Source of the DNA: a virus | Taxonomy: Duplodnaviria > Heunggongvirae > Uroviricota > Caudoviricetes | DNA length: 17,248 nucleotides | Strand: one strand, 5' to 3' | IMG/VR virus record: IMGVR_UViG_2778261313_000007 | In this document: positions 1-17,248 of the stretch, piece by piece | Layout of the letters: every line of letters begins with the position of its first letter | How positions within the stretch are numbered: position 1 is the stretch's first letter | The notes under the pieces: generated by a model | Told to the model about the DNA's origin: nothing | What the model saw: only the letters and a program-made list of their open reading frames with translations | The model's database searches: none | Translations under genes and position numbers: made by a program

Positions 1-36
1 CCACGGGAATATCTGCGGCAGCGGGCTTGTAATGGG

Positions 37-1446
37 TTAAGTGATAACAGATGTCTGGAAATATAGGGGCAAATCCAAGAATGGAGCACGGTCACGAGTT
101 ACATCAGAGATATCGGAATAACCTAAACCATTTTTGTTAGCAACAACAACACGACGGTTAAAGGTAATGCCGCCAGATGTGTGACGAACAACATTAACGT
201 TATTAGCGTAGGTATCAAGGACACCATCACCGTTTTGTTTAAATCCAGTATCACTATCGCCTAAAACAATAGAATTTCCACCCAATCCGTTAGCAACACC
301 AACACCAAAACCGCTATTAAACTTAGGAATGGTTGCATCCTGACTAATAGACAGTTGGGGAGCGTTAATTTTACCGTTTACGCTAAACTCGATTGCGGTA
401 GTACCAGGACCGCCAGCACGCTGTGTGTAGAAATGCCAGCCGCTTTCATCTGCGCATTCTAATACTTGTTTACGAGTATCATTACCCCATGCACGAATAT
501 TGAAGCTAGATTGTCCGGTATTCTTACCCCATCTCATTTGACCAGCAACTTCAAGATCACCTAAGAAATATGCCTTTAGTCCACCTGTAGCCATATTACG
601 TTCGGTGCTGAAATGGCGACCTTTGCTGTCTTCGAGGTATAAAACGTTATCACGGGCGTTGTTGCTATCGCCCCAATGATTAAATCGAATATAATCACGC
701 GATCCAGAACGCCCAGCGTCGAAAGTCAAAAAACCTTTCTTAATGTAAACGTCATTACTAAAACGAGCGGCACGGCTTGCACGTTCTAACGTTAATGCAT
801 CTTCGTTACCATCACCGCCTAATTGAACGTTACCGGAAGTCAGATCATAAATGAATGGTCGATAAGTATTCCAACCACCAAACTTATCGTTTTCAGCCGT
901 TGACAGAAGATAAACTTTTGCGGAGTCATTGCGCCAAAATGCACCATAATTGCCGTAAATCATACGGAATGCATTTGAGTTAGCAGCTACATACTCGCCG
1001 TTTGTATATACAATTTTAGTTGCACCAGTGGTAATAGAGCATTGACCGTTAGCTTCTAGCTGAAATGAGTTTTTCCCCTGATCGCTATACCATTGGAAGT
1101 TATTTGTTTCAGCACTACCAAAACCAATCCAACCTTGACGAGCATTAGCACCATTGCGGCGGTCTTGCCATTCAATATAGTTTGATTGATTACTAGGACG
1201 CTCTAATCTAAGAACGTTTTGTCCGGCATCAAATACACCTTTACCAGTAAACATGGTGCGACCAGTGATTCGTAGAACTTCGCTAGAATCGGTAGTACCA
1301 GTCGCTAAACGATAAACGTTACCTTGAACAGTTTCATGCCAGATTGTTTCTGCGGCTTTACTACGGAATTTACGAAGATATTTTTTACCAGTACCTGAAT
1401 CGTTATTCAAACTGACAATATCATATGTACCCTGTCCGTTTATCAA
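37..1446 (-). CDS. tail fibre / receptor-binding protein (distal fibre)
   Basis: 468-codon ORF ending at TAA 37-39. G/N/S/T/D-rich composition typical of fibre tips. Overlaps the upstream fibre gene by 26 nt. The only start near the 5' end is TTG at 1444-1446 (no in-frame ATG for about 60 codons) and there is no clear SD, so the start is uncertain and may be translationally coupled. Confidence 0.6.
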   Translation of the reverse strand: MINGQGTYDIVSLNNDSGTGKKYLRKFRSKAAETIWHETVQGNVYRLATGTTDSSEVLRITGRTMFTGKGVFDAGQNVLRLERPSNQSNYIEWQDRRNGANARQGWIGFGSAETNNFQWYSDQGKNSFQLEANGQCSITTGATKIVYTNGEYVAANSNAFRMIYGNYGAFWRNDSAKVYLLSTAENDKFGGWNTYRPFIYDLTSGNVQLGGDGNEDALTLERASRAARFSNDVYIKKGFLTFDAGRSGSRDYIRFNHWGDSNNARDNVLYLEDSKGRHFSTERNMATGGLKAYFLGDLEVAGQMRWGKNTGQSSFNIRAWGNDTRKQVLECADESGWHFYTQRAGGPGTTAIEFSVNGKINAPQLSISQDATIPKFNSGFGVGVANGLGGNSIVLGDSDTGFKQNGDGVLDTYANNVNVVRHTSGGITFNRRVVVANKNGLGYSDISDVTRDRAPFLDLPLYFQTSVIT

Positions 1447-3082
1447 ACATCAACGTTCCGGCCTTGTTTTCGGTGTTGAACATTGTAATAACACGTCCAT
1501 CTGTAACACCAGTAGACGGCTTAACGTTAGTCATAGCTGGGGTGTCATGAACAGTCAGTGAAACACCGCTAGTCTTACCATATTCGACAATAACGTTATC
1601 AGTATAACGACCGTAGTTAACGTAAATGTCGTAGTTATCACCGGAAGTATTAACCGCAAATACTTGATGAACGTTCAAAGAGTTTCGACGATAAGCAGCA
1701 ATACTAACGCCTTTCGGGTTATTGTTACCGGAACGGATAACAATTTCAAGGAAATCAACCTGATCATAGGAGTTAACGTTATAACCATTACCACCGAAGA
1801 TACGAAGCATTACCATACGACCATTTTGTGGGATCGTAGCCGTAGCAATCTTGAAATAAGCACGGGATTCACTACCAGAAGGAACAGACATTGTGACATT
1901 TTTAATAAACATCTTATCAATTTCGCCTTTGGTATATGCGCCAATTTCAGCAGGAGTCGGTTTATCCCCTTCGTGATACATTTTATAGCTAAACGCTTTT
2001 TGTCCCTGAGCATCAAAACCATAGGTTTCAACACGAGATCCGCCAGACGCATAACGGAAAGTAAATCCTCGACCATGCGCTTTACCGGAAGAGTGAGGAA
2101 CGTTAAGGGTTAGATCCATGAGTCCATCTTGACCATTGGTACGGAATGCACCGAAGTAATTAAGATCTCTCGCGGTTGAATCTTCCAGATAGTTACCAGT
2201 CTTGCTATACAAATACGCGCCGTGATAGGTCTTTGTGTTCTTCTTGATATATGCTGCGTTAGCACTACCTTCAATACCATCAATTCGCTTGTTGGCGGCT
2301 GTAATTGCGGCATCGGTCGATGATTTGTTCTGGTCTACCTTGTTGTTAATAGCGGTATGGTTACTATTCACAGTGCCAGTAAGGTTACTGATTTTAGTAT
2401 CAGCATCTTTCTTGTTGTCGGAAACGACCTTTTCAATCGCTGTTTTGTTAGCTGCAACCGTGCTAGTTAAGCTAGAAATTTTGTTATCTGCATCGGTTTT
2501 ATTTGCAGTAACAGTTTTAGTTAAGTTGCTAACGTTGGTGTTAGTGGTATTAACCTTGTTGTTAATCGCGGTGTTATTGTCAGTGACCGTTTTCGTTAAA
2601 GCTGCATGTTTGCTATCTGCATCAGATTTGTTTGCGGCAACGGTTCTTTCAATTGCGATCTTATTCGCAGATACGGTCCCCGTAAGGTTATTGATCTTAG
2701 TGTCGGCATCGGTTTTATTTGCCGTAACTGTCTGGGTTAAGTTACTAACAGTGGTGTTGGTAGCATCAATGCGCTTATTGGTTGCGGTGTCTTTAGCGGT
2801 AATAGTCTGATTCAGTTCAGCTTTAACACTAGCCAGATTATTAGCGGCCTCTTGTTTGTTGGAAGCAATAACACGGTCAGTGCTAGTTTTATTCTGGTCT
2901 ACTTTCGTGTTAAGTTCAGCGTGTTTTTCTGGAGAAACAGAGATTTGAACTACTGCGTTATTTTTATCTTTGGTATACAGAACGTGATCAGCAAGGTTAA
3001 TAGCCAATTCACCCTGTGATAATTGTTCCGGCGTTGGTTTTTTACCAGCCGTTTGTGTGCGTTTAAATTGGATTGATTGCAT
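1421..3082 (-). CDS. tail fibre protein with T/N-rich repeat shaft
   Basis: ATG at 3080-3082 preceded by GAGGTGA SD, stop TGA 1421-1423. N-terminal motif KKPTPEQLSQGELAINLADHVLY. Central repeats of about 14 aa (TVTANKTDADTKINNLTGTV and variants), visible as DNA-level repeats across roughly 2300-2900. C-terminal globular domain. Confidence 0.7.
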   Translation of the reverse strand: MQSIQFKRTQTAGKKPTPEQLSQGELAINLADHVLYTKDKNNAVVQISVSPEKHAELNTKVDQNKTSTDRVIASNKQEAANNLASVKAELNQTITAKDTATNKRIDATNTTVSNLTQTVTANKTDADTKINNLTGTVSANKIAIERTVAANKSDADSKHAALTKTVTDNNTAINNKVNTTNTNVSNLTKTVTANKTDADNKISSLTSTVAANKTAIEKVVSDNKKDADTKISNLTGTVNSNHTAINNKVDQNKSSTDAAITAANKRIDGIEGSANAAYIKKNTKTYHGAYLYSKTGNYLEDSTARDLNYFGAFRTNGQDGLMDLTLNVPHSSGKAHGRGFTFRYASGGSRVETYGFDAQGQKAFSYKMYHEGDKPTPAEIGAYTKGEIDKMFIKNVTMSVPSGSESRAYFKIATATIPQNGRMVMLRIFGGNGYNVNSYDQVDFLEIVIRSGNNNPKGVSIAAYRRNSLNVHQVFAVNTSGDNYDIYVNYGRYTDNVIVEYGKTSGVSLTVHDTPAMTNVKPSTGVTDGRVITMFNTENKAGTLMFDKRTGYI

Positions 3083-3100
3083 CTAGAATCACCTCACTAT

Positions 3101-3131
3101 AAAACAGGAATAAGGGAGGCGTTAACCTCCC
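3101..3131 (-). terminator. hairpin plus U-tract between the 277-aa gene and the fibre genes (attenuator candidate)
   Basis: GGGAGG-CGTTAA-CCTCCC inverted repeat at 3114-3131. On the minus strand it is followed by UUAUUCCUGUUUU. Confidence 0.4.
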
Positions 3132-3162
3132 CGCGTCATGTTTTATTTAGGTAGGAGAATCC

Positions 3163-3996
3163 TTAGTATTCGCCGAAATCGATCCGGTCAGTCTTAGCCA
3201 CTGCGCCAATTTCGCTAGGTGTCGGTTTCTCGTTTGTAGAATAGACTTTAATCCATTCAGATTTACCGTTTTCCTGAATATTTCGGACGCGTAAACGCGG
3301 TGCGCCAGAAGTATTACAGGTTAATTGCCATGCGCCATGCTCATTAGCTTGAAGATGAATTAACGATGTATCAGCACCATAAGGGTTAGTGCTAGCAGTT
3401 CCCTTGTAAGTTACGAAACGGTTTCCTGTCAGAGATTCACTATCAATAGGACCACTGAAAGGATTTACACCAGCACCGATACCAAAATCACCCTGACGTA
3501 AGATCCGGCCTTCGGTAGCAATACCCCTTGCCAAAATCCCGCCATCTGGTTCAAGTTTAAATTCCAGTGTTACAGCTTTGTTATCTGCGCCACGGGTTTT
3601 GTGACTAGTGACATAAGCGTCATAGATGACATAGTAACCAGTGTTAGCAGCACTATAGCCAGAGTTCACAACATAGAACATACGGAAGCGTAAAGGTGTT
3701 TTATCCTCTACCGCTTTCATCAACATTGCTTGATGTTCATCGTCAAGAACACGGTTTAATGTGAGTGTTGTCGGTTCCAGTCTACGATAACCAGCAAGTT
3801 TCCCCGTAGCGTCCTGATCGTACTCTTCCAGAGTTTCTATCTCTGTGGATTCGGTTAGCGTAGGGAATGCTGCGATGTTCTCCATAGAACTAAAGCTAGG
3901 ATCGAAAAAGTCGACCTGATTGTCTATCTGGTTAGAGATCGACACTTCAACATGTGATCCAGTGAAAATATCTAAGTTATCTTGTGTAATATTCAT
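3163..3996 (-). CDS. virion structural protein, probably tail- or fibre-associated (function unassigned)
   Basis: ATG 3994-3996 with AAGGGG SD, stop TAA 3163-3165. Lies between head-completion-sized genes and the fibre genes. C-terminus carries EKPTPSEIGAV, the same short motif found in the adjacent fibre protein. Confidence 0.45.
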   Translation of the reverse strand: MNITQDNLDIFTGSHVEVSISNQIDNQVDFFDPSFSSMENIAAFPTLTESTEIETLEEYDQDATGKLAGYRRLEPTTLTLNRVLDDEHQAMLMKAVEDKTPLRFRMFYVVNSGYSAANTGYYVIYDAYVTSHKTRGADNKAVTLEFKLEPDGGILARGIATEGRILRQGDFGIGAGVNPFSGPIDSESLTGNRFVTYKGTASTNPYGADTSLIHLQANEHGAWQLTCNTSGAPRLRVRNIQENGKSEWIKVYSTNEKPTPSEIGAVAKTDRIDFGEY

Positions 3997-4005
3997 TATT
4001 ACCCC

Positions 4006-4428
4006 TTAAAAACGCGCTAGATAAGAAAATTTAAGGCTAAGTGTCCCAACGATACCCCCATCACTAGAATCATCGTCATAATCGGTATTAGAGGCTACTG
4101 GAGTGATATCTGAAATAGAGAAGCCCAAATCTTTAAAACGTGGGTTATCCGGCTGAATCTGGATTATCTGGCAAATACCCTCATGGATTTTTGTTTCATG
4201 AATCTGAGAATATAATTGCATTTCGATAACGCATTCAGCTTGCATTGCATTACCACCACGGACCCTAGTGTAAGTCTCATTCATGCCAGTAATCCAACAA
4301 ACCACGTCATCACTAAAACCTTGCTGAGTTTGTTCTACGTTTAAAGCCAGACCTAAATCTTGTTCGATAATATCTTGCAAGGCGCGTTTGATTTTCAGTC
4401 TAGGCATATTATTAACGGTAGCGAGCAT
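4006..4428 (-). CDS. hypothetical small virion protein (head completion / head-tail connector candidate)
   Basis: ORF-track ORF 4006..4476 trimmed to the ATG at 4426-4428 (MLATVNN...), which has a GGGGG SD 5 nt upstream. Overlaps the stop of the upstream gene, suggesting translational coupling. Role inferred from position after the capsid gene only. Confidence 0.45.
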   Translation of the reverse strand: MLATVNNMPRLKIKRALQDIIEQDLGLALNVEQTQQGFSDDVVCWITGMNETYTRVRGGNAMQAECVIEMQLYSQIHETKIHEGICQIIQIQPDNPRFKDLGFSISDITPVASNTDYDDDSSDGGIVGTLSLKFSYLARF

Positions 4429-4702
4429 GTGTACCCCCTGCCAGAGTAATAAAGCAATCAGTGGTATTATCACCATTGCGCTTAACGTATTGAACTTTGA
4501 AACGCTGGTTTTCTACAATGACAATATCACCCTGATTTAAGTCTCCCTCACGACAGAATAGAAATTCGGTTTCTGTCATTACCCCCGATTCGTCGGTAGT
4601 AGTAATTTCATGATAAGCACGAATTGATTTACCACCTTCCACCGAAAATACAGGAGCACTCTTAAACATTCTTGATAATTGTGATTCTGATAATTTGAAC
4701 AT
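4412..4702 (-). CDS. hypothetical small virion protein (head completion / adaptor candidate)
   Basis: ORF-track ORF 4412..4747 trimmed to the ATG at 4700-4702 (MFKLSE...), preceded by AAGGGGG SD. Sits just downstream of the capsid terminator. Role inferred from position only. Confidence 0.45.
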   Translation of the reverse strand: MFKLSESQLSRMFKSAPVFSVEGGKSIRAYHEITTTDESGVMTETEFLFCREGDLNQGDIVIVENQRFKVQYVKRNGDNTTDCFITLAGGTHARYR

Positions 4703-4731
4703 AGTTACCCCCTTTATGGAGTATTTACATA

Positions 4732-4758
4732 CAAAAAAGCCCCGCACTAGGCAGGGCT
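4732..4758 (-). terminator. rho-independent terminator downstream of the capsid gene
   Basis: Minus-strand RNA AGCCCUGCCUAGUGCGGGGCU (7-bp GC-rich stem including one G-U) followed by UUUUUU (plus-strand A-run 4732-4737). Confidence 0.65.
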
Positions 4759-4892
4759 AATTATCATTCTTTAGGCTTGCGGCCTCGTTTTGCTGTGGCT
4801 TTCGCCGTAACCGTCTGGGATTCTTCTTCCGGTTTAGGAATCAGATTTTCTTCCCCCGAATCGGGGGAAGGTTCAGAAGGTTCTACAGGAGT

Positions 4893-6947
4893 TCAGTCAA
4901 CTTTTTTCTGAACTACGGTCAGTGCGCTATGGTCCATAACAGCCCAATCCAGATCAGCCCATACACGGAAGTACAGGTTGCCAGCCGCGCGACCTGTGGT
5001 ATCGTCGCAATCCAGTTCCAGCGATCCGAAGTCTGCAACAACAAGGGAGCTAAAGTCACCAAACAGCATGGTATCCTGAGCAACTACACCAGAGCCATAG
5101 ATCGGACGGTTAACCAGTTTATCGCCTTCTACCAGGAAGCCCGGAACATTAGCTGCTTTGAGTTGCGCTGCCAGTTCAGCTTTAACAACACCACGGGTAG
5201 CAAATGCCAGATCCGCTTCGTTATAACCTTTGTCGGTCAGTTCAGCTACCAGTTTCAGGAACTCGGCATAGGTCCAATCAATCTGTTTAACTTTGCCAGC
5301 GTCGGTCAGGATCTTAGTCAGACCATCACGAGCGTTAGTGTTAGCAGCATTGGACAGAATCGCTTTTTCCAGAGCGATAGCACTGTGTTTCAGCATGTGC
5401 TCACCAACGATAGCGCCAATATTGGGCAGTGTGATTGCAGCCTGACGCGTTACAGGAACAATTCCGTTAAAAGTCTTGAGAGTCATCGGCTGCGCTGCAA
5501 ACTTAATAGTACCTTCACCAGCGGATTGACCTTCTGCAACAAAACCGAAGTTTTCCAGATTGCTGGAAGTCAGAGACGGCAGAGAAACAGGACCAGTTGC
5601 GTTAATGGTACGCACACCCAATTTACCCAGAATAGAACGTTCCATGATCATATCAACGAAGCAATCATGGCGGATTTCTTCACCAACTACTGGTTTCAGA
5701 GATTCCATGTTCTGGCTAGCACGCAGAGCGGACGCCGGAATGAATACGGAGTTAGAACGCTGCGCACGACCACGCGCTGCGGCTTTACGTGCTTCTTCCT
5801 GAGAATATTCAGCTTCTGCGCCAGTCAGGGCTTTACCCTCTGCGATTGCACGTACAGCTTTATTAAGATCGAAACGGGATTCCAGAGTTTTAATGGTATC
5901 GGTCATGGTAATTTTTCCTTTAACAAAAGTTTTAGATTCGGTAGTATTTAGTGCGCGTGCTTTTTCTTTAAAATTTTCAATAGTCACGGCACTATCTTTA
6001 ATTGCAGCTTCAATCACGTCTTCGGAGATATTTAGATGTTTTCCGATAGCACGAATTTCGGCGGTATCTTCGCGAGAACGTTCAAACGGTTTTTCTTCGT
6101 CTTCAATCTTTTCTTCTTCGACTGGTTCGGATGTATTTTCCGTTTCGTCGTTCTCGTCTGTATCTTTATTTAGTTCTTCTGTTTCTTCCGGTTCATCTTC
6201 GGAACGTTCTTCTTTTTCTTCTGGCGTTACTTCTTGCGGTTCTTCCACATCTTCGCCACTGTCAGCACTATTTCCAGAATCGGAATCAATTTCTTCATTT
6301 TCTTGTTCCTCTTTCTCTTCTTCGGAACGTTTTTCTTCATCTTCCGGTTTAATTTCTTCGACCGGAGTATCTTTAATTTCGTCTTCCACTTGTTCACCCT
6401 CCAAAACAATCATTTCGTTGTCTGTATTTAGAGAGCGTCCAACACCCGCATTAAATGGATCTGCGGCACACGTTACAAGACTGCATTCGAAAGGTTGCCA
6501 GCGTGTAACATAATAGATCCCTTTGTTAAAATCGGCTTTGCCATCAAGAACGTTATAACCGACGCTAACTTGTGAAAGTGTTCCCTCTTTTACCTTCTCA
6601 AAGCATTCATTAGCCAGTTGGCCTACTTTGGAGAATTGGACAAGGCAACGACCTACACGGTCTTCGTCAATACGAGCGGAGCCAGGAACAATCTTGCCGA
6701 TATGAAGATCCAGATTGTGATTAAACAGAAGACTTGCGTTAGTCTCGTTTAAAACGGATAGATCAACCGCTGATTCATCGTGTACGAGAATCTCTTTTAA
6801 TTCGACTTGCTCGCCGTCCTGATTCATGTAATAACGTGTATAAGGAGCCTCGCTTGAGAAAGCCAATTCAATAATTCGTTCGTCTTTTTCTTCGATAAAA
6901 TCAGGGGTATCTACCGCAACACTACGACGGAATTGTTTTGTTGTCAT
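4893..6947 (-). CDS. prohead protease / acidic scaffold-like linker / HK97-fold major capsid protein fusion
   Basis: ATG 6945-6947 with AAGGTGA SD, stop TGA 4893-4895. N-terminal roughly 180 aa resemble a caudoviral prohead protease. A middle stretch of about 100 aa is extremely E/D-rich (DNA roughly 6077-6392). The C-terminal roughly 330 aa have an HK97-type capsid pattern. Sits immediately after the portal gene. Domain assignment is from recollection of family patterns, not a search. Confidence 0.75.
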   Translation of the reverse strand: MTTKQFRRSVAVDTPDFIEEKDERIIELAFSSEAPYTRYYMNQDGEQVELKEILVHDESAVDLSVLNETNASLLFNHNLDLHIGKIVPGSARIDEDRVGRCLVQFSKVGQLANECFEKVKEGTLSQVSVGYNVLDGKADFNKGIYYVTRWQPFECSLVTCAADPFNAGVGRSLNTDNEMIVLEGEQVEDEIKDTPVEEIKPEDEEKRSEEEKEEQENEEIDSDSGNSADSGEDVEEPQEVTPEEKEERSEDEPEETEELNKDTDENDETENTSEPVEEEKIEDEEKPFERSREDTAEIRAIGKHLNISEDVIEAAIKDSAVTIENFKEKARALNTTESKTFVKGKITMTDTIKTLESRFDLNKAVRAIAEGKALTGAEAEYSQEEARKAAARGRAQRSNSVFIPASALRASQNMESLKPVVGEEIRHDCFVDMIMERSILGKLGVRTINATGPVSLPSLTSSNLENFGFVAEGQSAGEGTIKFAAQPMTLKTFNGIVPVTRQAAITLPNIGAIVGEHMLKHSAIALEKAILSNAANTNARDGLTKILTDAGKVKQIDWTYAEFLKLVAELTDKGYNEADLAFATRGVVKAELAAQLKAANVPGFLVEGDKLVNRPIYGSGVVAQDTMLFGDFSSLVVADFGSLELDCDDTTGRAAGNLYFRVWADLDWAVMDHSALTVVQKKVD

Positions 6948-6968
6948 AGATCACCTTGAAAATTATTG

Positions 6969-6983
6969 GGGGCATTGCGCCCC
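6969..6983 (-). other. GC-only hairpin between portal stop and capsid RBS
   Basis: GGGGC-ATTGC-GCCCC inverted repeat inside the 42-nt portal-capsid spacer. Confidence 0.3.
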
Positions 6984-6989
6984 GTTGGG

Positions 6990-8513
6990 TTATTCATTTT
7001 GAGTATCAGGAGATTTTTCTTTTTCAGTCTCACCCTCACTCACGACGCATGTATTTAGCATGTGTTTTTCTGCCTCAATTTCTTTAAAGACCTGAGACGG
7101 ATCTTGACCCATTTCCATAATGACCTGAGCTTTAGACTTCAATCCGCTTTCTATTAACAGAACTTCACTCTGAATATCTTTGATCGGTTCAATAGACGTA
7201 ACGCGAGGTCTAATAATTGTCGTTGCATCCAAAATAGAATCGATCTGCGTCATGCGAACATTGATTTTTGAGTTAATTACCGCGTGACGTAAAAACGCCT
7301 CAAATAATGGAAGAATAACAGTATCAACTAAGCGATCTTGATGCGTCTTGAAGCGAGCGGATTCAATATTATGACCGAATTTTGCTGATGAGTAGTTAAT
7401 AGAACTTGTATCTCCTGTAAGAGCTTGTTTAAAGCTAGACAGACCCATAGAAATAGAAGTCAGCATTGCTTCATTGAATTTTTCGAAATCATCGCCGCCT
7501 TGAGTTGATTGTACCGTTTTAACGTCTTGCCCCGGTTCCAGTATATTGATAGTACCCGGTTCGAAGTCAGTGATCATTGTTGGCGGTTGATAGTTTTCCG
7601 TGTCATCTTCACCAACATCAAATGAATCTTGATTTTCTTTATCGCTTGTGATAAAGGCCATGCTGCTTGCGTGCACGCGCTTACCGATTATTACAGTCTC
7701 GCGGAACGCTTCAAGATGAGCTATATCTTTGATTATTGGCAAGAAATCAGTAATACCACGTAATGCGTCGGCTGTACCAGGGATAAAGTAATGCAGCACT
7801 CTTTCCGCCGGGATTCGTACACGTTCGCCAGTAAAGGACTGAGTAAACAGGTCACGACGCCTAAACCAATATGCAACGGGCTTTTCATCTTCATATTCGA
7901 TGCCAGCGTAAACGACATTACCGTTATCTAAGGTGCGCTGATCTGACCAATCAACACAATCCGCACCATAAATGGATACTTGCAGATCCTTACCATCTTC
8001 ATGGAGTACCAGAAACGCATCACCACCCATCACGCGCTCTTTTTCCATCAACTTTAAGCATTCAAGGAAGTTAATCTTTCCGATGCGCGAGAATCGTTTC
8101 TGAGAGCTAGCCCAACGCCAAAAAGCATTCTCAATAGCGGTGTTAGTGGTTGCGTCCAGCTTTTCCCCTTTCATAACGAAGGTTCGAGGCTGTAAGCCAG
8201 TACCTACCACGGAATCAATAACGTGTTGGCAATAACGGGAGCCAATAGAAGTGTTTAACGCAAGATAACGGCCTTGATTGTATAGACGTGATGCGGACCC
8301 CTTAATCGCGCTGTTAATGCTGCCAGTGATGACATTACGCGCCATACTTCCTTCAATGCGGTCGCTTTCAACCAATCCCAAAGAGCGTTTATGTAAGTCT
8401 TTGGTAAATTCTTCAATCTTGCGATCTACAAATAATTTGCGGTGTTGGCGAATACCGATTTTCTTAACCGGATTCACGGGCATATCTTTTTTGCGTTTGA
8501 AAAAATTAAACAT
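6990..8513 (-). CDS. portal protein (lambda gpB-like family)
   Basis: ATG 8511-8513 with AAGGA SD overlapping the stop of the upstream gene, stop TAA 6990-6992. 507 aa, located between terminase and capsid. The stretch ISMGLSSFKQALTGDTSSINYSSAKFG resembles the lambda-family portal core as I recall it. Confidence 0.7.
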   Translation of the reverse strand: MFNFFKRKKDMPVNPVKKIGIRQHRKLFVDRKIEEFTKDLHKRSLGLVESDRIEGSMARNVITGSINSAIKGSASRLYNQGRYLALNTSIGSRYCQHVIDSVVGTGLQPRTFVMKGEKLDATTNTAIENAFWRWASSQKRFSRIGKINFLECLKLMEKERVMGGDAFLVLHEDGKDLQVSIYGADCVDWSDQRTLDNGNVVYAGIEYEDEKPVAYWFRRRDLFTQSFTGERVRIPAERVLHYFIPGTADALRGITDFLPIIKDIAHLEAFRETVIIGKRVHASSMAFITSDKENQDSFDVGEDDTENYQPPTMITDFEPGTINILEPGQDVKTVQSTQGGDDFEKFNEAMLTSISMGLSSFKQALTGDTSSINYSSAKFGHNIESARFKTHQDRLVDTVILPLFEAFLRHAVINSKINVRMTQIDSILDATTIIRPRVTSIEPIKDIQSEVLLIESGLKSKAQVIMEMGQDPSQVFKEIEAEKHMLNTCVVSEGETEKEKSPDTQNE

Positions 8514-8522
8514 GTTAAATCC

Positions 8523-9020
8523 TTATCGAGTTAAGCGTACTTTAATCGGTGTAATTGGTGAGTAATTGCCAGCCTTGCGCCGTTCTTGCTGAATGAGTTT
8601 TACGAGTTGTTTTTCGTAATCCCTTTTCAGTTGTTGTAAAACCGCAATTGACTCGTAGGTAAACGAATTACCCTTTATCGTCATTGCAGATAACGCACTT
8701 TCATCATTGGCTAGGCGCGCATAGATGGTATTTTCGATTAAAGCAATCGTTTCGCGCAGATATTCTTTTTTGGATTGTTTGGCGAATACTGGCAATACAG
8801 TTAATTCCTGCATTGATACCAGTTCTTCTTCCAAAGTGGTTACGATGGTATATTTACCCTCGGCAAAATCTAAGGTTTTAATCTCGTGATTAGCCGGAGT
8901 ATCATCAACCTGATAAATGATACCTTTACTATTTCCTACCTGAATTGTTACACCCTCTTCATTCGCCAGCGTGATTTTTTCACCTTTACGAATTACTAAG
9001 GGAATTAGTTCTAAACTCAT
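8523..9020 (-). CDS. hypothetical protein between terminase and portal
   Basis: ATG 9018-9020 with AAGGGG SD, stop TAA 8523-8525. 165 aa, no motif recognised. Tightly packed with and probably coupled to the portal gene. Confidence 0.5.
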   Translation of the reverse strand: MSLELIPLVIRKGEKITLANEEGVTIQVGNSKGIIYQVDDTPANHEIKTLDFAEGKYTIVTTLEEELVSMQELTVLPVFAKQSKKEYLRETIALIENTIYARLANDESALSAMTIKGNSFTYESIAVLQQLKRDYEKQLVKLIQQERRKAGNYSPITPIKVRLTR

Positions 9021-9066
9021 AATTACCCCTTATTTAATTGTTATTGGATTAACAATATTTAGGAGT

Positions 9067-9087
9067 AAGCCGCCCCGAAGGACGGCG
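9067..9087 (-). other. UUCG-loop hairpin downstream of terL (processing/stability or weak terminator)
   Basis: Minus-strand RNA GCCGUCC-UUCG-GGGCGGC directly after the terL stop, with no strong U-tract. Confidence 0.35.
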
Positions 9088-9092
9088 AGTTA

Positions 9093-10997
9093 TTAGAACG
9101 ATGTTACCCAGCTACGGCCTCTATTTGGGCGTCTGGCGATGTTTTGACGTTGTGGTCGTGTGATTGGCTTAGTTTCTTCGATTTGCTCGTCAGATTGCGT
9201 TTCAGGAGCTTTTACGGGTTCTTCTGGTTCACGGTTCAAACTATCTTTGATGGCTTCGAGTTTTTCCCATGACATTTTATTGAGTACATGGCGAGAAGCA
9301 GCATAGGAATAAGCCAGGCAGTCGAGAGCCTCGTTTCGTTGCTGACCAACTTTTACCCAACGTGTGGTATTACCCTGCCGTTTCAACTGTTCAGAAAGCA
9401 ATTGCTCGCAATAGTCATCAGGAACGTCACCAATCTGGAAGACAGTATGAGGATCGCCATCTCTCAAGTTCCGGTTAATCATTTCACGGATCATCGTCTT
9501 AAGGTTGTTTACGCCCAGAATTTTGAGAGTAAAACCGCCCGTTCTTGTGTCCTTAGCCGGAAGGATTGGAGCATCAGCATTACTTGCGCCTTTAATGGCG
9601 CATAGGTTTTGCCACCTAGTGCAAAAACGGTAGATCACGTTTGTAGCTCGTCCGTTCGATGAGTCCACGAAAGCAGATAGCATCGGGATTCGTTCACCGG
9701 ATCGGGTATAGAATTTCGCTTTCAGGAAGTTATAAAGCTGGTCATATGCTGGTGATTCGTGGCGTTCGCAGTTCACATCATAGAATGATCGGTGATCAAC
9801 TACGCATATCCCCTTACGAGAGATACCCAGCAAGGTAGATTCCAGACGGTCTTTTTGCTGGTCAACTCCACCTACCAGAGCCAGTACATCATCAGGAATA
9901 TTGTCTAGGCTAATATCAGTTTTCAGCGTTTCCAGTTCGTCGGCTGTGCGATCTTCGTTAAGATCATCGAAGGTTTCACCGAGGACTGTATTGTAGAACG
10001 TTGCTAGTGACATATTCGCGTAGCTATCAGCAAAGTCCACCACACACGCACGGATAGAACTAAACGGAGACATAAGGCGGTTAGCATGAAAACCGATTAC
10101 TTCCGCATTTGGTTCCGTAGCAATCCATTCACCTTGAGCAACAGCACGTAGGCGATCCCCTTCTGTCCAATCAGTTTCACATGACGGGCAACGATAAACG
10201 GCAGTATCTGGATTCGGCAGTGATTTACAGTTAATCGTATGCCAATCAAAGAAAACTCTACTCCATTCCATTACGTGCTTGTGTCCGCAATGCTGGCAAA
10301 CGACATGATATTTTCTCTTATCCGAGAGTTCCCATTGTTGGTTAATCGCCCCATCACGAGCGGTTGGAGTGGAAGCAATTACGATCCTTGCATCTTCCCC
10401 GAAAGTGGTTGCGCGTTGTTCCGCTAGCTGGATCGGGTTCCCTTCGTCTGACTCATCAGCCGCATCAACTTCATCAAGAATAATCAAAGGGAGTGTTTTA
10501 CCGCGAAGATGTGACGGACTATTCAACGACATGAAATACATAAACGATCCGTTACGAAGCTGAATAATCGATGAGTTGTTAACGGCATTGCGATCTGATT
10601 TGTCGGTGATCATCGCCTTTAATTCTGGTGTTGCCTCTAATACTGGCTTCACCTTACCAGCGATCCAGCTATTCAACTCGCGGACATTCGATTGCAACAC
10701 CCCGATATTAGTAGGGTTACTCGCGATCCGATGGAAGATAATTCCGTTAAGAATCATGGTCTTACCCAACTGCGCCGAACATTTAAACACAATTTTTCTA
10801 CGGTCTTCGGTGATCGCGTCCATCATTCCACGTTGGAAGGGATGCAATTTAATTAGCGATCCGGCTTTAACACCATCGGTCGCAACTACATTAGCCTCTA
10901 CCCATTCGCTAGGTTTCATGGTTTTAGGTGGACGAATTGCAGCAGAGATATTTTTGAGAATCTTTTTTAATTTTGCCTTATTAGAAATCAGTTTCAT
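9093..10997 (-). CDS. terL: terminase large subunit (GpA-like)
   Basis: ATG 10995-10997 with GAGGGT SD, stop TAA 9093-9095. 634 aa. Deviant Walker A KCSAQLGKT, Walker B LPLIILDEVDA, Cys pair motifs CQHCGH...CPSC (zinc-ribbon-like), and a C-terminal acidic nuclease-like region. First gene of the structural operon. Confidence 0.85.
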   Translation of the reverse strand: MKLISNKAKLKKILKNISAAIRPPKTMKPSEWVEANVVATDGVKAGSLIKLHPFQRGMMDAITEDRRKIVFKCSAQLGKTMILNGIIFHRIASNPTNIGVLQSNVRELNSWIAGKVKPVLEATPELKAMITDKSDRNAVNNSSIIQLRNGSFMYFMSLNSPSHLRGKTLPLIILDEVDAADESDEGNPIQLAEQRATTFGEDARIVIASTPTARDGAINQQWELSDKRKYHVVCQHCGHKHVMEWSRVFFDWHTINCKSLPNPDTAVYRCPSCETDWTEGDRLRAVAQGEWIATEPNAEVIGFHANRLMSPFSSIRACVVDFADSYANMSLATFYNTVLGETFDDLNEDRTADELETLKTDISLDNIPDDVLALVGGVDQQKDRLESTLLGISRKGICVVDHRSFYDVNCERHESPAYDQLYNFLKAKFYTRSGERIPMLSAFVDSSNGRATNVIYRFCTRWQNLCAIKGASNADAPILPAKDTRTGGFTLKILGVNNLKTMIREMINRNLRDGDPHTVFQIGDVPDDYCEQLLSEQLKRQGNTTRWVKVGQQRNEALDCLAYSYAASRHVLNKMSWEKLEAIKDSLNREPEEPVKAPETQSDEQIEETKPITRPQRQNIARRPNRGRSWVTSF

Positions 10998-11040
10998 GTA
11001 ATTACCCTCATTACGAAATATGAAGGTATTTATTAAATTG

Positions 11041-11070
11041 TTGATATTTTGATAAATACGGTATTAAGAT
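11041..11070 (+). promoter_or_regulatory. candidate sigma70 promoter for the 11084 operon
   Basis: TTGATA at 11041-11046 followed by TTAAGA/TAAGAT-like -10 candidates at 17-18 bp. Weak -10, so low confidence. Confidence 0.3.
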
Positions 11071-11083
11071 TTAAGGAGGGTGT

Positions 11084-11680
11084 ATGCTAATTAATCAGCA
11101 AGAAAGAGATGAATTAGCCTTGTCTTGTACCGATCATGAATATCGTTTGCCAGTAAAACATAAGCACTTAAAGACCGATTACACTACATCCGGTTTTAGT
11201 CGCGAAGAAGCGAAAGAGATTTTAATCGAGTTGTATCGCGATCATGGGTATACCGATATTCACAACTTCTTTAAGAAGCATAGAACATCACATACAGAGT
11301 TTCGGAGAGTCCGAGATTGGTTTGATTTTGATATCAAGCGTTATTATCGCATTGATGACGGTCCTATCTATCGGTTGCAGTGGAAGCCGATCCGAGAAGT
11401 GTTGAAACAGAAGAGATTGAATCACGCTATTACACGCTATCGTAACGAGGCTTTCAAGAAAGGCTATGGTGATACAAGGGAACTATTCGTTGAACTCGCT
11501 AACGTGAAGTACAGCCACTATTACAACGATCCTAAATCCTTCTTTGAAGTGCTTCGCAAGGTTGATATAAGTCGGGGTACATACTATTCACGGTTGAAGA
11601 AGTACGGGATTAAGGCAGAGTTCTTTATGTCGGTTGACGATGGAGAACTTTTTCCGATAAAATGTAAGTCCTCTAAATAA
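11084..11680 (+). CDS. DNA-binding protein with C-terminal helix-turn-helix (resolvase/IS-type HTH-like); regulator or possible small terminase
   Basis: ATG 11084 preceded by AAGGAGGG SD. 198 aa. C-terminal DISRGTYYSRLKKYGIK matches the HTH-like motif shared with the two small proteins at 11715 and 14977. Divergent from terL. Confidence 0.55.
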   Translation: MLINQQERDELALSCTDHEYRLPVKHKHLKTDYTTSGFSREEAKEILIELYRDHGYTDIHNFFKKHRTSHTEFRRVRDWFDFDIKRYYRIDDGPIYRLQWKPIREVLKQKRLNHAITRYRNEAFKKGYGDTRELFVELANVKYSHYYNDPKSFFEVLRKVDISRGTYYSRLKKYGIKAEFFMSVDDGELFPIKCKSSK

Positions 11681-11714
11681 AAGTGAACATTCACTTTAAT
11701 TTGGAGAAATGACT

Positions 11715-11942
11715 ATGACTACTAAAACTACTCGCGGTCGTCCTGCCCGTTTTAACGCTGAACAAATGGCTGATATTGCCTACGCTTATTATACAGCGGA
11801 TCGTGGTAAGGAAGCGAAAGAACAGATTCTTAGTGAACATGGGATTTCAATTGCCCAATTCTATAAGAATATGAAGAAGTTAGACATTAAATTCTATGTT
11901 CAGATCGGTGATGGTCAGATCGTAGAAGCAACAGGTTTTTGA
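11715..11942 (+). CDS. small DNA-binding protein (AT-hook-like RGRP N-terminus plus HTH-like C-terminus)
   Basis: ORF-track ORF starts at 11709, but the GGAG SD at 11703-11706 is better spaced for the second ATG at 11715 (MTTKTTRGRPAR...). Motif GISIAQFYKNMKKLDIK is paralogous to 14977..15159. Followed by a strong terminator. Confidence 0.45.
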   Translation: MTTKTTRGRPARFNAEQMADIAYAYYTADRGKEAKEQILSEHGISIAQFYKNMKKLDIKFYVQIGDGQIVEATGF

Positions 11943-11957
11943 GTTTTGATTCTCTTT

Positions 11958-11981
11958 GCCACTCTTCGGAGTGGCTTTTTT
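11958..11981 (+). terminator. rho-independent terminator ending the 11084-11942 operon
   Basis: GCCACUC-UUCG-GAGUGGC followed by UUUUUU. Confidence 0.7.
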
Positions 11982-12056
11982 GTATCTATAGGGTTGTCCA
12001 AAACGCCATCGGCGAGTTGGTGGAAGATGGCGCGAAAAGTCGCGTGATGTAGGTAT

Positions 12057-12082
12057 GAAAAAGCCCCGCACGAGGCGAGGCT
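12057..12082 (-). terminator. rho-independent terminator downstream of rha
   Basis: Minus-strand RNA AGCCUCGCCUCGUGCGGGGCU followed by UUUUU. Near-duplicate of the capsid terminator sequence at 4732-4758. Confidence 0.6.
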
Positions 12083-12090
12083 AAAAATTA

Positions 12091-12906
12091 TTACAGTCCG
12101 AAGACTTCCAGTGATCCAACATTCTGGCGGAGACGTTCAGCCGCTTTATTTTGAATCAGAATAGTGTTGTTCGGCTTAGGAAGATTCAGAGTTGCTTTTT
12201 GTTCTTCTTCCAGAACACCCAATTCAACCAGCACCGGAAGCACATCAACAGTAAACTCAAGCTGGTAGTGAGCATTCATGCGGCAGAAAGACAGAGAAGA
12301 GTCATTAGCAACATACCCACACGGCTTGTTATTTTCATCATAGACGCGCTCAATGTATCCAGCAGTACGTAAGGCCGTCAGTGCTTCTTTAACCTTCGTA
12401 GCGCCCTTTTTAGCGCCTAACAGACGTGTCATTGAATGGCTGTCTACAGACTTACGAACATGAAGTTCAATCAGCTTTTTATTTTCACGAGTTTTCTTTA
12501 ACGCCAGTTCGATCCAGTCGGTTTCTTCAAAGTCTGCATACGGGTTAACGGCTAAACGTTCCTGACGCAGTTTTTCATTTTCTTCTTTCAGTCGTTTCCA
12601 TTCCTGAATAACGATCATTCGACGCTTAACATCGTAACCAGTGACAAGAGTCAGCGTCATTTCTTCGTCAAGGTGATATTCGGTTTGTTCACGTCCACAC
12701 TGATCAAGATAGGTGCGCTCAAAACTGAGCACATCTAATTCCAGAGCATCGAGCATGGATTTAATATCACGTTTAACGTTTTTATGCTCTTTTCCGGTAA
12801 ATTCAGCGATCTGACGAGAAGACATGGTCAGCGGTTTGGTGTTATCAACAACCAGAGACACGGAAGCAGGTTTAATAGCAGTATTCATAGTAGTAACAGT
12901 ATTCAT
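12091..12906 (-). CDS. rha: Rha-family phage regulatory protein (antirepressor-like)
   Basis: ATG 12904-12906 with AAGGGG SD, stop TAA 12091-12093. N-terminal MSSRQIAEFTGKEHKNVKRDIKSML matches the Rha (pRha) N-terminal domain signature. Followed by a minus-strand terminator. Confidence 0.75.
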   Translation of the reverse strand: MNTVTTMNTAIKPASVSLVVDNTKPLTMSSRQIAEFTGKEHKNVKRDIKSMLDALELDVLSFERTYLDQCGREQTEYHLDEEMTLTLVTGYDVKRRMIVIQEWKRLKEENEKLRQERLAVNPYADFEETDWIELALKKTRENKKLIELHVRKSVDSHSMTRLLGAKKGATKVKEALTALRTAGYIERVYDENNKPCGYVANDSSLSFCRMNAHYQLEFTVDVLPVLVELGVLEEEQKATLNLPKPNNTILIQNKAAERLRQNVGSLEVFGL

Positions 12907-12997
12907 AGTAAAAATTCCCCTTAAACGGTTTAGTGATTTGGTCCTCCTAGTTCCGGCAGCATCACCGGAACAATTTTATTTATAAGAAGTTTTTATC

Positions 12998-13144
12998 TCA
13001 TTTAGATTCAGCAATCGCGCGATCAATTTCTTCTTGAATGCGACGCTGGCGTTCATGGAAGTCAACCATTGAGAAATTCAGGTTTGGGGTCCACGGTTTG
13101 CGGTTCGGGGTTTTACGTCCATCAATTTTCTTAGTAGTGTTCAT
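12998..13144 (-). CDS. small basic protein (48 aa), first gene of the rha operon
   Basis: Below the ORF-track size cutoff. ATG 13142-13144 preceded by AAAGAGGA SD. Protein MNTTKKIDGRKTPNRKPWTPNLNFSMVDFHERQRRIQEEIDRAIAESK. Sits directly downstream of a TTGACA-17-TATGAT promoter with palindromic operator. Confidence 0.35.
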   Translation of the reverse strand: MNTTKKIDGRKTPNRKPWTPNLNFSMVDFHERQRRIQEEIDRAIAESK

Positions 13145-13202
13145 AATTAACATCCTCTTTACAAATCTAGGTCAAATAGGATCAAAGTTGTCAAGTGCGA
13201 TA

Positions 13203-13231
13203 ATCATAAAAAAGTCAGAAATTTTTGTCAA
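13203..13231 (-). promoter_or_regulatory. sigma70-like promoter for small ORF plus rha
   Basis: On the minus strand, TTGACA (complement of 13226-13231), a 17-nt spacer, then TATGAT (complement of 13203-13208). Embedded in the TTGTCAA/TTGACAA operator-like palindromes. Confidence 0.5.
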
Positions 13232-13266
13232 TGCCCCTTGACAAGACGCCAAGGGGTTGACCTAAC

Positions 13267-13734
13267 TTACAGCATATCTAAGCCTTCGTCGTAACCGTAG
13301 AAGCCATTCTGAGAAGAAAAACAGATTGGTGCGTAGTCGTCGTCATCTTCGTCTTGTTCATCTTCTTCTGGGGCTTCCTGAGCGGTTTCTTTGCCGTAGT
13401 TAAACATTGCTTCATCCAGTTCATAGACAGTAACGAAGCTACCCAGGTCAATGTCACCGGAACGGACTTCAAACGGAAGATCATCACGAACAATAATTGC
13501 TGGTAGATCCTGGTACTTTAAGCGTTCTTCATCGGTGAAGACGTTAACAACAATGGTCGGCTTCTTATTACGGTAAAACGCATACCATGCACTAGAGAAA
13601 TGGGATTCATCAGAGTTGAAAAGGATGTTATAACCACGTTCACGGAACATCTTCATTAACTTGTCATTGTGGAAGCTATCAGAATCCAGACCCAGAAGGA
13701 TAAAAGGAGTAGTGGTAGTCATCTTGTGGTTCAT
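13267..13734 (-). CDS. hypothetical protein with strongly acidic C-terminal tail
   Basis: ATG 13732-13734 with AGAGGA SD. 155 aa. C-terminal EAPEEDEQDEDDDDYAPICF... resembles the acidic tails of SSB-like or DNA-mimic proteins. First gene leftward of the large control region. Confidence 0.55.
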   Translation of the reverse strand: MNHKMTTTTPFILLGLDSDSFHNDKLMKMFRERGYNILFNSDESHFSSAWYAFYRNKKPTIVVNVFTDEERLKYQDLPAIIVRDDLPFEVRSGDIDLGSFVTVYELDEAMFNYGKETAQEAPEEDEQDEDDDDYAPICFSSQNGFYGYDEGLDML

Positions 13735-13934
13735 AGTGGAAATCCTCTAAAAGAAAGTGAATCAATCTAATATTATTTATAAAGAGAAAATTCTTGTTAT
13801 TATGAAAGGTGATTGTATTCAGTCGGGCAAAGCCCTCCTTCATAGATTTTGAATAAATCATCATCAAAACGAAGAAGTATCTTTAGAATATAAGAATCTT
13901 TCTTTTGGAGAAATAATAATCAGGAAGCAATTTG

Positions 13935-13963
13935 GCAACCGAAGGTTGCAATCCCGAAGGGAT
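13935..13963 (-). other. tandem UUCG-type hairpins
   Basis: Two adjacent inverted repeats: GCAACC-GAA-GGTTGC (13935-13949) and ATCCC-GAA-GGGAT (13951-13963). On the minus strand both read as C(UUCG)G tetraloop hairpins. Confidence 0.4.
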
Positions 13964-14089
13964 AACCAATACCTTTCTAGAAAGTGATTGTTACTCACTT
14001 CGTTCGTTTACTAGAATCAGTTAGTAACTAGTATTAAATCCCTTTCTGAGAAAATCCTTTCAAAAGCGAGTGAACGCCGTAGGTGTGAA

Positions 14090-14169
14090 CGTGAGCGAAG
14101 CGAACTATCCAATCCCTTTCGAATCCTGCTTGCAGGTCTTAGAAGGTGTTGATGGGCGCTTCGCGCACG
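14090..14169. repeat. extended imperfect dyad symmetry centred on a CCTGC-TT-GCAGG palindrome
   Basis: Arms CGTGAGCGAAGCG (14090-14102) and CGCTTCGCGCACG (14157-14169) are reverse complements with one mismatch. The midpoint coincides with the palindrome at 14125-14136. Partial symmetry extends out to about 14073-14180. Confidence 0.6.
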
Positions 14170-14310
14170 GCTACGCCGTATTCTTTTTGCGAGATCTTTC
14201 TTGAACGTAGTGAGAGAAAACGAGCAAAAAGGAGAACGTTAGTTCGAATTTTATATTCTATGGTCTGTGTGGTGAAATGTCTTTCAAGATCATACACTTA
14301 TGAGATTGAA

Positions 14311-14407
14311 GTGTAGGGTTAGTGTAGGTGTGTAGGTGTTATAGTGTAGGTTTACTGGCTAGTGTAGTGTAGGCCAATCCCTTTAAAGCGTAGGTTTGTA
14401 GTGTAGG
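14311..14407. repeat. cluster of seven direct GTGTAGG(T) repeats (iteron-like)
   Basis: Six exact GTGTAGG copies starting at 14311, 14322, 14330, 14344, 14367 and 14401, plus the variant GCGTAGG at 14388. All in the same orientation, 8-23 bp apart, immediately left of an AT-rich tract. Confidence 0.7.
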
Positions 14408-14413
14408 TTTTTC

Positions 14414-14430
14414 ATCAAAAATTTTGATAG
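14414..14430. repeat. 15-bp palindrome ATCAAAAATTTTGAT (operator-like), copy 1
   Basis: Perfect palindrome at 14414-14428. The 15-mer CAAAAATTTTGATAG (14416-14430) recurs exactly at 14565-14579. Confidence 0.6.
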
Positions 14431-14515
14431 AAAATTCTTGTATATTATTTAACCAGAAAATCACCAAAAACCGCTGTAAATGCATGATTTAAAAAGAATT
14501 ATCAAAAGGTCGTCG

Positions 14516-14524
14516 TGCTATAAT
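14516..14524 (+). promoter_or_regulatory. extended -10 promoter candidate
   Basis: TGcTATAAT (TG at 14516-14517, TATAAT at 14519-14524). The -35 is weak. Confidence 0.4.
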
Positions 14525-14564
14525 AGGTTATAAAGGTTGATAATCGTTATCCGCCATTTTCACA

Positions 14565-14579
14565 CAAAAATTTTGATAG
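14565..14579. repeat. copy 2 of the CAAAAATTTTGATAG element
   Basis: Exact 15-nt direct repeat of 14416-14430, lying about 25 bp upstream of the -35 of the strong plus-strand promoter. Confidence 0.6.
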
Positions 14580-14604
14580 TCATTTCTCGCTTAGATCAAG
14601 TGTA

Positions 14605-14633
14605 TTGACAACTATCAAGGATTATTTTATACT
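14605..14633 (+). promoter_or_regulatory. near-consensus sigma70 promoter
   Basis: TTGACA (14605-14610), a 17-nt spacer, then TATACT (14628-14633), directed toward the 14977-16529 genes. Confidence 0.6.
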
Positions 14634-14921
14634 TTTTCTCGTTGGTAGGGGTTGAAATTTTCGAAACAATCCCCATATTGATGATACGCAAGATTTTTTC
14701 GTGTATAAATACATGCATGAAAATGATTGTTCACTTCTGAAAATCCCCTGATTCACTGTTAATTCATACAGCACTGGCTAAACATACAGTACTTATTCGA
14801 TTGAATAATGTACGAATTGATTAATTATTAATCTTCTCTTTAGCAATTCGTGCTCCCACTGATCGGATATACAGTGGTTTTACAGGGTTTTTCGAAAAAC
14901 ATTTTATAAATAGAATTGTTC

Positions 14922-14941
14922 AGAGCAAAAAGCTCTTTTTT
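14922..14941 (+). terminator. weak hairpin plus T-run just upstream of the 14977 RBS (attenuator or leader terminator candidate)
   Basis: AGAGC-AAAAA-GCTCT followed by five to six T residues. Short AU-rich stem, so low confidence. Confidence 0.3.
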
Positions 14942-14976
14942 AAGAAATCATTATTCCAGATTTAGGAGGATATAAG

Positions 14977-15159
14977 ATGGCACGACCTGTTAAGTTCACT
15001 CGTGAAATCGTTTTAGAAATGGCAAAGCGTTATTTTGAACTGACACCTGATGTAGTGATGGGTGAATGGTTTAAAGGTGAAGGTATTGATCAATCAACCT
15101 TCCACAAACTCTTAAAGAAGTATGACATTAAAGTAAAGATTACCGCCGAGGTCTGGTAA
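14977..15159 (+). CDS. small DNA-binding protein (HTH-like), paralog of 11715..11942
   Basis: ATG 14977 preceded by AGGAGGA SD. 60 aa. N-terminal ARPVKF and C-terminal GIDQSTFHKLLKKYDIK align with the other two HTH-like proteins. Confidence 0.5.
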   Translation: MARPVKFTREIVLEMAKRYFELTPDVVMGEWFKGEGIDQSTFHKLLKKYDIKVKITAEVW

Positions 15160-15203
15160 TAACCTTTCACTGAGAATTATATGATGGCTTTAAAAATAAA
15201 AAA

Positions 15204-15231
15204 GCCTCCCTGTTGGCGCAAGGAGGCTTTT
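15204..15231 (+). terminator. terminator-like hairpin between 14977..15159 and the acidic-protein gene
   Basis: GCCTCC (15204-15209), a 12-nt loop, GGAGGC (15222-15227), then TTTT. Confidence 0.45.
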
Positions 15232-15275
15232 GATATGAACAATTAAACTAACACAGAGCATTCAGGAGTATTTAT

Positions 15276-16271
15276 ATGAAAAATTCTAAGCGCATTACCT
15301 TCAACATGTTTATTAAATCCAACGGCAAACTGAACATCACTGTCATGGAAGGTAAAGCAAGCAAACAAGACAAATCCTTTGAAGTAGTATCAGGTAAGAC
15401 TCTGACCGAAATGCGTCAGAATGCTGGCATCAAAGACGGTGCTGAATGGCAGATCACCAACCGTTTCGACAAACGTCACGTTAAACCTACACTGGTAGAA
15501 GGTGAATCCGTTTATTGCTTCGCTCGTGCTGTTAAAGCTGATGAAACTTACTATCTGGCTGTTGTTAAAACTGCTTCCGGCTTCCGTGCTGTAATGCATC
15601 ACAAGAGCAAACGTAACGAATACGGCGTAGAGACCCAGGAAGTCGCAAAACGCTTCCGTACTGTTGCTACCGAATCCACTGTAAAGGATGTTTCTGGTAC
15701 TGTTAACACCGCTAAAGGCGGTTCCTTCTACAACCACGCATTACAGGTTACTTCCTCCTTCTTCTGCAAAAAAGAAGCACAGAAAGAAGTTTCTCCGGTA
15801 GTAGTTGAAGAAGTTAAAGAAGAAGTTGCAGTGGTTGAATATTCCGAAGTTGAAGCACTGAAAGCACGCATCGCTGAACTGGAAGCTGAAAACGCATCTC
15901 TGAAAGCTGAACTGGCAGCACAGGAAACCACTTTCGAAGTAGCAGCGGTTGAAGTTGAAGCAGTTGAAGAAAAATCCATTGATGAAGAACTGGAAGAACT
16001 CCTTAACTATCGCTGGGGTGTTGTTGCAGAAGTAGAACAAGAAGTTGCTCCGGTAGTTGTTCCGGTTGAAGTTGAAGAAGAATCCGCACCTGTTACTAAC
16101 TTTGAATCCCTGCGCAATAACTTTATGGCTAAATTCAAAACCACTTGGGAAGATACCGAAGAAGAACAAGAAGAGATTGAAGTAAACGAAGACGAGATCC
16201 GCGAAGCACAGATGGCACTGCATGACGCTATCTACGACACCAACTACAGCGCCTACGCATACGCAGCTTAA
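15276..16271 (+). CDS. two-domain protein: basic N-terminal domain plus acidic coiled-coil C-terminal half; high-expression codon usage
   Basis: ATG 15276 with AGGAG SD. 331 aa. The C-terminal half is dominated by E/V/A with heptad-like EALKARIAELEAENASLKAELAAQE. Codons are strongly biased to CTG/CGT/GGT/GCT/TTC/AAC, unlike the rest of the window. Confidence 0.65.
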   Translation: MKNSKRITFNMFIKSNGKLNITVMEGKASKQDKSFEVVSGKTLTEMRQNAGIKDGAEWQITNRFDKRHVKPTLVEGESVYCFARAVKADETYYLAVVKTASGFRAVMHHKSKRNEYGVETQEVAKRFRTVATESTVKDVSGTVNTAKGGSFYNHALQVTSSFFCKKEAQKEVSPVVVEEVKEEVAVVEYSEVEALKARIAELEAENASLKAELAAQETTFEVAAVEVEAVEEKSIDEELEELLNYRWGVVAEVEQEVAPVVVPVEVEEESAPVTNFESLRNNFMAKFKTTWEDTEEEQEEIEVNEDEIREAQMALHDAIYDTNYSAYAYAA

Positions 16272-16286
16272 TAGAGAGGTGAATTT

Positions 16287-16529
16287 ATGATGAATCAAAA
16301 CAAAGAATTTCTGGGTAATCTGATGTTAGAAATTACCAAAATGAAAGAAAGAATGGTAGCGATGGAATCAGAGATTAAAACACTTAAAGCTGATAATAAG
16401 GCGTTGAGAAAGTCCTTAAAGCTGATTGATGAGACTAATGCGGTTATGATGGATCATGTATTCCCTGAGTGGCGAAATGAAACTAAACCTACACAACATA
16501 AGAAACTTACACTTCGAATTGTTGCATAA
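16287..16529 (+). CDS. small coiled-coil protein
   Basis: ATG 16287 (tandem ATG ATG) preceded by GAGAGGTGA. 80 aa, helical and charged (KERMVAMESEIKTLKADNKALRKSLK). Stop TAA 16527-16529 directly followed by a hairpin. Confidence 0.45.
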   Translation: MMNQNKEFLGNLMLEITKMKERMVAMESEIKTLKADNKALRKSLKLIDETNAVMMDHVFPEWRNETKPTQHKKLTLRIVA

Positions 16530-16552
16530 AAAAAGGGACTCCGAAGAGTCCC
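16528..16552 (-). terminator. rho-independent terminator (minus strand; may also act on plus-strand transcripts)
   Basis: Minus-strand RNA GGGACUC-UUCG-GAGUCCC followed by U7 (plus-strand A-run 16528-16534). Lies directly after the stop of the plus-strand gene 16287..16529. Confidence 0.65.
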
Positions 16553-16630
16553 TAGTAAGTTTAGGTTAGGTTTGCACAACAAAGATGAGGTTATAATGAA
16601 CATAATGCCACATTATTCTTTAAAGCCAGA

Positions 16631-16653
16631 AAAATAACCGCCCCGAAGGGCGG
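16631..16653 (-). terminator. second minus-strand terminator
   Basis: Minus-strand RNA CCGCCC-UUCG-GGGCGG followed by UUAUUUUUC. Confidence 0.5.
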
Positions 16654-16799
16654 GAGGATTAACACTCAATCTATACTTGTTATGTTTTTATGTTGTATGA
16701 TCACTGACTATGAAAACACTGTTTTAATGGCTTTTAATCGGGAATCCTCAAAGAAGATCCCCTGTTAATAACCATAAGGAGAAAAGGCAGATTACACTA

Positions 16800-16973
16800 T
16801 TATTTAGTATCCTTTTTACAGCAACTAAAAAGAATAAACAAAAAGAAGCATACCCAGCCGTAAGGCGTACCGATTAGAAATTTGAAAAACACCACCAGCG
16901 ATATAAAAATCAATTTAATGCCAGCGACGATAGTCAAAAACAGCAGAGTAGCAAAGTAGACAAAAAGATCCAT
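16800..16973 (-). CDS. small hydrophobic membrane peptide (57 aa)
   Basis: Below the ORF-track cutoff. ATG 16971-16973 with AGAGGA SD 7 nt upstream. MDLFVYFATLLFLTIVAGIKLIFISLVVFFKFLIGTPYGWVCFFLFILFSCCKKDTK, predicted two transmembrane helices with a charged C-terminus. Confidence 0.3.
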   Translation of the reverse strand: MDLFVYFATLLFLTIVAGIKLIFISLVVFFKFLIGTPYGWVCFFLFILFSCCKKDTK

Positions 16974-17026
16974 AGATAATCCTCTTTGAAAACGACCATC
17001 ATCTATAGTTCAATTCATCGATTTAA

Positions 17027-17128
17027 TTAATGATACTTGAAAGCGTTACACAAAGTAGAAATGCCAATATGTGCCAGTGAATATACGATAGTTAATCCTA
17101 CAGCCAGATAAATCAAAAATTCAACCAT
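17027..17128 (-). CDS. small hydrophobic membrane peptide (33 aa)
   Basis: Below the ORF-track cutoff. ATG 17126-17128 with GAGGAT SD 6 nt upstream. MVEFLIYLAVGLTIVYSLAHIGISTLCNAFKYH, a single predicted transmembrane helix. Confidence 0.25.
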   Translation of the reverse strand: MVEFLIYLAVGLTIVYSLAHIGISTLCNAFKYH

Positions 17129-17140
17129 AGGTAAATCCTC

Positions 17141-17186
17141 AAATAAGAAAAAGGTTAGCGGGGGATGTTCTCCCATAAGCGCTAAC
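17141..17186 (-). terminator. hairpin plus U-rich tract upstream of the 33-aa peptide gene
   Basis: GTTAGCG ... CGCTAAC 7-bp stem (17154-17186) enclosing a GGGA/TCCC inner stem. On the minus strand it is followed by CUUUUUCUUAUUU. Confidence 0.35.
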
Positions 17187-17248
17187 TTAAGGGTTGTGGT
17201 ATTACGCCTGATATGATTTAACGTGCCGATGAATTACTCTCACGATAA

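Follow-up and report, generated by a model that had tools for sequence, protein, structure and literature searches.

In phage T4, the gp36 trimer binds gp37 in its N-terminal region (PMC3004832). On non-contractile tails, dedicated elements mount the trimeric side fibres, namely the T5 p132 collar, DT57C LtfC and the Ur-lambda Stf collar, and in lambda PaPa a small frameshift inactivates the side-fibre gene stf, the fibres being dispensable for the rest of the virion (PMC12617516). Here we compare with these systems a fibre locus from an E. coli prophage, for which we consider the following joint reading quite probable: one fibre gene carries two lesions, a repeated motif marks a module boundary, and the 277-aa protein encoded upstream would be the anchor of the fibre.

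The prophage and its fibre locus

The window, by which we mean the whole 17,248-nt stretch of DNA analysed, is one assembled contig of a ~35-kb E. coli prophage of the siphovirus type. Its edges are an IS2 end and an IS421 end, and in complete genomes this prophage is inserted inside hicB. When the capsid-protease protein was compared with isolated phages, the DCP80 record was the only close cultured relative; no virion image or proteome of this family came to light, and scans of the window against Rfam and for tRNAs gave no matches. The three ORFs under study, as first delimited in a preliminary description and borne out here, all lie on the minus strand, and a consensus scan predicted a terminator-like element among them:

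3163-3996, minus strand: 277-aa ORF
3113..3132, minus strand: predicted terminator-like GC hairpin with a T-rich tail, between the 277-aa gene and the fibre gene
1421-3082, minus strand: 553-aa ORF
37-1446, minus strand: 469-aa ORF, TTG-initiated

A fibre gene with two lesions

The 469-aa ORF had been described as a TTG-initiated distal fibre gene that overlaps its neighbour by 26 nt, implying coupled translation or an unconventional start. The ORF geometry is real, but comparison with an intact allele shows that both the TTG "start" and the overlap were created by a 2-bp deletion. E. coli HCP5S3_I4 carries this intact allele (1202 aa, 3609-nt gene), which is 99.9% identical to the window over 3008 nt (window 3082→75); the differences are one mismatch and a single 2-nt gap at the ORF junction, where the intact allele reads GATAATAACGG and the window GATAAACGG. 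Megablast across the junction returned one continuous piece, and the three complete genomes that match the junction (3/3) read straight through it as the intact allele does, with 303 nt against the window's 301, within one annotated CDS. The protein homology is likewise colinear: residues 290-550 of the 553-aa ORF match Krischvirus gp37 71-332, residues 3-373 of the 469-aa ORF match 331-701, and the Krischvirus protein (972 aa) runs continuously over the site of the junction. Both halves match phrog_1699, and the fibre gene matches Gp34_trimer (Pfam); a Pfam search with the 277-aa and 553-aa proteins gave no match. These comparisons identify the 553-aa and 469-aa ORFs as the halves of a single T4-gp37-like long tail-fibre gene, now a predicted pseudogene:

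78..3082, minus strand: gp37-like long tail-fibre pseudogene, codons 1-1003 of 1202 (homology to the intact allele and to Krischvirus gp37)
1439..1441 (about), minus strand: site of the 2-bp deletion
1421..1446, minus strand: artefactual 26-nt ORF "overlap" (ORF list and intact-allele comparison)
1..77, plus strand: terminal 77 nt of IS2 including the inverted repeat (100% identity to annotated IS2 copies)

At the deletion the reading frame shifts after Asp547, giving the shortened 553-aa product, so that the gp37 shaft, continuous in the intact allele, is out of one frame in the window. The 26-nt overlap holds the upstream half's six out-of-frame codons and stop, as well as the first TTG of the downstream frame after a stop. 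The deletion after codon 547 also leaves a downstream frame in which TTG is by chance the first codon resembling a start, and the locus involves neither a special start nor coupled translation. The shortened product may still assemble as a short, receptor-blind fibre.

If the two ORFs were instead real genes, the distal subunit would be made from the TTG at 1446 by coupling, or a programmed +1/-2 frameshift would join the frames. Such an arrangement would fit the ORF geometry, with a 26-nt overlap and halves open for 553 and 469 codons, and has parallels in T-even fibres, which are made up of several separately encoded proteins (PMC3004832), and in one Proteus relative whose fibre is split in two genes. 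However, the two-ORF arrangement is not conserved: two extra bases and an unbroken ORF are found in the 99.9%-identical allele and in every matching complete genome, and Krischvirus gp37 has no break at the corresponding site. The Proteus split sits elsewhere, between a protein ending ...DFGTF* and one that opens with the complete IQFKR N-terminal domain, and the window junction lacks a pair of this type. IS2 also cuts the same gene, as expected of a decaying gene. Two genuine genes are thus largely refuted already, and we regard this explanation as extremely improbable.

The second lesion lies at the contig edge. Window positions 1-77 match annotated IS2 copies at 100% identity in over 3000 E. 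coli records; only the end of this IS3-family element lies in the window, comprising the terminus with its inverted repeat and the 3' part of the transposase gene. IS2 breaks the fibre gene after codon 1003 and gives the 469-aa ORF its last 12 codons and stop; fibre homology ends at window 75, leaving the junction ambiguous by 3 nt (75-77). Insertion at this point removes the receptor-proximal tip and the S74 chaperone domain. Residues 1069-1198 of the intact allele match PDB 6f45, an S74-type chaperone segment, and the Salmonella fibre allele has a Peptidase_S74 match; since IS2 breaks the gene off before these parts, the window encodes neither the C-terminal tip nor the S74 intramolecular chaperone.

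A sequencing or assembly error could also have produced the 2-bp gap in a gene that is intact in the organism, since A/T-rich runs commonly suffer small indel errors and the comparison with the intact allele shows a gap at one site only. Yet at least 24 contigs, drawn from different isolates and metagenomes, encode the identical 553-aa product. Five of these contigs, fetched and compared, showed 0 mismatches to the window, carried both lesions, and each ended in or at the same IS2 junction. Both lesions, being present without mismatch in 5/5 compared contigs, are therefore inherited and not read errors. Moreover, the 2 bp were lost within TAATAA, which is no homopolymer slip, and the IS2 truncation stays in any case. 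We consider an error very improbable.

The fibre genes had also been noted to follow the head genes directly, with no tail tube or tape measure between them. This is true inside the window, but only because its sequence runs out in IS2 at position 77: in intact relatives the tail tube, gp38-like adhesin (phrog_1121), chaperone and tape-measure genes all lie downstream of the fibre gene; the window has lost its tail genes beyond the IS2 edge. In the relatives, a tube gene of 156-175 aa stands just upstream of the chaperone and tape-measure genes, and in some E. coli relatives only the gp38-like gene intervenes between them.

Within the fibre, a gp36-docking-type N-terminal domain (aa 1-55, nt 2918-3082) with the gp37 signature IQFKR...GEL.IN...TKD comes first. 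Residues 3-47 match phrog_1699 positions 6-50, residues 1-62 match T4 gp37 4-65 (E 5e-10), and the domain is 47% identical to Krischvirus gp37 residues 4-54. A coiled coil containing a ~216-nt tandem duplication (nt ~2337-2769) follows, and a gp37/gp34/P2-H-like shaft starts at aa ~290.

The KPTPxEIGA motif

The motif KPTPxEIGA had been reported from three consecutive proteins. Two copies stood up, as EKPTPSEIGAV near the C-terminus of the 277-aa protein (residues 256-266) and as GDKPTPAEIGAY inside the 553-aa ORF (residues 372-383). The 469-aa ORF has none, and it forms one gene with the 553-aa ORF; the supposed N-terminal fibre copy shares only KPTP and belongs to the gp37-type N-domain. In all six frames, the strict pattern KPT[PAST].[ED][ILV][GSN] occurs at two sites only, and the corresponding 27-nt DNA pattern gave 2 matches against 0 expected:

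3202..3228, minus strand: motif copy 1, KPTPSEIGA, residues 257-265 of the 277-aa protein (pattern scan)
1937..1963, minus strand: motif copy 2, KPTPAEIGA, fibre residues 374-382 (pattern scan)

The two copies form a 30-nt direct repeat of 83% identity that extends no further. Copy 1, kept across the 22-member family alignment, sits 7 residues ahead of the terminal DFGEY. Copy 2 is the most conserved island across divergent fibre alleles; just past it, the ETEC4085 and Salmonella alleles drop in identity and the Proteus fibre becomes wholly divergent. The alignments therefore make it plausible that copy 2 marks a module boundary or a joint formed by recombination. Krischvirus has several copies of the motif in gp36 and one in gp37, and (Y/H)xxx(K/R)PTPx(E/D)(I/V)GA is a conserved and ordinary module-boundary element of T-even-type fibre proteins.

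Of the proposed role as a reused junction or attachment module, the placement of copy 1 holds, in a gp36-like end with a gp37-type N-domain gene directly downstream. The proposed recombination hotspot fared less well: a joint at copy 2 is plausible, but among E. coli relatives breaks are most frequent near codon 55, where the N-domain ends and megablast boundaries cluster (window 2913-2919), and we rejected the motif as the principal site of mosaic breaks in the E. coli alleles. Also rejected was KKPTPEQL, at fibre residues 14-21, as a diverged third copy: T-even gp37 lacks it (Krischvirus gp37 has GRRPDAGTMNPGELA at this position), and seven residues are too few for homology. A loose KPT(P/A)xx(L/I) resemblance runs through this region over the prophage alleles.

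The 277-aa protein

Two parts make up the protein encoded upstream of the fibre:

3514-3996, minus strand: tail-tube-fold N-domain, residues 1-161 (phrog_158, AF2/Foldseek)
3166-3402, minus strand: gp36-like C-terminal connector, residues ~199-277, ending ...KPTPSEIGAVAKTDRIDFGEY*

Residues 10-154 match phrog_158 (major tail protein), and the AF2 model of the N-domain (pLDDT mostly 70-95, below 50 in loops 53-69 and 113-117) has the siphovirus tail-tube fold, with lambda gpV (7t4f, 8k36) as the best Foldseek match at E about 1e-7 and lambda gpV, YDC107 and 80alpha tube proteins at E 1e-7 to 1e-5. We dismissed the YDC107 match as a link to the prophage's ydc-region location, the name stemming from an unrelated strain. 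The N-domain shares 28.7% identity (E 5e-13) with the 156-aa tube protein that this prophage family also encodes. A PDB sequence search with the 277-aa protein gave no match at E ≤ 1.

In the AF2 monomer, residues 162-221 have pLDDT below 50 and the C-terminal domain is of low confidence. At the sequence level, the C-terminus aligns co-terminally to residues 426-496 of Krischvirus gp36 (33% identity over 73 aa, E 3e-5, in a single comparison), and a long-form homologue matches the gp36 family phrog_16472 at positions 387-496 of 496 (E 7e-20). The gp36 link of the 277-aa protein leans on this long form for its strength. Like T4 gp36, which ends DFGYY, the protein carries a DFG-x-aromatic C-terminal segment ahead of gp37. 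The gp36 N-terminal region that joins gp35/gp34 (MADLK.GST.GGS...) is replaced by the tube fold, and the protein had no match to the N-terminal positions of phrog_1425 or phrog_16472; it therefore stands outside the gp36 family and has the connector end alone in common with it. Taken together, the 277-aa protein is a tail-tube paralogue fused to a gp36-type C-terminal connector.

This architecture suggests that the protein is probably an adaptor that docks the fibre N-terminus. It would enter the tail as a ring, and its C-terminal arms would dock the gp37-type N-domain of the fibre (IQFKR…GEL.IN…) non-covalently, like T4 gp36-gp37, which would mount a T-even-style distal half-fibre on a non-contractile tail. 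Which end of T4 gp36 contacts gp37 is assumed here from the parallel N-to-C polarity of the fibre. The model entails a symmetry mismatch between a hexameric tube ring and trimeric fibres. A tblastn search against phages with the C-terminal 125 aa found two records, DCP80 among them, and the pairing of C-tail and N-domain recurs with its synteny in the DCP80 record, a metagenomic contig, Salmonella and Proteus; the Proteus prophage has it twice in series, giving a three-piece chain. No description of a fibre anchor derived from a tube paralogue turned up in the literature library that we searched.

Alternatively, the 277-aa protein could be a decorated tube subunit present along the whole tail, in the manner of lambda gpV with its Ig-like domain and of SPP1 gp17.1*; its gp36-like end would then play no part in docking, with the fibre attached elsewhere, e.g., to the distal tail protein or tail-tip complex. 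Its tube fold and phrog_158 membership would agree with this, C-terminal decorations are common on tube proteins, and known siphovirus side fibres, with the Ur-lambda Stf collar and T5 p132 as examples, sit near the tip (PMC12617516). However, the canonical tube-gene position is held by the separate 156-175-aa paralogue and not by the 277-aa gene, which always lies directly upstream of a gene beginning with a gp37-type N-domain. The C-terminus matches gp36 to its very end, down to the DFG-x-aromatic residues, and the DCP80 and metagenomic homologues lengthen the C-terminal part with fibre-like repeats while keeping the same ending, the DCP80 form reaching 698 aa through a long fibre-like extension. 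We judge a mere decoration unlikely.

Discussion

Once the frameshift and the IS element are checked for, nothing remains of the odd start, the overlap or the missing tail genes. For annotation, an odd start in neighbouring fibre ORFs is a reason to test first for a single frameshifted gene, and where an ORF ends at a contig edge, IS sequence should be looked for. The finding is mostly ordinary overall, the adaptor architecture being one modestly new variant.

It is tempting to speculate further that the 277-aa family is an undescribed kind of anchor, a duplicated tube subunit with a gp36 "plug", forming a portable, iterable and non-covalent plug/socket coupler with exchangeable fibre genes; we give this idea an even chance. 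The plug would be …DFG-x-aromatic-COOH and the socket the IQFKR…GEL.IN… N-domain, and such a coupler would let fibre genes split, fuse and swap between myovirus and siphovirus lineages, with the Proteus three-piece chain, the 698-aa DCP80 form and the KPTPxEIGA island as a joint as proposed examples. If the model of a tube paralogue with a gp36 plug is true, it shows T-even long-fibre modules moving onto non-contractile tails, and the short terminal peptide and N-domain pair might be usable for fibre grafting and host-range engineering.

As in lambda PaPa stf, the fibre gene of a temperate siphovirus is frameshifted and leaves two consecutive gene-like ORFs. In contrast to that case, a 2-bp deletion and IS2 are combined in one gene, the fibre is Krischvirus-gp37-like and not of the Stf shaft type, and the carrier is a resident prophage of natural isolates instead of a laboratory lambda. 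Intact alleles end in an S74-type chaperone segment and relatives encode a gp38-like adhesin, as in Salmonella phage S16/T2-type gp37, whereas in most E. coli relatives the tube gene parts the adhesin gene from the fibre gene, and the window has lost the fibre tip and adhesin gene beyond IS2.

The junction resembles T4 gp36-gp37 in that the fibre starts with a gp37-type N-domain and the upstream protein has a gp36-type end (T4 ...VQDFGYY*, Krischvirus ...VIDFGTF*, 277-aa protein ...RIDFGEY*). Unlike T-even gp36, however, the 277-aa protein has a tail-tube-fold domain in place of the part joining gp35/gp34, and the prophage lacks gp34, gp35 and a contractile tail. It shares the tube fold and an appended C-terminal domain with lambda gpV, but here that domain is related to gp36 and resembles a fibre, and a plain tube paralogue exists beside it. 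Finally, T5 p132, DT57C LtfC and Ur-lambda Stf likewise provide dedicated mounts for side fibres; those mounts are either collar proteins or the N-terminus of the fibre itself, around the junction of tube and tip, whereas the candidate anchor here is a tube-protein paralogue with a gp36-type plug.

Results

The genes concerned form the following series on the minus strand of the window.

9093-10997, minus strand: terminase gpA, the most upstream gene of the series
Between terminase gpA and portal, minus strand: small head-tail joining protein
After the head-tail joining protein, minus strand: lambda-type portal
4893-6947, minus strand: Peptidase_S78 prohead protease/HK97-type capsid fusion, 684 aa, in one ORF
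Between the capsid fusion and the 277-aa ORF, minus strand: FII-like connector, then a second small protein
3163-3996, minus strand: 277-aa ORF
1421-3082, minus strand: 553-aa ORF
37-1446, minus strand: 469-aa ORF, TTG-initiated

The last two ORFs had been described preliminarily as separate fibre genes, the distal one overlapping its neighbour and having only a TTG start, which was taken to imply coupled translation or an unconventional start. The ORF geometry, including the 26-nt overlap at 1421-1446, is real. Both ORFs match the profile phrog_1699 ("long tail fiber protein distal subunit"), the 553-aa ORF at profile positions 6-50 and the 469-aa ORF at 450-692. When the window was compared with phages by megablast, 407-2195 aligned to Krischvirus (RB49-like) genomes as one unbroken piece running across the ORF junction within a single gp37 gene, and BLASTP against Krischvirus gp37 was colinear (residues 290-550 of the 553-aa ORF with gp37 71-332, and residues 3-373 of the 469-aa ORF with gp37 331-701). 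Decisive evidence comes from the prophage of Escherichia coli HCP5S3_I4, whose unbroken 3,609-nt gene (1202 aa, "tail fiber domain-containing protein") shares 99.9% identity with window 3082→75, apart from one mismatch and one 2-nt gap. The gap lies at the ORF junction (GATAATAACGG (…MFDNNGQGTYDIV…) in the intact allele versus GATAAACGG in the window), and the two ORFs are a single fibre gene. The junction region likewise spans 303 nt within one CDS in all three complete E. coli genomes matching it, versus 301 nt in the window. The deletion, at about 1439-1441, causes a frameshift after Asp547; the upstream ORF then continues for six codons to a TGA, and the TTG is the first start-like codon following a stop in the downstream frame. 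What had looked like a coupled, overlapping gene is thus a 2-bp deletion in one gene, and unconventional initiation is needless as an explanation of the TTG ORF.

The same gene is also cut short by an insertion sequence. Fibre homology ends at position 75, and annotated IS2 copies from over 3000 E. coli records have an end that matches window 1-77 at 100% identity; the native sequence therefore stops at Leu1003 of 1202, and the IS2 inverted repeat supplies the final 12 codons of the 469-aa ORF (DLPLYFQTSVIT) together with its stop. The segment lost to IS2 includes the tip and the S74-type chaperone (residues 1069-1198 of the intact allele match PDB 6f45). At least 24 contigs, of isolate and gut-metagenome origin, encode the exact 553-aa product; the five that were compared all match the window without a mismatch along the downstream ORF, carry GATAAACGG and end within or right at this IS2 junction. 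This recurrence rules out read error as the source of the lesions. Both are real and inherited, and the prophage is decaying within one E. coli lineage.

At the opposite end, 17170-17248 is an IS421/IS186-type end, and the window is evidently a draft-assembly contig broken at repeats. Since both ends are IS ends, readings at the edges, such as ORF ends and "missing" neighbours, are unreliable. The reported lack of a tail tube or tape measure proved to be such an edge effect, as intact relatives have both among the genes downstream of the fibre gene.

Genes downstream of the fibre gene in intact relatives
156-aa tail tube protein (phrog_158)
gp38-like adhesin (phrog_1121)
Tail assembly chaperone (phrog_344) and a second small ORF
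Tape measure, 810 aa
Distal tail protein, then 1258-aa tip protein
Endolysin, then large serine recombinase

What is truly unusual is the gene order, with the fibre module placed after the head-tail connector genes and before the tube gene. Accessory genes between fibre and tube genes differ among relatives, with three small paralogous 99-114-aa genes in the Salmonella relative (L010 12088-13033) and a 260-aa "receptor-recognizing protein" in ETEC4085 (L016 932-1714); in CE0007a and HCP5S3_I4 a 168-aa gp38-like adhesin is placed after the tube gene. The intact prophage measures ~35 kb (in CE0007a, L003/L004, NZ_CP119011.1 ~4297608-4332891; also in HCP5S3_I4, L002, in ETEC4085, L016, and in L017). 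Of five complete genomes examined, four carry it inside hicB, the antitoxin gene of hicAB, which is split into two fragments while the toxin gene hicA stays intact; strain 39EVA has it at another site, beside prpE and a cytosine permease fragment. The 141-kb record of Escherichia phage DCP80 (PQ671644.1), classed as Straboviridae/Gaprivervirus, holds at 1-17 kb a lambda-type terminase, portal, HK97 capsid fusion and siphovirus-style tube module syntenic with the prophage family, and may be a chimeric assembly or mislabelled.

We then considered the 277-aa protein. Its N-terminal 160 residues match the major-tail-protein family that the 156-aa tube protein matches too, in the same region of the profile, and are 28.7% identical to that tube protein (E 5e-13); the AF2 model of this domain has a tail-tube fold (pLDDT mostly 70-95, two internal loops below 50) that Foldseek matches to lambda gpV (E about 1e-7). 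The C-terminal ~70 residues align to the extreme end of Krischvirus gp36 (KVYSTNEKPTPSEIGAVAKTDRIDFGEY versus QLYHEGNKPTPADVGAVPLNAVIDFGTF, both up to the stop; E 3e-5); T4 gp36 ends …VQDFGYY. A 482-aa homologue, 41% identical to the 277-aa protein end to end, matches both phrog_158 and the gp36 family phrog_16472, the latter co-terminally (E 7e-20).

All relatives examined have a tube-like protein with a gp36-like end (…DFG-x-x at the C terminus; …DLGTF in the metagenomic contig), directly followed by a gp37-type N-domain gene and then the plain tube gene, sometimes with adhesin-like genes between these last two.

Paired termini and gene order among the relatives examined
DCP80 record: 698-aa protein ends …VIDFGLE; next protein starts …KFKFRRS…LLEGELFINV
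Metagenomic contig: 482-aa protein ends …TIDLGTF; next protein starts KIKFKRSSVTGRKPTGLESGEIGIN
Salmonella relative: tube-like/gp37-type gene order
Proteus mirabilis: C-tail/N-domain pairing twice in series

In Proteus mirabilis the anchor ends …EIDFGEF; the next protein, of 198 aa, has an IQFKR…GEICINL N-domain, a coiled coil and the end …LIMDFGTF, and the 675-aa protein after it again begins IQFKR…GELAINL. In E. coli the fibre resembles these last two proteins fused into one, and the synteny supports a plug-and-socket junction.

A KPTPxEIGA cassette had been proposed to recur in three consecutive proteins as a reused junction or attachment module and a possible recombination hotspot. The strict peptide pattern has two sites in the six frames of the window, K257 of the 277-aa protein and K374 of the fibre, and these copies are real: they agree at 23 of 27 nt, with no matches expected by chance, within a 30-nt repeat (83% identity) at whose limits DNA similarity ends, while protein similarity reaches ~56 residues (32% identity, E 1e-4). 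The supposed third copy, the N-terminal KKPTPEQLSQGELA, was rejected, having KPTP alone in common, and with it the claim of three proteins; it is part of the conserved gp37-type N-terminal domain (GTRPAASVLAEGELA in T4, GRRPDAGTMNPGELA in Krischvirus). Krischvirus gp36 has several elements of this kind (…VYSPVNKPTNNDL…, …FYHTNNKPTKADVG…, …LYHEGNKPTPADVGAV…), and long homologues of the 277-aa protein have them as well; KPTPxEIGA is a general module-boundary element of this fibre-protein class rather than a peculiarity of the locus. The best-conserved island among divergent fibre alleles (E. coli, Salmonella, Proteus, Krischvirus) is RMYHEGDKPTPAE(I/L)G…F. Identity drops directly after it in the ETEC4085 and Salmonella alleles, and the Proteus fibre is unrelated from its end onward, a pattern consistent with a recombination joint; among E. 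coli relatives, however, the boundary found most often lies at window 2913-2919 (~codon 55), at the end of the N-terminal domain. The idea of a reused, junction-related element holds up.

Further features of these genes and their surroundings were observed. The fibre coiled coil contains a ~216-nt (72-aa) tandem duplication (2337-2769, minus strand, ~68% DNA identity; …TVSNLT.TVTANKTDAD.KI..LT.TV.ANK.AIE…), and Krischvirus gp37 lacks a counterpart of the whole coiled-coil segment, residues ~52-289, which is the most variable fibre part among E. coli alleles. The protease-capsid fusion has a long, very acidic, E/D-rich linker (~residues 175-300); in HCP5S3_I4 IS2 sits in this fusion gene, not in the fibre gene. 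Between the 277-aa and fibre genes, a GC-rich hairpin resembling a terminator by consensus (GGGGAGG-TTAAC-GCCTCCC with a T-rich tail; 3113-3132, minus strand) could reduce fibre expression relative to the upstream genes. The window's G+C minimum (~0.36) falls at ~13870-14975 (~1.1 kb), where window scans found no ORF above 56 codons and no Rfam or tRNA match, and no CDS is annotated in the relatives' counterpart (L002, HCP5S3_I4, 20981-22244); this stretch may serve as a regulatory region or an origin.

Discussion

Trimeric gp36 of T4 binds to gp37 at the latter's N-terminal region (PMC3004832). From this binding, together with the tube fold, the gp36-like end and the paired termini in relatives, we infer as the best explanation that the 277-aa protein is a predicted ring-forming tube paralogue whose C-terminal arms would dock the fibre N terminus, a model that pairs a hexameric ring with a trimeric fibre and so carries a stoichiometry mismatch. 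No description of such an adaptor architecture was found in the literature searched, and the modest novelty of the finding lies in this architecture. Its core is ordinary, namely a frameshifted, IS-interrupted fibre pseudogene of a cryptic prophage, and the closest precedent for the broken fibre gene is the side-tail-fibre gene stf of laboratory lambda, which, compared with Ur-lambda, carries an inactivating frameshift (PMC12617516).

Follow-up and report, generated by a model that had tools for sequence, protein, structure and literature searches.

Does the capsid gene of this prophage really end at its annotated stop codon, or do some ribosomes read through it? The stretch of DNA that we analyzed (17,248 nucleotides; "the window") includes a major capsid gene that ends with TGA. 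The initial annotation had noticed that the same reading frame stays open for another 42 codons, up to the tandem stops TGA TAA, and it proposed programmed readthrough, which would yield a minor, C-terminally extended form of the capsid protein. Our comparison of relatives, from which all of the support comes, points the same way: selected readthrough of the UGA, giving minor tailed species of both the capsid and the tail-tube proteins, is probably the right explanation.

The capsid gene and the open frame behind it

The window is from an E. coli prophage and is 100% identical to strains 39EVA and HCP5S3_I4; in 39EVA (NZ_CP138416), the capsid gene is at 1227553-1229607. The prophage is about 35 kb and is inserted in codB. 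Its genes include those for a tail tube and a tail tip protein, a serine recombinase, and a terminase and portal of the lambda type. Of 5,426 complete E. coli genomes, 54 (about 1%) have matches to the window. There does not seem to be a close cultured phage: a megablast search of 50,697 phage records was empty, and the best tblastn match was 33% identical. Two scans of species-representative genomes gave no match either. The prophage also contains a long tail-fibre-like gene (37-3082 in the window; 28415-31780 in L140, the E. coli 39EVA prophage) with a T4 gp34-type trimerisation domain and with matches to distal long-tail-fibre PHROGs. Its position, between the head-completion genes and the tail-tube gene, is unusual. 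At about the same position, the relative L088 has an annotated "phage head spike fiber domain-containing protein," which is a pseudogene there.

The capsid gene encodes a fusion protein in which an acidic, scaffold-like linker connects a prohead protease (S78) to an HK97-type capsid domain. It matches Peptidase_S78 and Phage_capsid from Pfam and PHROG 617 (major head protein). Among solved structures, it matched just one distant capsid, 8gta (E = 3e-12). The region that separates the protease and capsid domains (capsid residues ~170-350; window 5900-6450) is very acidic and of low complexity, is rich in Glu, Asp, and Ser, and is presumably a built-in scaffold or delta domain. RefSeq labels the gene as "phage major capsid protein" and ends the CDS at the TGA; the spacer is not annotated.

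On the minus strand, the gene's 3' end reads ...GTT GAC TGA, and the 42 codons after it (Table 1) encode a low-complexity sequence. Its N-terminal part (TPVEPSEPSPDSGEENLIPKPEEESQTV) is an acidic, proline-rich linker, similar in composition to the acidic region within the capsid protein, and its C-terminal part (TAKATAKRGRKPKE) is a Lys/Arg-rich tail, with 4 to 6 Lys/Arg residues at the end. As described initially, a terminator follows the tandem stops immediately: its stem (4758..4738, and then the T-run) begins 2 nt past them. The palindrome that had been noticed within the extension (CCCCCGATTCGGGGG, 4867..4853) is there as well. The next gene starts with ATG at 4702, preceded by a GGGGG ribosome-binding site.

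Table 1. Locations of features around the end of the capsid gene, and of the second copy of the module
Feature	Position	Strand	Basis or remark
Major capsid gene, 684 codons + TGA stop at 4893-4895	4893..6947	-	ORF list, translation
Candidate leaky stop, UGA + A (UGA-ACU)	4892..4895	-	Sequence context
In-frame extension, 42 sense codons	4767..4892	-	TPVEPSEPSPDSGEENLIPKPEEESQTVTAKATAKRGRKPKE
Branched RNA structure (predicted), from 10 nt after UGA	4809..4882	-	Fold z-score -4.0 vs shuffles
Strong hairpin, CUUCCCCC-GAU-GGGGGAAG	about 4850..4870	-	Predicted; covers the palindrome at 4853-4867
Small hairpin, GGC-GAAA-GCC, in the tail-coding part	4797..4806	-	Present in all capsid and tail-tube copies
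Tandem stops, TGA TAA, closing the extension	4761..4766	-	Sequence
Intrinsic terminator: 8-bp G+C-rich stem, 5-nt loop, T-run	4731..4758	-	Terminator scan
Next gene, 96 aa (RefSeq CDS)	4412..4702	-	Weak similarity to head-tail attachment protein
Tail-tube gene end + extension	L140 31837-32470 (E. coli 39EVA prophage)		~5.2 kb beyond the window start

How surprising is an open frame of this length? The probability of 42 stop-free codons by chance is (61/64)^42 = 0.13, so the initial estimate of roughly one in ten was fair. Within the same prophage, the frame stays open for at least 41 codons past the stop for 9 of 34 genes, mostly because it runs into the next gene. Given both numbers, the single sequence is not significant, and evidence beyond chance comes from relatives only. 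The initial annotation also stated that no other frame of the spacer is open. This holds for the other two frames of the minus strand, which contain stops, but not for the antisense strand, where a 44-codon ORF is open across the spacer (4777..4911, + strand). Antisense frames are open in many relatives too, because the sense strand is rich in A and G.

Could frame 0 be an independent small gene? We rejected this because there is no start codon with a ribosome-binding site. (Most relatives have an in-frame TTG, and the window has TCG there.)

The stop codons of the prophage single out two genes. Of the 34 genes, 27 end with TAA and 7 with TGA, and TGA-A is found in just two of them, the capsid and tail-tube genes. 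Both of these stops are followed by 41-42 open codons.

The frame is kept in relatives and recurs after the tail-tube gene

A check that had been suggested is whether the open frame and its phase are conserved in relatives. To find relatives, we used the downstream 96-aa gene as the anchor, so the sample is unbiased for the spacer. All 50 of the loci that we fetched this way (36 from IMG/VR and 14 from metagenomes) kept the TGA-A, an open in-frame extension, and tandem stops. The layout is GAN-TGA-A, a stop-free extension, TAA TAA (or TGA TAA in the window's type), and the terminator. Four further E. coli genomes, picked for low similarity, have the same layout, and one of them adds a 27-codon form. 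Across all of the capsid loci that we fetched, TGAA was present in 122 of 122 (a count that includes repeat fetches of the same contigs). In one locus (L049, IMGVR_UViG_2529292882_000018), the extension ends with TAA TAA TAA, a 3-nt slippage in the stop repeat.

These loci include 31 distinct extension sequences of 27-45 codons. They fall into seven length classes (81, 84, 99, 126, 129, 132, and 135 nt), each a multiple of three, and none has an in-frame stop. We identified six gap events within the extension (48, 27, 3, 3, 3, and 6 nt). The 58-62 non-coding nucleotides after the stops have 11 variants, with differences of 1-2 nt in the terminator loop and in runs of A and G. The terminator is kept in all of the relatives, with changes of 1-3 nt in the length of its loop. 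Of the six frames, frame 0 is the only one that is open in all 31 variants. Stops occur at 4 positions in frame +1 and at 8 in frame +2, all of which are polymorphic, and every variant has stops in both frames.

The extension is also shared by quite different capsids. Two capsid lineages that are 37-39% identical over their last 300 residues, one ending with ...ALTVVQKKVD (the window's type) and the other with ...ALKVLHISAE (the common type), share GAN-TGA-A and the same extension in frame. Nucleotide similarity between the two lineages starts at the last codon before the TGA. In other words, the junction of a mosaic falls right on the capsid stop (window 4893-4900; also in L005, L006, L036, and others), where capsids that are ~39% identical as proteins are joined to an extension, terminator, and downstream gene that are 83-90% identical as DNA (for the long forms). 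Linker and tail variants are shuffled among capsid types as well (for example, in L076 and L084). In some copies of the prophage, there are mobile elements near the capsid module (L086 4314-5144; L089 1-659 and 3711-4679), namely a GIY-YIG nuclease gene and copies of IS903B, and strain HCP5S3_I4 has IS2 within the capsid region. The extensions of the copies with mobile elements are still in frame.

A homologous module follows the tail-tube gene, which is outside the window. This gene ends with ...QQIFTAG and TGA-A, and 41 codons follow in frame (TNEELPLPEPEPLPEHEAVVIPEVEEVTAKATAKRGRKAKN). The extension is closed by TAA TTT TAA and by a terminator of the same type as the capsid gene's. Among 24 relatives that we fetched via the tail-tube protein, all 24 have TGA-A and the open frame. 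The extension has 15 distinct sequences, which are 36, 39, or 41 codons long and differ by gaps of 6 and 15 nt; the spacer past the extension ranges from 41 to 43 nt. A 17-nt core (ACGGCGAAAGCCACAGC) occurs exactly twice in the prophage, and a search of IMG/VR with a 21-nt degenerate core (ACGGYGAAAGCCMCAGYWAAA) matched only contigs that were already known for this prophage family. The window's capsid tail, KRGRKPKE, resembles the tail-tube copy more closely than it does the other capsid copies, which suggests that the capsid and tail-tube modules may have exchanged sequence.

Between the two copies, there are 46 distinct variants in 10 length classes, all multiples of three, and without an in-frame stop. 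There are two limits to this evidence. If the duplicated cassette carries its own TGA, then finding the extension in frame after the second gene as well is only partly independent as evidence. Also, deletions between triplet repeats of the GAA type might by themselves lead to multiples of three, with no need for translation.

What does the extension correspond to in more distant relatives? In Salmonella and beyond, the UGA and the linker are absent, and a Lys/Ala-rich tail is the capsid's own C-terminus. A Salmonella capsid that is 85% identical ends with ...ALTVVEKAAAARGK (EKAAAARGK) and TAA TAA, and the terminator comes directly after; another, ~50% identical, ends with ...CLRVMKAPAGRSK (KAPAGRSK) and TAA. 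Distant relatives (31-36% identical) end with ...NKATAAGK and two stops, or with ...GTPAEAKAAKQ or ...GTPAEVKAALKASA and a single stop. The tails of the extensions (TAKATAKKVGRPPKAK, KAPAKKVGRPPKAK, and TAKATAKRGRKPKE) are of the same kind. Since these relatives end directly in a similar tail, the E. coli lineages look as if a UGA and a linker were inserted before the family's usual tail.

Some of the distant relatives from IMG/VR (L125, L126, L130, L133, and L136; capsids 31-36% identical to the window's) have an early TAA and then an Ala/Lys-rich tail in the -1 frame. This tail sits just past an in-phase run of A, within the last ~100 nt of the capsid gene and the spacer. In L126, the run is CAC GAA AAA AAG ACG, with a dnaX-type A_AAA_AAG heptamer, and in L130 it is GAA AAA AAA GCC. 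In sister sequences that are 88% identical to these loci, the tail is fused directly. The tails in the -1 frame may reflect -1 frameshifting, transcriptional slippage, or loss of the tail.

The fused tails of relatives raise the possibility that a nonsense mutation cut off a longer C-terminus and that the leftover has not yet degraded. The frameshift-separated tails of some distant relatives could likewise be losses, and the extension diverges at about the neutral rate: the long forms differ from the window's by 10-17%, which is similar to the synonymous divergence of the neighbouring gene. However, the repeated indels all keep the frame, the arrangement is common to ~39%-identical capsids and to the tail-tube gene, and, as described below, a new hairpin evolved after a deletion. 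The arrangement is also intact in all 54 of the spacer-matching E. coli genomes and in all of the anchor-fetched loci from IMG/VR and metagenomes. We therefore consider a decaying remnant to be very improbable.

RNA structure and coding constraint

The extension is predicted to form a branched RNA structure (Table 1), which includes a second hairpin, UUCC-N6-GGAA, besides the strong one. Relative to shuffled sequences, the z-scores for folding are -4.0 for the window, -5.9 for the short form, -4.4 for the common long form, and -3.3 for the tail-tube copy. In all of these, which include three unrelated sequence versions, the predicted structure begins 10-11 nt after the UGA. (Classical stimulators are a few bases closer to the stop than these hairpins.)

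Substitutions in the relatives fit the predicted structure. Across 23 long variants, 4 of 54 paired positions are variable, as compared to 21 of 45 unpaired positions (P = 1.3e-5, Fisher exact test; the structure was predicted from one of these variants). The short form, which arose by the 48-nt deletion, has a new and unrelated 11-bp hairpin (AAUUGCCGGAA-GAAA-UUCCGGUAGUU) at the same distance from the UGA. This hairpin has one compensatory change, from U-A to C-G, and three one-sided changes that keep a standard pair (with one cell unpaired). The small hairpin GGC-GAAA-GCC has one compensatory change as well, from C-G to A-U, in L086. Most of the compensatory or pair-keeping changes also change amino acids. 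Judging from these patterns of substitution, the RNA fold of the extension is under selection. In VGRPP-type tails (such as L077, L083, and L027), the segment GGTGG-GACGT-CCACC forms a hairpin too, and two variants of this type have GGCGG...CCGCC, a compensatory change from T-A to C-G that also changes Val to Ala. The window's tail does not have this hairpin; instead, a smaller one (AGGC-CGCAA-GCCU) is predicted at 4773-4785.

Is the peptide under selection? In the capsid copy, the variable sites are spread evenly across codon positions (14/20/18), dN/dS is ~0.8, and there are 10 synonymous and 22 non-synonymous changes, with 24% synonymous expected, so synonymous changes are not enriched. The residues of the capsid extension are barely constrained and the RNA stems are constrained; the lack of codon-position bias arises because the RNA fold is selected. 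The avoidance of stops by substitutions alone is not significant in the capsid copy (simulated P = 0.38), and the invariance of the TGA has little power as a test, since that codon allows just one neutral change. In the tail-tube copy, the third codon position is the most variable (4/5/10). In frame 0, 8 changes are synonymous, 11 are non-synonymous, and 0 involve a stop, where 24% synonymous would be expected; the corresponding numbers for the other two frames are 2/11/6 and 4/13/2. These counts give a weak coding signal for the tail-tube copy, and it seems somewhat better than for the capsid copy.

These results bring up another explanation: the module could be a structured 3'UTR and terminator cassette, with a role in stabilizing or processing the mRNAs for the two proteins that are needed in the greatest amounts, or as the source of a 3'UTR-derived small RNA, and its open frame would be incidental, a legacy of an old coding tail. 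This would account for the stems being the most conserved part, for compensatory changes being made at the cost of amino-acid changes, and for the lack of codon-position bias in the capsid copy. It would also fit the location of the cassette after the capsid and tail-tube genes, with a strong terminator included, and the mosaic junction exactly at the TGA. But an incidental frame would not account for the lengths of the indels: all eight events in the two copies are multiples of three, and yet 1-nt indels do occur in the spacers beside them. Nor would it account for the lack of in-frame stops, which are absent from all 46 distinct variants even though stops come and go in the other two frames. 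It also leaves unexplained why synonymous changes are in excess in frame 0 after the tail-tube gene, and why the weakest stops are at the start of the extension and the strongest at its end. In addition, an Rfam scan did not match any family, SECIS models included (although Rfam may lack an enterobacterial fdhF-type model). Overall, we think that a cassette with an incidental frame is unlikely.

Alternatively, translation of the extension might matter and the peptide might not. Ribosomes that pass the UGA would reach the stops by the terminator and disturb its hairpin, which would couple the decoding of UGA to downstream transcription. In both copies, the tandem stops are 0-2 nt from the terminator stem, and it is the frame that is kept, rather than the residues, along with an invariant UGA. 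On the other hand, if a few percent of ribosomes pass the UGA, no more than a similar share of transcripts could be affected, and relatives that have a normal stop beside the terminator manage without this arrangement. Furthermore, such coupling does not explain why the basic tail is conserved or why it is a real C-terminus in relatives. This explanation seems to us quite improbable, more so than the incidental frame.

If the UGA is read through, then the structured RNA is a candidate stimulator of readthrough, but it could equally serve the stability of the mRNA.

Proposed readthrough at UGA-ACU and its likely product

The stop context is reminiscent of phage Qbeta. The coat gene of a phage of the Qbeta group (Qubevirus, NC_001890) ends with TAC TGA ACT GCA and the window's capsid gene with GAC TGA ACT CCT, so the six bases UGA-ACU are shared. 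The NC_001890 record annotates the A1 protein as a readthrough product, and the extension in A1 starts out proline-rich. In Qbeta, the coat's UGA is read as Trp about 1 time in 15-20 (PMC8067240). The module described here would thus parallel A1 of Qbeta and the alloleviviruses in several ways: a major coat gene that ends with UGA-ACU (as read in the Qubevirus record), a minor and C-terminally extended coat made via Trp (proposed here), a proline-rich start to the extension, and E. coli as the host. Otherwise, A1 is quite different: its extension is a globular domain of ~195 residues that is needed for infection, and it belongs to an RNA phage with an unrelated coat fold. Here, a linker and basic tail of 27-45 residues would be added to the HK97-type capsid of a tailed DNA prophage, and to its tail tube too. 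In sequence, the extension does not resemble the read-through domain of A1, so it is an analogue that lies outside the A1 protein family.

How much readthrough might be expected? Of the three stop codons, UGA leaks the most in E. coli, and it is usually decoded as Trp (PMC10570021, PMC11126739). In K-12, basal readthrough of UGA is ~2% at 37 °C and 4% at 25 °C, and reflects competition between Trp-tRNA-Trp and RF2 (PMC10570021). But RF2 with Ala246, which is the wild-type form in natural E. coli, where K-12 has Thr246, terminates efficiently at UGA-A, and with it, the readthrough products of K-12's nudL and pheL are undetectable (PMC5373646). Readthrough at UGA-A may therefore produce little protein, unless it is stimulated by the RNA structure downstream. 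Useful readthrough of stop codons is considered rare in bacteria (PMC5373646). Incidental readthrough in E. coli, as at nudL, pheL, and rpsG, does resemble what we propose in that tRNA-Trp competes with RF2 at a UGA, which is UGA-A at pheL (PMC5373646, PMC11126739). Unlike the extensions described here, those are not known to be conserved or useful, and their products vanish with wild-type RF2. Also, in E. coli genes, a back-up stop tends to come soon after a leaky TGA (PMC11126739), whereas here 27-45 codons stay open.

We infer the following scenario. Most ribosomes would terminate at the capsid's UGA-A. A small fraction would decode the UGA; near-cognate tRNA-Trp would compete with RF2, so that Trp is the residue most likely to be inserted, and the structured RNA that begins 10-11 nt past the UGA might stimulate this. 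These ribosomes would add 42 codons and halt at the tandem stops beside the terminator. With Trp inserted, the junction peptide would be VD-W-TPVEPSEPSPDSGEENLIPK. The product would be a minor capsid protein with a flexible, acidic, and proline-rich linker and a Lys/Arg-rich tail like the one that is constitutive in relatives. The tail-tube module would act alike, so that both the head and the tail would carry a few such tails, which would probably be on the outside of the particle.

We searched 5.8 billion proteins with the capsid's C-terminus joined to W and the extension, and found three partial Salmonella capsids only, without the extension. Hence, no natural version with a sense codon was found, which is weak evidence, as the search also missed existing E. 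coli RefSeq capsids. Comparing the extension to Pfam and PHROG did not give any matches except for AT_hook, a motif with a GRP core between basic residues, and these were below threshold: VGRPPKAK tails score 13-14 bits (E = 0.04-0.07) against a cut-off of 17.4, and neither the window's tail, KRGRKPKE, nor QRKTKE tails match at all. Since every score is below the curated threshold, we rejected the assignment as an AT-hook motif.

Which way would the tails face? In T7 10B display, in encapsulins, and in the C-terminal domains of tail tubes, the C-termini face outward. The same is true of the P22 coat protein, which has the HK97 fold (PMC9962691). By analogy, a few outward-facing basic tails would be expected on each head and tail. 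If the head has T=7 symmetry (~415 capsid subunits, which we assumed for a genome of ~35 kb), then readthrough at 0.25-2% would give ~1-8 tailed subunits per head. Our guess is that the tails provide weak electrostatic adhesion to polyanions of the cell surface or to DNA.

Other viruses make extended capsid proteins in different ways. The initial annotation likened this case to phages that extend their capsids by frameshifting, and the likeness holds for function but not for mechanism. In T7 and T3 (gene 10A/10B), Lactobacillus phage A2, and Listeria phages PSA, A118, and A500, a fixed minority of the major capsid protein is extended by recoding at the end of the gene (PMC5009743). A2 and PSA extend the major tail protein too, just as we propose here for head and tail (PMC5009743). 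However, those systems use a -1 or +1 shift at a slippery site and often add Ig-like domains, whereas the extension here continues in the zero frame after a stop, does not need a shift site, and is a short and probably disordered basic tail. We rejected a frameshift-derived extension because frames +1 and +2 are closed in every variant. The CP-RTD proteins of luteovirids and solemovirids are another parallel: the coat's stop is read through into a proline-rich hinge, the minor species is surface-exposed, and downstream RNA elements stimulate readthrough (PMC9553062). In contrast to the proposal here, they involve eukaryotic ribosomes, a UAG stop, long-range RNA interactions, and a large readthrough domain.

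Superficially, a UGA with a hairpin behind it also looks like the layout of bacterial selenoprotein genes, so we considered specific recoding of the UGA, whether by selenocysteine insertion with a SECIS hairpin, by a suppressor tRNA from the phage, or by an altered genetic code. But the Rfam scan found neither SECIS nor anything else. The loops (GAUUY and GAAA) differ between variants, we take both to be unlike the fdhF-type loop that SelB binds, and the sequence of the hairpin is wholly different between the long and short forms. No tRNA gene was found in the window and none is annotated in the prophage. Finally, the other genes do not contain an internal TGA and are intact under table 11, and TGA is an ordinary stop in five others. 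Given the lack of a SECIS match, of a tRNA gene, and of internal TGA elsewhere, we rejected selenocysteine and code reassignment, and specific recoding as a whole is extremely improbable.

Returning to selected readthrough, a broader reading is that UGA-ACU, structured RNA, an acidic linker, a basic tail, strong stops, and a terminator form a portable module that is attached to both of the abundant virion proteins in a family of E. coli siphophages and would give each particle a few basic "whiskers," with a tail that is AT-hook-like in some variants. We would give this reading an even chance. Sister lineages may reach the same type of tail by -1 frameshifting, or carry it constitutively.

Recoding at the ends of capsid and tail genes is a known route to a minority of decorated subunits, and the cases that have been described in tailed phages use frameshifting. 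In the literature, we found no description of UGA readthrough in the capsid gene of a tailed phage or of programmed stop-codon readthrough in a tailed dsDNA phage, and no report of a bacterial RNA structure that stimulates readthrough. If our explanation is correct, then the strategy of Qbeta would extend to dsDNA phages, and a prophage in about 1% of complete E. coli genomes would offer a genetically tractable system, which would permit a test of whether downstream RNA structure stimulates readthrough by bacterial ribosomes. It would also mean that genome annotation has missed a component of the virion, and the head and tail might each offer a natural site for display at low copy number. Even without translation, the extension is still a structured RNA cassette that is conserved after the two most highly expressed late genes.

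Follow-up and report, generated by a model that had tools for sequence, protein, structure and literature searches.

In a temperate E. coli prophage of the siphovirus type, the head-morphogenesis polyprotein gene raises two related questions: how many proteins are made from its single open reading frame of 684 codons, and what becomes of the part of the chain that precedes the capsid fold. The gene lies in a stretch of viral DNA of 17,248 nucleotides (IMG/VR record IMGVR_UViG_2778261313_000007), here called the window. An initial reading of the letters and the open reading frames, here called the first-pass annotation, had described a prohead protease, a very acidic linker and a major capsid protein within one gene, and had taken the linker to be probably an internal scaffold. 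As it was described, the finding is ordinary, for a protease-scaffold-capsid polyprotein was correctly identified and the architecture is known. The sole new point is a putative internal translation start, as the fused layout is already common and named.

Gene and genomic setting

The placement of all three parts in one 684-codon ORF is borne out by the ORF list and by matches to two Pfam families (S78 and Phage_capsid), and along the chain the protease is followed first by the acidic spacer, then by a helical segment and last by the HK97-fold capsid protein (Table 1). The 684-residue product matches phrog_617 over aa 12-681 (E 1.5e-68). A portal gene of the lambda family (6990..8513) lies directly upstream, and the AAGGTGA element before the annotated ATG is conserved in all seven of the family DNAs examined. 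A tail-fibre gene near the fusion gene looks split within the window, so the prophage may be incompletely intact.

Table 1. Features of the fusion gene and its flanks (positions in the window)
Feature	Position	Strand	Details
Whole ORF	4893..6947	(-)	684 codons; ATG start 6945-6947; stop codon 4893-4895
GC-rich hairpin, interval between portal stop and fusion-gene start	6969..6983	(-)	
Shine-Dalgarno-like AAGGTGA of annotated ATG	6951..6957	(-)	duplex dG -6.9
Prohead serine protease, S78, HK97 gp4 type (by homology)	6432..6947	(-)	aa 1-172
H77 codon	6717-6719	(-)	
S128 codon	6564-6566	(-)	
Candidate internal start, codon 187	6387..6402	(-)	GGAGG (6398-6402), 8 nt spacer, GTG (6387-6389); dG -9.8
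Acidic, predicted-disordered spacer	6060..6401	(-)	aa 183-296; net charge -44
Degenerate ~59-nt repeat, copy 1 of 3	6300..6358	(-)	encodes ...PEDEEKRSEEE...
Degenerate ~59-nt repeat, copy 2 of 3	6177..6235	(-)	encodes ...PEEKEERSEDE...
Degenerate ~59-nt repeat, copy 3 of 3	6060..6118	(-)	encodes ...EDEEKPFERSRED...
Conserved helical segment	5775..6074	(-)	aa 292-391; six predicted helices
Weaker second candidate internal start, codon 348	5904..5920	(-)	AAGGA, 9 nt spacer, ATG (5904-5906); dG -5.6
HK97-fold major capsid core, predicted mature subunit	4896..5699	(-)	aa 417-684
Terminator-like hairpin and T-run	4738..4758	(-)	135 nt past capsid gene stop

Distribution of the fusion gene

The single-gene layout, which the first-pass annotation had regarded as unusual, proved to be widespread. 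Of 5426 complete E. coli genomes, 55 have the same fused gene, and hundreds of Salmonella and E. coli prophages have the same fused ORF, with both Pfam domains in every listed homologue except one (P0031). The two domains are fused in 143 of the 151 top cluster representatives and in all 85 untruncated loci on viral contigs. Families with this architecture have already been named in PHROGs, NCBIfam and SEA-PHAGES, the last as "major capsid and protease fusion protein". The recurrence of the fused gene across E. coli genomes and prophages rules out an assembly artefact.

When the gene was compared by megablast with 50,697 phage records, there was no match. The best tblastn match among phages was to DCP80 (36.6% identity), which is the nearest sequenced phage. 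Named examples of the fusion include those of roseophage vB_DshS-R4C (R4C), Halomonas phage phiHAP-1 and the Rhodobacter phages RcRhea and RcCronus. Papers on the Stx2 phage, CBASS and XM1 had no bearing on the protease-capsid fusion architecture.

Protease and capsid domains

Peptidase_S78 (PF04586) matched aa 59-162 at 39.6 bits against a cutoff of 21, while the narrower TIGR01543 equivalog fell below its cutoff (35.8 vs 59). Residues H77 and S128 align to H65 and S114 of HK97 gp4, which we take to be the catalytic residues of that enzyme, and both are invariant across 32 diverse fusions of 24-72% identity. The predicted fold of the domain is assemblin/gp21-like. The profile match, the predicted fold and the aligned His/Ser pair support the assignment of the N-terminal third to a prohead protease, as had been proposed, with proteolytic activity expected by homology.

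At the other end of the chain, Phage_capsid (PF05065) matched aa 427-680 (53 bits, cutoff 24.2), TIGR01554 matched aa 313-680 (44.2, cutoff 27.5) and PDB entry 8gta_A was found with E 9.5e-12 from the single sequence and E 3.9e-30 from a profile. The capsid model, which is of moderate confidence, was matched by Foldseek to 8gta, HK97, D3 and P4 at probability 1.0; there were 192 PDB matches at E<=1e-3, and the best 50 of the 192 are capsid proteins and encapsulins. All of these searches agree with the earlier identification of the C-terminal part as the major capsid protein, and they place it in the HK97 fold. The full-length AF2 model has a mean pLDDT of 54 and is too poor for inter-domain contacts. 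By BLASTP, Ala476 stands opposite the crosslinking Lys169 of HK97 in a weak alignment (26% identity) through a loop region. A residue equivalent to Lys169 is not needed for the HK97 fold.

Indirect evidence on the mature subunit comes from R4C, whose gene 006 has 629 codons and the same layout. PDB chain 8GTA_A corresponds exactly to R4C residues 362-629, which align with residues 417-684 of our protein. Because the solved R4C chain comprises only residues 362-629 of 629, we infer by homology that the N-terminal ~416 residues, up to about residue 417, are removed here too, with the proviso that the R4C structure paper neither discusses processing nor describes the N-terminal region and that its 268-residue chain could be just the modelled part. 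A literature search found no experimentally characterised close relative and no cleavage-site study. The R-S dipeptides of the chain (KRS208, ERS249, ERS291 and QRS398) were considered as cleavage sites and set aside, since four homologues (P0021-P0024) have QGET in place of the last QRS and a search for the specificity of the protease gave no result.

Acidic spacer

Residues 183-296 (114 aa) include 43 E, 13 D and 8 K, so that about 48-49% of the stretch is D+E, and the remainder is mostly S, T, P, N, V and I. The earlier description of about 100 residues of nearly pure E/D/K sequence is right in pointing to an acid-rich middle (114 aa, net -44) and overstated as to purity, because E/D/K make up only 56%. 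In the AF2 model the stretch has a pLDDT of 23-31 and no secondary structure. Relatives that are 85-93% identical carry in-frame deletions of 35-68 aa that lie entirely within it. Across nearly all members of the enterobacterial family the stretch measures 104-122 aa with 33-49% D+E, and among 69 representative fusions the 114-aa linker ranks first in length and close to first in acidity (medians 48 aa and 25% acidic). Distant fusions have Pro/Ala-rich or Thr/Gln-rich linkers in its place, and R4C, phiHAP-1 and Escherichia phage ep3 are without it. Conserved islands (EIKPE, RSEE and NEE..SDSGN) occur within the low-complexity sequence. From its variation and predicted disorder, the stretch appears to be an extreme, lineage-specific spacer that tolerates changes in length, rather than an ordered scaffold.

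At the DNA level, a repeat search found the three degenerate copies of ~59 nt given in Table 1; a separate tandem-repeat search of the linker returned just two trivial short arrays. The end-points of three of the deletions (in P0002, P0003 and P0004) fall at or adjoin these repeat units. The coding strand is purine-rich in the spacer (AT skew -0.38 and GC skew -0.20 on the + strand, 6001-6500). It had been noted that this DNA yields spurious ORFs on both strands, and indeed 6060-6401 is overlapped by three ORFs on the + strand and by a further one in a different reading frame of the - strand, with lengths of 60-206 aa. One of these four is the 65-aa ORF at 6234..6431; the Pfam scan covered the other three, of 206, 73 and 60 aa, and gave no match. 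An antisense ORF of 340 aa over the capsid domain gave a sub-threshold Pfam match to DUF4783 only (E 0.0064).

Helical segment

Between the spacer and the capsid core lies a predicted helical segment, aa 292-391, with block-mean pLDDT values of about 70-87 except in a low-confidence gap at aa 333-349. Its motifs ...AEIRAIG... and ...RFDL..AVRA... are also present in R4C, phiHAP-1, ep3 and DCP80, and the TIGR01554 alignment begins within it (profile position 5 at aa 313). Like the delta-domain of HK97, it is a predicted helical pro-region that precedes the capsid N-arm and is kept in relatives; the acidic stretch does not resemble a delta-domain because it is disordered and not conserved. Because aa 292-391 form the conserved element between the protease and the capsid fold, they are probably the better candidate for a delta-domain or scaffold. 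The first-pass annotation had given that role to the acidic linker. The part of this claim that stands is that the region between protease and capsid core is absent from the solved R4C chain; the scaffold role itself better fits the helices, the acidic part being disordered and variable in length.

Candidate internal starts

An in-frame start codon with a ribosome-binding site just past the protease domain would be the mark of a nested gene, and such a sequence is found here at GTG187, at the start of the acidic stretch. Its Shine-Dalgarno sequence is stronger than that of the annotated start (dG -9.8 vs -6.9), and initiation at this codon would yield a protease-less product of 498 aa. Within the family a GTG is kept at +22 to +24 codons in four different peptide contexts (LEGEQV, DGDEKV, NEEQREV and IEGNDV), preceded by GGAGG, GGGG, GAGGA or GAGGG. 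A Shine-Dalgarno sequence with ATG occurs at +21 to +24 in R4C, DCP80, phiHAP-1 and the loci L010/L011, at +40 in ep3 and at +32 in L012. Among 59 non-redundant fusion loci, an in-frame Shine-Dalgarno sequence and start were found at +10 to +45 codons in 34, compared with 7 in one of the two alternative frames and none in the second (p = 2.4e-7), and the remaining 25 had none at a lenient threshold; GAGG and GGAG motifs arise easily in purine-rich DNA that codes for acidic residues. Positional enrichment was also observed. GTG is a weaker start codon, and in the Salmonella relatives the internal Shine-Dalgarno sequence is of moderate strength (dG -6.3).

The conserved Shine-Dalgarno sequence and GTG at codon 187 make "one gene, one product" doubtful, and the signal points to a possible nested product without the protease, on the pattern of lambda C/Nu3. 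We consider the chances even that many "single" protease-capsid fusion genes, including this one, are in fact nested genes, in which a conserved ribosome-binding site and start ~20-25 codons past the protease domain would give a protease-less scaffold-capsid protein alongside the full-length protein. The number of proteases in a procapsid would then follow from how strong each of the two ribosome-binding sites is, and the acidic stretch would be the N-terminus of the internal product.

Proposed assembly pathway and alternatives

The reading that we favour, and hold to be rather probable, joins these elements into one pathway comprising a fusion polyprotein, removal of its N-terminal part to about residue 417, an acidic spacer, a helical scaffold and an additional start at GTG187. 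The full-length product of 684 aa would consist of the protease (His77/Ser128), a disordered acidic tether of ~110 aa, a helical scaffold of ~100 aa and the capsid protein. The procapsid shell would be built from the HK97-fold domains with the helical segment, the acidic tether and the protease facing inward, so that the covalent link would carry the protease into the procapsid. Ribosomes probably also initiate at GTG187, and the resulting 498-aa "scaffold-capsid" subunit would set the ratio of protease to capsid protein. The acidic spacer may maintain a negative charge in the interior and exclude nucleic acid from it. After assembly the protease would degrade the chain up to about residue 417, the fragments would exit, and the remaining capsid subunit of ~268 aa (~29 kDa) would expand upon DNA packaging.

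A simpler account, which is possible and clearly less probable than the one just given, holds that only the full-length polyprotein is made and that the acidic stretch is itself a delta-like scaffold cut in cis by its own protease. The uninterrupted ORF, the good Shine-Dalgarno sequence at the annotated start and the 25 fusion loci lacking an internal start all fit with this, as does the retention of the acidic stretch in almost every member of the enterobacterial family. Acidity is also a property that the stretch has in common with many scaffolding proteins. The predicted disorder of the stretch and the 35-68 aa deletions tolerated in close relatives argue against this account, together with the lack of the stretch in R4C, phiHAP-1 and ep3, with the conservation of the helices after it instead, and with the conserved in-frame Shine-Dalgarno sequence and GTG at its start. 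A more elaborate account is unlikely: three co-terminal products, namely the full-length protein, the GTG187 product and a capsid precursor of 337 aa initiated at ATG348, would mimic separate protease, scaffold and capsid genes within one ORF. AAGGA-N9-ATG is present in 8 of 8 family DNAs, where it uses the rare glycine codon GGA, and is kept in DCP80, L010 and L013 despite different residues (KG, KE and KD). All eight sequences agree at codons 336-344 and differ past codon 348, and M348 comes after a low-confidence break between two helical sub-segments. Yet its Shine-Dalgarno sequence is weak (dG -5.6), and M348 aligns with the conserved hydrophobic L/M of an IG[LM][ST]D peptide motif at which distant fusions have no Shine-Dalgarno sequence. 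The conservation signal at M348 is also unspecific, because codon conservation is raised across the entire segment 288-350, and M348 was set aside as the main internal start.

Two further readings concern the fate of the acidic peptides and the integrity of the gene. The acidic peptides might act after assembly, for example as counter-ions or polyanionic DNA mimics that stay in the head and are injected, much like T4's acidic internal peptides. The net charge of -44 per chain, multiplied over about 415 chains per T=7 head (the copy number counted in the R4C structure paper), and the conserved islands in the stretch speak for such a role, which is nevertheless improbable given that its length is variable, that most fusion lineages lack the stretch, and that the R4C paper describes no N-terminal part. 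That the fusion is a defect, due to decay of the prophage gene or to an artefact (misassembly or a frameshift) that joined separate protease and capsid genes, might be suspected from the split appearance of the neighbouring tail-fibre gene; this is refuted by the conservation of the fused ORF in prophages, cluster representatives and viral loci, and by its occurrence in cultured phages with studied virions (R4C, phiHAP-1 and ep3).

Implications

The RefSeq label for these E. coli and Salmonella prophage genes, "phage major capsid protein", makes no mention of the protease and conceals that ~60% of the chain is probably lost. This affects estimates of capsid mass and work on defence systems by which capsid proteins or proteases are recognised. 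If real, the internal start would explain how a load of about 415 proteases and ~19 MDa of pro-region per T=7 procapsid is avoided, and it would give the nested protease/scaffold theme of phages, herpesviruses and archaeal viruses a third form. The strategy of lambda C/Nu3 and herpesvirus UL26/UL26.5 would then extend through the capsid gene itself.

Comparison with known systems

The fusions of PHROG 617 and 4523 (R4C gp6, phiHAP-1 gp5, ep3 gp31, RcRhea and RcCronus) have the same order of S78 protease, linker, helices and HK97-fold capsid protein. They likewise form one ORF directly past a lambda-type portal gene and a small head-tail joining gene, and have both the H, S and E residues of the protease and the helical-segment motifs in common with our protein. 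These fusions of sequenced phages differ in that their identity to our protein is only 22-37%, and our linker stands out in length and acidity among the 69 representatives. The concept is also the same in NF045541 (scaf_prot_MCP2, "prohead protease/major capsid protein fusion protein"), of which profile positions 3-298 match the N-terminal half (E 4.5e-38); the score of 131 bits falls far short of the model's curated cutoff (525), no alignment extends to the capsid half, and our protein belongs to a different fusion lineage.

HK97 gp4 and gp5 have the same protease family, His/Ser pair and capsid fold, with a helical pro-region before the N-arm, and digestion would be expected here as well. 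Hairpins flank the module in both phages, and a putative terminator is annotated at the equivalent gp3/gp4 junction of HK97. Two genes in HK97 stand against one here, and a pro-region of 102 aa against about 230-416 aa. HK97 gp4 enters the prohead by means of a C-terminal targeting tail, a job that in the fusion would fall to the covalent link.

For the putative internal start, the closest parallels are lambda C/Nu3, herpesvirus UL26/UL26.5 (as in HSV-1) and gp17/gp17.5 of the archaeal virus HFTV1, the last a precedent for a nested protease/scaffold gene (bioRxiv 10.64898/2026.09.13.751334). In each, an in-frame start just past the protease gives a more abundant co-terminal protein without the protease. 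The capsid protein of those viruses is encoded by a separate gene, whereas the nested product suggested here by sequence signals would run on through the capsid protein.

Fusion protein and its domains

The 684-aa product is encoded by a single ORF in the window, and the analysis agrees with the first-pass annotation that it joins a protease, an acidic middle and a capsid protein; Pfam places one profile in the N-terminal part and one in the C-terminal part, each above its gathering threshold. When HK97 gp4, four distant fusions and our protein were aligned, 10 columns were invariant, among them H77, S128 and E154. H77 aligns with gp4 H65 and S128 with gp4 S114, which mutagenesis reportedly identified as the catalytic pair, and both residues are invariant among 32 fusions of 24-72% identity. 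The alignment of these catalytic-type residues upholds the assignment of the N-terminal part as a prohead protease.

Recognition of the C-terminal part as a capsid protein was also correct, by Pfam and by predicted structure. By sequence, the PDB yields a single match, 8GTA chain A from the roseophage vB_DshS-R4C capsid (query residues 421-679; E 9.5e-12 with the single sequence, 3.9e-30 with the family profile), and this part of the full-length model matched 8GTA and the HK97, D3, P4 and 80alpha/SaPI1 capsids with Foldseek probability 1.0.

Residues 183-296 (114 residues) include 43 Glu, 13 Asp and 8 Lys with a net charge of -44, so the middle of the protein is very acidic. It is not the nearly pure E/D/K sequence originally described, because the remaining residues are chiefly S, T, P, N, V and I. 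The coding strand of this acid-coding DNA is purine-rich and free of stop codons in several frames, and four ORFs (60-206 aa) overlap it on both strands, as had been noted; a Pfam scan of three of the four gave no match.

Coordinates of the features and candidate start sites
Feature	Position	Strand	Details
Fusion gene	4893..6947	-	684 aa, ATG start
Lambda-family portal gene	6990..8513		upstream of fusion gene
Large terminase gene	9093..10997		upstream of fusion gene
Peptidase_S78	aa 59-162 of fusion protein		Pfam, above gathering threshold
Phage_capsid	aa 427-680 of fusion protein		Pfam, above gathering threshold
Fibre ORF 1	1421..3082	-	553 aa
Fibre ORF 2	37..1446	-	469 aa, TTG start
DUF723/CapR gene region, Salmonella relative L007	8195-9235		
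DUF723/CapR gene region, Salmonella relative L091	2680-3037		
DUF723/CapR gene region, Salmonella relative L093	2701-3085		
Annotated start	ATG		SD AAGGTGA, dG -6.9
GTG187	very start of acidic stretch		GGAGG, 8-nt spacer, dG -9.8
R4C candidate start	+24 codons after protease anchor		GGAGGA-ATG
DCP80 candidate start	+21 codons after protease anchor		AAGGA-ATG
phiHAP-1 candidate start	+22 codons after protease anchor		GAGGA-ATG
ep3 candidate start	+40 codons after protease anchor		GAGGA-ATG
Candidate start, loci L010/L011	+21 codons after protease anchor		ATG

Prophage source and prevalence of the fusion

The E. coli HCP5S3_I4 chromosome matches window 3000-11000 at 100% identity, and 55 of 5426 complete E. 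coli genomes have related copies, chromosomal in every case. The only 100%-identical genome copy, NZ_CM149869.1 2464099-2473435, is about 1.3 kb longer than the window there and includes an IS2-family transposase; the window therefore derives from, or stands for, a form of this prophage that lacks the IS. In strain PE15 the copy lies inside a complete siphovirus-type prophage with the order terminase, 165-aa head-tail joining protein, portal, fusion gene, three small genes and tail genes (1234-aa tail-fibre-like gene, tail tube, tape measure, tail tip). On its early/regulatory side, the PE15 prophage (NZ_CP041628) carries mcr-1.1 (colistin resistance) and a PAP2 gene between two ISApl1 copies at L001 29994-34647.

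A search of 5.8 billion proteins found 477 relatives of the fusion protein; the best 120 have 53-98% identity and 616-694 aa, almost all with both Pfam domains, and come mainly from Salmonella enterica and E. coli. The Salmonella loci keep the gene order. RefSeq labels the gene only 'phage major capsid (family) protein'. The first-pass view that this layout is rare did not hold, as the fusion is widespread and already named. PHROG 617 matches the protein end to end (E 1.5e-68), PHROG 4523 bears the name 'major head and protease protein', and an NCBIfam model 'prohead protease/major capsid protein fusion protein' exists, with our protein scoring far below its cutoff. Among the product names in GenBank phage entries are 'major capsid and protease fusion protein' as well as 'major capsid protein and peptidase U35', and 'capsid and protease fusion' recurs in SEA-PHAGES genome announcements. 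When 1.84 billion cluster representatives were scanned in full with HMMER, 3742 matched at E<=1e-3, with both domains in 143 of the top 151, and all 85 untruncated IMG/VR loci run on for at least 336 aa beyond the protease anchor motif. The protease-capsid fusion is thus conserved across these sequences and not unusual.

The closest phage-database relative, at 36.6%, is the DCP80 fusion. At the start of its record (PQ671644.1 1798-11780), which is classed as a 141-kb Tevenvirinae phage, come genes for a lambda-like terminase, a 161-aa product, a portal and the 666-aa fusion itself, each labeled 'hypothetical protein'. In a T4-like genome such a module seems out of place, so a chimeric assembly may underlie this record. 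Some viral contigs (L030, L023, L054, L029, L053, L070) have a stop-free frame of 350-620 aa upstream of the protease domain, and in L030 the ORF (from nt 1418) has a Met start and repeated ...RPYPNEHAAR... and ...GDFVSWN.SGG.ARG... modules. These frames, like the proteins P0218 (830 aa) and P0233 (4451 aa), point to fusions that are larger still, for example of a MuF-like or minor head protein with protease and capsid.

Neighboring features

Portal stop and fusion-gene start are 42 nt apart, and this gap holds a GC-rich hairpin, GGGGCGCAATGCCCC, followed by CAATAATTTT (6969-6983, minus strand). A putative terminator is annotated at the corresponding portal/protease junction of HK97, and the hairpin here may attenuate or stabilize the transcript. 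Between head and tail-tube genes lies a tail-fibre-like gene, an odd place for a fibre. In PE15 it is a single 1234-aa ORF (L001 12359-16063); in window 37-3082 (minus strand) it is two overlapping ORFs in different frames, which may reflect a frameshift, a pseudogene or a different fibre cassette. Several Salmonella relatives have a gene of about 346 aa with DUF723 and CapR directly 3' of the capsid gene. The same site in the window, 4738-4892, has just a 135-nt spacer with a terminator-like hairpin (4738-4758) at its end; it looks like a moron insertion site that could hold a defense or regulatory cargo gene.

Proposed tether, scaffold and removal of the N-terminal region

The acidic linker had been proposed as a delta-domain-like scaffold, but this is probably the wrong sub-segment. 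In the full-length model, residues ~160-290 have pLDDT 23-31 and no secondary structure, whereas residues 292-391 form six helices (block-mean pLDDT about 70-87) with a low-confidence gap at 333-349. The enterobacterial family as a whole retains the acidic part (104-122 aa, 33-49% D+E). In three relatives (85-93% identity), however, in-frame deletions have removed 35, 52 and 68 aa wholly within this part, with end-points at or beside ...EE(K/E)RSE(E/D)... units. Each of three degenerate repeats of ~59 nt, with spacings of 117 and 123 nt, encodes one such unit. Unlike our acidic linker, that of R4C is Pro/Ala-rich, that of phiHAP-1 Thr/Gln-rich and that of ep3 mixed; the DCP80 linker is acidic but helix-like. 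Across 69 cluster representatives with mappable domain boundaries, linkers have medians of 48 aa and 25% acidic residues. Ours, at 114 aa and 48%, exceeds all others in length and all but one in acidity, and this unusual length and acidity make the protein notable. The helical motifs ...AEIRAIG... and ...RFDL..AVRA... are common to all five proteins, and the alignment to the HK97 capsid model TIGR01554 starts at profile position 5, our residue 313. We therefore read the predicted helices as a putative delta-domain-like scaffold and the acidic stretch as a probable disordered, length-tolerant tether.

R4C gene 006 (L002 1909-3798; 629 codons) has the same layout of protease, linker, helices and capsid. 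The chain deposited for the mature T=7 capsid (8GTA) is exactly residues 362-629 of its product. The capsid paper counted 415 copies; it treats gene 006 simply as the MCP, and the 361 absent residues go unmentioned. R4C G362 aligns with our L417. By homology, everything N-terminal to about residue 417 would be removed in the virion, with about 416 of 684 residues discarded and a subunit of about 268 aa left.

Candidate internal start

All in-frame start codons of the fusion gene were scored for pairing with the 16S anti-SD, and only two reached dG <= -6, the annotated ATG and GTG187. The distant fusions have an SD and start at or near the matching place. Within our family the local peptide varies (LEGEQV, DGDEKV, NEEQREV, IEGNDV), and every version has a GTG at +22..+24 preceded by GGAGG, GGGG, GAGGA or GAGGG. 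Across 59 non-redundant fusion loci, an ATG or GTG with an SD-like element at +10..+45 codons and dG <= -5.5 was found in frame in 34, in frame +1 in 7 and in frame +2 in 0 (Fisher p 2.4e-7); at dG <= -6.5 the counts were 20, 4 and 0 (p 4e-4). Of the in-frame starts within 60 codons after the anchor, 15-18% have an SD, against an average of about 6% elsewhere in the genes. The signal persists across lineages down to 24% identity, which argues for selection rather than a relic. GTG187 is a probable internal start on sequence grounds; initiation there would yield a 498-aa acidic-helical-capsid protein that lacks the protease. Members of our family also conserve a second candidate, AAGGA-N9-ATG348. 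That signal is weak, and conservation at the protein level can account for it. The nested-start candidate across the family is the only part meriting an experiment.

Comparison with known systems

By analogy with the established assembly pathways of HK97, lambda and T4, the pro-region would face the procapsid interior, the covalent link would replace a protease-targeting signal, the protease would become active after assembly and act on neighboring chains as well as its own, and the fragments would exit before DNA entry. More speculatively, the acidic tether might maintain a polyanionic interior devoid of nucleic acid and aid expulsion, and the internal start might set the protease:capsid ratio. 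A partial literature search found no report of nesting within protease-capsid fusions. Lambda and HSV-1 are established cases of nested protease/scaffold genes, and ribosome profiling recently demonstrated such nesting in the archaeal virus HFTV1 (bioRxiv 10.64898/2026.09.13.751334).

Follow-up and report, generated by a model that had tools for sequence, protein, structure and literature searches.

Do the TTGAC repeats crowded around the promoter of a Rha-family operon in an enterobacterial prophage serve as operators, and if so, which protein would read them? The window (the whole 17,248-nt stretch of DNA analysed here) is one part of a prophage of about 35 kb. Related prophages were found in 58 of 5,426 complete E. 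coli genomes (about 1%), in the chromosome in every case, and the family is also present in Salmonella and Proteus. In strain HCP5S3_I4 the prophage interrupts hicB and has a large serine recombinase at its far end; this copy (L045, L046) also carries IS2 (twice), IS1 and IS5 insertions. On one metagenome contig, OJKF01000175.1 (L139), the intergenic cassette described below and all compared proteins are identical to those of the window.

We found no cultured close relative, the best terminase match in phage records reaching 43% identity. That match, Escherichia phage DCP80 (PQ671644.1, L002), is filed under Straboviridae/Tevenvirinae although its terminase is of the lambda gpA type; its classification or its assembly may deserve a second look. 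Just past the right end of the window, L045 encodes (25249–25803) a 184-aa protein that is similar to the small terminase subunit of lambda, Nu1, in an N-terminal helix-turn-helix and an EKLRRE motif. Its gene lies about 8 kb from that of the gpA-type large subunit, on the opposite side of the control region. DNA searches with the cassette, run at both near and distant sensitivity, matched none of 50,697 phage records and no plasmid record; among GTDB species-representative genomes nothing appeared by protein profile or by DNA pattern. Nothing relevant on this prophage or on Rha operators turned up in the literature.

A near-consensus promoter is predicted upstream of the rha operon

The operon and its upstream neighbour comprise the following features.

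13267–13734, minus strand: upstream gene p155, with an acidic C-terminus and no known family; it stops 2 nt before site S5
13226–13231, minus strand: −35 hexamer TTGACA of the promoter P_rha, which is site S3; 11 of 12 promoter positions match, with a 17-nt spacer
13225–13231, minus strand: S3 as the 7-mer TTGACAA, with two singleton changes in 36 haplotypes
13203–13208, minus strand: −10 hexamer TATGAT of P_rha, invariant in 36 haplotypes
13154–13158, minus strand: AGAGG, the Shine-Dalgarno sequence for the small ORF, whose ATG (13144) follows after 9 nt
12998–13144, minus strand: first operon gene (the small ORF), 48 aa, one of three unrelated alleles at this position
12091–12906, minus strand: Rha-family (antirepressor-like) gene, PF09669 with E = 1.2e-13 and matches to anti-repressor PHROGs
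12062–12082, minus strand: intrinsic terminator closing the operon, an 8-bp stem with 6 GC pairs followed by TTTTT

Sequence and conservation show a near-consensus sigma-70 promoter in front of the small ORF–rha operon. Its reading in a preliminary description of this DNA was accurate: TTGACA (13231–13226), 17 nt and TATGAT (13208–13203) on the minus strand match the consensus at 11 of 12 positions, joint first among the sigma-70 matches of the window and tied with a second promoter, P_R, at 14605. The same description had called the operon antirepressor-like, which the Pfam and PHROGs matches of Rha bear out. The spacer is 17 nt long, or 16 nt in 4 of 36 haplotypes, and from the position of the −10 hexamer transcription is predicted to start at A13196. 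With an 11/12 match and a 17-nt spacer, activation should be unnecessary. A formal search found no LexA box at P_rha, as no CTGT-N8-ACAG with at most one mismatch lies in 13150–13270.

Gene content on both sides of the promoter is exchangeable. Rha is the constant cargo of the operon, and the first gene encodes 48 aa, 110 aa (with a helix-turn-helix-like motif, WGVSRETISR) or 59 aa; further alleles in relatives lie at 3571–3903 of L038 and 3584–3769 of L027. Two of the three alleles are common to E. coli and Salmonella relatives, and all three, unrelated as they are, start right behind the same Shine-Dalgarno sequence. The 48-aa ORF is one base apart from that of L001, and the neighbouring DNA of L001 is 76–93% identical to the window. 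On the other side the p155 gene falls to 61% identity in relatives, yet its last ~20 nt are unchanged.

Paired TTGAC sites bracket the promoter core

Between p155 and the small ORF, 113 bp accommodate the promoter, a hairpin and two two-part sites.

13238–13264, plus strand: O_up, consisting of S4 (TTGACAA, 13238–13244), 12 nt (N12) and S5 (TTGACCTA, 13257–13264); exact, at −68 to −42
13168–13194, minus strand: O_down, consisting of S2 (TTGACAA, 13188–13194), N12 and S1 (TTGACCTA, 13168–13175); exact, at +3 to +29

These are the only two copies of TTGACAA-N12-TTGACCTA in the window, inverted to each other, and the exact pattern has no further copy in the whole prophage; a second exact copy would arise by chance in 17 kb with a probability of about 3e-5. 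The octamer TTGACCTA likewise occurs exactly twice in the window, both times in this region and in inverted orientation. TTGACAA shows no overall enrichment (4 found, 3.9 expected), but three of the four copies crowd into 57 bp at P_rha, and P_R uses the remaining one as its −35 hexamer. Each unit follows the consensus CTTGACAA-N12-TTGACCTA, that is, direct TTGAC repeats whose starts are 19 bp apart. Like-oriented repeats about two helical turns apart at a fixed spacing are the hallmark of a direct-repeat operator. Relative to the predicted start, S5 lies at −68 to −61, S4 at −48 to −42, S2 at +3 to +9 and S1 at +22 to +29, and S3 is the −35 hexamer itself.

The preliminary description had instead seen a palindromic operator whose half-sites build the promoter. 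Its sequence elements are all present: TTGTCAA (13225–13231), TGCCCC and TTGACAA (13238–13244) form a perfect 7+7 inverted repeat with a 6-nt spacer; TTGTCAAG lies at 13188 and TTGACC at 13257; and CCCCTTG (13234–13240) faces CAAGGGG (13250–13256), as part of a longer, 14-bp minus-strand RNA hairpin. The interpretation fares differently. The sites flank the −35/−10 core and are not its building blocks, and one arm of the central palindrome is S3, a −35 hexamer that is needed there anyway. The S4–S3 spacer is 6 nt in 31 of 36 haplotypes and 7 nt in the other five, as it is in three of five Salmonella relatives, so the palindrome is not a rigid dimer operator; nor does a second copy of it exist anywhere in the prophage. 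The rigid unit is the direct-repeat pair TTGACAA-N12-TTGACCTA, with S4 fixed 12 nt from S5 and S2 likewise from S1. What survives of the original proposal is repression as the most natural reading, because sites at +3 to +29 and −42 to −68 surround a promoter that needs no activator; the palindromic dimer operator does not survive.

The sites are conserved and the DNA between them is not

Relatives were gathered from IMG/VR through two flanking proteins and a DNA pattern, eight copies from E. coli genomes, among the most divergent, were added, and the cassette region was pulled out by BLAST, independently of the motifs. This yielded 81 sequences with 36 distinct haplotypes, all of E. coli prophages, in which columns were counted over 13161–13266. 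In S1, S2, S4 and S5 together, 3 of 30 columns vary, each an outermost base; S3 varies in 2 of 7 columns, both singletons, and the −10 hexamer in none of 6. Elsewhere in the region 39 of 63 columns vary (Fisher p = 1.6e-6, a guide rather than a probability, as the haplotypes are related by descent and recombination and the column test overstates their independence). Minor-allele cells amount to 0.6% in the sites and 6.4% elsewhere. The preliminary description had counted a lack of conservation of the half-sites in relatives against a repressor; they are conserved.

The contrast holds within each unit. In O_down a single one of 15 motif columns is variable, compared with 9 of 12 columns in N12, and in O_up the variation in the motifs is confined to outermost bases, with 7 of 12 N12 columns variable. 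The N12 sequence is free to vary and differs between O_up and O_down, and its length is constant in both, fixed in 36 + 12 haplotypes and equal in all three copies of the unit (the third, at P_R, is described below). The distance between O_up and O_down varies by ±1. The 12 additional haplotypes, from metagenomes, also keep the cores of all five sites.

More distant relatives retain the inner part of the layout. All five sites are present in a divergent E. coli lineage in which p155, Rha and p198 are only 51–59% identical to those of the window. The Salmonella relatives keep the inner sites S4, S3 and S2; the S3–S2 distance is 37 bp in Salmonella and E. coli, and S2 stands at +2/+3 in both clades. 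They have no S1; a single one of the five has S5, and there too it stands exactly 12 nt from S4. Conservation of S4 holds both in a hairpin stem (E. coli) and in the loop (Salmonella L091, L097 and L098), where the site still reads TGTCAA. Across all loci of the family, the only matches to the two-part unit with at most two mismatches are O_up, O_down and the −35 region of P_R.

Inverted repeats flanking a promoter, in a prophage that encodes a large serine recombinase, might also serve recombination, inverting the promoter segment of 43 bp. We regard this as scarcely conceivable, given that all 81 extracted and 13 metagenomic sequences are colinear (0 of 94 with an inverted core) and that no invertase gene lies nearby. 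A segment of 43 bp is also far too short for synapsis.

Since every site reads TTGACA or TTGACC, the extra −35-like hexamers might act on RNA polymerase through sigma-70 region 4, with no dedicated regulator; they could serve as auxiliary or decoy docking sites, as overlapping weak promoters or as a promoter-proximal pause element. Host polymerase is the sole binder that is surely invariant across this mosaic family, and a TAnnnT directly follows each TTGACC (TAGATT at 13164–13169, TAACTT at 13263–13268). These two, the best −10-like elements available, lie at 19 bp, however, and S1, S2, S4 and S5 have no usable −10 element at 16–18 bp; the Salmonella relatives have no TAnnnT 16–19 bp after S2. 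The conserved TTGACCTA tail and the fixed N12 are no features of sigma-70 recognition, and sigma-dependent pausing relies on −10-like rather than −35-like elements. An action through sigma-70 alone is therefore distinctly improbable.

A degenerate third copy overlaps P_R

A further copy of the two-part unit accompanies the second promoter.

14592–14618, minus strand: third two-part copy, TTGATAG-N12-TTGATCTA, degenerate in the window with 3 mismatches
14605–14610 and 14628–14633, plus strand: P_R, with TTGACA, 17 nt and TATACT; the third copy overlaps its −35 hexamer

Many relatives have at this place TTGACAG-N12-TTGACCTA, with a single mismatch; the other strand reads TAGGTCAA-GTGTATTGACAA-CTGTCAA. 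The copy is polymorphic, degenerate here and missing from other P_R alleles, which makes it weaker evidence than first appears.

The leader downstream of P_R has features of its own. The only exact CTGT-N8-ACAG in the window, the LexA-type box CACTGTTAATTCATACAGCA, stands at 14756–14771 between P_R and the p60 gene, with one-mismatch boxes nearby at 14774–14789 and 14859–14874. In relatives the CTGT and ACAG arms are kept and the middle varies, Salmonella L098 reading TACTGTATGAATATACAGTA. SOS control may thus enter at the P_R leader rather than at P_rha. The leader (14640–14944, ~300 nt) folds at −74 kcal/mol (z = −3.3) and ends in a hairpin and T run at 14922–14944, just before the p60 Shine-Dalgarno sequence. 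This hairpin, GAGAGCGGAAACGCTCTTTTT, is kept in Salmonella relatives, and Proteus has a similar hairpin and T run in the same place; the leader could be a non-coding RNA or an attenuator. More widely, 13735–14976 (1.24 kb) contains no credible ORF and may be an origin or control region. About nine iteron-like copies of (A/T)GTGTAGG(T) occupy 14307–14410; the Salmonella relatives have CCTCCTAC repeats directly upstream of their P_R instead. The stretch 13843–13926 is about 77–80% identical to an unannotated intergenic repeat of Krischvirus (RB49, Phi1, JSE and others; 59 phage records); RB49 carries it twice between ORF165c and ORF164c, at a distance of 140 bp. A GCGAAGC mini-hairpin motif lies near the repeat in both, at ~14095 in the window.

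A hairpin at the p155 transcript end overlaps the upstream sites

Three of the sites also belong to an RNA structure.

13227–13261, minus strand: 14-bp RNA hairpin at the 3′ end of the p155 gene transcript, containing S5, S4 and S3; −20.5 kcal/mol, z = −4.55

Its stem joins the S5 core to S3 and CCCCUUGGC to GUCAAGGGG. In 26 haplotypes pairing is retained in 98% of cells; one change is compensatory, seven cells carry a one-sided, wobble-compatible change and seven are unpaired. Covariation is not significant, as a shuffle control reaches the observed value in 117 of 500 runs. Most of the variation and all indels fall in the loop and bulge, and the A/U-rich basal extension is not conserved. The stem is stable and G+C-rich, as expected of a terminator; it is followed by AAAAAUUUCUGAC and not by a U tract, and a terminator scan makes no call. 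A hairpin of different sequence also follows the p155 homologues of Salmonella and Proteus, even though Proteus lacks both the rha operon and a promoter at that place. The hairpin at the p155 transcript end is therefore probably ancient. Because it overlaps the upstream sites, it could explain part of their constraint. By itself, the 5′ UTR that carries S2 and S1 is unstructured (z = 0.0).

These features invite a simpler account, in which the locus is a promoter and stem-loop cassette only: the hairpin ends or stabilises the p155 transcript, the promoter restarts transcription, and the whole is kept uniform as a recombination junction. The TTGAC repeats would then be hairpin arms, the −35 hexamer and hitch-hikers. 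A CCCC/GGGG stem-loop directly upstream of a consensus promoter is the layout of the PeSL elements (PMC2839356), and the strength of the hairpin, its 98% pairing, its wobble-type changes and the restriction of indels to loop and bulge are all as this account expects. So are the hairpin after the Proteus p155 homologue and the junctions on either side, where three unrelated first genes follow one Shine-Dalgarno sequence and a gene down to 61% identity ends in ~20 constant nucleotides. It does not account for S2 and S1, which lie outside the hairpin and do not vary, unlike the 12 nt between them, and it leaves the equal N12, the third copy at P_R and the placement of S4 in a Salmonella loop unexplained. 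The absent U tract and terminator call and the result of the shuffle control also weigh against it, as does its single copy per prophage, PeSLs being dispersed repeats. We consider it fairly unlikely as the whole explanation. That S2 and S1 are invariant in an unstructured 5′ UTR, together with the fixed N12, the P_R copy and S4 in a loop, argues that the hairpin is no full explanation of the sites.

Control at the level of RNA would make use of the same repeats. Copies in p155 read-through RNA (UAGGUCAA, UUGUCAA) would pair with those in the 5′ UTR (UUGACAA, UUGACCUA), or alternatively a processed hairpin RNA would act on the rha mRNA leader, as P1 c4 RNA does on its targets. S5 and S1 are perfectly complementary over 8 nt and S4 and S2 over 7 nt, with equal 12-nt gaps; Salmonella lacks S1 in all five relatives and S5 in four of five; and three Salmonella relatives present S4 in a hairpin loop. 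The long-range structure reaches only −12.9 kcal/mol, however, and the best fold that includes it −22.8 against −33.8 kcal/mol for local folding, a cost of ~11 kcal/mol on which we rejected the S5/S1 and S4/S2 pairing. The invariant sites offer no variation for covariation, and Rfam gave no match at the gathering score and none relevant at E ≤ 5, C4 included. The copy at P_R lies upstream of the start of that promoter, which favours recognition at the DNA level. Taken with the folding energies, this leaves RNA-level control very unlikely.

Candidate binders

The preliminary description had suggested the HTH proteins as candidate repressors and a search for a repressor gene outside the window. 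No divergent gene and no CI/Cro-type family was detected next to the array, and no HTH protein shows variation in step with the sites. Sequence searches against Pfam, PHROGs and PDB recognised no CI, Cro, Arc or Mnt, and those of p48, p155, p60, p77, p198 and the recombinase neighbours returned nothing above threshold. No window gene or small recombinase-adjacent gene matched a replication or CI/Cro family in Pfam or PHROGs, and the RefSeq annotation of the prophage (L045, L046) names no replication or CI/Cro gene. More generally, we found no phage protein that co-varies with the invariant array. Three paralogous products share a module of three helices and a beta hairpin that has no Pfam family.

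11084–11680: p198, two tandem copies of the three-helix module
11709–11942: p77, one copy of the module
14977–15159: p60, one copy of the module

The p198 and p77 genes make up a separate operon that runs opposite to all of its neighbours. Both halves of p198 match the p60/p77 module (hhalign probability 95–96%), and its AlphaFold2 model contains two units of three helices and a beta hairpin (pLDDT 74). Two HTH-like modules, as modelled, might suit two direct repeats, and p198 is the only candidate regulator with a structural logic, if a weak one. Mainstream E. coli relatives with a terminase of only 52–59% identity have a p198 of 86–100% identity, and homologues of p198 extend to Salmonella, Proteus and the divergent E. 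coli lineage, all in synteny. The case is weakened by L094 and L095, where p198 is 51% identical and has other putative recognition helices beside identical sites, and by its apparent absence from L087 (only 170 nt between p77 and the terminase) and, judging by annotation, from L085.

Other candidates fared worse. For p60, 100% identical in L094 and 61% in Salmonella, E. coli prophages with the identical array carry alleles at 54–60%; p60 and p77 each occur in three allelic types (54–100% identity) alongside the same array. The N-terminal domain of Rha is mosaic, with several alleles beside the same array. With several alleles of p60, p77 and Rha and the gaps in the distribution of p198, the binder may be a host factor or RNA polymerase itself. 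Consensus sequences for IHF, TyrR, CusR, RutR, PhoB and FNR, compared by eye, do not fit.

One more speculative combination joins these observations. The TTGAC(A/C) repeats may be −35 mimics, read by phage three-helix modules that contest the promoter with sigma-70 region 4 and clamp P_rha from both sides. The tandem modules of p198 would fit repeats 19 bp apart, and the single-module p77 and p60 would compete at single sites. We rate this as rather improbable; if true, it would mean an undescribed repressor family and immunity logic in hicB-integrating E. coli and Salmonella prophages with no recognisable CI or Cro.

Comparison with described control regions

The immI regions of P22 (Pant, Arc, Mnt) and P1/P7 (c4 RNA, icd, ant) resemble the present locus: an operon under separate control has a strong sigma-70 promoter with regulatory sites on it, a small first gene ahead of one of antirepressor type (Rha/pRha domain), and a terminator of its own. 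Unlike them, the locus has no detected Arc/Mnt-like protein, divergent repressor gene or antisense RNA family; its first gene swaps among three unrelated alleles, and the sequence and layout of its sites are unrelated.

The C repressor of P2 binds direct repeats at Pe, and the CII sites of 186 flank a −35 hexamer. Short repeats 19–22 bp apart that flank promoter hexamers are thus common to P2 C, 186 CII and the array described here, and at P_R the two halves straddle the −35 hexamer as with CII. Here, by contrast, two inverted units bracket one promoter, the repeat is the −35 consensus and no cognate protein was found. Looping repressors (gal OE/OI and the distal sites of lambda and 186 CI) likewise have matching sites upstream and downstream of the promoter core; the distance here is only 50–89 bp, and looping is suggested by geometry alone. 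LexA-controlled antirepressors (186 Tum, Gifsy-type) also place an antirepressor-like gene in an enterobacterial prophage, but P_rha has no LexA box, the only exact one being that in the P_R leader.

The PeSLs of RB49 and phi1 combine a consensus sigma-70 promoter with an adjacent G/C-tract stem-loop and flank ORFans in many dispersed copies (PMC2839356). The present locus is likewise a compact, conserved intergenic cassette with a G/C-tract stem-loop immediately upstream of a consensus sigma-70 promoter and with exchangeable flanking genes of unknown function. It differs in being single-copy in a temperate prophage and unrelated in sequence, in having a stem-loop with no U tract, and in its extra conserved TTGAC sites downstream of the start.

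Discussion

On balance we lean towards reading the paired two-part TTGAC sites as putative operators of one sequence-specific regulator, overlapping a transcript-end hairpin. That regulator is probably a repressor, since P_rha can do without activation and O_down covers +3 to +29. Bound on both sides of the P_rha core, it would block RNA polymerase binding or escape, and the bound units might bridge the 50–89 bp between them; the antirepressor-like operon would be kept off for as long as the regulator is present. That protein would act in many relatives at P_R as well, where the third copy straddles the −35 hexamer. Points against this reading include that the motif is the sigma-70 −35 consensus itself and that the three upstream sites form a hairpin that could constrain them alone.

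The region is of an ordinary kind among phage control regions, with an unusual layout. If the sites are operators, they would be the control point of an antirepressor-like operon in a family that has neither a cultured relative nor a recognisable repressor. The array offers a ready bait (the 27-bp O_down) for the regulator and a simple reporter assay. A promoter, a putative operator and a transcript-end hairpin are packed here into one 100-bp module, which travels intact between exchanged genes.

Follow-up and report, generated by a model that had tools for sequence, protein, structure and literature searches.

The window analysed here, the whole 17,248-nucleotide stretch of IMG/VR virus record IMGVR_UViG_2778261313_000007 (Caudoviricetes), carries on its minus strand a gene for a small, strongly acidic protein that adjoins a 1,242-nt region poor in open reading frames (13735-14976). 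A preliminary description of the window had placed this gene as the first one leading leftward out of a control region, and its position bears this out. The reading frame (Table 1) starts with ATG and its product ends in ...KETAQEAPEEDEQDEDDDDYAPICFSSQNGFYGYDEGLDML; by composition, the whole 155-residue protein has a net charge of -20 and a pI of 4.2. Some 110 homologous cluster representatives, a dN/dS of 0.3-0.5 and constant synteny in 38 related loci establish that this is a real, conserved gene. A search of 5.8 billion proteins returned 79 matching clusters, every one from E. coli or Shigella and annotated as 'hypothetical protein', and an exhaustive profile (HMM) search of 1.8 billion representatives recovered the protein's own family alone, adding a few distant members that make up a Salmonella enterica branch (~30 clusters); in total, the family comprises ~110 cluster representatives from E. 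coli, Shigella and Salmonella. Among 30 distinct E. coli alleles, dN/dS was 0.31 for the N-terminal part of the gene and 0.48 for the part encoding the tail. The tail was not found in any other protein family in the exhaustive HMM search, in which the sole 'tail-only' match (P0079) is an in-frame deletion derivative of the gene itself.

Table 1 Features of the acidic-protein gene, its product and its flanks, with positions in the 17,248-nt window
Feature	Positions	Strand	Basis
Complete coding sequence, 155 aa plus TAA stop; orphan prophage protein	13267..13734	-	ORF list, homologues, dN/dS
Shine-Dalgarno sequence AGAGGA, 8 nt 5' of the ATG	13743..13748	-	Sequence; GAGGA invariant in E. coli and Salmonella loci
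Promoter-like element TTATAAATA (13774-13782)...TAGTG...TTGATTCAC (13757-13765)	13757..13782	-	Invariant columns in 4 E. coli and 4 Salmonella loci
Small hairpin GGGC-TTT-GCCC, ~90 nt upstream of the ATG	13825..13835	-	Compensatory GTGC...GCAC in Salmonella loci L037 and L038
Predicted folded alpha/beta domain, residues 8-115, order b-a-b-a-b-a-b...a	13390..13713	-	AlphaFold
Predicted disordered tail, residues 116-155, net -15, no K/R, 5 aromatic residues	13270..13389	-	pLDDT <50, composition
Poly-acidic run EAPEEDEQDEDDDD, residues 120-133	13336..13377	-	Sequence; run kept in all members, sequence and length vary
Tail motif 1, DDDYAPICFSS, residues 131-141; family D-D-D-Y-x-P-[IV]-x-F-S-S	13312..13344	-	Alignment
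Tail motif 2, FYGYDEGLDML, residues 145-155, extreme C-terminus; family Y-[DNH]-[EDS]-[GA]-[LF]-[DEQ]-M-L-COOH	13270..13302	-	Alignment
Hairpin CCCCTTG-N9-CAAGGGG, 11 nt past the stop; possible weak terminator, no T-run	13234..13256	-	Sequence; conserved whichever gene follows
Near-consensus sigma70 promoter TTGACA-17-TATGAT of the next unit (orf51, then Rha)	13203..13231	-	Promoter scan, 11/12 positions

The gene belongs to a lineage of ~35-kb prophages carried by E. coli, Shigella and Salmonella. It was found in 58 of 5,426 complete E. coli genomes and the neighbouring conserved orf198 in 54, which marks it as a core gene of the element; the lineage as a whole occurs in ~1% of complete E. 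coli genomes. The gene was not found by tblastn against collections of phage and plasmid records, and a scan of genome contigs gave no confirmed locus. In E. coli H2 the element is a ~35-kb prophage that splits hicB, with a large serine recombinase at its far end and genes for a lambda-type TerL (gpA) and a portal protein. Gene order is common to 34 IMG/VR loci, one of which (L003) is identical to the window, and to four Salmonella loci: a divergent orf60, a non-coding region of 1.2-1.5 kb, the acidic-protein gene, a small ORF, a Rha/Ant-like gene, orf77 and orf198 on the opposite strand, and TerL. The small ORF encodes either a basic protein of 51-59 aa (orf51 type) or, in roughly half of the loci, an acidic 110-aa protein, and the acidic tail is the same with both; orf51 was therefore ruled out as an obligate partner. 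Several other products encoded nearby are basic, with a pI of 9.4 and a net charge of +10 for orf198 and a pI of 9-10 for orf77, orf60 and orf51, and three of them (orf60, orf77, orf198) are paralogous to one another. Hardly any non-structural gene of the lineage has an assignment. Among the scanned prophage proteins, several of which are without assignment, neither a clamp nor a polymerase nor any other replication protein was recognised, and no repressor, excisionase or directionality factor was recognisable elsewhere in the prophage. The acidic-protein gene is broken by a frameshift, deletion or stop in P0070, P0076, P0079, L010 and L036, and these disrupted copies in several prophages indicate that it is dispensable for survival of the lysogen.

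The region upstream had been called promoter-rich, and this stands in a mild form: 11 sigma70-like sites were counted in the ORF-poor region, versus 6.6 +/- 2.2 in shuffled sequences, and the window holds five copies of an TATAAATA box where 1.09 would be expected, all of them within 12977-15276. One copy lies 40 nt before the acidic-protein gene (13774-13781), one ~70 nt before Rha (12977-12984) and two before orf60 (14905-14912 and 14704-14711). Across the whole H2 prophage, six of six copies are intergenic, five of them correctly oriented upstream of the operon encoding the 139-aa protein and the recombinase, Rha, the acidic-protein gene and orf60, and in a Salmonella relative copies also precede TerL and orf198. 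The box is the same 8-mer as that of the T4 late promoter. Alignment of four E. coli and four Salmonella loci revealed no conserved -35 element upstream of the ATG. The promoter just downstream of the gene is kept in E. coli and Salmonella loci and, because it provides the next unit with a separate near-consensus start, the acidic-protein gene looks monocistronic. Rfam models detected nothing in the non-coding region, including no immunity RNA of the C4/CI type, and a tRNA search found none. From these sequence features, the promoter looks to be of a class shared with the regulatory genes of this phage, and the setting is compatible with the 'early' expression proposed in the preliminary description, or at least with non-structural expression.

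AlphaFold2 was run twice, with 28 and then 43 aligned sequences, and both runs agreed on a two-part architecture. Residues ~8-115 were modelled as a confident alpha/beta domain (pLDDT 80-88) with strands at residues 11-14, 36-39, 60-65 and 79-81 and helices at 21-33, 46-56, 68-72 and 103-112, in a topology resembling that of P-loop kinases. The Walker A motif GxxxxGK[ST] is absent between b1 and a1, where the b1-a1 loop, which reads GLDSDSFHND, GFNADNYDH or GFALRPHTY, is the most variable stretch of the domain. Searches with the model by Foldseek against the PDB and viral models (BFVD) gave nothing at E <0.09, and Pfam, PHROGs, PADLOC and NCBIfam gave nothing significant for the protein and 43 aligned members; the best family matches, DUF4835 (E 0.0016) and BRCT_3 (E 0.02), both failed the cut-offs. 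A PDB sequence profile search found nothing below E 0.26, and the CheY-like N-terminal stretch and the acidic calmodulin loops that it brought up were judged to be noise. A receiver (CheY-like) domain was also ruled out, as P-loop-like folds outscored it and the acidic-pocket geometry is not conserved. Given the variable b1-a1 loop and the lack of significant Foldseek or family matches, the head is best described as a three-layer alpha/beta scaffold of a generic kind in which no active site is recognisable, and the family, as judged from these searches, is an orphan without a described relative. The head is itself acidic (net -5, pI ~5), and this, with the pI of the whole protein, makes nucleic-acid binding unlikely; being acidic throughout, the protein would be likelier to imitate or compete with a nucleic acid than to bind one.

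The tail was predicted to be disordered in both AlphaFold2 runs (pLDDT 34-45 over residues 116-155), with no hint in the models of helix formation or of folding back onto the head. The preliminary description had spoken of a poly-acidic C-terminal tail, and the acidic run is indeed present: Asp or Glu occupies 11 of the 15 residues at 119-133, the last 40 residues hold 15 Asp or Glu and no Lys or Arg, and every member of the family has 7-16 acidic residues among the 20 that precede the DYxP motif. It is not, however, the end of the protein, since 22 better-conserved residues (YAPICFSSQNGFYGYDEGLDML), rich in aromatic and hydrophobic side chains, come after it. Across 43 aligned E. coli and Salmonella sequences, D133, Y134, P136, F139 and L155 are invariant, and D131, D132, S140, S141, G144, G147, Y148 and M154 are kept at >=90%. 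Of 102 full-length representatives, 100 show the C-terminal heptad pattern of motif 2. GLDTL closes the sequence in P0004, the largest single cluster (282 member sequences), and Met154 is thus not an absolute requirement. When E. coli copies are compared with those of Salmonella, synonymous sites are saturated throughout (pS ~0.8), and identity is 55% over residues 131-155 (pN 0.25), 37% over the head (pN 0.43) and 30% over the acidic run. By this alignment, the two motifs that follow the run are the best-conserved part of the protein, and the 30% versus 55% identity indicates that the run is kept in character and the motifs are kept in sequence.

Within E. coli, two head alleles that are 55% identical (pS 0.63) are joined to essentially one tail (87% identical, pS 0.15). 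This contrast shows recombination inside the gene, with exchangeable heads and a constant tail module, and the constancy of the tail across variable heads and phage backgrounds in turn points to a conserved partner, most simply a host protein. A disordered, strongly acidic segment with short motifs that are conserved between E. coli and Salmonella while the head diverges has the signature of a tail that docks on a partner. A literature search with the tail motifs gave no relevant match, and motif 1 (DDDYxPIxF) has no validated counterpart; the tail also bears some resemblance to the C-terminal peptide of FtsZ (DYLDIPAF) and to VP16 (DFDLDML). The general design, in which a folded head is followed by a disordered acidic tail that bears docking motifs at its end, is already known from SSBs, from T4 gp33, gp55 and gp43, and from T7 gp2.5.

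The reading that we favour, although we put it a little short of probable, is that the gene encodes a non-enzymatic adaptor or decoy of a temperate phage that docks on a conserved partner through its tail. The protein would consist of two parts, an alpha/beta head that diversifies and recombines freely and a 40-residue disordered 'bait'. The motifs of the bait would enter a groove of some highly conserved partner, one that is hydrophobic and has basic residues at its flanks, and the acidic run may contribute long-range electrostatic steering or nucleic-acid mimicry. If this partner were the host sliding clamp DnaN, the head would be tethered to the replication hub, or other clients would be outcompeted, in the non-lysogenic phase.

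The clamp is the leading candidate for the partner owing to the likeness of EGLDML to validated clamp-binding peptides, but even so we consider it rather unlikely to be the true one. In T4, the ligase loop EPEGLDFLFD binds the clamp gp45 with a Kd of ~11 uM and the C-terminus of gp43 reads EKASLDFLFG (PMC6212786), and gp33, gp55 and gp43 have C-terminal clamp epitopes, described as 'hydrophobic and acidic', on linkers that are unstructured and variable in sequence (PMC2988020). The bacterial clamp motif is QL[SD]LF, with the variant Qx[DE][LM]F in the Mor/MuC family, and a Mor motif that keeps only the consensus DLF has been reported to be functional (PMC12867686). EGLDML of the acidic protein agrees with EGLDFL of T4 ligase at five of six positions. 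Among 20,000 composition-preserving shuffles of the tail, 39 reached such a match at any position and 10 within the last eight residues, frequencies that are to be multiplied by ~5-10 because the match was made post hoc after several motif classes had been compared; with this discount, the likeness is still suggestive. The acidic protein is also the only one in the window with an LD[FM]L motif or a C-terminus of the form [DE][LM][FL].

The resemblance to the T4 clamp tails extends to layout: a short hydrophobic and acidic epitope ends an unstructured, variable linker, GLDML lies at the extreme C-terminus within a segment of pLDDT <50, as in clamp clients, and the protein, like gp33, is a small acidic phage protein. 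It differs in that the folded parts are not homologous, the final Phe is absent, Met stands in place of Phe, and no T4-type clamp, gp55 or replisome genes were recognised in the prophage; gp33 is helical, whereas the head modelled here is alpha/beta. Clients that use QL[SD]LF, such as polymerases, Hda, MutS, transposases and Mu MuC/Mor, share with the acidic protein a terminal motif in a flexible region, and L-D-M-L at positions 2-5 fits x-L-[SD]-[LM]-[FL]. Unlike these clients, the family lacks the leading Gln, which is replaced by Gly or Ala in 102 of 102 representatives, and has Leu for the last Phe; positions 3-5 are [DEQ]-M-L in 100 of 102 representatives, with D-T-L, and thus Thr at position 4, in P0004. 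As far as is known, this phage has access to the host clamp alone.

Carried to a full mechanism, the clamp comparison would make the protein a client of the host beta clamp, or a hijacker of it, that the phage encodes and that is unrelated to known clamp partners; we regard this proposal as improbable as a whole. A degenerate, P-loop-like head would be placed on DnaN by a T4-like, Gln-less EGLDML, with DDDYxPIxF and the polyanionic linker assisting the tethering. As the prophage has no recognisable replication genes and its regulatory genes lie downstream of T4-late-like TATAAATA boxes without a -35 element, phage transcription or replication might in this way be coupled to the host replisome, much as T4 gp33 and Mu MuC act; another possibility is that the protein fills both clefts of the clamp dimer and thereby shuts down host replication.

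Other readings assign the acidity itself the leading part. Ocr, ArdA and DinI act by occupying nucleic-acid-binding sites, and the polyanionic tail and acidic head might similarly block the DNA- or RNA-binding site of some protein (a restriction or defence nuclease, RecA, H-NS, RNA polymerase or the phage's own repressor), with the hydrophobic motifs merely adding affinity. A net charge of -20 over 155 aa, with -15 and no Lys or Arg in the last 40, would suit such an electrostatic mimic, as would an acidic run that is kept in all members at variable sequence and length, in line with a charge-based role, and a solitary unit beside the regulatory region of a temperate phage. There is precedent for the inhibition of host proteins by DNA mimics of phages: SPO1 Gp44, like T7 Ocr and ArdA, is a small, very acidic protein that competes with DNA and whose gene lies near the start of a transcription unit. 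The acidic protein nevertheless resembles, in sequence or fold, no known mimic or anti-defence family in Pfam, PHROGs, PADLOC, NCBIfam or BFVD, and its charge is concentrated in a disordered segment, whereas known mimics display carboxylates on a rigid fold. Moreover, conservation peaks in the non-acidic motifs past the run. We therefore hold mimicry to be unlikely. The preliminary description had likened the tail to those with which SSB-like proteins and DNA mimics engage partner proteins; its disordered, acidic character and its conserved motifs agree with partner engagement, but the likeness to known mimics was not borne out, and that to SSB-like proteins breaks down for the body and is a loose one for the tail. 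Disordered acidic tails with hydrophobic ends do recruit partners in E. coli SSB, T7 gp2.5 and T4 gp32, but the body of the present protein is acidic and is not expected to bind DNA, and the absence of an OB fold or of any match to an SSB family argues, with the acidity of the whole protein, that it is not an SSB. A narrower version, in which DDDYAPICF imitates the DDDIPF tip and competes for the SSB pockets of host proteins such as ExoI, RecQ, PriA and the chi subunit, draws on the invariant D-D-D...P-[IV]-x-F that follows an acidic disordered segment and on an extreme C-terminus that is likewise acidic and hydrophobic. The tip of E. coli SSB reads ...MDFDDDIPF and is recognised through the free alpha-carboxylate of its last Phe. 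In the acidic protein, by contrast, DDDYxPIxF is internal (residues 131-139 of 155, 16 residues from the end), its residue order is Y-A-P-I-C-F rather than I-P-F, and the true C-terminus, DEGLDML, follows a pattern other than DDDIPF-COOH. Mimicry of the SSB tip is, in our view, very improbable.

The partner might instead be encoded by the same phage. The tail would then neutralise one of the basic proteins orf198, orf77, orf60 and orf51, making the acidic protein an anti-repressor or anti-regulator, or the protein could be a recombination directionality factor. Large serine recombinases require such factors, which share no fold (PMC11795197), and the prophage uses a large serine recombinase and has no other recognisable directionality factor, excisionase or repressor. 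The number of basic products next to the gene, the paralogy of three of them and the Rha/Ant-like regulator in the same block are also in keeping with a phage partner. Across the 34 IMG/VR loci, however, head alleles showed no co-variation with alleles of orf60, orf77, Rha or TerL, the replacement of orf51 by the acidic 110-aa protein leaves the tail unchanged, and no positive evidence singles out a specific phage protein, so that we consider a partner of this kind distinctly unlikely. The least credible reading, to which we give hardly any weight, is a degenerate or novel enzyme, with a kinase-like or nucleotide-binding alpha/beta domain that the tail merely localises or regulates. Seven polar residues of the head are invariant in the 43-sequence alignment (R33, N36, N56, T60, R71, Y74 and D107). 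Against this, the Walker A motif is missing, the loop that would carry it varies more than any other part of the head, Foldseek gave weak matches with none at E <0.09, and no family model matched. The preliminary description had named as its own counter-case an unrelated enzymatic fold to which the acidic tail was a non-conserved appendage; we found neither an enzymatic fold nor a catalytic motif, and the tail contains the most conserved residues of the protein.

The consequences differ with the partner. Should the tail bind nothing, the family would simply join the other orphan phage proteins that end in an acidic disordered stretch. Should it bind the clamp or another replisome hub, it would be a new and very compact plug-in of a temperate enterobacterial phage to host DNA replication, in a phage without recognisable replication genes of its own, and would bring to three, with T4 and Mu, the independent cases of phages using clamps outside replication proper. 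EGLDML would then also be a natural Gln-less clamp-binding peptide, and such peptides are of interest as antibacterial leads. Irrespective of the partner, the gene provides a handle on a prophage lineage carried by about one in a hundred complete E. coli genomes.

Next to the target gene, which encodes a 155-aa acidic orphan prophage protein, lies a 1.24-kb ORF-poor region that separates it from the divergent orf60. Its length stays within 1.16-1.55 kb in each of the 38 related loci from E. coli and Salmonella, and its own make-up is mosaic. Rfam gave no match within it. The region contains two hairpins in tandem, each with a 3-nt loop (ATCCC-TTC-GGGAT and GCAACC-TTC-GGTTGC), and the Salmonella relatives have wholly different stem sequences (TGCAGC/GCTGCA, GGATGC/GCATCC and TCCAC/GTGGA). 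The same folding is present in 4/4 variants, on either strand, and this covariation of the stems argues strongly for an element that is structured as RNA or as DNA. Coordinates of these and the other features are collected in the table.

Features of the control region and the surrounding prophage (window coordinates unless marked L001, a locus of the E. coli H2 prophage)
Feature	Position	Strand	Details
Major capsid protein	4893-6947	-	684 aa
orf198	11084-11680	+	small basic protein
orf77	11709-11942	+	small basic protein
TATAAATA box	12977-12984	-	
Slot after target	12998-13153	-	equivalent slot in other loci; two alternative genes
Target	13267-13734	-	155 aa
ORF-poor region	13735-14976		1.24 kb
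TATAAATA box	13774-13781	-	
Tandem hairpins	13935-13963	-	two, 3-nt loops
GTGTAGG (+) / CCTACAC (-) repeats	14307-14411		~8 copies within 105 nt
TATAAATA box	14704-14711	+	
TATAAATA box	14905-14912	+	
orf60	14977-15159	+	small basic protein
TATAAATA box	15269-15276	-	
orf331	15276-16271	+	very acidic, net -22
Terminase small subunit match	L001 24383-24937	-	184 aa; PHROG, E 1.5e-11

The 8-mer TATAAATA, which is identical to the T4 late-promoter consensus, occurs five times in the window compared with 1.09 expected, and all five copies fall inside the 2.3-kb control region. Most of these boxes lack a conserved -35 and sit 40-270 nt upstream of one of three genes: the Rha/Ant-like gene (Rha), the target or orf60. 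Across the whole prophage 6/6 copies are intergenic. No factor resembling gp55, the sigma-like factor of T4, was found in the prophage that carries them.

The GTGTAGG/CCTACAC repeats look like iterons, or like operators for a binding protein specific to the module with which they are matched, and the repeat block is possibly an origin. The block at 14400-14070 is confined to loci with both orf331 and orf80, and orf331 co-occurs with the CCTACAC repeats across loci. At the equivalent position in Salmonella locus L037 (~9330-9410), TGTACA repeats stand in their place, and the right-arm genes differ (366 and 306 aa). The orf331 product has a coiled coil in its centre, a Glu/Val-rich low-complexity C-terminal half and the C-terminus ...YSAYAYAA; no homologue was found among the phage collection. 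The phage's DNA-binding regulators are probably orf60, orf77 and orf198, which are paralogues (pairwise E 3e-6 and 9e-4) with the common pattern RPxxF...GI...F.K..KK.DIK and no family assignment. The most conserved non-structural gene is orf198, with 87-99% identity among E. coli loci.

The target itself contains an intragenic recombination breakpoint with its boundary near codon 115: between its two E. coli allele classes, pS is 0.63 for the head and drops to 0.15 for the tail. The slot after it is occupied either by a gene for a basic protein of 51-59 aa with the common motif VDFxERQRR, found in E. coli and Salmonella, or by one for an acidic protein of 110 aa, unrelated to the first, that ends ...YEYAIPYYEEDQVEIDW. 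Whichever gene is present, the promoter and hairpin that separate it from the target are conserved.

In E. coli H2, these genes belong to a ~35-kb prophage (NZ_CP028733.1, 2523685-2558848; L001 and L002) that is inserted in the antitoxin gene hicB, splitting it into two partial CDS, and encodes a large serine recombinase of 559 aa. Searches of its proteins with Pfam, PHROGs and NCBIfam recognised no repressor, no excisionase and no replication protein. Its lambda-type terminase large subunit (TerL) shares only 43% identity with the closest TerL of the phage collection, and the small-terminase match is encoded just past the window's right end, ~6 kb from TerL, placing the entire orf80-to-orf198 block, target included, between the two terminase genes. 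The major capsid protein is apparently a fusion with its prohead protease; precomputed domains of the Salmonella relatives' capsid protein are Peptidase_S78 and Phage_capsid.

Follow-up and report, generated by a model that had tools for sequence, protein, structure and literature searches.

The window analysed here, a stretch of 17,248 nucleotides of IMG/VR record IMGVR_UViG_2778261313_000007 (Caudoviricetes), is part of an E. coli prophage of about 35 kb which, judging from complete E. coli chromosomes, is inserted in hicB via a large serine recombinase. This prophage family was found in 58 of 5426 complete E. coli genomes (about 1%). The structural genes of the window encode a gpA-type terminase, a portal protein, a capsid–protease fusion and tail fibres, and the tail fibre DNA is about 78–81% identical to RB49 gp37. 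The element under study lies within a 1.5-kb non-coding region (13735–15275) between divergent operons, with a leftward operon of a 155-aa ORF, a 51-aa ORF and a Rha-family regulator on the left and rightward genes of 60, 331 and 80 aa on the right. Rha was the only early protein assigned to a family in Pfam, PHROGs, NCBIfam and PADLOC, and no CI-type repressor was recognised in the prophage. Among cultured phages, only the tail fibre DNA of the window was matched, and neither the hairpin nor the 331-aa protein had a counterpart; the region and the 331-aa protein were likewise without a match in the plasmid collection. GTDB species representatives gave no match to the DNA anchor used to collect relatives or to the neighbouring 155-aa protein, and a literature search on this prophage family returned nothing relevant. 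No tRNA or tmRNA was found.

On the plus strand, the left part of the non-coding region holds a conserved upstream cassette (13840–13965) with a promoter-like stretch, the hexamer TAGAAT (13884–13889) and tandem CCGAAGG hairpins (13935–13949 and 13951–13963). A quasi-palindrome (13955–14002), perfect over 46 bp in one relative (L030), lies near the element, and stem-loops were located at 13825–13835, 13935–13963, 14074–14086 and 14167–14179. Also on the plus strand, the element itself consists of a 5' small hairpin (14074–14086; ACGCC-GTA-GGTGT, with GGCGT in most relatives), a long imperfect hairpin (14090–14169) made up of basal arms, a C/U-rich 5' arm, a G/A/U-rich 3' arm and an apical CCTG-CTTG-CAGG, and a 3' small hairpin (14167–14179; ACGGC-TAC-GCCGT) that overlaps the last 3 nt of the outer stem of the long hairpin. 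The T-run ATTCTTTTTG (14180–14189, plus strand), picked up by the terminator scan, lies directly 3' of the hairpins, and it is shared by a second hairpin on the same strand, the folding inverted repeat CTTTTTGC...GCAAAAAG (14183–14231). A type-specific spacer block (14191–14300) separates the hairpins from a plus-strand repeat array (14311–14407), in which six exact GTGTAGG copies and the variants GCGTAGG and GTGTAGT stand in one orientation at irregular spacing. The exact heptamer occurs nine times in the window, six of them in the array, against 1.1 expected and a count reached in none of 200 shuffles, and the region after the array has only 29% G+C.

The original prediction had described a nested dyad symmetry of about 100 bp at 14073–14180, forming a GC-rich island in an AT-rich region about 130 bp to the left of the GTGTAGG repeats. 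Most of this description was borne out. The arms CGTGAGCGAAGCG (14090–14102) and CGCTTCGCGCACG (14157–14169), said to be reverse complements with one mismatch, pair at 12 of 13 positions; the G+C content of 14073–14180 is 55.6%, compared with 35.2% for the surrounding 1541-bp intergenic region; and the first repeat starts at 14311, 131 bp to the right. The arm midpoint was also thought to fall exactly on a 12-bp palindrome, which proved incorrect. The segment CCTGCTTGCAGG (14125–14136) differs from its reverse complement CCTGCAAGCAGG and is instead a stem-loop with a 4-bp stem (CCTG/CAGG) and a CTTG loop, centred at 14130.5 and thus displaced by one base from the midpoint of the arms (14129.5). 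Taken alone, the arm pair is within chance expectation, as two 13-nt inverted repeats with one mismatch within 100 nt occurred in the window against a mean of 1.5 in dinucleotide shuffles.

The RNA fold of the plus strand (131 nt around the arms) was a single nested hairpin of about 100 nt with −52.7 kcal/mol (z = −3.9), a stability matched by one of 200 shuffles, and the minus strand gave −42.4 kcal/mol (z = −2.9). Among 3428 sliding windows of 110 nt on both strands, 14081–14190 of the plus strand was the top G+C-corrected fold outlier (z = −4.7), and its minus-strand counterpart ranked outside the top 25. The secondary-structure check suggested along with the original prediction thus returned the strongest fold outlier of the whole window. 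The nested geometry itself stood in part. In type A, the sequence type of the window (see below), the fully nested fold is the thermodynamic optimum at −52.7 kcal/mol versus −43.3 kcal/mol for a three-hairpin fold, but the outermost nest, CGTAG/CTACG, is better read as two separate small hairpins. The advantage of 9 kcal/mol arises because, in type A, either small hairpin is nearly the reverse complement of the other, and outer pairing between them is impossible in type B. We conclude that the dyad symmetry is real and that the element is a conserved, strand-asymmetric stem-loop cluster.

The strand asymmetry depended on the nucleic acid considered. With RNA parameters, types A and B gave −51/−55 kcal/mol on the plus strand and −41/−46 kcal/mol on the minus strand, so that the plus strand is more stable by 9–10 kcal/mol in both types, whereas with DNA parameters the strands were equal. 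Folded as DNA, the element gave −23.2 kcal/mol (z = −2.1). Type A has six G.U pairs on the plus strand versus one on the minus strand, and the window's own C-to-T variant in the 5' small hairpin creates a G.U pair on the plus strand. All three polymorphic stem transitions (14084 C/T, 14153 A/G and an A/G in type B) yield G.U on the plus strand, which is G/T-rich overall and by itself favours G.U pairing. The apical loop reads CUUG in RNA, and G(CUUG)C is a class of stable RNA tetraloops. These observations support a real structure at the single-strand level, with a clear plus-strand bias and more at home in RNA than in DNA. Three options had been offered for the dyad, namely a cruciform or hairpin element of an origin, a long structured RNA and the binding site of a dimeric protein. 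The structured RNA is favoured because of the plus-strand fold bias, the G.U transitions, the CUUG loop and the T-run, while the dimeric protein has no positive support beyond the invariant arms described below.

Related loci, 48 in number, were collected via a conserved 25–29-nt upstream anchor, E. coli BLAST hits, IMG/VR and metagenomes. All have the intergenic sequence up to about 14060 and from about 14410 onward in common, and they differ in what lies between. Type A (21 loci, including the window), carried for example by the E. coli lysogens H2 (NZ_CP028733) and DEC5A, combines the hairpin with the spacer block and with GTGTAGG repeats; in type B (22 loci), the hairpin is longer and diverged but keeps the basal stem, and the repeats are CAGGGGCAA; and type C (3 loci) has CGGGGA repeats and no long hairpin, only GCGCCC-CGCA-GGGCGC. 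The repeats of all types run in one direction and are G-rich on the plus strand. At every locus with enough sequence, each type carried its own N-terminal domain of the downstream 320–340-aa protein with no exceptions (21 A, 19 B and 3 C), the type A domain being absent from every B and C locus. The surroundings behave otherwise: alleles of the 60-aa gene (54–100% identity), the 155-aa gene, Rha and the terminase alleles are shuffled among the types, and so are two alternative versions of the intervening non-coding DNA. Judged from these alignments, the hairpin cluster is the left border of a type-specific module of repeats and protein.

Within the cluster, conservation is uneven. Types A and B agree at 23 of 23 positions of the basal stem GTGAGCGAAGCG / CGCTTCGCGCA; the inner arms are only about 55% identical, the spacer block is weakly alignable and little of the remaining module can be aligned. 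In an alignment of 13 distinct A and B sequences, what is conserved is an architecture of small hairpin, long hairpin, small hairpin and T-run rather than a single nest. In the alignment of these types, 88.7% of cells were paired under the three-hairpin model, compared with 33–50% when the partners were slid. Both small hairpins were 100% paired, each with one compensatory double change between the types. The 5' small hairpin is CGCC-GTA-GGCG in A and CGTC-GCA-GACG in B, a C-G to U-A change that leaves 13 of 13 sequences paired, and the 3' small hairpin is CGGC-TAC-GCCG in A and GGGC-(TAC/AAA/TAAA)-GCCC in B, a C-G to G-C change in which the loop varies freely. Types A and B are only two deep clades, and these changes therefore amount to two or three events rather than strong statistics. 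One-sided changes that tolerate G.U, together with a register shift, are the main reason why the inner stems remain helical, and chimeric arms (5' of B with 3' of A) fold as well as native pairs, which means that covariation does not support the inner stems. In both types, position 14161 is polymorphic (T/A), which even breaks a basal pair (A.A in 4 of the 13 distinct sequences). Accordingly, the covariation proposed as a check on the dyad was found once in each small hairpin and not in the inner stems.

Nucleotide diversity within type A was lowest in the hairpin segment (pi = 0.009, the minimum of the whole region), with 0.035 in the otherwise nearly invariant spacer block, 0.027 in the repeats, 0.024 in the 5' part of the protein gene and 0.05–0.21 in the flanks. 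This bears on the reading that the element is a functionless quasi-palindromic relic carried along with the repeat module, derived for example from duplicated hairpins of the promoter and stem-loop cassette. A relic would suit an arm pair that is within chance, a type C that does without the long hairpin and a type B apex with variable numbers of a 10-nt unit, and a recent spread of the module could partly account for the low diversity. However, no fold in the window is a stronger outlier, the diversity of the element is 3- to 4-fold below that of the rest of the co-inherited module, its basal stem is identical across deeply diverged types and both small hairpins show compensatory changes, and we consider a relic improbable. 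Protein coding was rejected as well, given that ORFs across the element start only with GTG or TTG and that relatives carry 1-nt and 10-nt indels in it.

The invariance of the arms could also be explained at the level of double-stranded DNA, if GTGAGCGAAGCG and CGCTTCGCGCA were half-sites for a dimeric or looping protein of the phage or the host that is common to types A and B. The arms are identical at 23 of 23 positions, whereas the DNA around them is about 50% identical or cannot be aligned, and the length variants of type B differ by one 10-bp unit, as this explanation would have it. Yet the arms are 67 bp apart in type A and 84–105 bp apart in type B, a difference of 17–38 bp that does not correspond to whole helical turns, and no third copy of the arm motif with up to two mismatches was present in the window. 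A double-stranded site also leaves the strand asymmetry and the flanking compensatory changes unexplained, and a candidate binding protein was not found; we hold it to be improbable. When the basal-arm motif was searched with variable gaps in IMG/VR, hits beyond the family members were chance-like and fell in contigs of 51–71% G+C, apart from one unrelated low-G+C phage with GCGC-TTC-GCGC hairpins of its own.

The orphan protein at the other end of the module (331 aa; 15276–16271, plus strand) begins with a type-specific N-terminal part of about 175 aa, which is followed by a coiled coil and an acidic tail with -AA at its end. The proteins of the three types share this layout, the N-domain being the variable part, and those of types A and B are 26% identical. 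Only six homologues were recovered by an exhaustive HMMER search, and the protein had no family match in Pfam, PHROGs, NCBIfam or PADLOC. Its structure model was unreliable and gave no meaningful fold match, including no Rep-family fold or domain, and an OB-fold reading of its strand order was unsupported. The linkage of each repeat type to its own N-domain is as expected of a site-and-protein specificity pair, and from the sequences we infer that the repeats and the 331-aa protein may be either an initiator and its origin or a regulator and its operators.

A close parallel to this arrangement is the O protein and origin of phage lambda, in which a type-specific N-domain goes with the iterons, the C-domain is conserved and the protein is labile to ClpXP. 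In the prophage family, repeat type and N-domain likewise co-vary perfectly while the flanking modules recombine, the C-terminal part of the proteins is more alike between types, and their last residues (-AA, or -VA in the second type C protein) are reminiscent of ClpXP tags. In contrast to lambda, the 331-aa protein has no sequence or fold similarity to O or any Rep family, its repeats are placed some 900 bp ahead of the gene instead of within it, and its DNA binding is putative. Direct repeats in one orientation beside an AT-rich stretch are what is found at iteron-type origins, although no known Rep-family initiator was recognised in Pfam, PHROGs, NCBIfam or PADLOC.

If the array and the adjoining AT-rich stretch were the replication origin of the phage, bound by the 331-aa protein, the hairpins, after unwinding, might act as single-stranded DNA signals for priming or for the loading of replication proteins. 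Several observations point this way. The element adjoins one-orientation repeats that co-vary perfectly with the N-domain, followed by the 29% G+C region, and no other replication gene was recognisable in the prophage of about 35 kb. Mini-hairpin motifs of the form x-C-GNA-G-x' occur seven times in the 250 bp at 13930–14180, next to the repeats, against 0.35 expected and a count reached in none of 500 shuffles, with the top strand carrying most of those left of the dyad centre and the bottom strand most of those right of it. In addition, the T/A polymorphism at 14161 corresponds to the free N of a bottom-strand GCGC-GNA-GCGC hairpin, and the perfect 46 bp of the quasi-palindrome in L030 would be expected if DNA hairpins form. 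Motifs of this sort mark priming signals on single-stranded DNA: CCGAAGG is the ssiA motif of RSF1010, and motifs of the GCGNAGC type occur at the G4 and St-1 origins (PMC13037366). The likeness to the RSF1010 ssiA/ssiB signals and the G4 complementary-strand origin thus lies in C-GNA-G mini-hairpins (CCGAAGG and GCGAAGC) on opposite strands of the dyad beside direct repeats, and ssiA and ssiB flank the oriV iterons, the very arrangement proposed for the prophage cluster.

Against an origin hairpin, however, the DNA fold is modest (z = −2.1) and without strand preference, the fold signal being stronger for RNA, and the likeness to RSF1010 and G4 rests on motifs, not on sequence similarity. The GNA loop is lost in the 3' hairpin of several type B variants (AAA or TAAA), type C has no long hairpin, and the same motifs occur in stem-loops of RB49-type phages that act as transcription terminators. 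Neither a cognate (RepB'-like) primase nor a helicase was recognised among the proteins scanned or in the RefSeq annotation of the prophage, and the 331-aa protein lacks any Rep-family fold or domain. The type A and type C N-domains were also unmatched in 72,556 plasmids. A single-stranded origin element is a plausible reading of the hairpins and the main rival to the one favoured below, albeit one to which we give only a limited share of our confidence. A kinship between the small hairpins and the repeats themselves was dropped, as it needs two mismatches in seven positions.

Evidence of another kind came from the upstream cassette, which was found in all three types. Its segment 13840–13925 has 75–80% identity (E = 1e-7) to unannotated intergenic cassettes of RB49, phi1 and JSE, over matches of 75–85 bp, and the phage copies have the same orientation and stand upstream of genes; no such similarity extends to 14040–14290. 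In T4-like phages of the RB49/phi1 type, PeSL cassettes combine an early promoter with stem-loops that work as transcription terminators in vivo (Arbiol et al. 2010, PMC2839356). The prophage cassette resembles them in sequence (about 80% identity of RB49 and JSE with 13840–13925) and in its small hairpins, for which RB49 offers CTCC-GTA-GGAG, TCGC-GAA-GCGA and CCGC-TAC-GCGG of the same design, and the RB49-type copies lie at the borders of exchangeable modules, as in the prophage. It differs in that the carrier is a temperate prophage of about 35 kb and not a T4-like phage, in that the long hairpin has no counterpart in any cultured phage, and in that the promoter hexamers are weak by sigma-70 rules. 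Besides the −10 hexamer TAGAAT, the −35 matches at three of six positions by eye, and the promoter scan did not flag the site; a second candidate promoter at 13988–14017 is not conserved in relatives. The cassette at 13840–13965 is a candidate source of a rightward transcript.

At the 3' end of the element, ACGGCTACGCCGT followed by ATTCTTTTTG was flagged by the terminator scan as a GC-rich stem-loop with a U-tract, as in an intrinsic terminator. With 5 bp and −5.4 kcal/mol, the hairpin of the terminator itself is weak, and the nested fold has a longer GC stem that stops 1 nt short of the T-run. Types B and C keep a GC hairpin and a ATATCTTT(TT)G block, but the two are 8–10 nt apart and escaped the terminator scan; this distance from the stem means that the site is not a canonical terminator in these types, and a canonical one is found in type A only. 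Several further terminator-like sites lie downstream, toward the rightward genes.

Considering the above, we tentatively favour the reading that the element is an RNA stem-loop and terminator on a rightward transcript that ends before the repeats, although on balance we hold it to be somewhat short of probable. It is preferred because of the plus-strand RNA signals and the PeSL-like cassette upstream. The transcript would probably start at the RB49-type promoter cassette about 180–290 nt upstream and fold into the small, the long and the second small hairpin, and it would be terminated or strongly attenuated at 14180–14189, just before the GTGTAGG array. The product would be a short, stable, structured non-coding RNA, and the repeat array would be shielded from transcription coming from upstream. 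The transcript, its start, its termination in vivo and a further role of the long hairpin (in stability, processing or type-specific regulation) are what we infer from these features. As in known intrinsic terminators and attenuators, a GC-rich stem-loop stands directly before a U-rich tract on one strand (14167–14189), compensatory change maintains the stem whereas the loop sequence varies freely, and a promoter-like cassette of the same orientation is found upstream of the site. Unlike them, it is preceded by an 80-nt hairpin whose invariant basal stem sequence a plain terminator does not need; its 5-bp hairpin is weak, the equivalents in types B and C are non-canonical and termination is a prediction. 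The weak −35 of the cassette, the lack of conservation of the nearer promoter-like site, the basal pair broken by the 14161 polymorphism, the inner stems unsupported by covariation and the fact that type C manages without the long hairpin also speak against a terminator.

The RNA-level evidence for a terminator applies equally to a type-specific regulatory RNA, either a small RNA acting in trans or a leader in cis, which together with the repeats and the 331-aa protein would control replication or immunity by analogy with P4 CI, P1/P7 c4 or ColE1. The element always starts the type-specific module and is its best conserved part, and a regulatory RNA would be in keeping with a prophage that has no recognisable CI-type repressor and has terminator-like sites toward its rightward genes. 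On the other hand, a duplex scan of the leader, arms and spacer against both strands of the window stayed at background except for self-antisense pairing, and the linkage to the repeats is explicable by adjacency (about 130 bp) alone. Rfam gave no hit at gathering score in the window and nothing overlapping 14000–14300 at E values up to 10. Moreover, the basal stem is common to types A and B and therefore cannot encode type specificity. We regard a regulatory RNA as unlikely, and its particular form as an antisense immunity RNA of the P4 CI or P1/P7 c4 type was set aside for want of any target above background in the duplex scan.

Other candidates were rejected on their defining features. A cos or packaging site does not agree with two terminase alleles that are shuffled relative to the hairpin types, nor with a type C that has no hairpin. 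For a retron msr-msd, no reverse transcriptase domain was present in the flanking ORFs or the prophage annotation, and a type III antitoxin array and a protelomerase target were dismissed because the defining genes or a regular repeat geometry are missing.

Most probably, then, the element is a known kind of thing, an RNA stem-loop and terminator or an origin hairpin, in a new setting. The three-type specificity module is a more interesting result than the hairpin, which serves as the landmark of its left border. A bolder view is that a hairpin acting as RNA or single-stranded DNA, G-rich repeats in one orientation and an orphan coiled-coil protein form a three-part specificity module with at least three interchangeable types that define replication or immunity groups. 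We consider this rather doubtful; if true, it would be a new origin or immunity system built of a structured nucleic acid and a protein of unknown fold, carried by a family of temperate E. coli phages without a recognisable repressor, initiator, helicase loader or primase. The early functions of this prophage family are entirely unannotated, and the module offers a handle on the determinants of its origin or immunity. It could further serve as a system for studying module exchange via the promoter and stem-loop cassettes that are common to RB49-type lytic phages. The tail fibre DNA of the prophage is also shared with phages of the RB49 type.

Three interchangeable repeat types, GTGTAGG, CAGGGGCAA and CGGGGA, were recognized in the window (array at 14311-14407) and the related loci L001-L050, and among these loci each type was without exception accompanied by its own version of the N-terminal domain found in an orphan protein of 320-340 aa (15276-16271 in the window), which is coiled-coil/acidic and ends in -AA. 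Between the repeats and the orphan-protein gene, the DNA and the 60-aa gene were shuffled among loci. The repeats and the N-terminal domain of the orphan protein probably form a specificity pair, acting as origin and initiator or as operator and regulator. One to three GTGTAGG sites also lay directly after the native repeats in many loci of type B, the version of the module with a diverged, longer hairpin, which lack the protein of type A, the version in the window. These sites were located about 900-960 nt past the conserved upstream anchor sequence (L013, L019, L022, L024, L027 and others), one of them inside a consensus promoter, TTGACActgtGTGTAGGatcggtgcTATAAT, in its spacer, and they represent either a recombination relic or cross-type regulation.

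A 48-bp quasi-palindrome with CTAG at its centre (13955-14002) was 76% complementary in the window, and its counterpart in relative L030 (about 4350-4400) was fully palindromic over 46 bp, CGAAGGGATACCAATCACTTTCTAGAAAGTGATTGGTATCCCTTCG. An operator-like palindrome, (A/C)TCAAAAATTTTGAT, was found twice, at 14414-14428 and 14564-14577, 149 bp apart. The two copies stand on either side of a promoter-like site of the extended -10 class, TGCTATAAT (14516-14524), and are followed downstream by a near-consensus promoter, TTGACA-17-TATACT (14605-14633). These operator-like palindromes were kept in all three module types where this version of the right-hand region occurs. The motif CCAAT(C/A)CCTTT was present in three copies vs. 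0.34 expected (0/200 shuffles), all on the + strand: at 13966 in the shared left part, at 14109 in the long hairpin's 5' arm, and at 14374 inside the GTGTAGG array. Weaker copies, AAATCC(C)TTTC, occurred at 14036 and 14052, and type B carried counterparts at the same relative positions as in the window.

On the rightward path, one terminator-like hairpin was located directly ahead of the 60-aa gene (14922-14945), and a second, symmetric hairpin, AAAAGCCTCCC...GGAGGCTTTT, in the gap separating the 60-aa gene from the 331-aa gene (15200-15231), suggesting that expression of the rightward genes would need read-through or separate promoters. The 60-aa protein (14977-15159) and a 77-aa protein (11709-11942) were paralogues (33% identity, E = 3e-6), and two similar units were visible by eye in a 198-aa protein (11084-11680). 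A family match was looked for with all three proteins and none was found; the pattern GRPxKF...GI...Y..LKKY.IK, which they share, suggests that they are small HTH proteins.

The conserved cassette in 13840-13965 showed ~80% identity to the promoter/stem-loop (PeSL) cassettes that lie between genes in the lytic phages RB49, phi1 and JSE, and was followed by two tandem CCGAAGG hairpins. This cassette and the RB49-like tail-fibre DNA together point to exchange between the temperate prophage family and Krischvirus phages. The long tail fibre distal-subunit homologue was split in the window into two overlapping ORFs on the - strand (37-1446 and 1421-3082; 469 and 553 aa), where the E. coli lysogen H2 has one unbroken 3531-nt gene; the split could be a frameshift, another gene layout or a sequencing error.

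No convincing ORF was found in 16530-17248, the second long stretch of this kind in the window, which contains a hairpin, CCGCCC-CGAA-GGGCGG (about 16638-16653), carrying the CCGAAGG motif. The extremes of the window (17153-17248 and 1-35) were 94-100% identical to numerous plasmids of E. coli and Salmonella, at sites close to IS elements, for example IS421, and therefore the right end may continue into a mobile element or widely shared sequence.

Follow-up and report, generated by a model that had tools for sequence, protein, structure and literature searches.

The non-coding region between two divergent operons of an Escherichia coli prophage carries a short word, (CC)AAT(C/A)CCTTTC, that recurs several times on one strand. 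Is this recurrence a by-product of base composition or a signal, and if it is a signal, what reads it? The window, meaning the whole stretch of 17,248 bases analysed here, belongs to a prophage that in complete genomes measures ∼35 kb, is inserted in hicB, and encodes a large serine recombinase. Its minus strand carries genes for a large terminase of the gpA type, a portal, a capsid, and a T4-like tail fibre; the large terminase (TerL) matches PHROG 15 (E = 3.5e-144), and in relatives it bears the RefSeq label 'terminase gpA endonuclease subunit'. Protein family searches recognised no repressor, replication initiator, or small terminase in the prophage family. The motif lies in 1,242 bp of divergent non-coding DNA (13735-14976). 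The leftward operon encodes a 155-aa protein with an acidic tail, a 48-aa protein, and a Rha/anti-repressor-like protein, and the rightward operon encodes a 60-aa protein, a 331-aa coiled-coil protein, and an 80-aa protein. TerL is separated from the region by five genes (∼2.7 kb) and lies on the opposite strand. A near-identity search of phages returned no match to the control region, and nothing relevant was found in the literature on these sequences or on hicB prophages. The landmarks of the region are as follows.

13772-13800, minus strand: predicted sigma-70 promoter of the leftward operon, with -10 AATAAT and -35 ATAACA (TAGACA in the other allele)
14307-14410, plus strand: array of GTGTAGG iterons, which make up the first repeat family; in other variants, different iterons stand here
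14977-15159, plus strand: 60-aa protein with a helix-turn-helix-like pattern, present in all variants, a candidate reader of the motif
15276-16271, plus strand: 331-aa coiled-coil protein, whose N-terminal domain (residues ∼1-137) covaries with iteron type

The predicted leftward promoter is located directly upstream of the 155-aa gene and is present in 34 of 35 relatives, the only promoter-like site to be kept in nearly all of them. Two other promoter assignments were rejected. A sigma-54 promoter at 13931 has, by eye, the wrong spacing, and the site is not conserved. The T4 late-promoter word TATAAATA occurs upstream of both divergent first genes, yet the window holds only five copies and all are in AT-rich DNA. 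Scans of the window for tRNAs and Rfam families, and a permissive Rfam scan (E ≤ 10) of 13650-15300, gave nothing relevant. Within 13735-14976 there is no DnaA or IHF consensus: TTWTNCACA, TTATCCACA (allowing one mismatch), and WATCARNNNNTTR are all absent. The suggestion of IHF as a host factor in the first-pass annotation thus finds no support.

The pattern AATMCCTTTC matches the window exactly three times, at 13968, 14037, and 14111, always on the plus strand. Dinucleotide shuffles of the window give a chance level of ∼0.16 matches and reached three or more in 0 of 200 trials; when only the intergenic DNA was shuffled, the mean was 0.01 and three or more were reached in 0 of 1000. The scan was extended to the complete 35.3-kb related prophage L016, whose only three exact matches are the orthologues of those in the window. 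The first-pass annotation had named a similar density throughout the genome as what would count against the repeat family, and no such density is seen in the window or in the whole relative, since these three are the only exact copies in its 35.3 kb. A chance product of an AT-rich, pyrimidine-skewed spacer could draw on the bare CCTTTC hexamer, which is common (12 in the window), and on the moderate window-wide enrichment of one-mismatch forms of AATMCCTTTC (8 seen vs 2.9 expected). It is nevertheless effectively refuted by the shuffles and the 35-kb scan, and the copies are moreover conserved and turn over across relatives; we regard chance as highly improbable. The words (C)CAAT(A/C)CCTTTC very likely represent a functional recognition signal, to judge from their enrichment and their retention in related prophages. 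The members of the family are listed below.

13966-13977, plus strand: copy 1, CCAATACCTTTC, with an exact core at 13968-13977; in nearly all relatives
14037-14046, plus strand: copy 2, AATCCCTTTC, an exact match in the context TTAAATCCCTTTCTGA; in nearly all relatives
14051-14061, plus strand: copy 2b, AAAATCCTTTC, with one C fewer; conserved in types A and B
14109-14120, plus strand: copy 3, CCAATCCCTTTC, with an exact core at 14111-14120; in type-A variants only
14276-14285, plus strand: decayed copy, AATGTCTTTC, where relatives read TATAATCCCTTTC or TATAAT(A/C)CCTTTC
14374-14385, plus strand: copy 4, CCAATCCCTTTA, with one mismatch at the last base; inside the GTGTAGG iteron array
13980-13989, minus strand: inverted one-mismatch relative, AATCACTTTC, reading GAAAGTGATT on the plus strand; the right arm of the dyad at copy 1
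13804-13816, minus strand: inverted relative, ACAATCACCTTTC, reading ACCAATTCCTTTC in the other allele

The plus-strand copies form five to six direct repeats between 13966 and 14385, with irregular start-to-start spacings of 69, 15, 59, and 265 bp. They differ in the lengths of the C and T runs (CCCTTTC, CCTTTC, and CCTTTTC). Copy 1 is embedded in a dyad with imperfect arms of 25 nt (13955-14002); its 3' half makes up the left arm of the perfect 12-bp palindrome CTTTCTAGAAAG (13973-13984), which is the core of the dyad. Copy 3 follows a GC-GAA-GC mini-hairpin. Copy 4 is flanked by GTGTAGG at 14367 and GCGTAGG at 14388. Only 3-4 nt separate the inverted relative at 13804-13816 from the -35 box of the leftward promoter, upstream of which it lies.

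The first-pass annotation had described four copies, all in one orientation, with one inside the dyad and another inside the GTGTAGG cluster. The family is real, comprising three exact copies and the one-mismatch copy 4, all on the plus strand, and copies 1 and 4 are placed as described. All four copies were recovered, and the count grows by copy 2b, the decayed copy, and the two inverted relatives. The view that the recurrence is not due to chance is borne out by the enrichment, by conservation in 36 distinct regions, and by the reappearance of the word in non-homologous alleles. The interleaving of two repeat families holds for copy 4 and not for copies 1-3, which lie in a separate module, 190-340 bp to the left of the GTGTAGG cluster. 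A composite nucleoprotein assembly site, as had been proposed from the sequence, is suggested weakly, with three of the four copies off the iterons and the two families evolving independently.

At least 58 of 5,426 complete E. coli genomes carry a related control region, as do 28 IMG/VR contigs. The related contigs are integrated prophages, strains CE0007a and H2 are among the lysogens, and hundreds of contigs from E. coli draft genomes also carry the prophage. These sources yielded 36 distinct versions of the region, and the motif is kept in ∼40 related prophages. Two contig scans, one by alignment of the 155-aa protein and one by TerL, found no relatives in other species, and from these sequences the prophage family appears limited to E. 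coli and Shigella. Among relatives, the control region is a strong mosaic. Copies 1, 2, and 2b occur in nearly all of the 36 distinct homologous regions; this conservation is not specific to the motif, because the entire stretch 13750-14066 is ∼90% conserved, above the level of the neighbouring 155-aa gene. An alignment on the core of 52 distinct instances from relatives gives the consensus (C/A)AAT(C/A/T)CCTTTC(A/T)A(A/G).

The word also turns up in sequence that is not homologous to the window. One alternative allele carries CACCAATCCTTTTC just before its type-B iterons, another carries GAAACCTTTAAA after its type-C iterons, and in another right-hand allele AAAATCCTTTG abuts a TTGACA -35 box. 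At the site of the decayed copy, relatives such as L001, L004, L005, and L026 read TATAAT, a good -10 box. This turnover of the motif to non-homologous places argues for a discrete element that is read in trans.

The iterons behave differently from the motif. The GTGTAGG array is replaced at the same place by about nine TTTCAGGGGCAAAA repeats (the CAGGGGCAAAA type) or by many ACGGGGA repeats. All 21 of the 21 loci with a GTGTAGG array encode the type-A N-domain of the 331-aa protein (at least 93% identity), whereas loci with other arrays reach just ∼30% identity, confined to the coiled-coil part. Because the iterons and the N-domain swap together, they make up a swappable specificity cassette, which may serve as an origin/initiator, packaging, or immunity specificity module. 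The motif stays unchanged. It is independent of iteron type, of the 155-aa alleles (61-100% identity), and of the 60-aa alleles (54-100%), and a constant trans-acting reader fits with this pattern because the iterons and the N-domain are exchanged together and the motif is not.

We propose that a single conserved protein acting in trans recognises the motif copies as DNA sites, within a region that controls promoters, an origin, or packaging, a reading to which we give a probability of about 0.4 on the strength of comparative sequence data. It is preferred because of the confinement of the motif, its turnover, its independence of the cassette, the failure of the pairing models discussed below, and the proximity of the word to -35 boxes in two unrelated promoter contexts. 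The motif exists, is enriched, confined, and conserved, and turns over independently of iteron specificity; that a protein reads it, the identity of this protein, and the regulatory outcome are inferred. The words would then be selectively maintained cis-acting DNA elements and a constant part of the 1.24-kb divergent early-control region. One sequence-specific protein would read single sites rather than dimer operators of fixed geometry, and would occupy several positions over ∼600 bp: by the leftward -35 box, at the palindrome beside a hairpin pair, between the hairpins, and in the iteron array. Bound there, it could determine how active the divergent promoters are and link the constant module with the variable module of iterons and cognate protein. 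Several features speak against this reading: the copies are irregularly spaced, the positions of the motif relative to promoters are inconsistent, the variation in C-run and T-run length is unusual for a rigid protein site, the conservation of copies 1-2b extends to the whole stretch around them, and the similar region of phage DCP80 lacks the motif.

The arrangement fits neither of two familiar kinds of protein site. For a dimeric repressor each operator should be palindromic, but only copy 1 lies in a palindrome, and the spacing of its arms varies between alleles (2 vs ∼8-10 bp), with the arm order reversed in L019. As iterons of a replication origin the copies qualify as direct repeats, but their spacing is not regular, helix-phased, or compact, they do not covary with a nearby initiator, and no DnaA or IHF sites accompany them.

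The best candidates for the reader would be the conserved 60-aa helix-turn-helix-like protein at the right edge of the region and the 198-aa protein, its two-repeat paralogue. Alleles of the 60-aa protein that share just 54-88% identity overall keep its helix-turn-helix-like segments unchanged. Searches of Pfam, PHROGs, NCBIfam, and PDB sequences gave nothing significant for the 60-, 77-, 80-, 155-, 198-, or 331-aa proteins, and none of the proteins encoded here matched a characterised DNA-binding family. AlphaFold2 models of the 198-aa protein (pLDDT 36.9) and of the N-domain of the 331-aa protein (pLDDT 48.7) were too poor for fold comparison. A homologue search with the 331-aa protein returned only sequences at least 94% identical, and when its N-domain was used in an exhaustive HMMER search, no more than three real relatives emerged.

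The motif could instead act in RNA, its copies serving as C/U-rich seeds (UCCC-type, anti-Shine-Dalgarno-like) in a plus-strand non-coding RNA or leader. Such a transcript would run from ∼13896 or 14024 to terminator-like hairpins at 14156-14190. Pairing partners for its seeds would be GAAAG(U/G)GAUU words or the ribosome-binding site of the 155-aa gene, in the manner of P4 CI or P1 c4 immunity acting on an operon with an Ant/Rha gene. The plus strand of 13905-14195 indeed folds with z = -4.35 (0 of 200 shuffles), compared with z = -2.41 for the minus strand, and a terminator-like site is found on the plus strand at 14167-14190. In the minimum-energy fold, 13980-13989 pairs with copy 2 and GAAGGGAU with copy 2b; on the plus strand, AAATCCTCT (13740-13748), which is antisense to the Shine-Dalgarno sequence of the 155-aa gene, resembles copy 2b. 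The last gene of the leftward operon is Rha/anti-repressor-like, and a protein repressor could not be recognised. Local mini-hairpins, however, account for the excess fold stability, and a consensus fold of 26 distinct sequences, computed on both strands, shows essentially no covariation (-0.39 and +0.03) and retains local hairpins only. The proposed partners of every copy carry a central U-C or A-G mismatch, the G-to-T change at 13984 in L001 and L033 is uncompensated, the terminator of type-B variants is non-canonical, and Rfam offers no match even at E ≤ 10. With this balance we consider an RNA element unlikely.

The mini-hairpins that account for the fold are themselves a distinct feature of the locus, and they occur in two tandem pairs.

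13935-13963, plus strand: tandem mini-hairpins GCAACC-GAA-GGTTGC and ATCCC-GAA-GGGAT, adjoining copy 1 on its 5' side
14156-14179, minus strand: tandem mini-hairpins GCGC-GAA-GCGC and ACGGC-GTA-GCCGT, of opposite polarity; on the plus strand a T run follows, which makes them terminator-like

The two pairs bracket copies 1-3. Beyond these four, the window contains no C-GNA-G triloop hairpin with a stem of 4 bp or more, and four were reached in 0 of 2000 random sequences. Across relatives the stems are kept and the loops vary within GNA (GAA to GCA in L004 and L005; TTC to TAC, as read on the other strand), and in L019 other hairpins substitute at the same place. A further hairpin at 14075-14085 shows compensatory changes among variants (CGCC/GGCG, CGTC/GACG, and CCCC/GGGG). 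A long-range helix between 14090-14102 and 14157-14169 was considered and rejected: the TTC-to-TAC loop change breaks it in several relatives and leaves the local hairpin intact.

Similar structures are found in two other phages, RB49 and DCP80. Positions 13850-13925 show 75-80% identity with an element that recurs in the intergenic DNA of RB49-like phages; an 85-bp RB49-like stretch is the sole match in a distant search of phages, and the similarity ends before the motif, which is not included. RB49 intergenic hairpins read CTCC-GTA-GGAG and TCGC-GAA-GCGA and are followed by ATATCCTTTTGTGTAG. In phage DCP80, whose TerL is the closest in the phage collection (43% identity), nine of the 12 such mini-hairpins in 9 kb fall within a 1.29-kb region that lies directly upstream of an operon encoding a 60-aa protein, a 92-aa protein, and TerL. 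This region and the control region of the window have words of 13-15 nt in common. The CCTTTC motif is absent from the DCP80 region, and the two small proteins encoded upstream of the DCP80 TerL have no homologue in this prophage.

One reading would join the two features in a composite signal, in which a pyrimidine word, the motif, forms the single-stranded 'tail' to tandem C-GNA-G mini-hairpins. Recognition of this signal would take place on DNA that is extruded or single-stranded, for instance in priming, initiation, or packaging, and the hairpin-tail architecture would be common to the temperate prophage family and T4-type phages. We think this improbable. If true, it would point to control elements of structured DNA as a class not described before, one that passes between temperate and virulent coliphages.

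The RB49-like stretch also bears on the idea that the words are not read at all and are remnants of duplicated promoter/stem-loop cassettes and of recombination joints. The word would be the core of PeSL-like cassettes related to those of RB49-like T4-type phages, kept as microhomology for shuffling. PeSL cassettes mediate such modular shuffling, as documented in PMC2839356. In BLAST comparisons, many genomes match the window only as far as 13977 or 14066-14069, the 3' edges of copies 1 and 2b, and copies 1 and 3, as well as copies 2 and 3, share longer context (74-87% over 15-19 nt). Yet any constrained island would naturally show breakpoints at its edges, so the coincidence does not discriminate, and other breakpoints fall off the copies, for example at 13921 in L019. 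The RB49-like similarity excludes the motif, and duplication alone leaves the word in non-homologous contexts unexplained. We therefore find recombination remnants a doubtful explanation.

The position of the DCP80 hairpins upstream of a terminase operon, together with the shared words of 13-15 nt, raises the question of DNA packaging. The copies could be sites for a terminase small subunit in a cos or pac region, comparable to lambda cosB R1-R3, with the hairpin-rich GC island as the site of cutting or initiation. The large terminase of the prophage is of the lambda gpA type, and a small subunit is not recognisable. The 331-aa protein has a TerS-like layout, with an N-domain that varies, a coiled coil, and a C-terminal end that is conserved. 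The lambda R sites GTCGTTTCCTTTCT and GCGTTTCCGTTCT share a CCTTTCT core with copies 1 and 2; compared by eye, lambda R1/R2 TTTCCTTTCT agrees with these copies at eight of 10 positions, an agreement in which the hexamer could be due to chance. None of the open reading frames tested, however, matches the Nu1 family or any other TerS, and the region is not adjacent to TerL, being removed from it by the five genes and the change of strand. It contains no IHF site, and DCP80 provides neither the motif in its own region nor homologues of its small proteins here. We consider packaging sites rather improbable, and recognition of the motif by a conserved DNA-binding protein continues to be the preferred reading.

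The motif is a real and conserved cis-element family in a prophage lineage that is itself uncharacterised. Taken alone, a word that is repeated and conserved is nothing out of the ordinary for a phage control region; its neighbours, the swappable cassette of iterons and N-domain and the tandem C-GNA-G mini-hairpins that T4-type phages also carry, are more unusual. The control region splits into a constant module, containing the CCTTTC words, the tandem mini-hairpins, and the leftward promoter, and a swappable specificity cassette. The entire early control logic of this prophage family is contained within these 1.24 kb of non-coding DNA. This division offers a handle on which protein reads which repeat, and on whether the cassette determines the specificity of replication, packaging, or immunity. 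Should the hairpins and the motif together form a structured-DNA signal shared with T4-type phages, they would document that regulatory DNA passes between temperate and virulent phages.

Several known systems share parts of this organisation. The PeSL elements of RB49-like phages (PMC2839356, PMC4122927) likewise combine a mosaic intergenic region, sigma-70-like promoters, and short GC-rich stem-loops. The stems described there are polyG/polyC, in contrast to the C-GNA-G triloops of this region; their hosts are T4-type phages rather than a temperate siphovirus-like prophage, and CCTTTC lies outside the RB49 similarity. The immunity systems P4 CI and P1/P7 c4 also present repeated words and near-complements in a leader-like region, an operon ending in a Rha/Ant-like gene, and no recognisable repressor. 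They differ from the present locus, which has no Rfam match, no covariation, and imperfect complementarity in every copy; the repeats here are probably outside the leftward transcript, because the predicted leftward promoter lies downstream of them. Lambda cosB R1-R3, bound by gpNu1, has a CCTTTCT-type word in both orientations in non-coding DNA of a phage with a gpA-type terminase. Here the likeness extends to eight of 10 bases only, in a region not beside the terminase and with no Nu1-like protein or IHF site.

By analogy, the motif behaves like the constant accessory sites that stand beside specificity-determining iterons in phage and plasmid control regions, such as box A and box B of P1 parS or the host-factor sites of iteron origins. 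The locus departs from these examples in its irregular spacing, in the single copy within the array, in the lack of a DnaA or IHF consensus, and in being part of an integrated prophage, and its iteron-associated protein is not a member of any known Rep, ParB, or ParR family. As in those systems, two unrelated repeat families share one non-coding segment, one covarying with a nearby protein domain and the other constant.

The position occupied in the window by the GTGTAGG array (14307-14410) is taken in related prophages by arrays of TTTCAGGGGCAAAA or ACGGGGA instead (homologous loci L001-L044), and the array type covaries perfectly, in 21 of 21 cases, with the N-terminal ~137 residues (encoded at 15276-15690) of the downstream 331-aa coiled-coil protein. 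The coiled coil and the C-terminal end of this protein are common to all array types. The N-domain is an orphan: of 1.84 billion cluster representatives, only three are real relatives. Elsewhere in the control region, three CTAG tetranucleotides lie within 55 bp (13977, 14011, and 14028) and make nested dyads, CTTTCTAGAAAG and ACTAG-N13-CTAGT; ATCTAGTA words are even more numerous in type-B alleles. The CTAG words add another family of repeated words to the module that holds the CCTTTC motif.

To the right of the array, the control region contains the following elements:

14414-14428, palindrome ATCAAAAATTTTGAT, overlapping a TTGATA -35-like box of a rightward promoter
14515-14523, TGCTATAAT, grouped with the rightward promoter elements
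14563-14577, second, partial copy of the palindrome, likewise overlapping a TTGATA box
14605-14633, rightward promoter element TTGACA-17-TATACT
14922-14942, terminator-like hairpin followed by a T run (AGAGCAAAAAGCTCT TTTTTAAG)

Taken together, the dyads, TGCTATAAT, and the TTGACA-17-TATACT element suggest three tandem promoters with operator-like dyads. The terminator-like hairpin lies downstream of the strong rightward promoters and ahead of the 60-aa gene's ribosome-binding site. Some 300 nt, starting at about 14640, may therefore form an attenuated leader or else a non-coding RNA in its own right. The 60-aa protein itself (MARPVKFTRE...GIDQSTFHKLLKKYDIK; 14977-15159) is paralogous to two repeats inside a 198-aa protein, whose gene (11084-11680) is divergent from that of the large terminase; the match to the C-terminal repeat has a BLASTP E value of 0.001. 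Neither protein matched any Pfam, PHROG, or NCBIfam family.

A related 35.3-kb prophage (L016 10610-45890; NZ_CP119011.1) splits hicB and encodes a 559-aa serine recombinase; no recognisable repressor, Cro, replication, or small-terminase gene was found in it. Several prophage copies are degraded, by IS2 within the capsid gene (L001), by IS3 cutting the control region (L012), or by deletions (L013). Likeness to related prophages stops at ~17175, from where an IS4-like IS421 transposase is annotated in some genomes, so the window end (17176-17248) is probably an insertion sequence.

An 85-bp stretch of the window at 13850-13925 shows 75–80% identity to a repeated intergenic element of RB49-like (Krischvirus) T4-type phages, with copies at 1200-1275 and 1345-1420 of the RB49 intergenic region (L045); the prophage relatives carry three or more alternative alleles of the stretch. 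The tail-fibre genes (37-3082), which are followed by a gp38-like adhesin gene in prophage relatives, share 74–85% nucleotide identity with the gp37 distal long-tail-fibre genes of RB49-like phages; this likeness is a second indication of an exchange with T4-type phages. The T4 late-promoter word TATAAATA occurs at 13774-13781 (−) and 14905-14912 (+), 40–70 nt upstream of the first gene on either side of the control region. Over the initial 9 kb of phage DCP80 (L047), all seven occurrences of the word are on the coding strand and none on the other, against ~1.3 expected for the two strands combined. In the DCP80 record (L047/L048; PQ671644.1), T4-like early genes (topoisomerase subunit, ndd, antiholin, and late sigma factor) occur alongside a lambda gpA-type terminase, portal, and capsid module that is related to the one in the window prophage (43% identity between the TerL proteins); the record represents either a genuine hybrid or a chimeric assembly.

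All four C-GNA-G triloop hairpins of the window (stem of at least 4 bp) lie within the control region, a number reached by none of 2000 random sequences. They form two tandem pairs of opposite polarity, which flank motif copies 1–3 on both sides:

13935-13963 (+), tandem C-GNA-G hairpin pair
14156-14179 (−), tandem C-GNA-G hairpin pair

The same tandem mini-hairpins are dense in the non-coding region upstream of the DCP80 terminase operon (L047 1-1286) and are also present in the RB49 intergenic region (L045 1301-1324). Their loop type matches that of the d(GCGAAGC) mini-hairpin, a DNA structure of very high stability, and this suggests a structure formed at the DNA level.

Follow-up and report, generated by a model that had tools for sequence, protein, structure and literature searches.

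Which protein reads a tight cluster of short direct repeats in a prophage that lacks any recognizable replication gene, and for what purpose? This question is raised by positions 14311 to 14407 of a 17,248-nucleotide stretch of tailed-phage DNA (hereafter the window), where the repeats occupy noncoding DNA on the + strand. An earlier note on this DNA had offered three explanations for them: an origin of replication, a recognition array for the small terminase, or stacked sites for one of the HTH proteins encoded nearby.

The description of the repeats given in that note proved to be accurate. The array consists of seven same-orientation repeats plus one overlapping partial copy. Exact GTGTAGG cores begin at positions 14311, 14322, 14330, 14344, 14367, and 14401, a variant core (GCGTAGG) is read from the sequence at 14390 to 14396, and the eighth, partial copy (GTGTAGT) lies at 14362 to 14368. 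When both strands of the whole window are counted, GTGTAGG is seen 9 times against an expected 1.11, and none of 200 dinucleotide shuffles of the window reached 9 occurrences. The six exact copies and the one variant fall within 97 bp. The irregular spacing of 8 to 23 bp was likewise recovered, with core start-to-start distances of 11, 8, 14, 23, 23, and 11 bp. The true array unit exceeds 7 bp and reads approximately TAGTGTAGGT(T/G)T. Helical phasing of the copies is approximate, with a best-fitting period of 11.4 bp and R = 0.83, which slightly exceeds the 95th percentile for randomly placed sites. Across loci the arrays have periods of 10.8 to 11.4 bp with R values of 0.66 to 0.86, and the phasing is only marginally greater than random. 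The block directly to the right of the array (14408 to 14470), which had been described as AT-rich, has a GC content of 19% versus 41.7% for the window and ranks among its most AT-rich 60-mers.

The noncoding character of the region was also upheld. No ORF of 60 amino acids or more is present in the 1242 bp from 13735 to 14976, and only short ORFs of 40 to 56 amino acids overlap this stretch. A Pfam search with the three of 50 to 56 amino acids gave no match, and the PGAP annotation of a 97% identical RefSeq prophage places nothing in the array region. Because a 22-bp indel within the array separates type-A relatives (defined below), a conserved reading frame is excluded. Scanning the array region for Rfam families (E values up to 1) and tRNAs yielded chance-level matches only. 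A distant blastn search revealed an 85-bp similarity between positions 13839 to 13925 and intergenic DNA of an RB49-like phage, which is unrelated to the array. We found no second array and no dispersed sites beyond chance elsewhere in the phage genome. Each phage genome therefore has one cluster, as fits a unique cis-acting site rather than a dispersed regulon.

The window belongs to IMG/VR contig 3300029858_000365, and the same element was located as an Escherichia coli prophage of approximately 35.1 kb that splits hicB and carries a large serine recombinase at its far end. It is present in 63 of 5426 complete E. coli genomes (approximately 1%), at 66 places that are all chromosomal, with none on plasmids. 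Carriers include strain DEC5A (O55:H7) and isolates from pigs that bear ETEC strain designations, and some relatives use a second integration site. The window encodes a lambda-type large terminase, gpA (TerL), at 9093 to 10997 on the − strand, together with a portal of the lambda family, a capsid protein fused to a protease, a tail fibre, and a Rha/Ant-like protein. All genes other than those for structure, lysis, and integration are orphans. In the whole 35-kb prophage we recognized no replication gene, no CI-type repressor, no helicase, primase, or loader gene, and no ParA/ParM-type NTPase. GC skew along the sequence tracks only the orientation of the genes and carries no information on an origin.

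Relatives of this element were sought in several collections. Megablast of the array region against INPHARED phages gave no match, and the best TerL identity to isolated phages or plasmids is 43%. Against PLSDB plasmids TerL reaches only about 28 to 31% identity, so no phage-plasmid relative is indicated. A scan of IMG/VR for the pattern GTGTAGGTGTGTAGGTG returned the source contig and unrelated simple repeats only, GTDB representative genomes queried with the 331-aa protein described below and with TerL yielded no relative, and a literature search for a hicB-integrated E. coli prophage found no relevant description. The prophage is an undescribed E. coli temperate phage lineage.

The probable partner of the array emerged from a comparison across this lineage. 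Thirteen relatives with TerL 94 to 98% identical were taken from IMG/VR and further loci from RefSeq and Logan/NCBI assemblies, for a total of more than 24 related prophages. All share one gene order, wherein a 155-aa gene on the − strand is followed by 1.2 to 1.4 kb of noncoding DNA and then, on the + strand, by a 60-aa gene and a gene of approximately 320 to 340 amino acids. Conservation of the repeats among related phages had been put forward as a check, and the outcome is that every relative examined carries a same-direction repeat array at the equivalent position, the sequence of which varies by type. Four discrete types were found. Type A (TAGTGTAGG, 7 to 10 copies) is present in the window and in loci L004, L009, L010, L034, L040, L041, L046, and L048. 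Type A′ (TAGTGCAGG, also given as TTAGTGCAGGG, 5 to 6 copies) is present in L039. Type B (TTCAGGGGCAAAA), with 4 to 9 exact copies of a CAGGGGCAA core and 6 to 9 in most loci, is found in L002, L003, L005–L008, L011, L013, L037, L038, and L043. Type C, (A/G)CGGGGA with 12 to 14 copies, is found in L012, L035, and L036.

In every one of these more than 24 loci, and for all four types, the array type matches the type of the N-terminal domain (N-domain) of the downstream protein of approximately 330 amino acids, with protein family F15 accompanying type A, F7 type B, and F62 type C. L039 provides a graded case: its N-domain is 46% identical to that of type A, and its repeat is 1 base off in the 7-bp GTGTAGG core. 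The N-domain of L040 is 77% identical to type A, and the type-A repeat is kept. The array island (14070 to 14410) and the gene island (15279 to 16525) are separate, with the conserved 60-aa gene between them, and BLAST similarity to type B and C relatives ends at 14069 and is back at 14410. At least three versions of the "middle" segment between the islands were seen, and they reassort relative to array type. Also independently reassorting are the C-terminal domain of the ∼330-aa protein relative to its own N-domain, and both the alleles of the 155-aa gene (55 to 99% identity) and the integration site relative to array type. Given the separate islands and the independent reassortment of these elements, linkage alone is insufficient to account for the match.

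The same comparison bears on the idea that the repeats are neutral products of slippage or form a plasmid-type partition centromere like parC or parS. The parC site of R1-type plasmids is an array of 10- to 11-bp direct repeats, which the helically phased array resembles, and copy number here varies in 22-bp units. However, when the type-A array of L004 is aligned with that of its most divergent counterpart, L040, there are mismatches at 0 of 42 positions in cores and at 12 of 51 in spacers (Fisher p = 4e-4), so that the cores are conserved relative to the spacers. Neutrality is also contradicted by the retention of an array at the same position in every relative despite complete replacement of its sequence. 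A role in partition is countered by the exclusively chromosomal locations in complete E. coli genomes, and by an element that has a serine integrase and lacks a ParA/ParM-type NTPase. We regard both proposals as extremely improbable. The array is real, conserved, under selection, variable by type, and matched to the N-domain of the 331-aa protein.

Two of the partners that had been suggested do not track array type. The first is the small terminase (TerS), for which the repeats would form a cosB or pac array. This phage has a lambda-type gpA, and phages of that kind use repeated TerS sites beside cosN. The layout of the 331-aa protein (an N-terminal DNA-binding domain, a coiled coil, and a C-terminal tail) is superficially TerS-like. 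The genuine TerS is nevertheless elsewhere, namely a Nu1-like 184-aa ORF on the − strand, the last 22 bases of which lie at the window's right end with the rest beyond, and which matches phrog_57 (terminase small subunit) over its full length with an E value of 1.5e-11. Its N-terminal, HTH-region alleles are independent of array type, as those of L007 (type B) and L010 (type A) are the same, whereas that of L001 (type A) differs from that of L010. In addition, TerL is 94 to 98% identical over all array types, whereas the C-terminus of the 331-aa protein varies, and the array is approximately 3.3 kb from both the TerL start and the TerS end, with opposite-strand genes between. The claim of a small-terminase array is thus refuted, and a packaging site is a most unlikely function for the repeats.

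The second suggestion was that the array consists of stacked sites for one of the small HTH-like proteins, of 198, 77, and 60 amino acids, encoded at 11084, 11709, and 14977. A small HTH-like domain bearing an R-G-R-P/A-R-P-x-K-F arm at its N terminus is common to all three, and the 60-aa gene (14977 to 15159, + strand) adjoins the noncoding region. However, the 60-aa protein of the window (type A) is 100% identical to those of L002, L006, and L008 (type B), and the three alleles of this protein are spread independently of array type. The region from 11000 to 11988, which holds the 198-aa and 77-aa genes, is 85 to 95% identical in all array types. Since one unchanging protein could not recognize four unrelated repeat sequences, these proteins were rejected as readers of the array, and we consider such a role very unlikely. 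The 60-aa protein is conserved and is not the determinant of specificity.

The likely partner is one that the earlier note did not name. The 331-aa orphan protein is encoded at 15276 to 16271 on the + strand, starting 870 bp downstream of the array. From the co-variation of repeat and domain, we judge it very probable that the N-domain of this protein recognizes the array, to which the protein would bind directly. The array and the 331-aa gene are best explained as an exchangeable specificity module of the early control region.

The 331-aa protein comprises a beta-rich N-domain (residues ∼1 to 175, encoded by 15276 to 15800), a coiled coil (∼189 to 247), an acidic region, and a short C-terminal helix, and it ends in ...NYSAYAYAA. 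The four protein types preserve this one architecture at only about 16 to 26% identity. Most versions have tails of the forms ...YAYAA, ...RRAA, ...RKAA, ...DFAA, or ...GLAA, and these resemble an ssrA-type ClpXP degron in sequence. Downstream, at 16287 to 16529 on the + strand, lies the gene for an 80-aa coiled-coil protein ending in ...LRIVA, which among the first 13 loci is confined to type-A phages; the analogous downstream proteins of other types also end in ...LRLVA.

Searches for homologs of the 331-aa protein returned little. No match above threshold was obtained in Pfam, PHROG, or NCBIfam and no meaningful one among PDB sequences, and an exhaustive HMMER search with the N-domain against 1.84 billion representative proteins recovered only 3 real relatives. 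Searches by tblastn with the type-B N-domain against PLSDB plasmids and with the type-C N-domain against isolated phages found nothing. The AlphaFold model of the protein has a pLDDT of 53, with the N-domain predicted as a beta meander (pLDDT 60 to 80), and fold searches with the model gave only noise. The N-domain contains no recognized DNA-binding fold (HTH, RHH, or winged helix), and the protein is no member of a known initiator family (Phage_rep_O, Rep_3, RepA_N, or helicase/primase-type Rep). It is essentially without relatives outside the E. coli/Shigella prophage lineage. Because there is no homolog or fold match, its function cannot be assigned by homology.

The array is embedded in a control region with several recognizable elements. 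To its left, the first part of the type-specific island (14070 to 14310, + strand) contains a GC-rich structured element. The structured segment from 14040 to 14192 has a folding z score of −3.9 on the + strand versus −1.2 on the − strand and ends in a terminator-like hairpin with a T-run (14167 to 14188, + strand) found by a hairpin scan. A corresponding hairpin and T-run, with another stem sequence, is found in types B and C. A promoter scan located two overlapping leftward promoter-like sites (14248 to 14283, − strand). To the right, the AT-rich block contains a 15-nt perfect palindrome, ATCAAAAATTTTGAT (14414 to 14428), and a TTGATA hexamer (14424 to 14429), and a second, partial copy of the palindrome is present at 14565 to 14579. 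Both palindromes are conserved whatever the array type. Because no ORF family was found to co-vary with the type of the middle segment, no candidate repressor is assigned to them.

Farther right, the promoter scan identified an extended −10 element (TGCTATAAT) at ∼14516 to 14524, and a near-consensus sigma-70 promoter, TTGACA-17-TATACT, lies at 14605 to 14633 on the + strand with 11 of 12 consensus matches. This promoter serves the operon of the 60-aa, 331-aa, and 80-aa genes and is conserved in all relatives with the standard middle. It is followed by a conserved, structured leader of 335 nt before the 60-aa gene (z = −3.6), and a terminator-like hairpin with a 13-bp stem (15200 to 15231) separates the 60-aa and 331-aa genes. 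The AT-rich block is kept beside type A, B, and C arrays in standard-middle relatives, whereas "alt-middle" relatives have other sequence in its place. In the window, L041, L039, L012, type B, and type C, AT-rich DNA lies beside the sites or is enclosed by them, but in most type-B phages (the alt-middle loci) the right flank of the array is not markedly AT-rich.

Given that the 35-kb prophage has no recognizable replication gene, its initiator must be among the orphans, and the 331-aa protein is the only orphan with a multisite DNA target; the phage has no other candidate initiator. For this reason, the best reading of the locus is that the repeats are origin iterons and that the 331-aa protein acts on them as a labile initiator and in addition regulates its own operon, a proposal to which we assign a probability of roughly 45%. 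The origin function is argued by elimination and by analogy. A single locus of multicopy, phased direct repeats with an adjoining or bracketed AT-rich tract fits an origin. Similarly, by analogy with the nonhomologous lambda O, which is organized in this way, an early-operon product of approximately 330 amino acids with a putative DNA-reading domain that is separable, a predicted oligomerization domain, and a candidate degron would fit an initiator. The promoter-proximal sites and the inverted pair described below recall the autoregulation of iteron-plasmid Rep proteins and may have the same role.

The origin proposal of the earlier note thus keeps its leading position, strengthened by the adjacent AT-rich tract and the cognate protein and weakened in other respects. 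The 331-aa protein has neither homology nor fold similarity to any initiator family, and there is no helicase, primase, or loader gene. Conserved DnaA boxes (TTWTNCACA), IHF sites (WATCAANNNNTTR), and GATC clusters are absent from six versions of the noncoding region; DnaA and IHF sites and Dam GATC clusters are typical of plasmid-type origins but are not obligatory. Moreover, the AT-rich tract is not universal, and the weak phasing noted above also counts against an origin.

If the array is an origin, initiation might proceed as follows. Induction would lead to expression of the 60-aa, 331-aa, and 80-aa genes from the strong early promoter at 14605. Several copies of the 331-aa protein would then occupy neighboring copies of the helically phased repeats, joined through their coiled coils, and the loaded protein would open the adjacent tract of 19% GC and recruit the host replisome. 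The ssrA-like tail would make the 331-aa protein short-lived, as lambda O is. The same binding could also autoregulate the operon, as in iteron plasmids, and such autoregulation is suggested by the sites just upstream of operon promoters in relatives.

Those promoter-adjacent sites are explained equally well by a transcription factor, and the main rival to origin iterons is therefore a type-specific transcription switch. Here the 331-aa protein would be an activator, an autorepressor, or an immunity-type repressor, and the array an operator or UAS of divergent early promoters with no direct role in replication. The array does lie between the leftward promoter-like sites and the rightward promoters. 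A cognate site precedes a TTGACA-17-TATACT/TATAAT promoter by 11 to 16 nt in L041, L039, and the alt-middle loci, and in relatives' loci one cognate site falls inside a promoter spacer. Downstream of the strong promoter, L040 carries a pair of sites in inverted orientation, CCTACAC-N18-GTGTAGG. The alt-middle type-B phages carry three A-type sites around such a promoter, yet no A-type protein is encoded. The switch gains further weight from the four specificities in near-identical backbones, which look like the diversifying selection typical of immunity modules and count to that extent against an origin. Precedents exist for operators built of direct repeats and for tandem activator sites, as with the phi105 repressor and PhoB/OmpR.

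Several of the features described above, however, take weight from a transcription switch. Seven to 14 same-orientation copies at one locus would be an unusual operator, and in the window 198 bp separate the array from the closest canonical promoter. The ssrA-like degron and the early operon behind a strong, palindrome-flanked promoter would be more in keeping with a lytic-phase product than with a maintenance repressor, and the two palindromes, which are constant across array types, are better operator candidates. Finally, a switch would leave the phage without a candidate origin or initiator. On balance we regard a transcription switch without a replication role as a credible but doubtful account. 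A regulatory role as such is compatible with the proposal of origin iterons and a labile initiator.

Comparison with lambdoid ori/O modules (lambda, phi80, 82, 21, and P22) gives several parallels to that proposal. In both cases repeats are paired with the N-terminal domain of an initiator, or here a putative binder, of approximately 300 amino acids; repeat sequence and N-domain co-vary among otherwise similar phages; and an AT-rich tract adjoins the repeats, although here not in every relative. The early lambda layout is PR-cro-tR1-O, in which a small Cro-like gene and then a terminator come before the initiator gene, and here a strong promoter, an HTH gene, and a terminator precede the 331-aa gene. 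Lambda O is a labile ClpXP substrate, and the 331-aa protein is predicted to be proteolytically labile. Unlike lambdoid origins, which have four 19-bp internally symmetric iterons located inside the initiator gene, the array here has 7 to 14 direct copies of a 9- to 12-bp unit and lies upstream of the operon. There is also no P-like helicase loader here, and the 331-aa protein has no sequence or fold similarity to lambda O.

Iteron plasmids (P1 oriR/RepA, F oriS/RepE, pSC101, and R6K) likewise have direct repeats that are spaced by approximately 11 or 22 bp, adjoin an AT-rich region, and precede the binder gene, with some sites at that gene's own promoter, which suggests autoregulation. An inverted half-site pair, as in L040, is a further likeness. 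In contrast to these plasmids, the element is an integrated prophage that lacks DnaA boxes, GATC clusters, and a second (incA-type) control array, and the 331-aa protein is no Rep_3/winged-helix initiator. In SaPI/PICI origins, short iterons flank an AT-rich spacer, as they do here in L012, L039, and L041, and iteron specificity is matched to a protein encoded beside them. However, the SaPI Rep is a helicase, whereas the 331-aa protein has no NTPase domain, and ori lies downstream of rep in SaPIs but upstream of the gene here. The direct-repeat operators of the Bacillus phage phi105 repressor and of PhoB/OmpR share asymmetric, one-orientation sites near promoters with a periodicity of approximately 11 bp, but they involve 2 to 6 sites and HTH or winged-helix proteins, whereas here 7 to 14 sites are matched to a beta-rich orphan domain accompanied by a coiled coil and a degron-like tail. 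The logic of a matched array and protein is classical, and this protein family and array design are undescribed.

We tentatively propose that the 331-aa protein and its allelic counterparts constitute a previously unrecognized family of phage initiators, characterized by a beta-rich N-domain that reads sequence, a coiled coil, and an intrinsic ssrA-like degron, and acting at a new kind of origin made of phased 9- to 12-bp repeats between divergent early promoters. The arrangement follows a logic known from lambdoid ori/O modules and iteron plasmids, wherein an array and its matched DNA-binding protein are swapped as a unit. If the 331-aa protein is an initiator, it would represent a new origin-binding family and would explain how a 35-kb temperate phage replicates without a known replication gene. 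Whatever its function, the module presents four natural protein-site specificities on a common scaffold and thus a testable system for DNA reading by a beta-rich domain. The four specificities (TAGTGTAGG, TAGTGCAGG, TTCAGGGGCAAAA, and CGGGGA) may be a source of orthogonal DNA-binding parts, and if the new initiator family is real, they would form a ready-made orthogonal set.

The palindromes beside the GTGTAGG array are kept whatever the array type. A perfect 15-nt palindrome, ATCAAAAATTTTGAT, occupies window positions 14414-14428, and a partial second copy, CAAAAATTTTGATAG, lies at 14565-14579; the two copies are set 149 bp apart and flank promoter-like sequences. We note that they look like operators for a conserved dimeric repressor and treat them as putative sites of this kind.

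Just left of the array lies a GC-rich element (window 14040-14192, + strand) whose + strand folds much better than its shuffled versions (z −3.9), against z −1.2 for the − strand. A hairpin followed by a T-run (14167-14188) terminates it. Types B and C retain this hairpin with stem sequences that differ, and the 3′ half of the element is type-specific. The element could represent a small RNA or an attenuator. Farther to the left, positions 13839-13925 exhibit 75-80% identity to sequences that recur between the genes of RB49-like (Krischvirus) T4-type phages, and these repeats may be the promoter-early stem-loop cassettes described in that phage group.

A 335-nt leader runs from the strong promoter to the gene for the 60-aa protein (window 14640-14945, + strand). 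Folding predictions give it a structure (z −3.6), and its conservation exceeds that of the neighboring genes. The leader carries a 19-nt motif, CTCTTTAGCAATTCGTGCT (window 14836-14854, + strand), that was found in each of the 13 full-length IMG/VR loci searched (L001-L013), even where another middle segment separates the array from the 60-aa gene, and that among the IMG/VR loci searched was absent only from the truncated locus L014. Locus L039 has two copies.

The 60-aa protein (14977-15159) shares a small domain (...F[YH]K.LKKY.IK...) with the 77-aa protein (11709-11942) and with each half of the 198-aa protein (11084-11680). In both the 60-aa and 77-aa proteins, an R-G-R-P / A-R-P-x-K-F arm close to the N-terminus comes before this domain. 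Judged from their sequences, the three proteins form a paralogous family with a predicted Hin-like HTH.

At the far end of the window is the 3′ end of a Nu1-like small terminase gene (17227-17248, − strand), which is complete in L034 (37925-38479, − strand) and whose 184-aa product matches phrog_57 (E 1.5e-11). The distance from the small to the large terminase gene is 6.2 kb, and the whole early/regulatory region, part of it on the opposite strand, lies between them. Such a split layout is unusual among phages with gpA-type terminases. The cos site is probably located beyond the window, in the 357-bp gap upstream of the small terminase gene.

The module formed by the array and the 331-aa protein gene is decaying in some prophages (L041 2337-3333; L042 2402-3564). 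A frameshift splits the 331-aa protein gene in E. coli ETEC1739, and an IS3 element has replaced the non-coding region together with the 5′ portion of this gene in strain 14EC029. Integration sites were taken from L034, L040, L043, and L048. In L034 (4566-4685 and 39850-40161) the prophage is inserted inside the antitoxin gene hicB, leaving hicA intact and adjoining a truncated hicB, and other members occupy a different site adjoining PHP and 2-hydroxyacid-dehydrogenase genes.

The 331-aa protein ends in ...NYSAYAYAA (window 16245-16271) and the 80-aa protein in ...LTLRIVA (16503-16529). Allelic and downstream proteins of other types, taken from L012, L035, L037, L039, and L040, end in ...DFAA, ...GLAA, ...RKAA, ...RRAA, ...LRLVA, or ...FRLVA. 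Because these tails resemble ssrA-type (YALAA / LVA) C-terminal ClpXP degrons in sequence, the 331-aa and 80-aa proteins may both be deliberately short-lived.

Type-C phages carry two tandem genes (L012 16351-18381, reverse complement; L035 3362-5410; L036 3577-5607) encoding F62 and F63 proteins of 333 aa each with the architecture of the 331-aa protein. Their array comprises two clusters with a 40-bp AT-rich spacer between them, and the two proteins may serve two sub-motifs. Type-B loci with the alternative middle sequence (L002, L003, L006, L008, L011, and L013) retain two to three A-type GTGTAGG sites, at about positions 875-925 of the non-coding region when the locus is read as its reverse complement, the third being degenerate (ATGTAGG) in L002 and L006. 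These sites surround two tandem consensus promoters (TTGACA-17-TATAAT), with one site within a promoter spacer, and the phages carrying them lack a gene for an A-type protein. Either these sites are relics of recombination, or they offer a route by which a co-resident type-A phage would exert cross-regulation.

Follow-up and report, generated by a model that had tools for sequence, protein, structure and literature searches.

Two conserved 15-bp elements around a candidate early promoter of an E. coli prophage resemble host IHF sites

What is the role of two identical 15-bp sequences that lie on either side of a candidate early promoter in a prophage of E. coli? The 15-mer CAAAAATTTTGATAG occurs exactly twice in the 17,248-nt stretch of DNA analyzed here (hereafter the window), at positions 14416-14430 and 14565-14579, i.e., 149 bp apart. 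The original prediction regarded the two copies as operators for a dimeric repressor or activator of the rightward operon, and much of what it described was borne out by our analysis. The palindrome ATCAAAAATTTTGAT (14414-14428) is perfect, with 7-nt arms around a central A, the 15-mer recurs exactly 149 bp downstream, the two copies flank the extended -10 element TGcTATAAT (14516-14524), and the second copy is found ~25 bp upstream of a TTGACA -35 box (14605-14610). The description of the copies as two identical symmetric sites, however, did not hold. In its own context the second copy reads CACAAAAATTTTGAT and its symmetry is limited to a 5-1-5 core, the true 7-1-7 palindrome being a property of the upstream copy only. 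We refer to the upstream element as site 1 (14414-14430; ATCAAAAATTTTGATAG, or cTATCAAAATTTTT on the minus strand), which comprises the palindrome and the first 15-mer, and to the downstream element as site 2 (14563-14579; CACAAAAATTTTGATAG), which contains the second 15-mer.

The similarity between the two copies is directional and covers 20 of 23 positions (CAAAAATTTTGATAGnnAnTTCT). Past those 23 nt the two 149-bp units are unrelated, and a tandem duplication of 149 bp was rejected on this ground. As a null model, the 1.1-kb non-coding gap in which both sites are located (13868-14976) was subjected to 1000 dinucleotide-preserving shuffles. The longest exact direct repeat reached at least 15 nt in a single shuffle (1/1000), while a 7-1-7 palindrome was absent from 903 of the 1000. 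The 15-mer repeat is unlikely to have arisen by chance. The search of the genome for additional copies, which had been proposed along with the operator idea, returned none with up to two mismatches, either in the window or across the 35,164 bp of the prophage in E. coli H2 (NZ_CP028733). Both sites contain an A5T4 tract (CAAAAATTTTG type) and, on the minus strand, the motif TATCAAAATTTT.

The gap that holds both sites is devoid of conserved ORFs. It is flanked on one side by leftward genes, encoding a 155-aa protein, a 51-aa protein and a Rha-like regulator, and on the other by a rightward operon encoding proteins of 60, 331 and 80 aa. From left to right it contains the promoter-like sequence PL, eight direct repeats, site 1, P1, site 2, P2, a leader of ~300 nt and a terminator. 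PL (14255-14283, minus strand; AAGACA-17-TAGAAT) faces the 155-aa gene and is promoter-like by consensus match only. P1 (plus strand) is a candidate promoter represented by the extended -10 element between the sites, with a predicted start at ~14531; it is conserved as TGcCATAAT or TGcTATTAT in the E. coli and Salmonella relatives. P2 (14605-14633, plus strand; TTGACA-17-TATACT) agrees with the sigma-70 consensus at 11 of 12 positions, would start at ~14640, and carries a -35 hexamer that is invariant across all relatives. The centers of the two sites (14421 and 14570) fall at about -110 and +39 relative to the predicted P1 start, and at -219 and -70 relative to that of P2. No -35 or -10 element is overlapped by either site (P1 -10, 14519-14524; P2, 14605-14633). 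The stretch 14411-14604 has a G+C content of 29%, compared with 42% for the prophage, a value which is itself well below the ~51% of E. coli.

The -35 hexamer of P2 also forms the left arm of an inverted repeat that extends over the -35 element and part of the spacer (14605-14618), reading TTGACAACTATCAA in the window. In the comparison of 48 related loci the repeat takes the form TTGACA-NN-TGTCAA, with fixed arms and a variable central NN across the E. coli and Salmonella relatives; the window itself has TATCAA as right arm. This repeat, absent from the features originally listed, is a candidate operator overlapping a promoter core. A number of other features were considered and rejected. A small ORF between the sites, a DnaA box (TTATCCGCC) and a Fur-like sequence (GATAATCGTTATC) are not conserved in the relatives, and a possible third half-site, TTATCAAAA at 14499-14507, differs among them in its TTATC portion. 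A Fis site was dismissed because there is no G...C pair at 15-bp spacing, and an FNR/CRP site because the half-sites are in the reverse arrangement.

Upstream of the sites, an array of direct repeats (iterons; 14310-14407, plus strand), consisting of eight AGTGTAGG-like units, ends 6 bp before site 1. Across the loci compared (L002-L029 and L098-L103), the array type covaries in 25 of 25 cases with the allele of the 331-aa protein encoded at 15276-16271 (plus strand), in which a variable N-terminal domain is followed by an acidic coiled coil. The alleles of this protein range from 320 to 394 aa, those that go with the GTGTAGG, GGGGCAA and CGGGGA arrays measuring 320-337 aa, and are distant homologs, sharing 21-30% identity. 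No known family matched it, a profile search with its positional analogs retrieved almost only close E. coli copies, and the structure model of its N-terminal domain reached a pLDDT of 33. We consider it a candidate array-binding specificity protein, and array and protein together look like a specificity pair, belonging either to an immunity repressor or to a replication initiator. The array types of Salmonella are CTAGGGAT and GGAATCCGGGGGA.

Downstream of P2 extends the ~300-nt leader (14641-14942, plus strand), which is taken to be non-coding since relatives differ in it by indels of 1-2 nt. It contains a hairpin, GGGGTTG..CAATCCCC (14648-14674), and ends in a terminator (14922-14942), which is followed at once by the ribosome-binding site of the 60-aa gene (14977-15159, plus strand), the first gene of the rightward operon. 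The leader folds better than 100 of 100 shuffles (z = -3.6) and its consensus structure is supported by five compensatory pairs, while no match was found in Rfam; it may function as an attenuator or a regulatory RNA. In the relatives, a hairpin resembling a terminator (GCACTGG..CAGTGC, with a U run behind it) lies within the leader. On the opposite side of the gap, an 80-nt stretch of the leftward leader (13848-13925) is 75-80% identical to unannotated intergenic repeats of 59 RB49-like T4-type genomes, and its flanking inverted repeats (CAAAACG..CTTTTG) exhibit compensatory changes among the prophage relatives.

The window is part of a ~35-kb prophage inserted in hicB, which was detected in 58 of 5426 complete E. 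coli genomes; for its 155-aa protein, 525 blocks are listed in the assembly index. The head genes in the window are of the lambda type (TerL gpA, portal and a protease-capsid fusion), a 559-aa large serine recombinase is encoded at the far end of the prophage, ~30 kb away, and the TerL identity to the nearest deposited phage is only 43%. The 35-kb prophage (L049, L050) possesses a complete virion module in addition to the serine recombinase. Repressor, Cro, replication, antitermination and excisionase genes were not recognizable in it with Pfam and PHROGs. With the exception of the Rha-like regulator, no early gene matched a family of known function, and Pfam was uninformative for the genes at the recombinase end. 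Searches of Pfam, PHROGs and PDB sequences with the 60-, 77-, 155-, 198- and 331-aa proteins were empty. Likewise, no match was obtained for the region against phage and plasmid collections (megablast), for the window against Rfam, or in two scans of species-representative genomes. The 17-mer TATCAAAAATTTTGATA gave 99 scattered single matches across IMG/VR with no shared context, and a metagenome scan anchored on P1 returned only the same prophage family. In the relative from Edwardsiella tarda (L098), the gene that comes after the early region (7413-8183) encodes reverse-transcriptase and TIR domains and is probably defense-system cargo.

Comparison of forty-odd related loci, collected from IMG/VR, NCBI and metagenomes, revealed a strongly mosaic organization. 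The repeat arrays are of three unrelated types (GTGTAGG, GGGGCAA and CGGGGA), and the stretch running from site 1 across P1, site 2 and P2 to the leader constitutes a separate cassette of ~0.5 kb (~14411-14915) that occurs with all three and whose left edge coincides with site 1. Both sites are kept, at a spacing of 148-149 bp, in every cassette-bearing relative (~25 sequence variants). Ten E. coli relatives carry an alternative cassette with another promoter region and leader, and there the sites are absent. Both sites are real and conserved, and given their location in a control region and their conserved spacing, a protein-binding role in promoter control appears reasonable. A second perfect AT-rich 7-1-7 palindrome, GATTAATTATTAATC, is situated within the leader at 14819-14833; its sequence is the same in every relative with the cassette, and the alternative cassette does not have it.

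The arms of site 1 show zero to two mismatches among the variants. The left arm of site 2 is CACAAAA, AACAAAA or AAGCAAA and never the consensus ATCAAAA, which accounts for the asymmetry of this site; on the right it is always flanked by GATA, on the left by a freely varying sequence (CAC, AAC, AAG, CAT). In Salmonella prophages of the same gene order, P1 is kept as TGCTATTAT and lies 18 nt nearer to site 2. There, site 2 reads CACCCAAAAATTGATAG, with a T tract that is 2 nt shorter (from 4 to 2) and no dyad but with TTGATAG kept. P2 is located 135 nt from site 2, compared with ~25-26 nt in the window, and the position of site 1 is occupied by a different palindrome, ACAATTAATCAACAATTGT. Since site 2 is never symmetric and its Salmonella version has no dyad, paired symmetry is not the conserved feature; to judge from the sequences compared, the conserved feature is TTGATA(G) beside an A/T tract.

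Such an element looks more like a host IHF site than like one of the paired operators of a repressor. Our preferred reading, which we put forward tentatively, is that the sites form a pair of IHF-type bending sites folding the GTGTAGG array onto P1 and P2. The IHF consensus WATCAANNNNTTR and the role of the A/T elements that flank it have been described previously (PMC10380432). On the minus strand, both sites (TATCAAAATTTTT) agree with this consensus at 12 of 13 positions. In each of the cassette-bearing intergenic regions examined (16/16), sites 1 and 2 both contain a match to WATCAANNNNTT, with WATCAA and TT kept and the N4 letters varying (AATT, AATA, AAAT), and no such match was found in the 1.5-kb gaps of the alternative-cassette E. 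coli relatives (n = 10). In four loci (L011, L012, L016 and L018) the match at site 1 lies on the opposite strand. The elements thus behave as asymmetric and orientation-free ones: site 2 is always asymmetric, site 1 flips, and the 23-nt similarity is directional, as expected for an asymmetric footprint of ~30 bp. The preservation of site 2 as an asymmetric unit counts in favor of IHF. Furthermore, the failure of any gene allele to track the sites, detailed below, and the lack of further copies in the prophage fit a host factor. IHF-consensus sites elsewhere in the prophage family, such as the 13/13 match at 11034-11046 described below and AATCAAGCACTTA inside the Salmonella repeat arrays, also speak for IHF.

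Several observations count against IHF. At position 13 of the consensus (R), all variants of the two sites have T, whereas selection would be expected to give TTG or TTA at least sometimes. IHF needs no dyad, and the perfect 7-1-7 dyad of site 1 is left unexplained; in L014, site 1 is nearly a 19-bp dyad. In Salmonella, site 2 (reverse complement TATCAATTTTTGG) has lost the second T of TTR, and the palindrome replacing site 1 agrees with the IHF consensus at only 11 of 13 positions. In addition, the consensus is of low information in DNA of 29% G+C. The 17-kb window contains five matches to WATCAANNNNTT on both strands, two of which are the sites, against 3.0 expected. Finally, the whole cassette is ~90% conserved, so that the sites do not stand out as a distinct phylogenetic footprint.

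If IHF is indeed the occupant, the sites would be the cores of two architectural elements of ~20-25 bp within an exchangeable promoter-leader cassette of the early control region. IHF would bend the DNA sharply 6 bp from the end of the GTGTAGG array, and a second bend would be introduced at about -70 of the strong promoter P2. P1 would be enclosed by the two bends, at ~-110 and +39 from its predicted start, and the array with its bound specificity protein would be folded back onto P1 and P2, whereby the level of transcription of the rightward operon would be set. IHF binding, bending and the direction of the regulatory effect are all predicted here from the DNA sequence. The closest parallel of such a mechanism would be the IHF-dependent control of the dual promoter at lambda pL. 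Work by Giladi et al. in 1992, which is cited in PMC1874639, reportedly placed IHF sites upstream of lambda pL, with its dual promoter pL/pL2. By analogy, in both cases a strong early promoter with a weaker promoter in tandem before it would have IHF-type sites on its upstream side, the main promoter core is free of these sites, and the host is E. coli. Unlike lambda pL, the sites described here match the consensus at 12 of 13 positions with R always T, include one perfect dyad, bracket the upstream promoter at a spacing of 149 bp, and are predicted to bind IHF. In broader terms, it is most probable that the two sites bind a protein or bend the DNA, and that as a pair they shape a nucleoprotein complex between the array and the early rightward promoters.

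A serious rival to the IHF reading, which we consider somewhat less likely, is that the sites are operators of a dedicated, sequence-specific looping regulator that recognizes half-sites of the CTATCAAAA type. Such a regulator, phage- or host-encoded, would act as a dimer or higher oligomer, with site 1 as a full dyad and site 2 as a strong half-site, and would trap P1 in a 149-bp loop in the manner of GalR at OE and OI; the P2 inverted repeat might join the complex. The perfect dyad of site 1, of the kind missing from 903/1000 shuffles, and the identical 15-mers on either side of P1 agree with this idea, and so does the geometry. Like sites surround the predicted P1 start (~-110/+39) at 148-149 bp in all variants, the center-to-center distance of 149 bp corresponds to ~14.2 helical turns, and site 2 is 41.5 bp (~4 turns) from the center of the P2 inverted repeat. 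Moreover, three of the seven CTATCAA motifs of the window fall within 200 bp, and the other palindrome at the Salmonella site 1 position is what would be expected of an operator with changed specificity. However, site 2 is asymmetric in all variants, the promoter cores are clear of both sites, and the prophage has no further operators. The half-sites of the P2 repeat are oppositely arranged (TTGACA..TGTCAA vs. ATCAA..TTGAT), so that one rigid dimer would be unable to bind both the sites and the P2 repeat. As regards operators of the lambda/P22 type, a dyad is present in site 1 but not in site 2 or its Salmonella version, neither site overlaps a promoter core, and no linked regulator gene was found to covary. 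The operator idea of the original prediction is sustained in part by the control-region location and by a spacing conserved in ~25 variants, and weakened by the asymmetry of site 2 and by promoter cores that are left free.

A comparison can be drawn with gal OE/OI, where looping depends on GalR and HU. In both systems two near-identical sites ~110-150 bp apart lie on either side of a transcription start and leave the -35 and -10 elements uncovered. In contrast to gal, no cognate regulator was found here by covariation, the second site is not a dyad, and the loop would leave out a second, stronger promoter. No allele of any gene within 4 kb, among them the 60-, 77-, 198-, 51- and 155-aa, Rha and TerL genes, tracks the presence or absence of the sites, and the same is true for the genes at the recombinase (left) end. 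Relatives without sites carry 60-aa alleles that are 97-100% identical to that of the window, and family searches detected no repressor-type family in the element. A dimeric regulator of the rightward operon, as originally proposed, is thus consistent with where the sites lie but finds no counterpart in a gene whose alleles covary with them.

Candidates for a dedicated regulator would be three small HTH proteins whose N-terminal arm is of the R-G-R-P or A-R-P kind. These proteins, of 198 aa (11084-11680, two repeats), 77 aa (11709-11942) and 60 aa (14977-15159), appear to be paralogs within a single small three-helix family that has an N-terminal basic arm, judged for the 77-aa protein by alignment (30% identity to the 60-aa protein) and for the 198-aa protein by reading the sequences. 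The AlphaFold model of the 60-aa protein comprises three helices (pLDDT 74). Its neighbors in the PDB are mostly HTH DNA-binding domains, in line with a dedicated regulator, but none of them is significant (best E = 1.3). An Edwardsiella homolog of the 198-aa protein has a faint match to Phage_Nu1, and the 198-aa protein, encoded divergently from TerL, may serve as small terminase subunit. The 86 bp that separate these two genes contain a perfect 13/13 match to the IHF consensus, TATCAACAATTTA (11034-11046, minus strand), beside TTGATAttTTGATAA; this element may be part of a cos/packaging or late-promoter region.

The half-site TATCAAAA, with its A-tract toward the dyad center, is similar to the hix half-site, TTATCAAAAACC, a likeness that we counted in favor of a dedicated regulator. 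Hin binds the hix half-site through an HTH and a GRPR minor-groove arm, and the small three-helix proteins of the phage have a similar R-G-R-P-like N-terminal arm. We regard the coincidence of a hix-like half-site and an RGRP-like arm as a lead only. A hix-type site spans 26 bp, with two 12-bp half-sites and a 2-bp core, and is linked to a small serine invertase. The dyad described here, on the other hand, measures 15-19 bp, has no 2-bp crossover core and is not associated with an invertible segment or an invertase gene, the only recombinase being the 559-aa large serine recombinase ~30 kb off.

Another reading, which we deem unlikely, extends the regulatory role to the P2 repeat. Sites and repeat would be operators of an unrecognized regulator in a prophage family without a canonical repressor, and immunity would derive from the arrays of 7-9 repeats, which covary with the fast-evolving coiled-coil protein of 320-390 aa, together with the structured, terminator-ended leader RNA.

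It is quite unlikely that no specific protein is involved and that the A5T4 tracts act as intrinsic bends, providing curvature upstream of P2 and/or nucleating H-NS silencing. CAAAAATTTTG represents a classic bent A-tract/T-tract junction, and tracts of the CA4T4G type are intrinsically bent. The low G+C content of 14411-14604 (29%) within a 42% G+C prophage of an E. coli host, as well as a near-consensus P2 in an element with no recognizable repressor, would suit such a role. Conservation, however, reaches beyond the A/T tract, as GATA(G) and the one-strand WATCAA are also kept in every variant. In Salmonella the T tract has shrunk from 4 to 2 while TTGATAG stays, which argues that specific letters are retained and not the tract.

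We consider it very improbable that the sites are a historical by-product with no regulatory role, i.e., a short duplication, a recombination junction or a linker for module exchange. In favor of a by-product, the cassette has its left border at site 1 whichever of the three array types it adjoins, the two copies form a direct and directional repeat, only site 2 occurs in Salmonella, and the same gap holds the segment that is ~80% identical to the intergenic repeats of RB49-like phages, in which such cassettes have been proposed to mediate shuffling (PMC2839356). The gap does share with the PeSL cassettes of RB49-like T4-type phages the character of a short, conserved intergenic regulatory cassette at a mosaic junction (PMC2839356), but the 15-mers have no RB49 counterpart, and the matched RB49 repeats are not equated here with the published PeSLs. 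Against a by-product, both copies are near-intact in ~25 variants in which neighboring positions vary, and a single-copy deletion product without P1 was found in no relative. WATCAA is retained through the flip in orientation of site 1, which suggests selection.

In the layout of its control region, the prophage also resembles iteron replicons such as mini-F (RepE) and pSC101 (RepA), as a direct-repeat array lies beside an AT-rich stretch and an inverted repeat is found near the promoter of a downstream operon encoding the array-specific protein. In mini-F and pSC101 the inverted repeat consists of half-sequences of the iterons and varies together with them. The palindrome examined here is, on the contrary, unrelated to the GTGTAGG unit and unchanged across the three repeat types, being the same with GGGGCAA and CGGGGA arrays and with different alleles of the specificity protein, so it does not qualify as a Rep autoregulatory inverted repeat. 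A replication origin, with the array as initiator-binding region and the AT-rich 15-mer stretch as DNA-unwinding element, is extremely improbable, for although the array lies beside 29% G+C DNA and has a covarying specificity protein as in iteron-plasmid and lambda origins, and no replication genes are recognizable elsewhere in the element, relatives with the alternative cassette keep their arrays without the AT-rich stretch, the DnaA-box-like TTATCCGCC is not conserved, repeat-like sequences overlap promoters, which suits operators, and the palindromes have no sequence in common with the repeats of the array, in contrast to the Rep operators of mini-F and pSC101.

As the sites look more IHF-like than operator-like, they represent an element of an ordinary, promoter-proximal kind in an unusual phage. 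Their surroundings are more interesting than the sites themselves, namely the covarying arrays and fast-evolving protein, the inverted repeat over the P2 -35 element, the structured leader and the RB49-like segment. The sites are a way into the control region of a prophage lineage of E. coli, Shigella and Salmonella that is widespread and entirely uncharacterized. Whether they are occupied by a bending protein of the host or by a regulator of the phage bears on how the array communicates with the early promoters and also on how the prophage stays silent. Should the reading with an unrecognized regulator be true, it would mean that this lineage employs a hitherto undescribed type of lysogeny switch.

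Follow-up and report, generated by a model that had tools for sequence, protein, structure and literature searches.

The DNA analysed here (the window) is a stretch of 17,248 nucleotides, and the interval under study, 14516-14976, belongs to an integrated, temperate E. coli prophage of about 35 kb, which has a serine-recombinase integrase and a lambda-type terminase and portal. Next to the interval lies a rightward operon of three genes, encoding a 60-aa helical protein, a 331-aa protein and an 80-aa coiled-coil protein. The sequence between promoters and operon, called the leader below, comes in two versions in E. coli, type A (the window's own) and type B (the alternative), and further leaders were compared from Salmonella and Edwardsiella. 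The features of the locus are the following.

14307-14410: about eight iterons (T)AGTGTAGG, direct-repeat families in the same module as the leader; probable binding sites of the 331-aa protein
14414-14428: perfect palindrome ATCAAAAATTTTGAT, conserved in type-A relatives; candidate operator
14516-14524, + strand: upstream extended -10 promoter element TGCTATAAT
14563-14577: imperfect second copy of ATCAAAAATTTTGAT; candidate operator
14605-14633, + strand: main promoter, TTGACA (14605-14610), 17-nt spacer, TATACT (14628-14633); 11/12 positions, best site in the region
14605-14618: palindrome TTGACAACTATCAA containing the -35 of the main promoter; candidate operator
14648-14679, + strand: HP1, stem-loop GGGGTTGAAA..ACAATCCCC around a -35-like TTGAAA, then CATATT (TTGAAA-16-CATATT, 9/12)
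14696-14723, + strand: HP2, hairpin UUUUCGUGUAU-AAAUAC-AUGCAUGAAAA; arms covary, loop invariant
14742-14753 with 14884-14893, + strand: long-range helix, predicted pairing
14754-14773: LexA-like palindrome 1, CACTGTTAATTCATACAGCA, heterology index 7.7
14772-14791: LexA-like palindrome 2, CACTGGCTAAACATACAGTA, heterology index 7.5, overlapping palindrome 1 by 2 bp
14832-14854, + strand: 23-mer TCTTCTCTTTAGCAATTCGTGCT, common to the otherwise unrelated type-A and type-B leaders
14857-14876: LexA-like palindrome 3, CACTGATCGGATATACAGTG, weaker and borderline, heterology index 14.0
14888-14899: palindrome TTTTTCGAAAAA
14905-14912, + strand: TATAAATA box; candidate proximal -10, alternatively an RNA processing site
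14922-14941, + strand: hairpin AGAGC-AAAAA-GCTCT (14922-14936) and T5 (14937-14941); candidate weak intrinsic terminator or attenuator
14964-15159, + strand: Shine-Dalgarno AGGAGG (14964-14969) and 60-aa gene (14977-15159), first gene of the operon
15276-16271, + strand: 331-aa gene, main cargo of the operon; putative iteron-binding replication initiator

No CI-type repressor is recognisable in the prophage, and its PGAP annotation contains neither a repressor gene nor a replication gene. The early genes of the prophage family are nearly all ORFans, with no recognisable repressor or replication protein among them. The region was matched in 58 of 5426 complete E. coli genomes (about 1%), 34 of which carry the window's leader type, and the family was also found in Salmonella and Edwardsiella. 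A megablast search against phages and plasmids found no relative of the region, and scans of representative genomes, by protein and by 21-mer, gave no match.

The arrangement of promoter, leader and hairpin is repeated in 44 distinct relatives, drawn from prophages of E. coli, Salmonella and Edwardsiella, and persists where their sequences are unrelated. A promoter matching at least 10 of 12 positions lies 127-480 nt ahead of the gene in 43 of the 44 distinct upstream regions, a (T/C)ATAAATA box lies at -69 to -73 in 43, and a hairpin with a U-run lies at -55 to -35 in all 44. Single motifs on their own are weakly beyond chance, and the layout was accepted as real because it is conserved across the 44 regions. 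Iterons, leader and genes form three blocks, each recombining independently of the others, with break-points falling at module borders, while the leader block stays one unit at about 90% identity in 31 relatives and keeps that identity even where the 60-aa protein has dropped to 54%. No other non-coding part of the prophage family is as well conserved as the leader, which would be the obvious place for a decision about lysogeny, induction or replication.

The initial annotation, made from the letters of the window, had placed a near-consensus promoter at 14605-14633, a second, extended -10 promoter at 14516-14524, and the resulting transcript starts about 340 nt before the first rightward gene. 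All three points hold: the main promoter is the region's best site, the extended -10 is TGCTATAAT, and the distance between a predicted start near 14640 and the ATG at 14977 comes to about 337 nt. When the 1.24-kb intergenic region is shuffled with its dinucleotides preserved, 8.7% of the shuffles contain an 11/12 site. The promoter is kept in all type-A relatives, and has analogues of 11-12/12 in Salmonella and in type B (12/12 and 11/12). The extended -10 reads TGCTATAAT or TGCCATAAT in E. coli relatives and TGCTATTAT in Salmonella L106 and L107. It is flanked by the two copies of the ATCAAAAATTTTGAT palindrome, whose number alone is not above chance. The palindrome at the -35 reads TTGACAnnTGTCAA in most relatives; inspection of the sequence found no -10 for it on the minus strand, and the idea of a divergent -35 was dropped. 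In Salmonella L104 the structured modules and the LexA-like box come first and the strongest promoter after them, just 127 nt before the gene, so the modules need not form one leader.

The leader had been described as having no convincing ORF, and the relatives bear this out. The longest frames in the interval encode 32 aa (plus strand, 14642-14740, TTG start) and 50 and 40 aa (minus strand). None of them is conserved across 23 relatives, none has an RBS, and single-base indels at 14694, 14712 and 14720-22 disrupt the frames. A conserved small protein encoded in the leader was the finding that the initial annotation had named as evidence against its own reading, and none turned up. A small protein or leader peptide, to which these frames might point, was rejected on this lack of conservation and seems extremely improbable. 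In some genomes PGAP calls a 69-aa CDS over the neighbouring iteron block, which is merely translated repeats.

Folding and covariation analysis, which had been proposed as a check, supports structure on the plus strand. The leader folds better than shuffled sequences (z of -3.6 for the window's version and -6.5 for the alternative) and better than its minus strand, and 8 pairs show compensatory changes, against 2-4 in slid controls. Rfam gave no match at the gathering threshold, and chance-level ones only at E<=10. Of the palindromes first pointed out, GGGG..CCCC (14648-14651 with 14671-14674) and TTTTTCGAAAAA are both present, but TTTTTCGAAAAA is not conserved in relatives and was dropped as a functional element.

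GGGG..CCCC belongs to HP1, which in type B lies about 75 nt ahead of the gene with TATAAAT 18 nt after TTGAAA. Because of the -35-like TTGAAA inside it, and the TATAAAT at 18 nt in the alternative version, this element is taken to be a promoter/stem-loop cassette, and its one-sided changes preserve G-U pairing on the plus strand. HP2 includes a copy of TATAAATA at 14704-14711. Its three stem variants still fold, with 4 of 11 pairs changed on both sides, and its loop reappears in type B on a different stem. The CU-rich part of the 23-mer sits in the loop of a 14-bp stem (14810-14824 with 14839-14853), whose changes in E. coli are all one-sided and compatible with pairing, and which in Salmonella is partly disrupted. 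From type A to type B and Salmonella, HP1, HP2, the 23-mer and the TATAAATA cassette recur in a different order.

This reuse resembles the PeSL cassettes of RB49, phi1 and other T4-type phages, in which a strong sigma-70 consensus promoter is paired with a short stem-loop, often GGGG..CCCC, located in the spacer from -35 to -10 or right behind the -10 (PMC2839356; PMC4122927). PeSLs are intergenic, lie directly ahead of a Shine-Dalgarno and a small gene, terminate upstream transcription, and are swapped as modules between related genomes (PMC2839356; PMC4122927). The prophage leader likewise has a strong sigma-70-type promoter (14605), an adjacent polyG..polyC stem-loop, GGGGTTGAAA..CAATCCCC around TTGAAA (14648-14674), and repeated intergenic copies exchanged between relatives. 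A second cassette, CCCCTTG..CAAGGGG with TTGACA-17-TATGAT (promoter at 13231), is found on the minus strand at 13203-13262. A distant search yielded only one stretch of this intergenic region, the 75 nt at 13848-13922, whose identity with intergenic sequence from RB49/JSE-type phages is 77-80%. Unlike PeSLs, which flank ORFans in a hyperplastic region of T4-like myoviruses, the modules here lie in a 35-kb temperate prophage and are joined into an ORF-free leader of about 300 nt, which additionally carries LexA-type boxes. The promoter and terminator roles proposed here are read from the sequence.

Three predicted hairpins of the leader are CTG-N10-CAG palindromes that score as LexA boxes, and therefore part of the apparent RNA structure is probably operator DNA. 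Scoring used a heterology-index matrix of 18 published E. coli boxes, which themselves score 2-12 (2-17 when left out one at a time), against a window background of 39.5±6.3. By this index two of the three palindromes score like genuine LexA boxes (7.7 and 7.5), while the third is borderline (14.0). Boxes 1, 2 and 3 rank second, first and fourth in the window, and box 2 is also the best-scoring site in the whole 35-kb prophage of E. coli strain H2, at 2523685-2558849 of NZ_CP028733. Three such motifs within 125 nt arose in 1 of 2000 shuffles. The boxes are retained at -223, -205 and -120 in E. coli and Salmonella. Box 1 shares 17 of 20 positions with the published ftsK box and is degenerate (CGG or TTG) in 5 of 31 relatives, with changes that keep G-U pairing in the RNA; the CTG and CAG of box 2 are invariant in 31 relatives including Salmonella; and box 3 is CTGT-N8-ACAG in Salmonella L108, with an index of 10.0. 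Some variants shift toward the LexA consensus yet break RNA pairs (such as L062, CAGTA/TACTGG), and a non-homologous Salmonella leader has a near-perfect box, TACTGTATGAATATACAGTA, with an index of 2.3.

SOS boxes are known in prophage promoter regions, for instance those of coliphage 186 tum, the Gifsy antirepressors, GIL01 and CTXphi (concept: PMC12527982). Here too, CTG-N10-CAG sites that score like genuine E. coli boxes are part of an early operon's control region, and the prophage lacks a recognisable CI-type repressor; the two adjacent candidate sites would suit cooperative LexA binding. Unlike the boxes of LexA-controlled prophage genes, these predicted sites lie within the leader, 115-237 nt past the main start site and off any recognisable promoter: no site of at least 9/12 lies over them on either strand, and the same holds for the box in L104. 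A position inside the leader is unusual for LexA repression, and LexA is not known to act as a strong roadblock. Sister lineages within this prophage family do without such sites: no LexA-like box is present in the leaders of type B, Salmonella L106/L107 and Edwardsiella. LexA control therefore cannot hold for the family as a whole.

At the end of the leader lies the TATAAATA box, at a fixed 69-73 nt ahead of the ATG in all E. coli and Salmonella lineages. The window has 5 copies of TATAAATA, where 1.1 would be expected (1 in 200 shuffles), and all of them are intergenic and in the early region. A paralogous cassette, TTATAAATAnAATTGTTC with a hairpin, precedes the Rha gene. The box has a likeness to T4-type late promoters (PMC1524935), which is a curiosity only; no gp55-like gene was recognisable.

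After the box comes the AGAGC/GCTCT hairpin with a T-run, reported at the outset as immediately preceding the RBS. It is there, and it is conserved across genera in versions that are not homologous: GAGCG-GTTAA-CGCTC, AGAGCG-GAAA-CGCTCT and AGAGC-AAAA-GCTCT, and GCCGTC-ACCC-GACGGC in Edwardsiella. Stem and U-run thus persist across lineages while stem and loop sequences differ, and one-sided changes from A-U to G-U are found in 11 of 31 relatives. The tract is T5 in the window (six T with the last stem base, 14936-14941), 4-8 T in all E. coli and Salmonella relatives and ATTTAATTT in Edwardsiella. Both marks of an intrinsic terminator, a GC-containing stem and an adjacent U-tract, are present in the sequence; the count of terminator-like sites was 3, against 0.9±1.0 expected. 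Termination may be slight, because the window's hairpin is weak (5 bp with 3 GC pairs, -5.9 kcal/mol; -5.9 to -11.8 in relatives).

The first protein of the operon, of 60 aa, is predicted to form three helices (pLDDT 72). It is paralogous to the window's 77-aa and 198-aa proteins and has homologues only in E. coli, Salmonella and Edwardsiella prophages, and a fold search with its model returned nothing at E<1. The 331-aa family is an ORFan, with 6 matches among 1.84 billion representatives. The protein has no Pfam or PHROG match beyond a coiled coil and no similarity to known Rep families, and the structure model of its N-domain (pLDDT 44) was unusable. What points to its role is that the type of the upstream iterons (GTGTAGG, GGGGCAA or GGGGGA) matches its N-terminus in 30 of 30 distinct loci, independent of leader type. 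Since its N-terminus switches in step with the tandem repeats, the 331-aa protein is probably an iteron-binding replication initiator, and this covariation points to a new candidate initiator family.

Iteron-regulated replicons include P1 RepA, F RepE and lambda O/ori. As in these, about eight direct repeats adjoin an AT-rich stretch and the gene of a type-matched protein. Unlike in these, the ORFan protein has no detectable likeness to known initiators, the iterons lie about 200 nt upstream of the promoters instead of overlapping them, and the promoter palindrome is unrelated to the iterons.

Altogether, the 340-base leader region looks like the control region of probable replication genes, rather than a free-standing small RNA. 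We give about an even chance to the reading that it is a control region for early or replication genes, probably under SOS control: strong promoters would read into a structured 5' leader, rich in operators and equipped with a leaky terminator. Two sigma-70 promoters (14516-14524 and 14605-14633) would fire rightwards and transcribe an untranslated, structured leader of about 300 nt, which would have been assembled from shuffled modules: the GGGG..CCCC promoter/stem-loop, the covarying hairpin, the LexA-type boxes (two adjacent and one weaker) and the TATAAATA box. It would end in the short GC hairpin and U-run ahead of the Shine-Dalgarno of the three-gene operon. In a lysogen, operator-bound proteins would keep the output of the strong promoters low, with host LexA forming a block or loop at the leader boxes and another factor on the -35 palindrome, and the weak terminator would halt a fraction of the transcripts. 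DNA damage would then remove LexA and allow more read-through into the replication operon.

The initial annotation had favoured a leader RNA, riboregulator or attenuator, and it stands in part: the promoters, the absence of ORFs and the conserved hairpin agree with it, but manual inspection turned up no conserved antiterminator and Rfam gave no match. Known systems of this kind are the countertranscript-driven attenuation of plasmid rep genes (pT181, pIP501) and the leader-RNA immunity of P4 (CI), P1 (c4) and N15 (CA). The locus shares with them a strong, constitutive-looking promoter, a long untranslated structured leader and a terminator right before the first replication or early gene, but it lacks a conserved antisense promoter, target/antitarget repeats and a match to Rfam C4, and inspection revealed no alternative antiterminator fold. 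An immunity RNA of the P4/P1/N15 type was rejected, as the repeat search found no target/antitarget set and Rfam no C4 match. A regulated attenuator, in which an antisense RNA, a metabolite or a protein would decide whether the leader folds as an antiterminator or as the terminator hairpin, is quite unlikely. The leader is long and structured, its terminator lies directly ahead of the RBS of an operon probably encoding a replication initiator, and there is a weak antisense promoter-like site, TTTATA-17-TATCAT (14709-14681, minus strand), whose -10 is invariant in type A. That site, however, is only 9/12, is lost in L020-type variants and has no terminator. On manual inspection of the type-A and type-B leaders, the terminator arm had no conserved alternative partner, so regulated attenuation is unsupported: TTTTCG/CGAAAA in type A is lost in variants, and the 6-nt ACCGCT/AGCGGT in type B, 225 nt apart, is within chance. 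The hairpin might instead be a boxB-like nut site that loads an N-type antiterminator, and this is hardly credible. The loop is GAAAA in 22 of 23 type-A relatives (5-bp stem), like that of lambda nutR boxB, and the GCTCTTT after the stem resembles boxA. The loop is not conserved among lineages, though, and the nut site was rejected on that ground: it is AAAAA in the window, GAAAA or GTTAA elsewhere, AAAA, GAAA or AAA in Salmonella and ACCC in Edwardsiella. The stem is invariably followed by a U-run, and none of the window's ORFs looks like an arginine-rich, N-like protein. No evidence was found for a riboswitch-type attenuator, a nut site or a leader peptide.

It is rather unlikely, though it deserves weight, that a separate non-coding RNA of about 300 nt (about 14640-14941) ends at the hairpin and U-run, with the operon served by a proximal promoter whose -10 is TATAAATA (14905-14912). 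If TATAAATA is such a promoter, as it may be, the upstream transcript could be a separate RNA; the operon mRNA would begin at the hairpin, and the RNA would work either in cis or in trans, perhaps in immunity or copy control. A consensus promoter and a terminator with a U-run are the standard anatomy of an sRNA gene, the fixed TATAAATA box also precedes other early genes in the right orientation, and in type B it has a TTGAAA -35 at 18 nt. The leader is more conserved than the downstream protein, HP2 with its invariant loop and covarying arms resembles an interaction loop, and unrelated leaders share the CU-rich 23-mer. Against this, the terminator is weak, the window's proximal TATAAATA has neither a usable -35 nor a TG extension, no Rfam family matches, nothing elsewhere in the region is convincingly complementary to it, a trans-acting sRNA of 300 nt would be a long one, and in L104 the strongest promoter is downstream of the structured modules. 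Unlikely, too, is that the leader has no function as one RNA and is a patchwork of PeSL-type cassettes gathered by modular shuffling, which would serve, each in its place, as promoters at the DNA level, as insulating terminators and as hot-spots of recombination. The order and position of HP1 and HP2 do differ between type A and type B, the iteron, leader and gene blocks recombine independently, and there are the second cassette and the RB49/JSE-like stretch. HP1, with GGGG..CCCC around the -35, fits a described PeSL subclass exactly (PMC2839356). Against a patchwork, wobble-compatible and compensatory changes in the long-range and hairpin pairings are seen on the plus strand only, the leader block stays one unit in 31 relatives, and PeSLs normally flank small ORFs, of which these 300 nt hold none.

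Returning to the control region with LexA-type boxes, a bolder version may be proposed tentatively, and we consider it rather improbable: the phage would have no repressor of its own, host LexA on the in-leader SOS-box array and the leaky terminator would together hold the iteron-type operon off, and the leader would be the whole lysogeny switch, in which type B would have swapped the boxes for another palindrome, and with it another host or phage factor, by PeSL-like exchange. If the LexA boxes are real, a host repressor switch would act from within a 5' leader, combined with an attenuator. The shuffled modules are also of a kind described only for T4-like lytic phages, and here they seem to be exchanged in a temperate phage, an RB49-type stretch included.

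The window forms the right half of a prophage of about 35 kb, and E. coli chromosomes contain integrated DNA near-identical to it. In strain H2 the prophage is inserted in hicB and encodes a large serine recombinase; relatives occupy other chromosomal sites, also in Salmonella and Edwardsiella, and keep the gene order around a non-coding region of 1.2-1.6 kb. No close relative was found among sequenced phages or plasmids, and the PGAP annotation of the prophage contains no repressor and no replication gene. The genes are laid out as follows:

From 10997 leftwards: tail-fibre, capsid/protease, portal and lambda-type large-terminase genes
Early region, + strand: genes for proteins of 198 aa (11084-11680) and 77 aa (11709-11942)
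Early region, - strand: Rha, 51-aa and 155-aa genes
13735-14976: gene-free region of 1242 nt, after the early genes and before the rightward operon
Downstream of it: rightward operon of 60-aa (14977-15159), 331-aa (15276-16271) and 80-aa genes

Near their right prophage end, relatives encode on the - strand a candidate small terminase of 184 aa, Nu1-like (locus L064 of strain H2, 23542-24096), about 6 kb away from the large terminase. The window is without it at 16530-17248 and has two small membrane-like ORFs there on the - strand, 16800-16973 and 17027-17176.

The initial annotation had described strong promoters ahead of a non-coding leader, and these elements were all found. The main promoter, TTGACA-17-TATACT at 14605-14633, matches at 11/12 positions and is the region's best site, a score that 8.7% of shuffled versions of the intergenic region also reach; the extended -10 TGCTATAAT lies at 14516-14524, and the leader of about 337 nt has short ORFs only. 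Also present are GGGG..CCCC at 14648-14674, the palindrome TTTTTCGAAAAA at 14888-14899, and AGAGC-AAAAA-GCTCT with T5 at 14922-14941 (dG -5.9 kcal/mol). Single-sequence statistics are modest for these elements, and it is the sequence comparison across relatives that makes the features real.

The relatives form mosaic classes that have in common 13735-14069 and everything from 14929 on, and the stretch between 14069 and 14929 is exchanged among them block by block. In type B, another version, two tandem consensus promoters (12/12 and 11/12) stand in sequence unrelated to type A, the window's version, and the leader of about 370 nt is ORF-free and folds extremely well (z -6.5). The type-B hairpin, GAGCG-GTTAA-CGCTC with T6, has another 5-bp stem at the type-A distance from the gene. 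Salmonella hairpins read AGAGCG-GAAA-CGCTCT, AGAGCG-AAA-CGCTCT or AGAGC-AAAA-GCTCT, and that of Edwardsiella is GCCGTC-ACCC-GACGGC, then ATTTAATTT. Among 44 distinct upstream regions, a hairpin with U-run occurs at -55 to -35 from the ATG of the 60-aa gene in 44/44, a promoter of at least 10/12 lies 127-480 nt upstream of the ATG in 43/44, and a TATAAATA or CATAAATA box at -69 to -73 is present in 43/44, Edwardsiella being the exception. That stem and U-run persist while stem sequence and loop differ between lineages fits a terminator and speaks against a boxB-like protein-binding loop, which was rejected.

The leader contains the following elements:

14648-14679, + strand: HP1, GGGGTTGAAA..ACAATCCCC then CATATT
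14696-14723, + strand: HP2, loop AAAUAC invariant, arms in three versions that each still pair
14742-14753 / 14884-14893, + strand: long-range helix, with a C-G / U-G / U-A series among relatives
14810-14824 / 14839-14853, + strand: 14-bp stem whose loop exposes the first, CU-rich part of a 23-mer
14832-14854: the 23-mer, identical between types A and B
14905-14912, + strand: TATAAATA box upstream of the terminal hairpin

The earlier statement that the leader has no convincing ORF was borne out: none is common to 23 type-A leaders and one-base indels in type-A relatives interrupt the window's leader ORFs, so an encoded protein was rejected. The leader DNA is about 90% identical even where the relatives' 60-aa protein is 54% identical, and constraint therefore acts on the non-coding sequence itself. 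Structure was assessed by projecting the window's MFE structure on 31 sequences, with slid partners as controls. Pairing cells amounted to 90% versus 34-48% with slid partners, a fraction inflated because the structure derives from one of the aligned sequences. Compensatory changes, which the initial annotation had proposed to look for, exceeded the controls (8 pairs and 27 cells versus 2-4 pairs and 3-13 cells), and folding was better on the + than on the - strand. This supports a structured RNA of the + strand to a moderate degree, with the support concentrated in HP2 (both-side changes in 4/11 pairs) and the long-range helix; the observation behind the proposed leader RNA, riboregulator or attenuator stands, and its interpretation is supported in part only. 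The HP2 loop recurs in type B on another stem. The HP1 module lies there about 75 nt before the gene, with TATAAAT following at 18 nt, and is plausibly a promoter, TTGAAA-18-TATAAA, whose hexamers enclose a G4..C4 stem-loop.

Three palindromes of the leader, initially scored as RNA hairpins, have the form CTG-N10-CAG, with CTG and CAG exact in all three relative to the E. coli SOS-box consensus TACTG(TA)5CAGTA (PMC8072944, PMC12527982). Their heterology index, which is lower for sites closer to known LexA boxes, was computed with a matrix from 18 boxes tabulated in PMC3009722:

14754-14773: palindrome 1, consensus 14/20, index 7.7
14772-14791: palindrome 2, consensus 15/20, index 7.5
14857-14876: palindrome 3, consensus 13/20, index 14.0, borderline

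When the window was shuffled by dinucleotides, three such motifs within 125 nt arose in 1/2000 cases. Indices of known boxes are 2-12 (leave-one-out 2-17) against a window background of 39.5+-6.3, and the palindromes take ranks 1, 2 and 4 of the window. Boxes 1 and 2 are the best sites of the entire 35-kb prophage of strain H2, and box 1 equals the published ftsK box at 17/20 positions. Boxes stand at -223, -205 and -120 in every type-A leader, including Salmonella leaders with an unrelated 5' part, and the box TACTGTATGAATATACAGTA of a non-homologous Salmonella leader (L104/L105) is near-perfect, its index being 2.3. Some variants, such as that of L062, are closer to the LexA consensus yet break the RNA pair; box 1 is degenerate in 5/31 relatives, with changes that preserve G-U pairing. 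No LexA-type box was found in type B, in the Salmonella loci L106/L107 or in Edwardsiella. The likeness to LexA-controlled prophage genes lies in the motif and the difference in its position within the leader: the main start precedes the boxes by 115-237 nt, and no recognisable promoter overlapping them was found. LexA may bind boxes 1 and 2, with the chances about evenly balanced.

Where type A has these boxes, type B (L006, 3740-3775) has a palindrome AAATTGATTGAATAAACATCAATTT of the form AAATTGAT-N9-ATCAATTT; L006 further contains long-range inverted repeats of 20 nt, GTTATCACCGTGTTAAAT.. / ..ATTTAACACGTCTGATAAC, and together they suggest another regulator for the same operon. A perfect palindrome ATCAAAAATTTTGAT at 14414-14428 and an imperfect second copy at 14563-14577, 149 bp apart, flank the extended -10 promoter, are kept in type-A relatives and are candidate operators.

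Upstream of the promoters, about eight iterons (T)AGTGTAGG occupy 14307-14410; other relatives have about nine copies of TTCAGGGGCAAAA or GGGGGA-type iterons. The iteron type (GTGTAGG, GGGGCAA or GGGGGA) predicts the N-terminus of the operon's second gene product (MKNSKRITFN.., MLFSANFFTNE.. or MKNV..FYDN) in 30/30 distinct loci, independently of leader type and 60-aa variant. This match argues that the 331-aa protein is very probably an iteron-binding protein; most simply it would be a replication initiator, and iterons and protein point to a new family of iteron-binding proteins, probably replication initiators, and to an origin in the region. The family is an ORFan, and its structure model was unusable. 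The RefSeq 69-aa protein WP_024189125.1 (L100, L101 1192-1401; NZ_CP121356, NZ_CM168023) is translated GGGGCAA iterons with repeated FQGQ and very probably a miscalled gene.

The 60-aa protein is predicted to have three helices, and its model had no fold match. Its two paralogues within the window are the 77-aa protein and two repeats inside the 198-aa protein (BLASTP E 3e-6, 1e-3); they share RPxxF..(K/R)K(Y/L)(D/G)IK and resemble a small family of helix-turn-helix-like proteins. Within the operon, at 15200-15231 between the 60-aa and 331-aa genes, lies a strong, GC-rich hairpin of 13 bp flanked by an A-run and a T-run. It resembles a terminator acting in both directions, so that expression of the 331-aa gene may depend on read-through or on a separate promoter.

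In the preferred reading, strong promoters flanked by operators would lead into a structured 5' leader, and leader-bound proteins, probably LexA among them, together with a leaky terminator 35 nt upstream of the Shine-Dalgarno would limit the output of the replication/early operon. In the main rival reading, which is unlikely, this terminator instead ends a separate RNA of about 300 nt, and a promoter at the TATAAATA box serves the operon alone; the distribution of the box lends this some weight. The window has 5 copies versus 1.1 expected (1/200 shuffles reach this), at 12977-12984(-), 13774-13781(-), 14704-14711(+), 14905-14912(+) and 15269-15276(-), mostly 40-72 nt before gene starts. In the whole prophage it is confined to intergenic early and lysogeny regions, it is correctly oriented before the 155-aa, Rha and 60-aa genes, and a paralogous cassette of TTATAAATAnAATTGTTC plus hairpin, like that before the 60-aa gene, precedes Rha. 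TATAAATA has the same sequence as the consensus of T4 late promoters, but no gp55-like gene is recognisable. The leader and the separate RNA are not exclusive, because a PeSL, the promoter-early stem-loop cassette of T4-type phages, by definition combines a terminator of upstream transcription with the promoter of the next gene (PMC2839356).

On its sequence, the region would be a variation on regulatory arrangements already known, with putative functional roles, in a prophage family that is uncharacterised. With PeSLs it has in common the consensus promoters, the exchange of cassettes, and G4..C4 stem-loops that lie within the promoter or follow it; unlike PeSLs, the window's element is outside any T4-like genome and has no ORF that it flanks. 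The window's 75-nt 13848-13922 is 77-80% identical to intergenic DNA from T4-like phages of the Krischvirus group (RB49, JSE, phi1-type) and is probably a PeSL-type regulatory cassette common to a temperate prophage and lytic myoviruses. Rep-leader attenuators and the leader RNAs of P4/P1/N15 are similar in layout; of the features that define them, the leader has no conserved antisense promoter, target repeats or family match, and inspection of types A and B showed no conserved alternative fold excluding the terminator. An immunity RNA of the P4/P1 type was rejected on the lack of target repeats and family match.

RB49 has the counterpart of 13848-13922 twice, between ORF165c and ORF164c. On the - strand at 13203-13262, between the 155-aa and 51-aa genes, a CCCCTTGGCGTCTTGTCAAGGGG stem-loop directly before TTGACA-17-TATGAT (11/12) is a second putative PeSL-like terminator/promoter cassette. 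An element particular to the window's version of the region, 14070-14235, has a 13-nt long-range inverted repeat GAGCGAAGCG..CGCTTCGCGC (14090-14102 / 14157-14169) and a terminator-like hairpin with T-run on the + strand (14167-14189); its type-B counterpart is longer and different, with repeated CTAGTAAC motifs, and the element may represent a structured RNA or an array of sites for protein binding.
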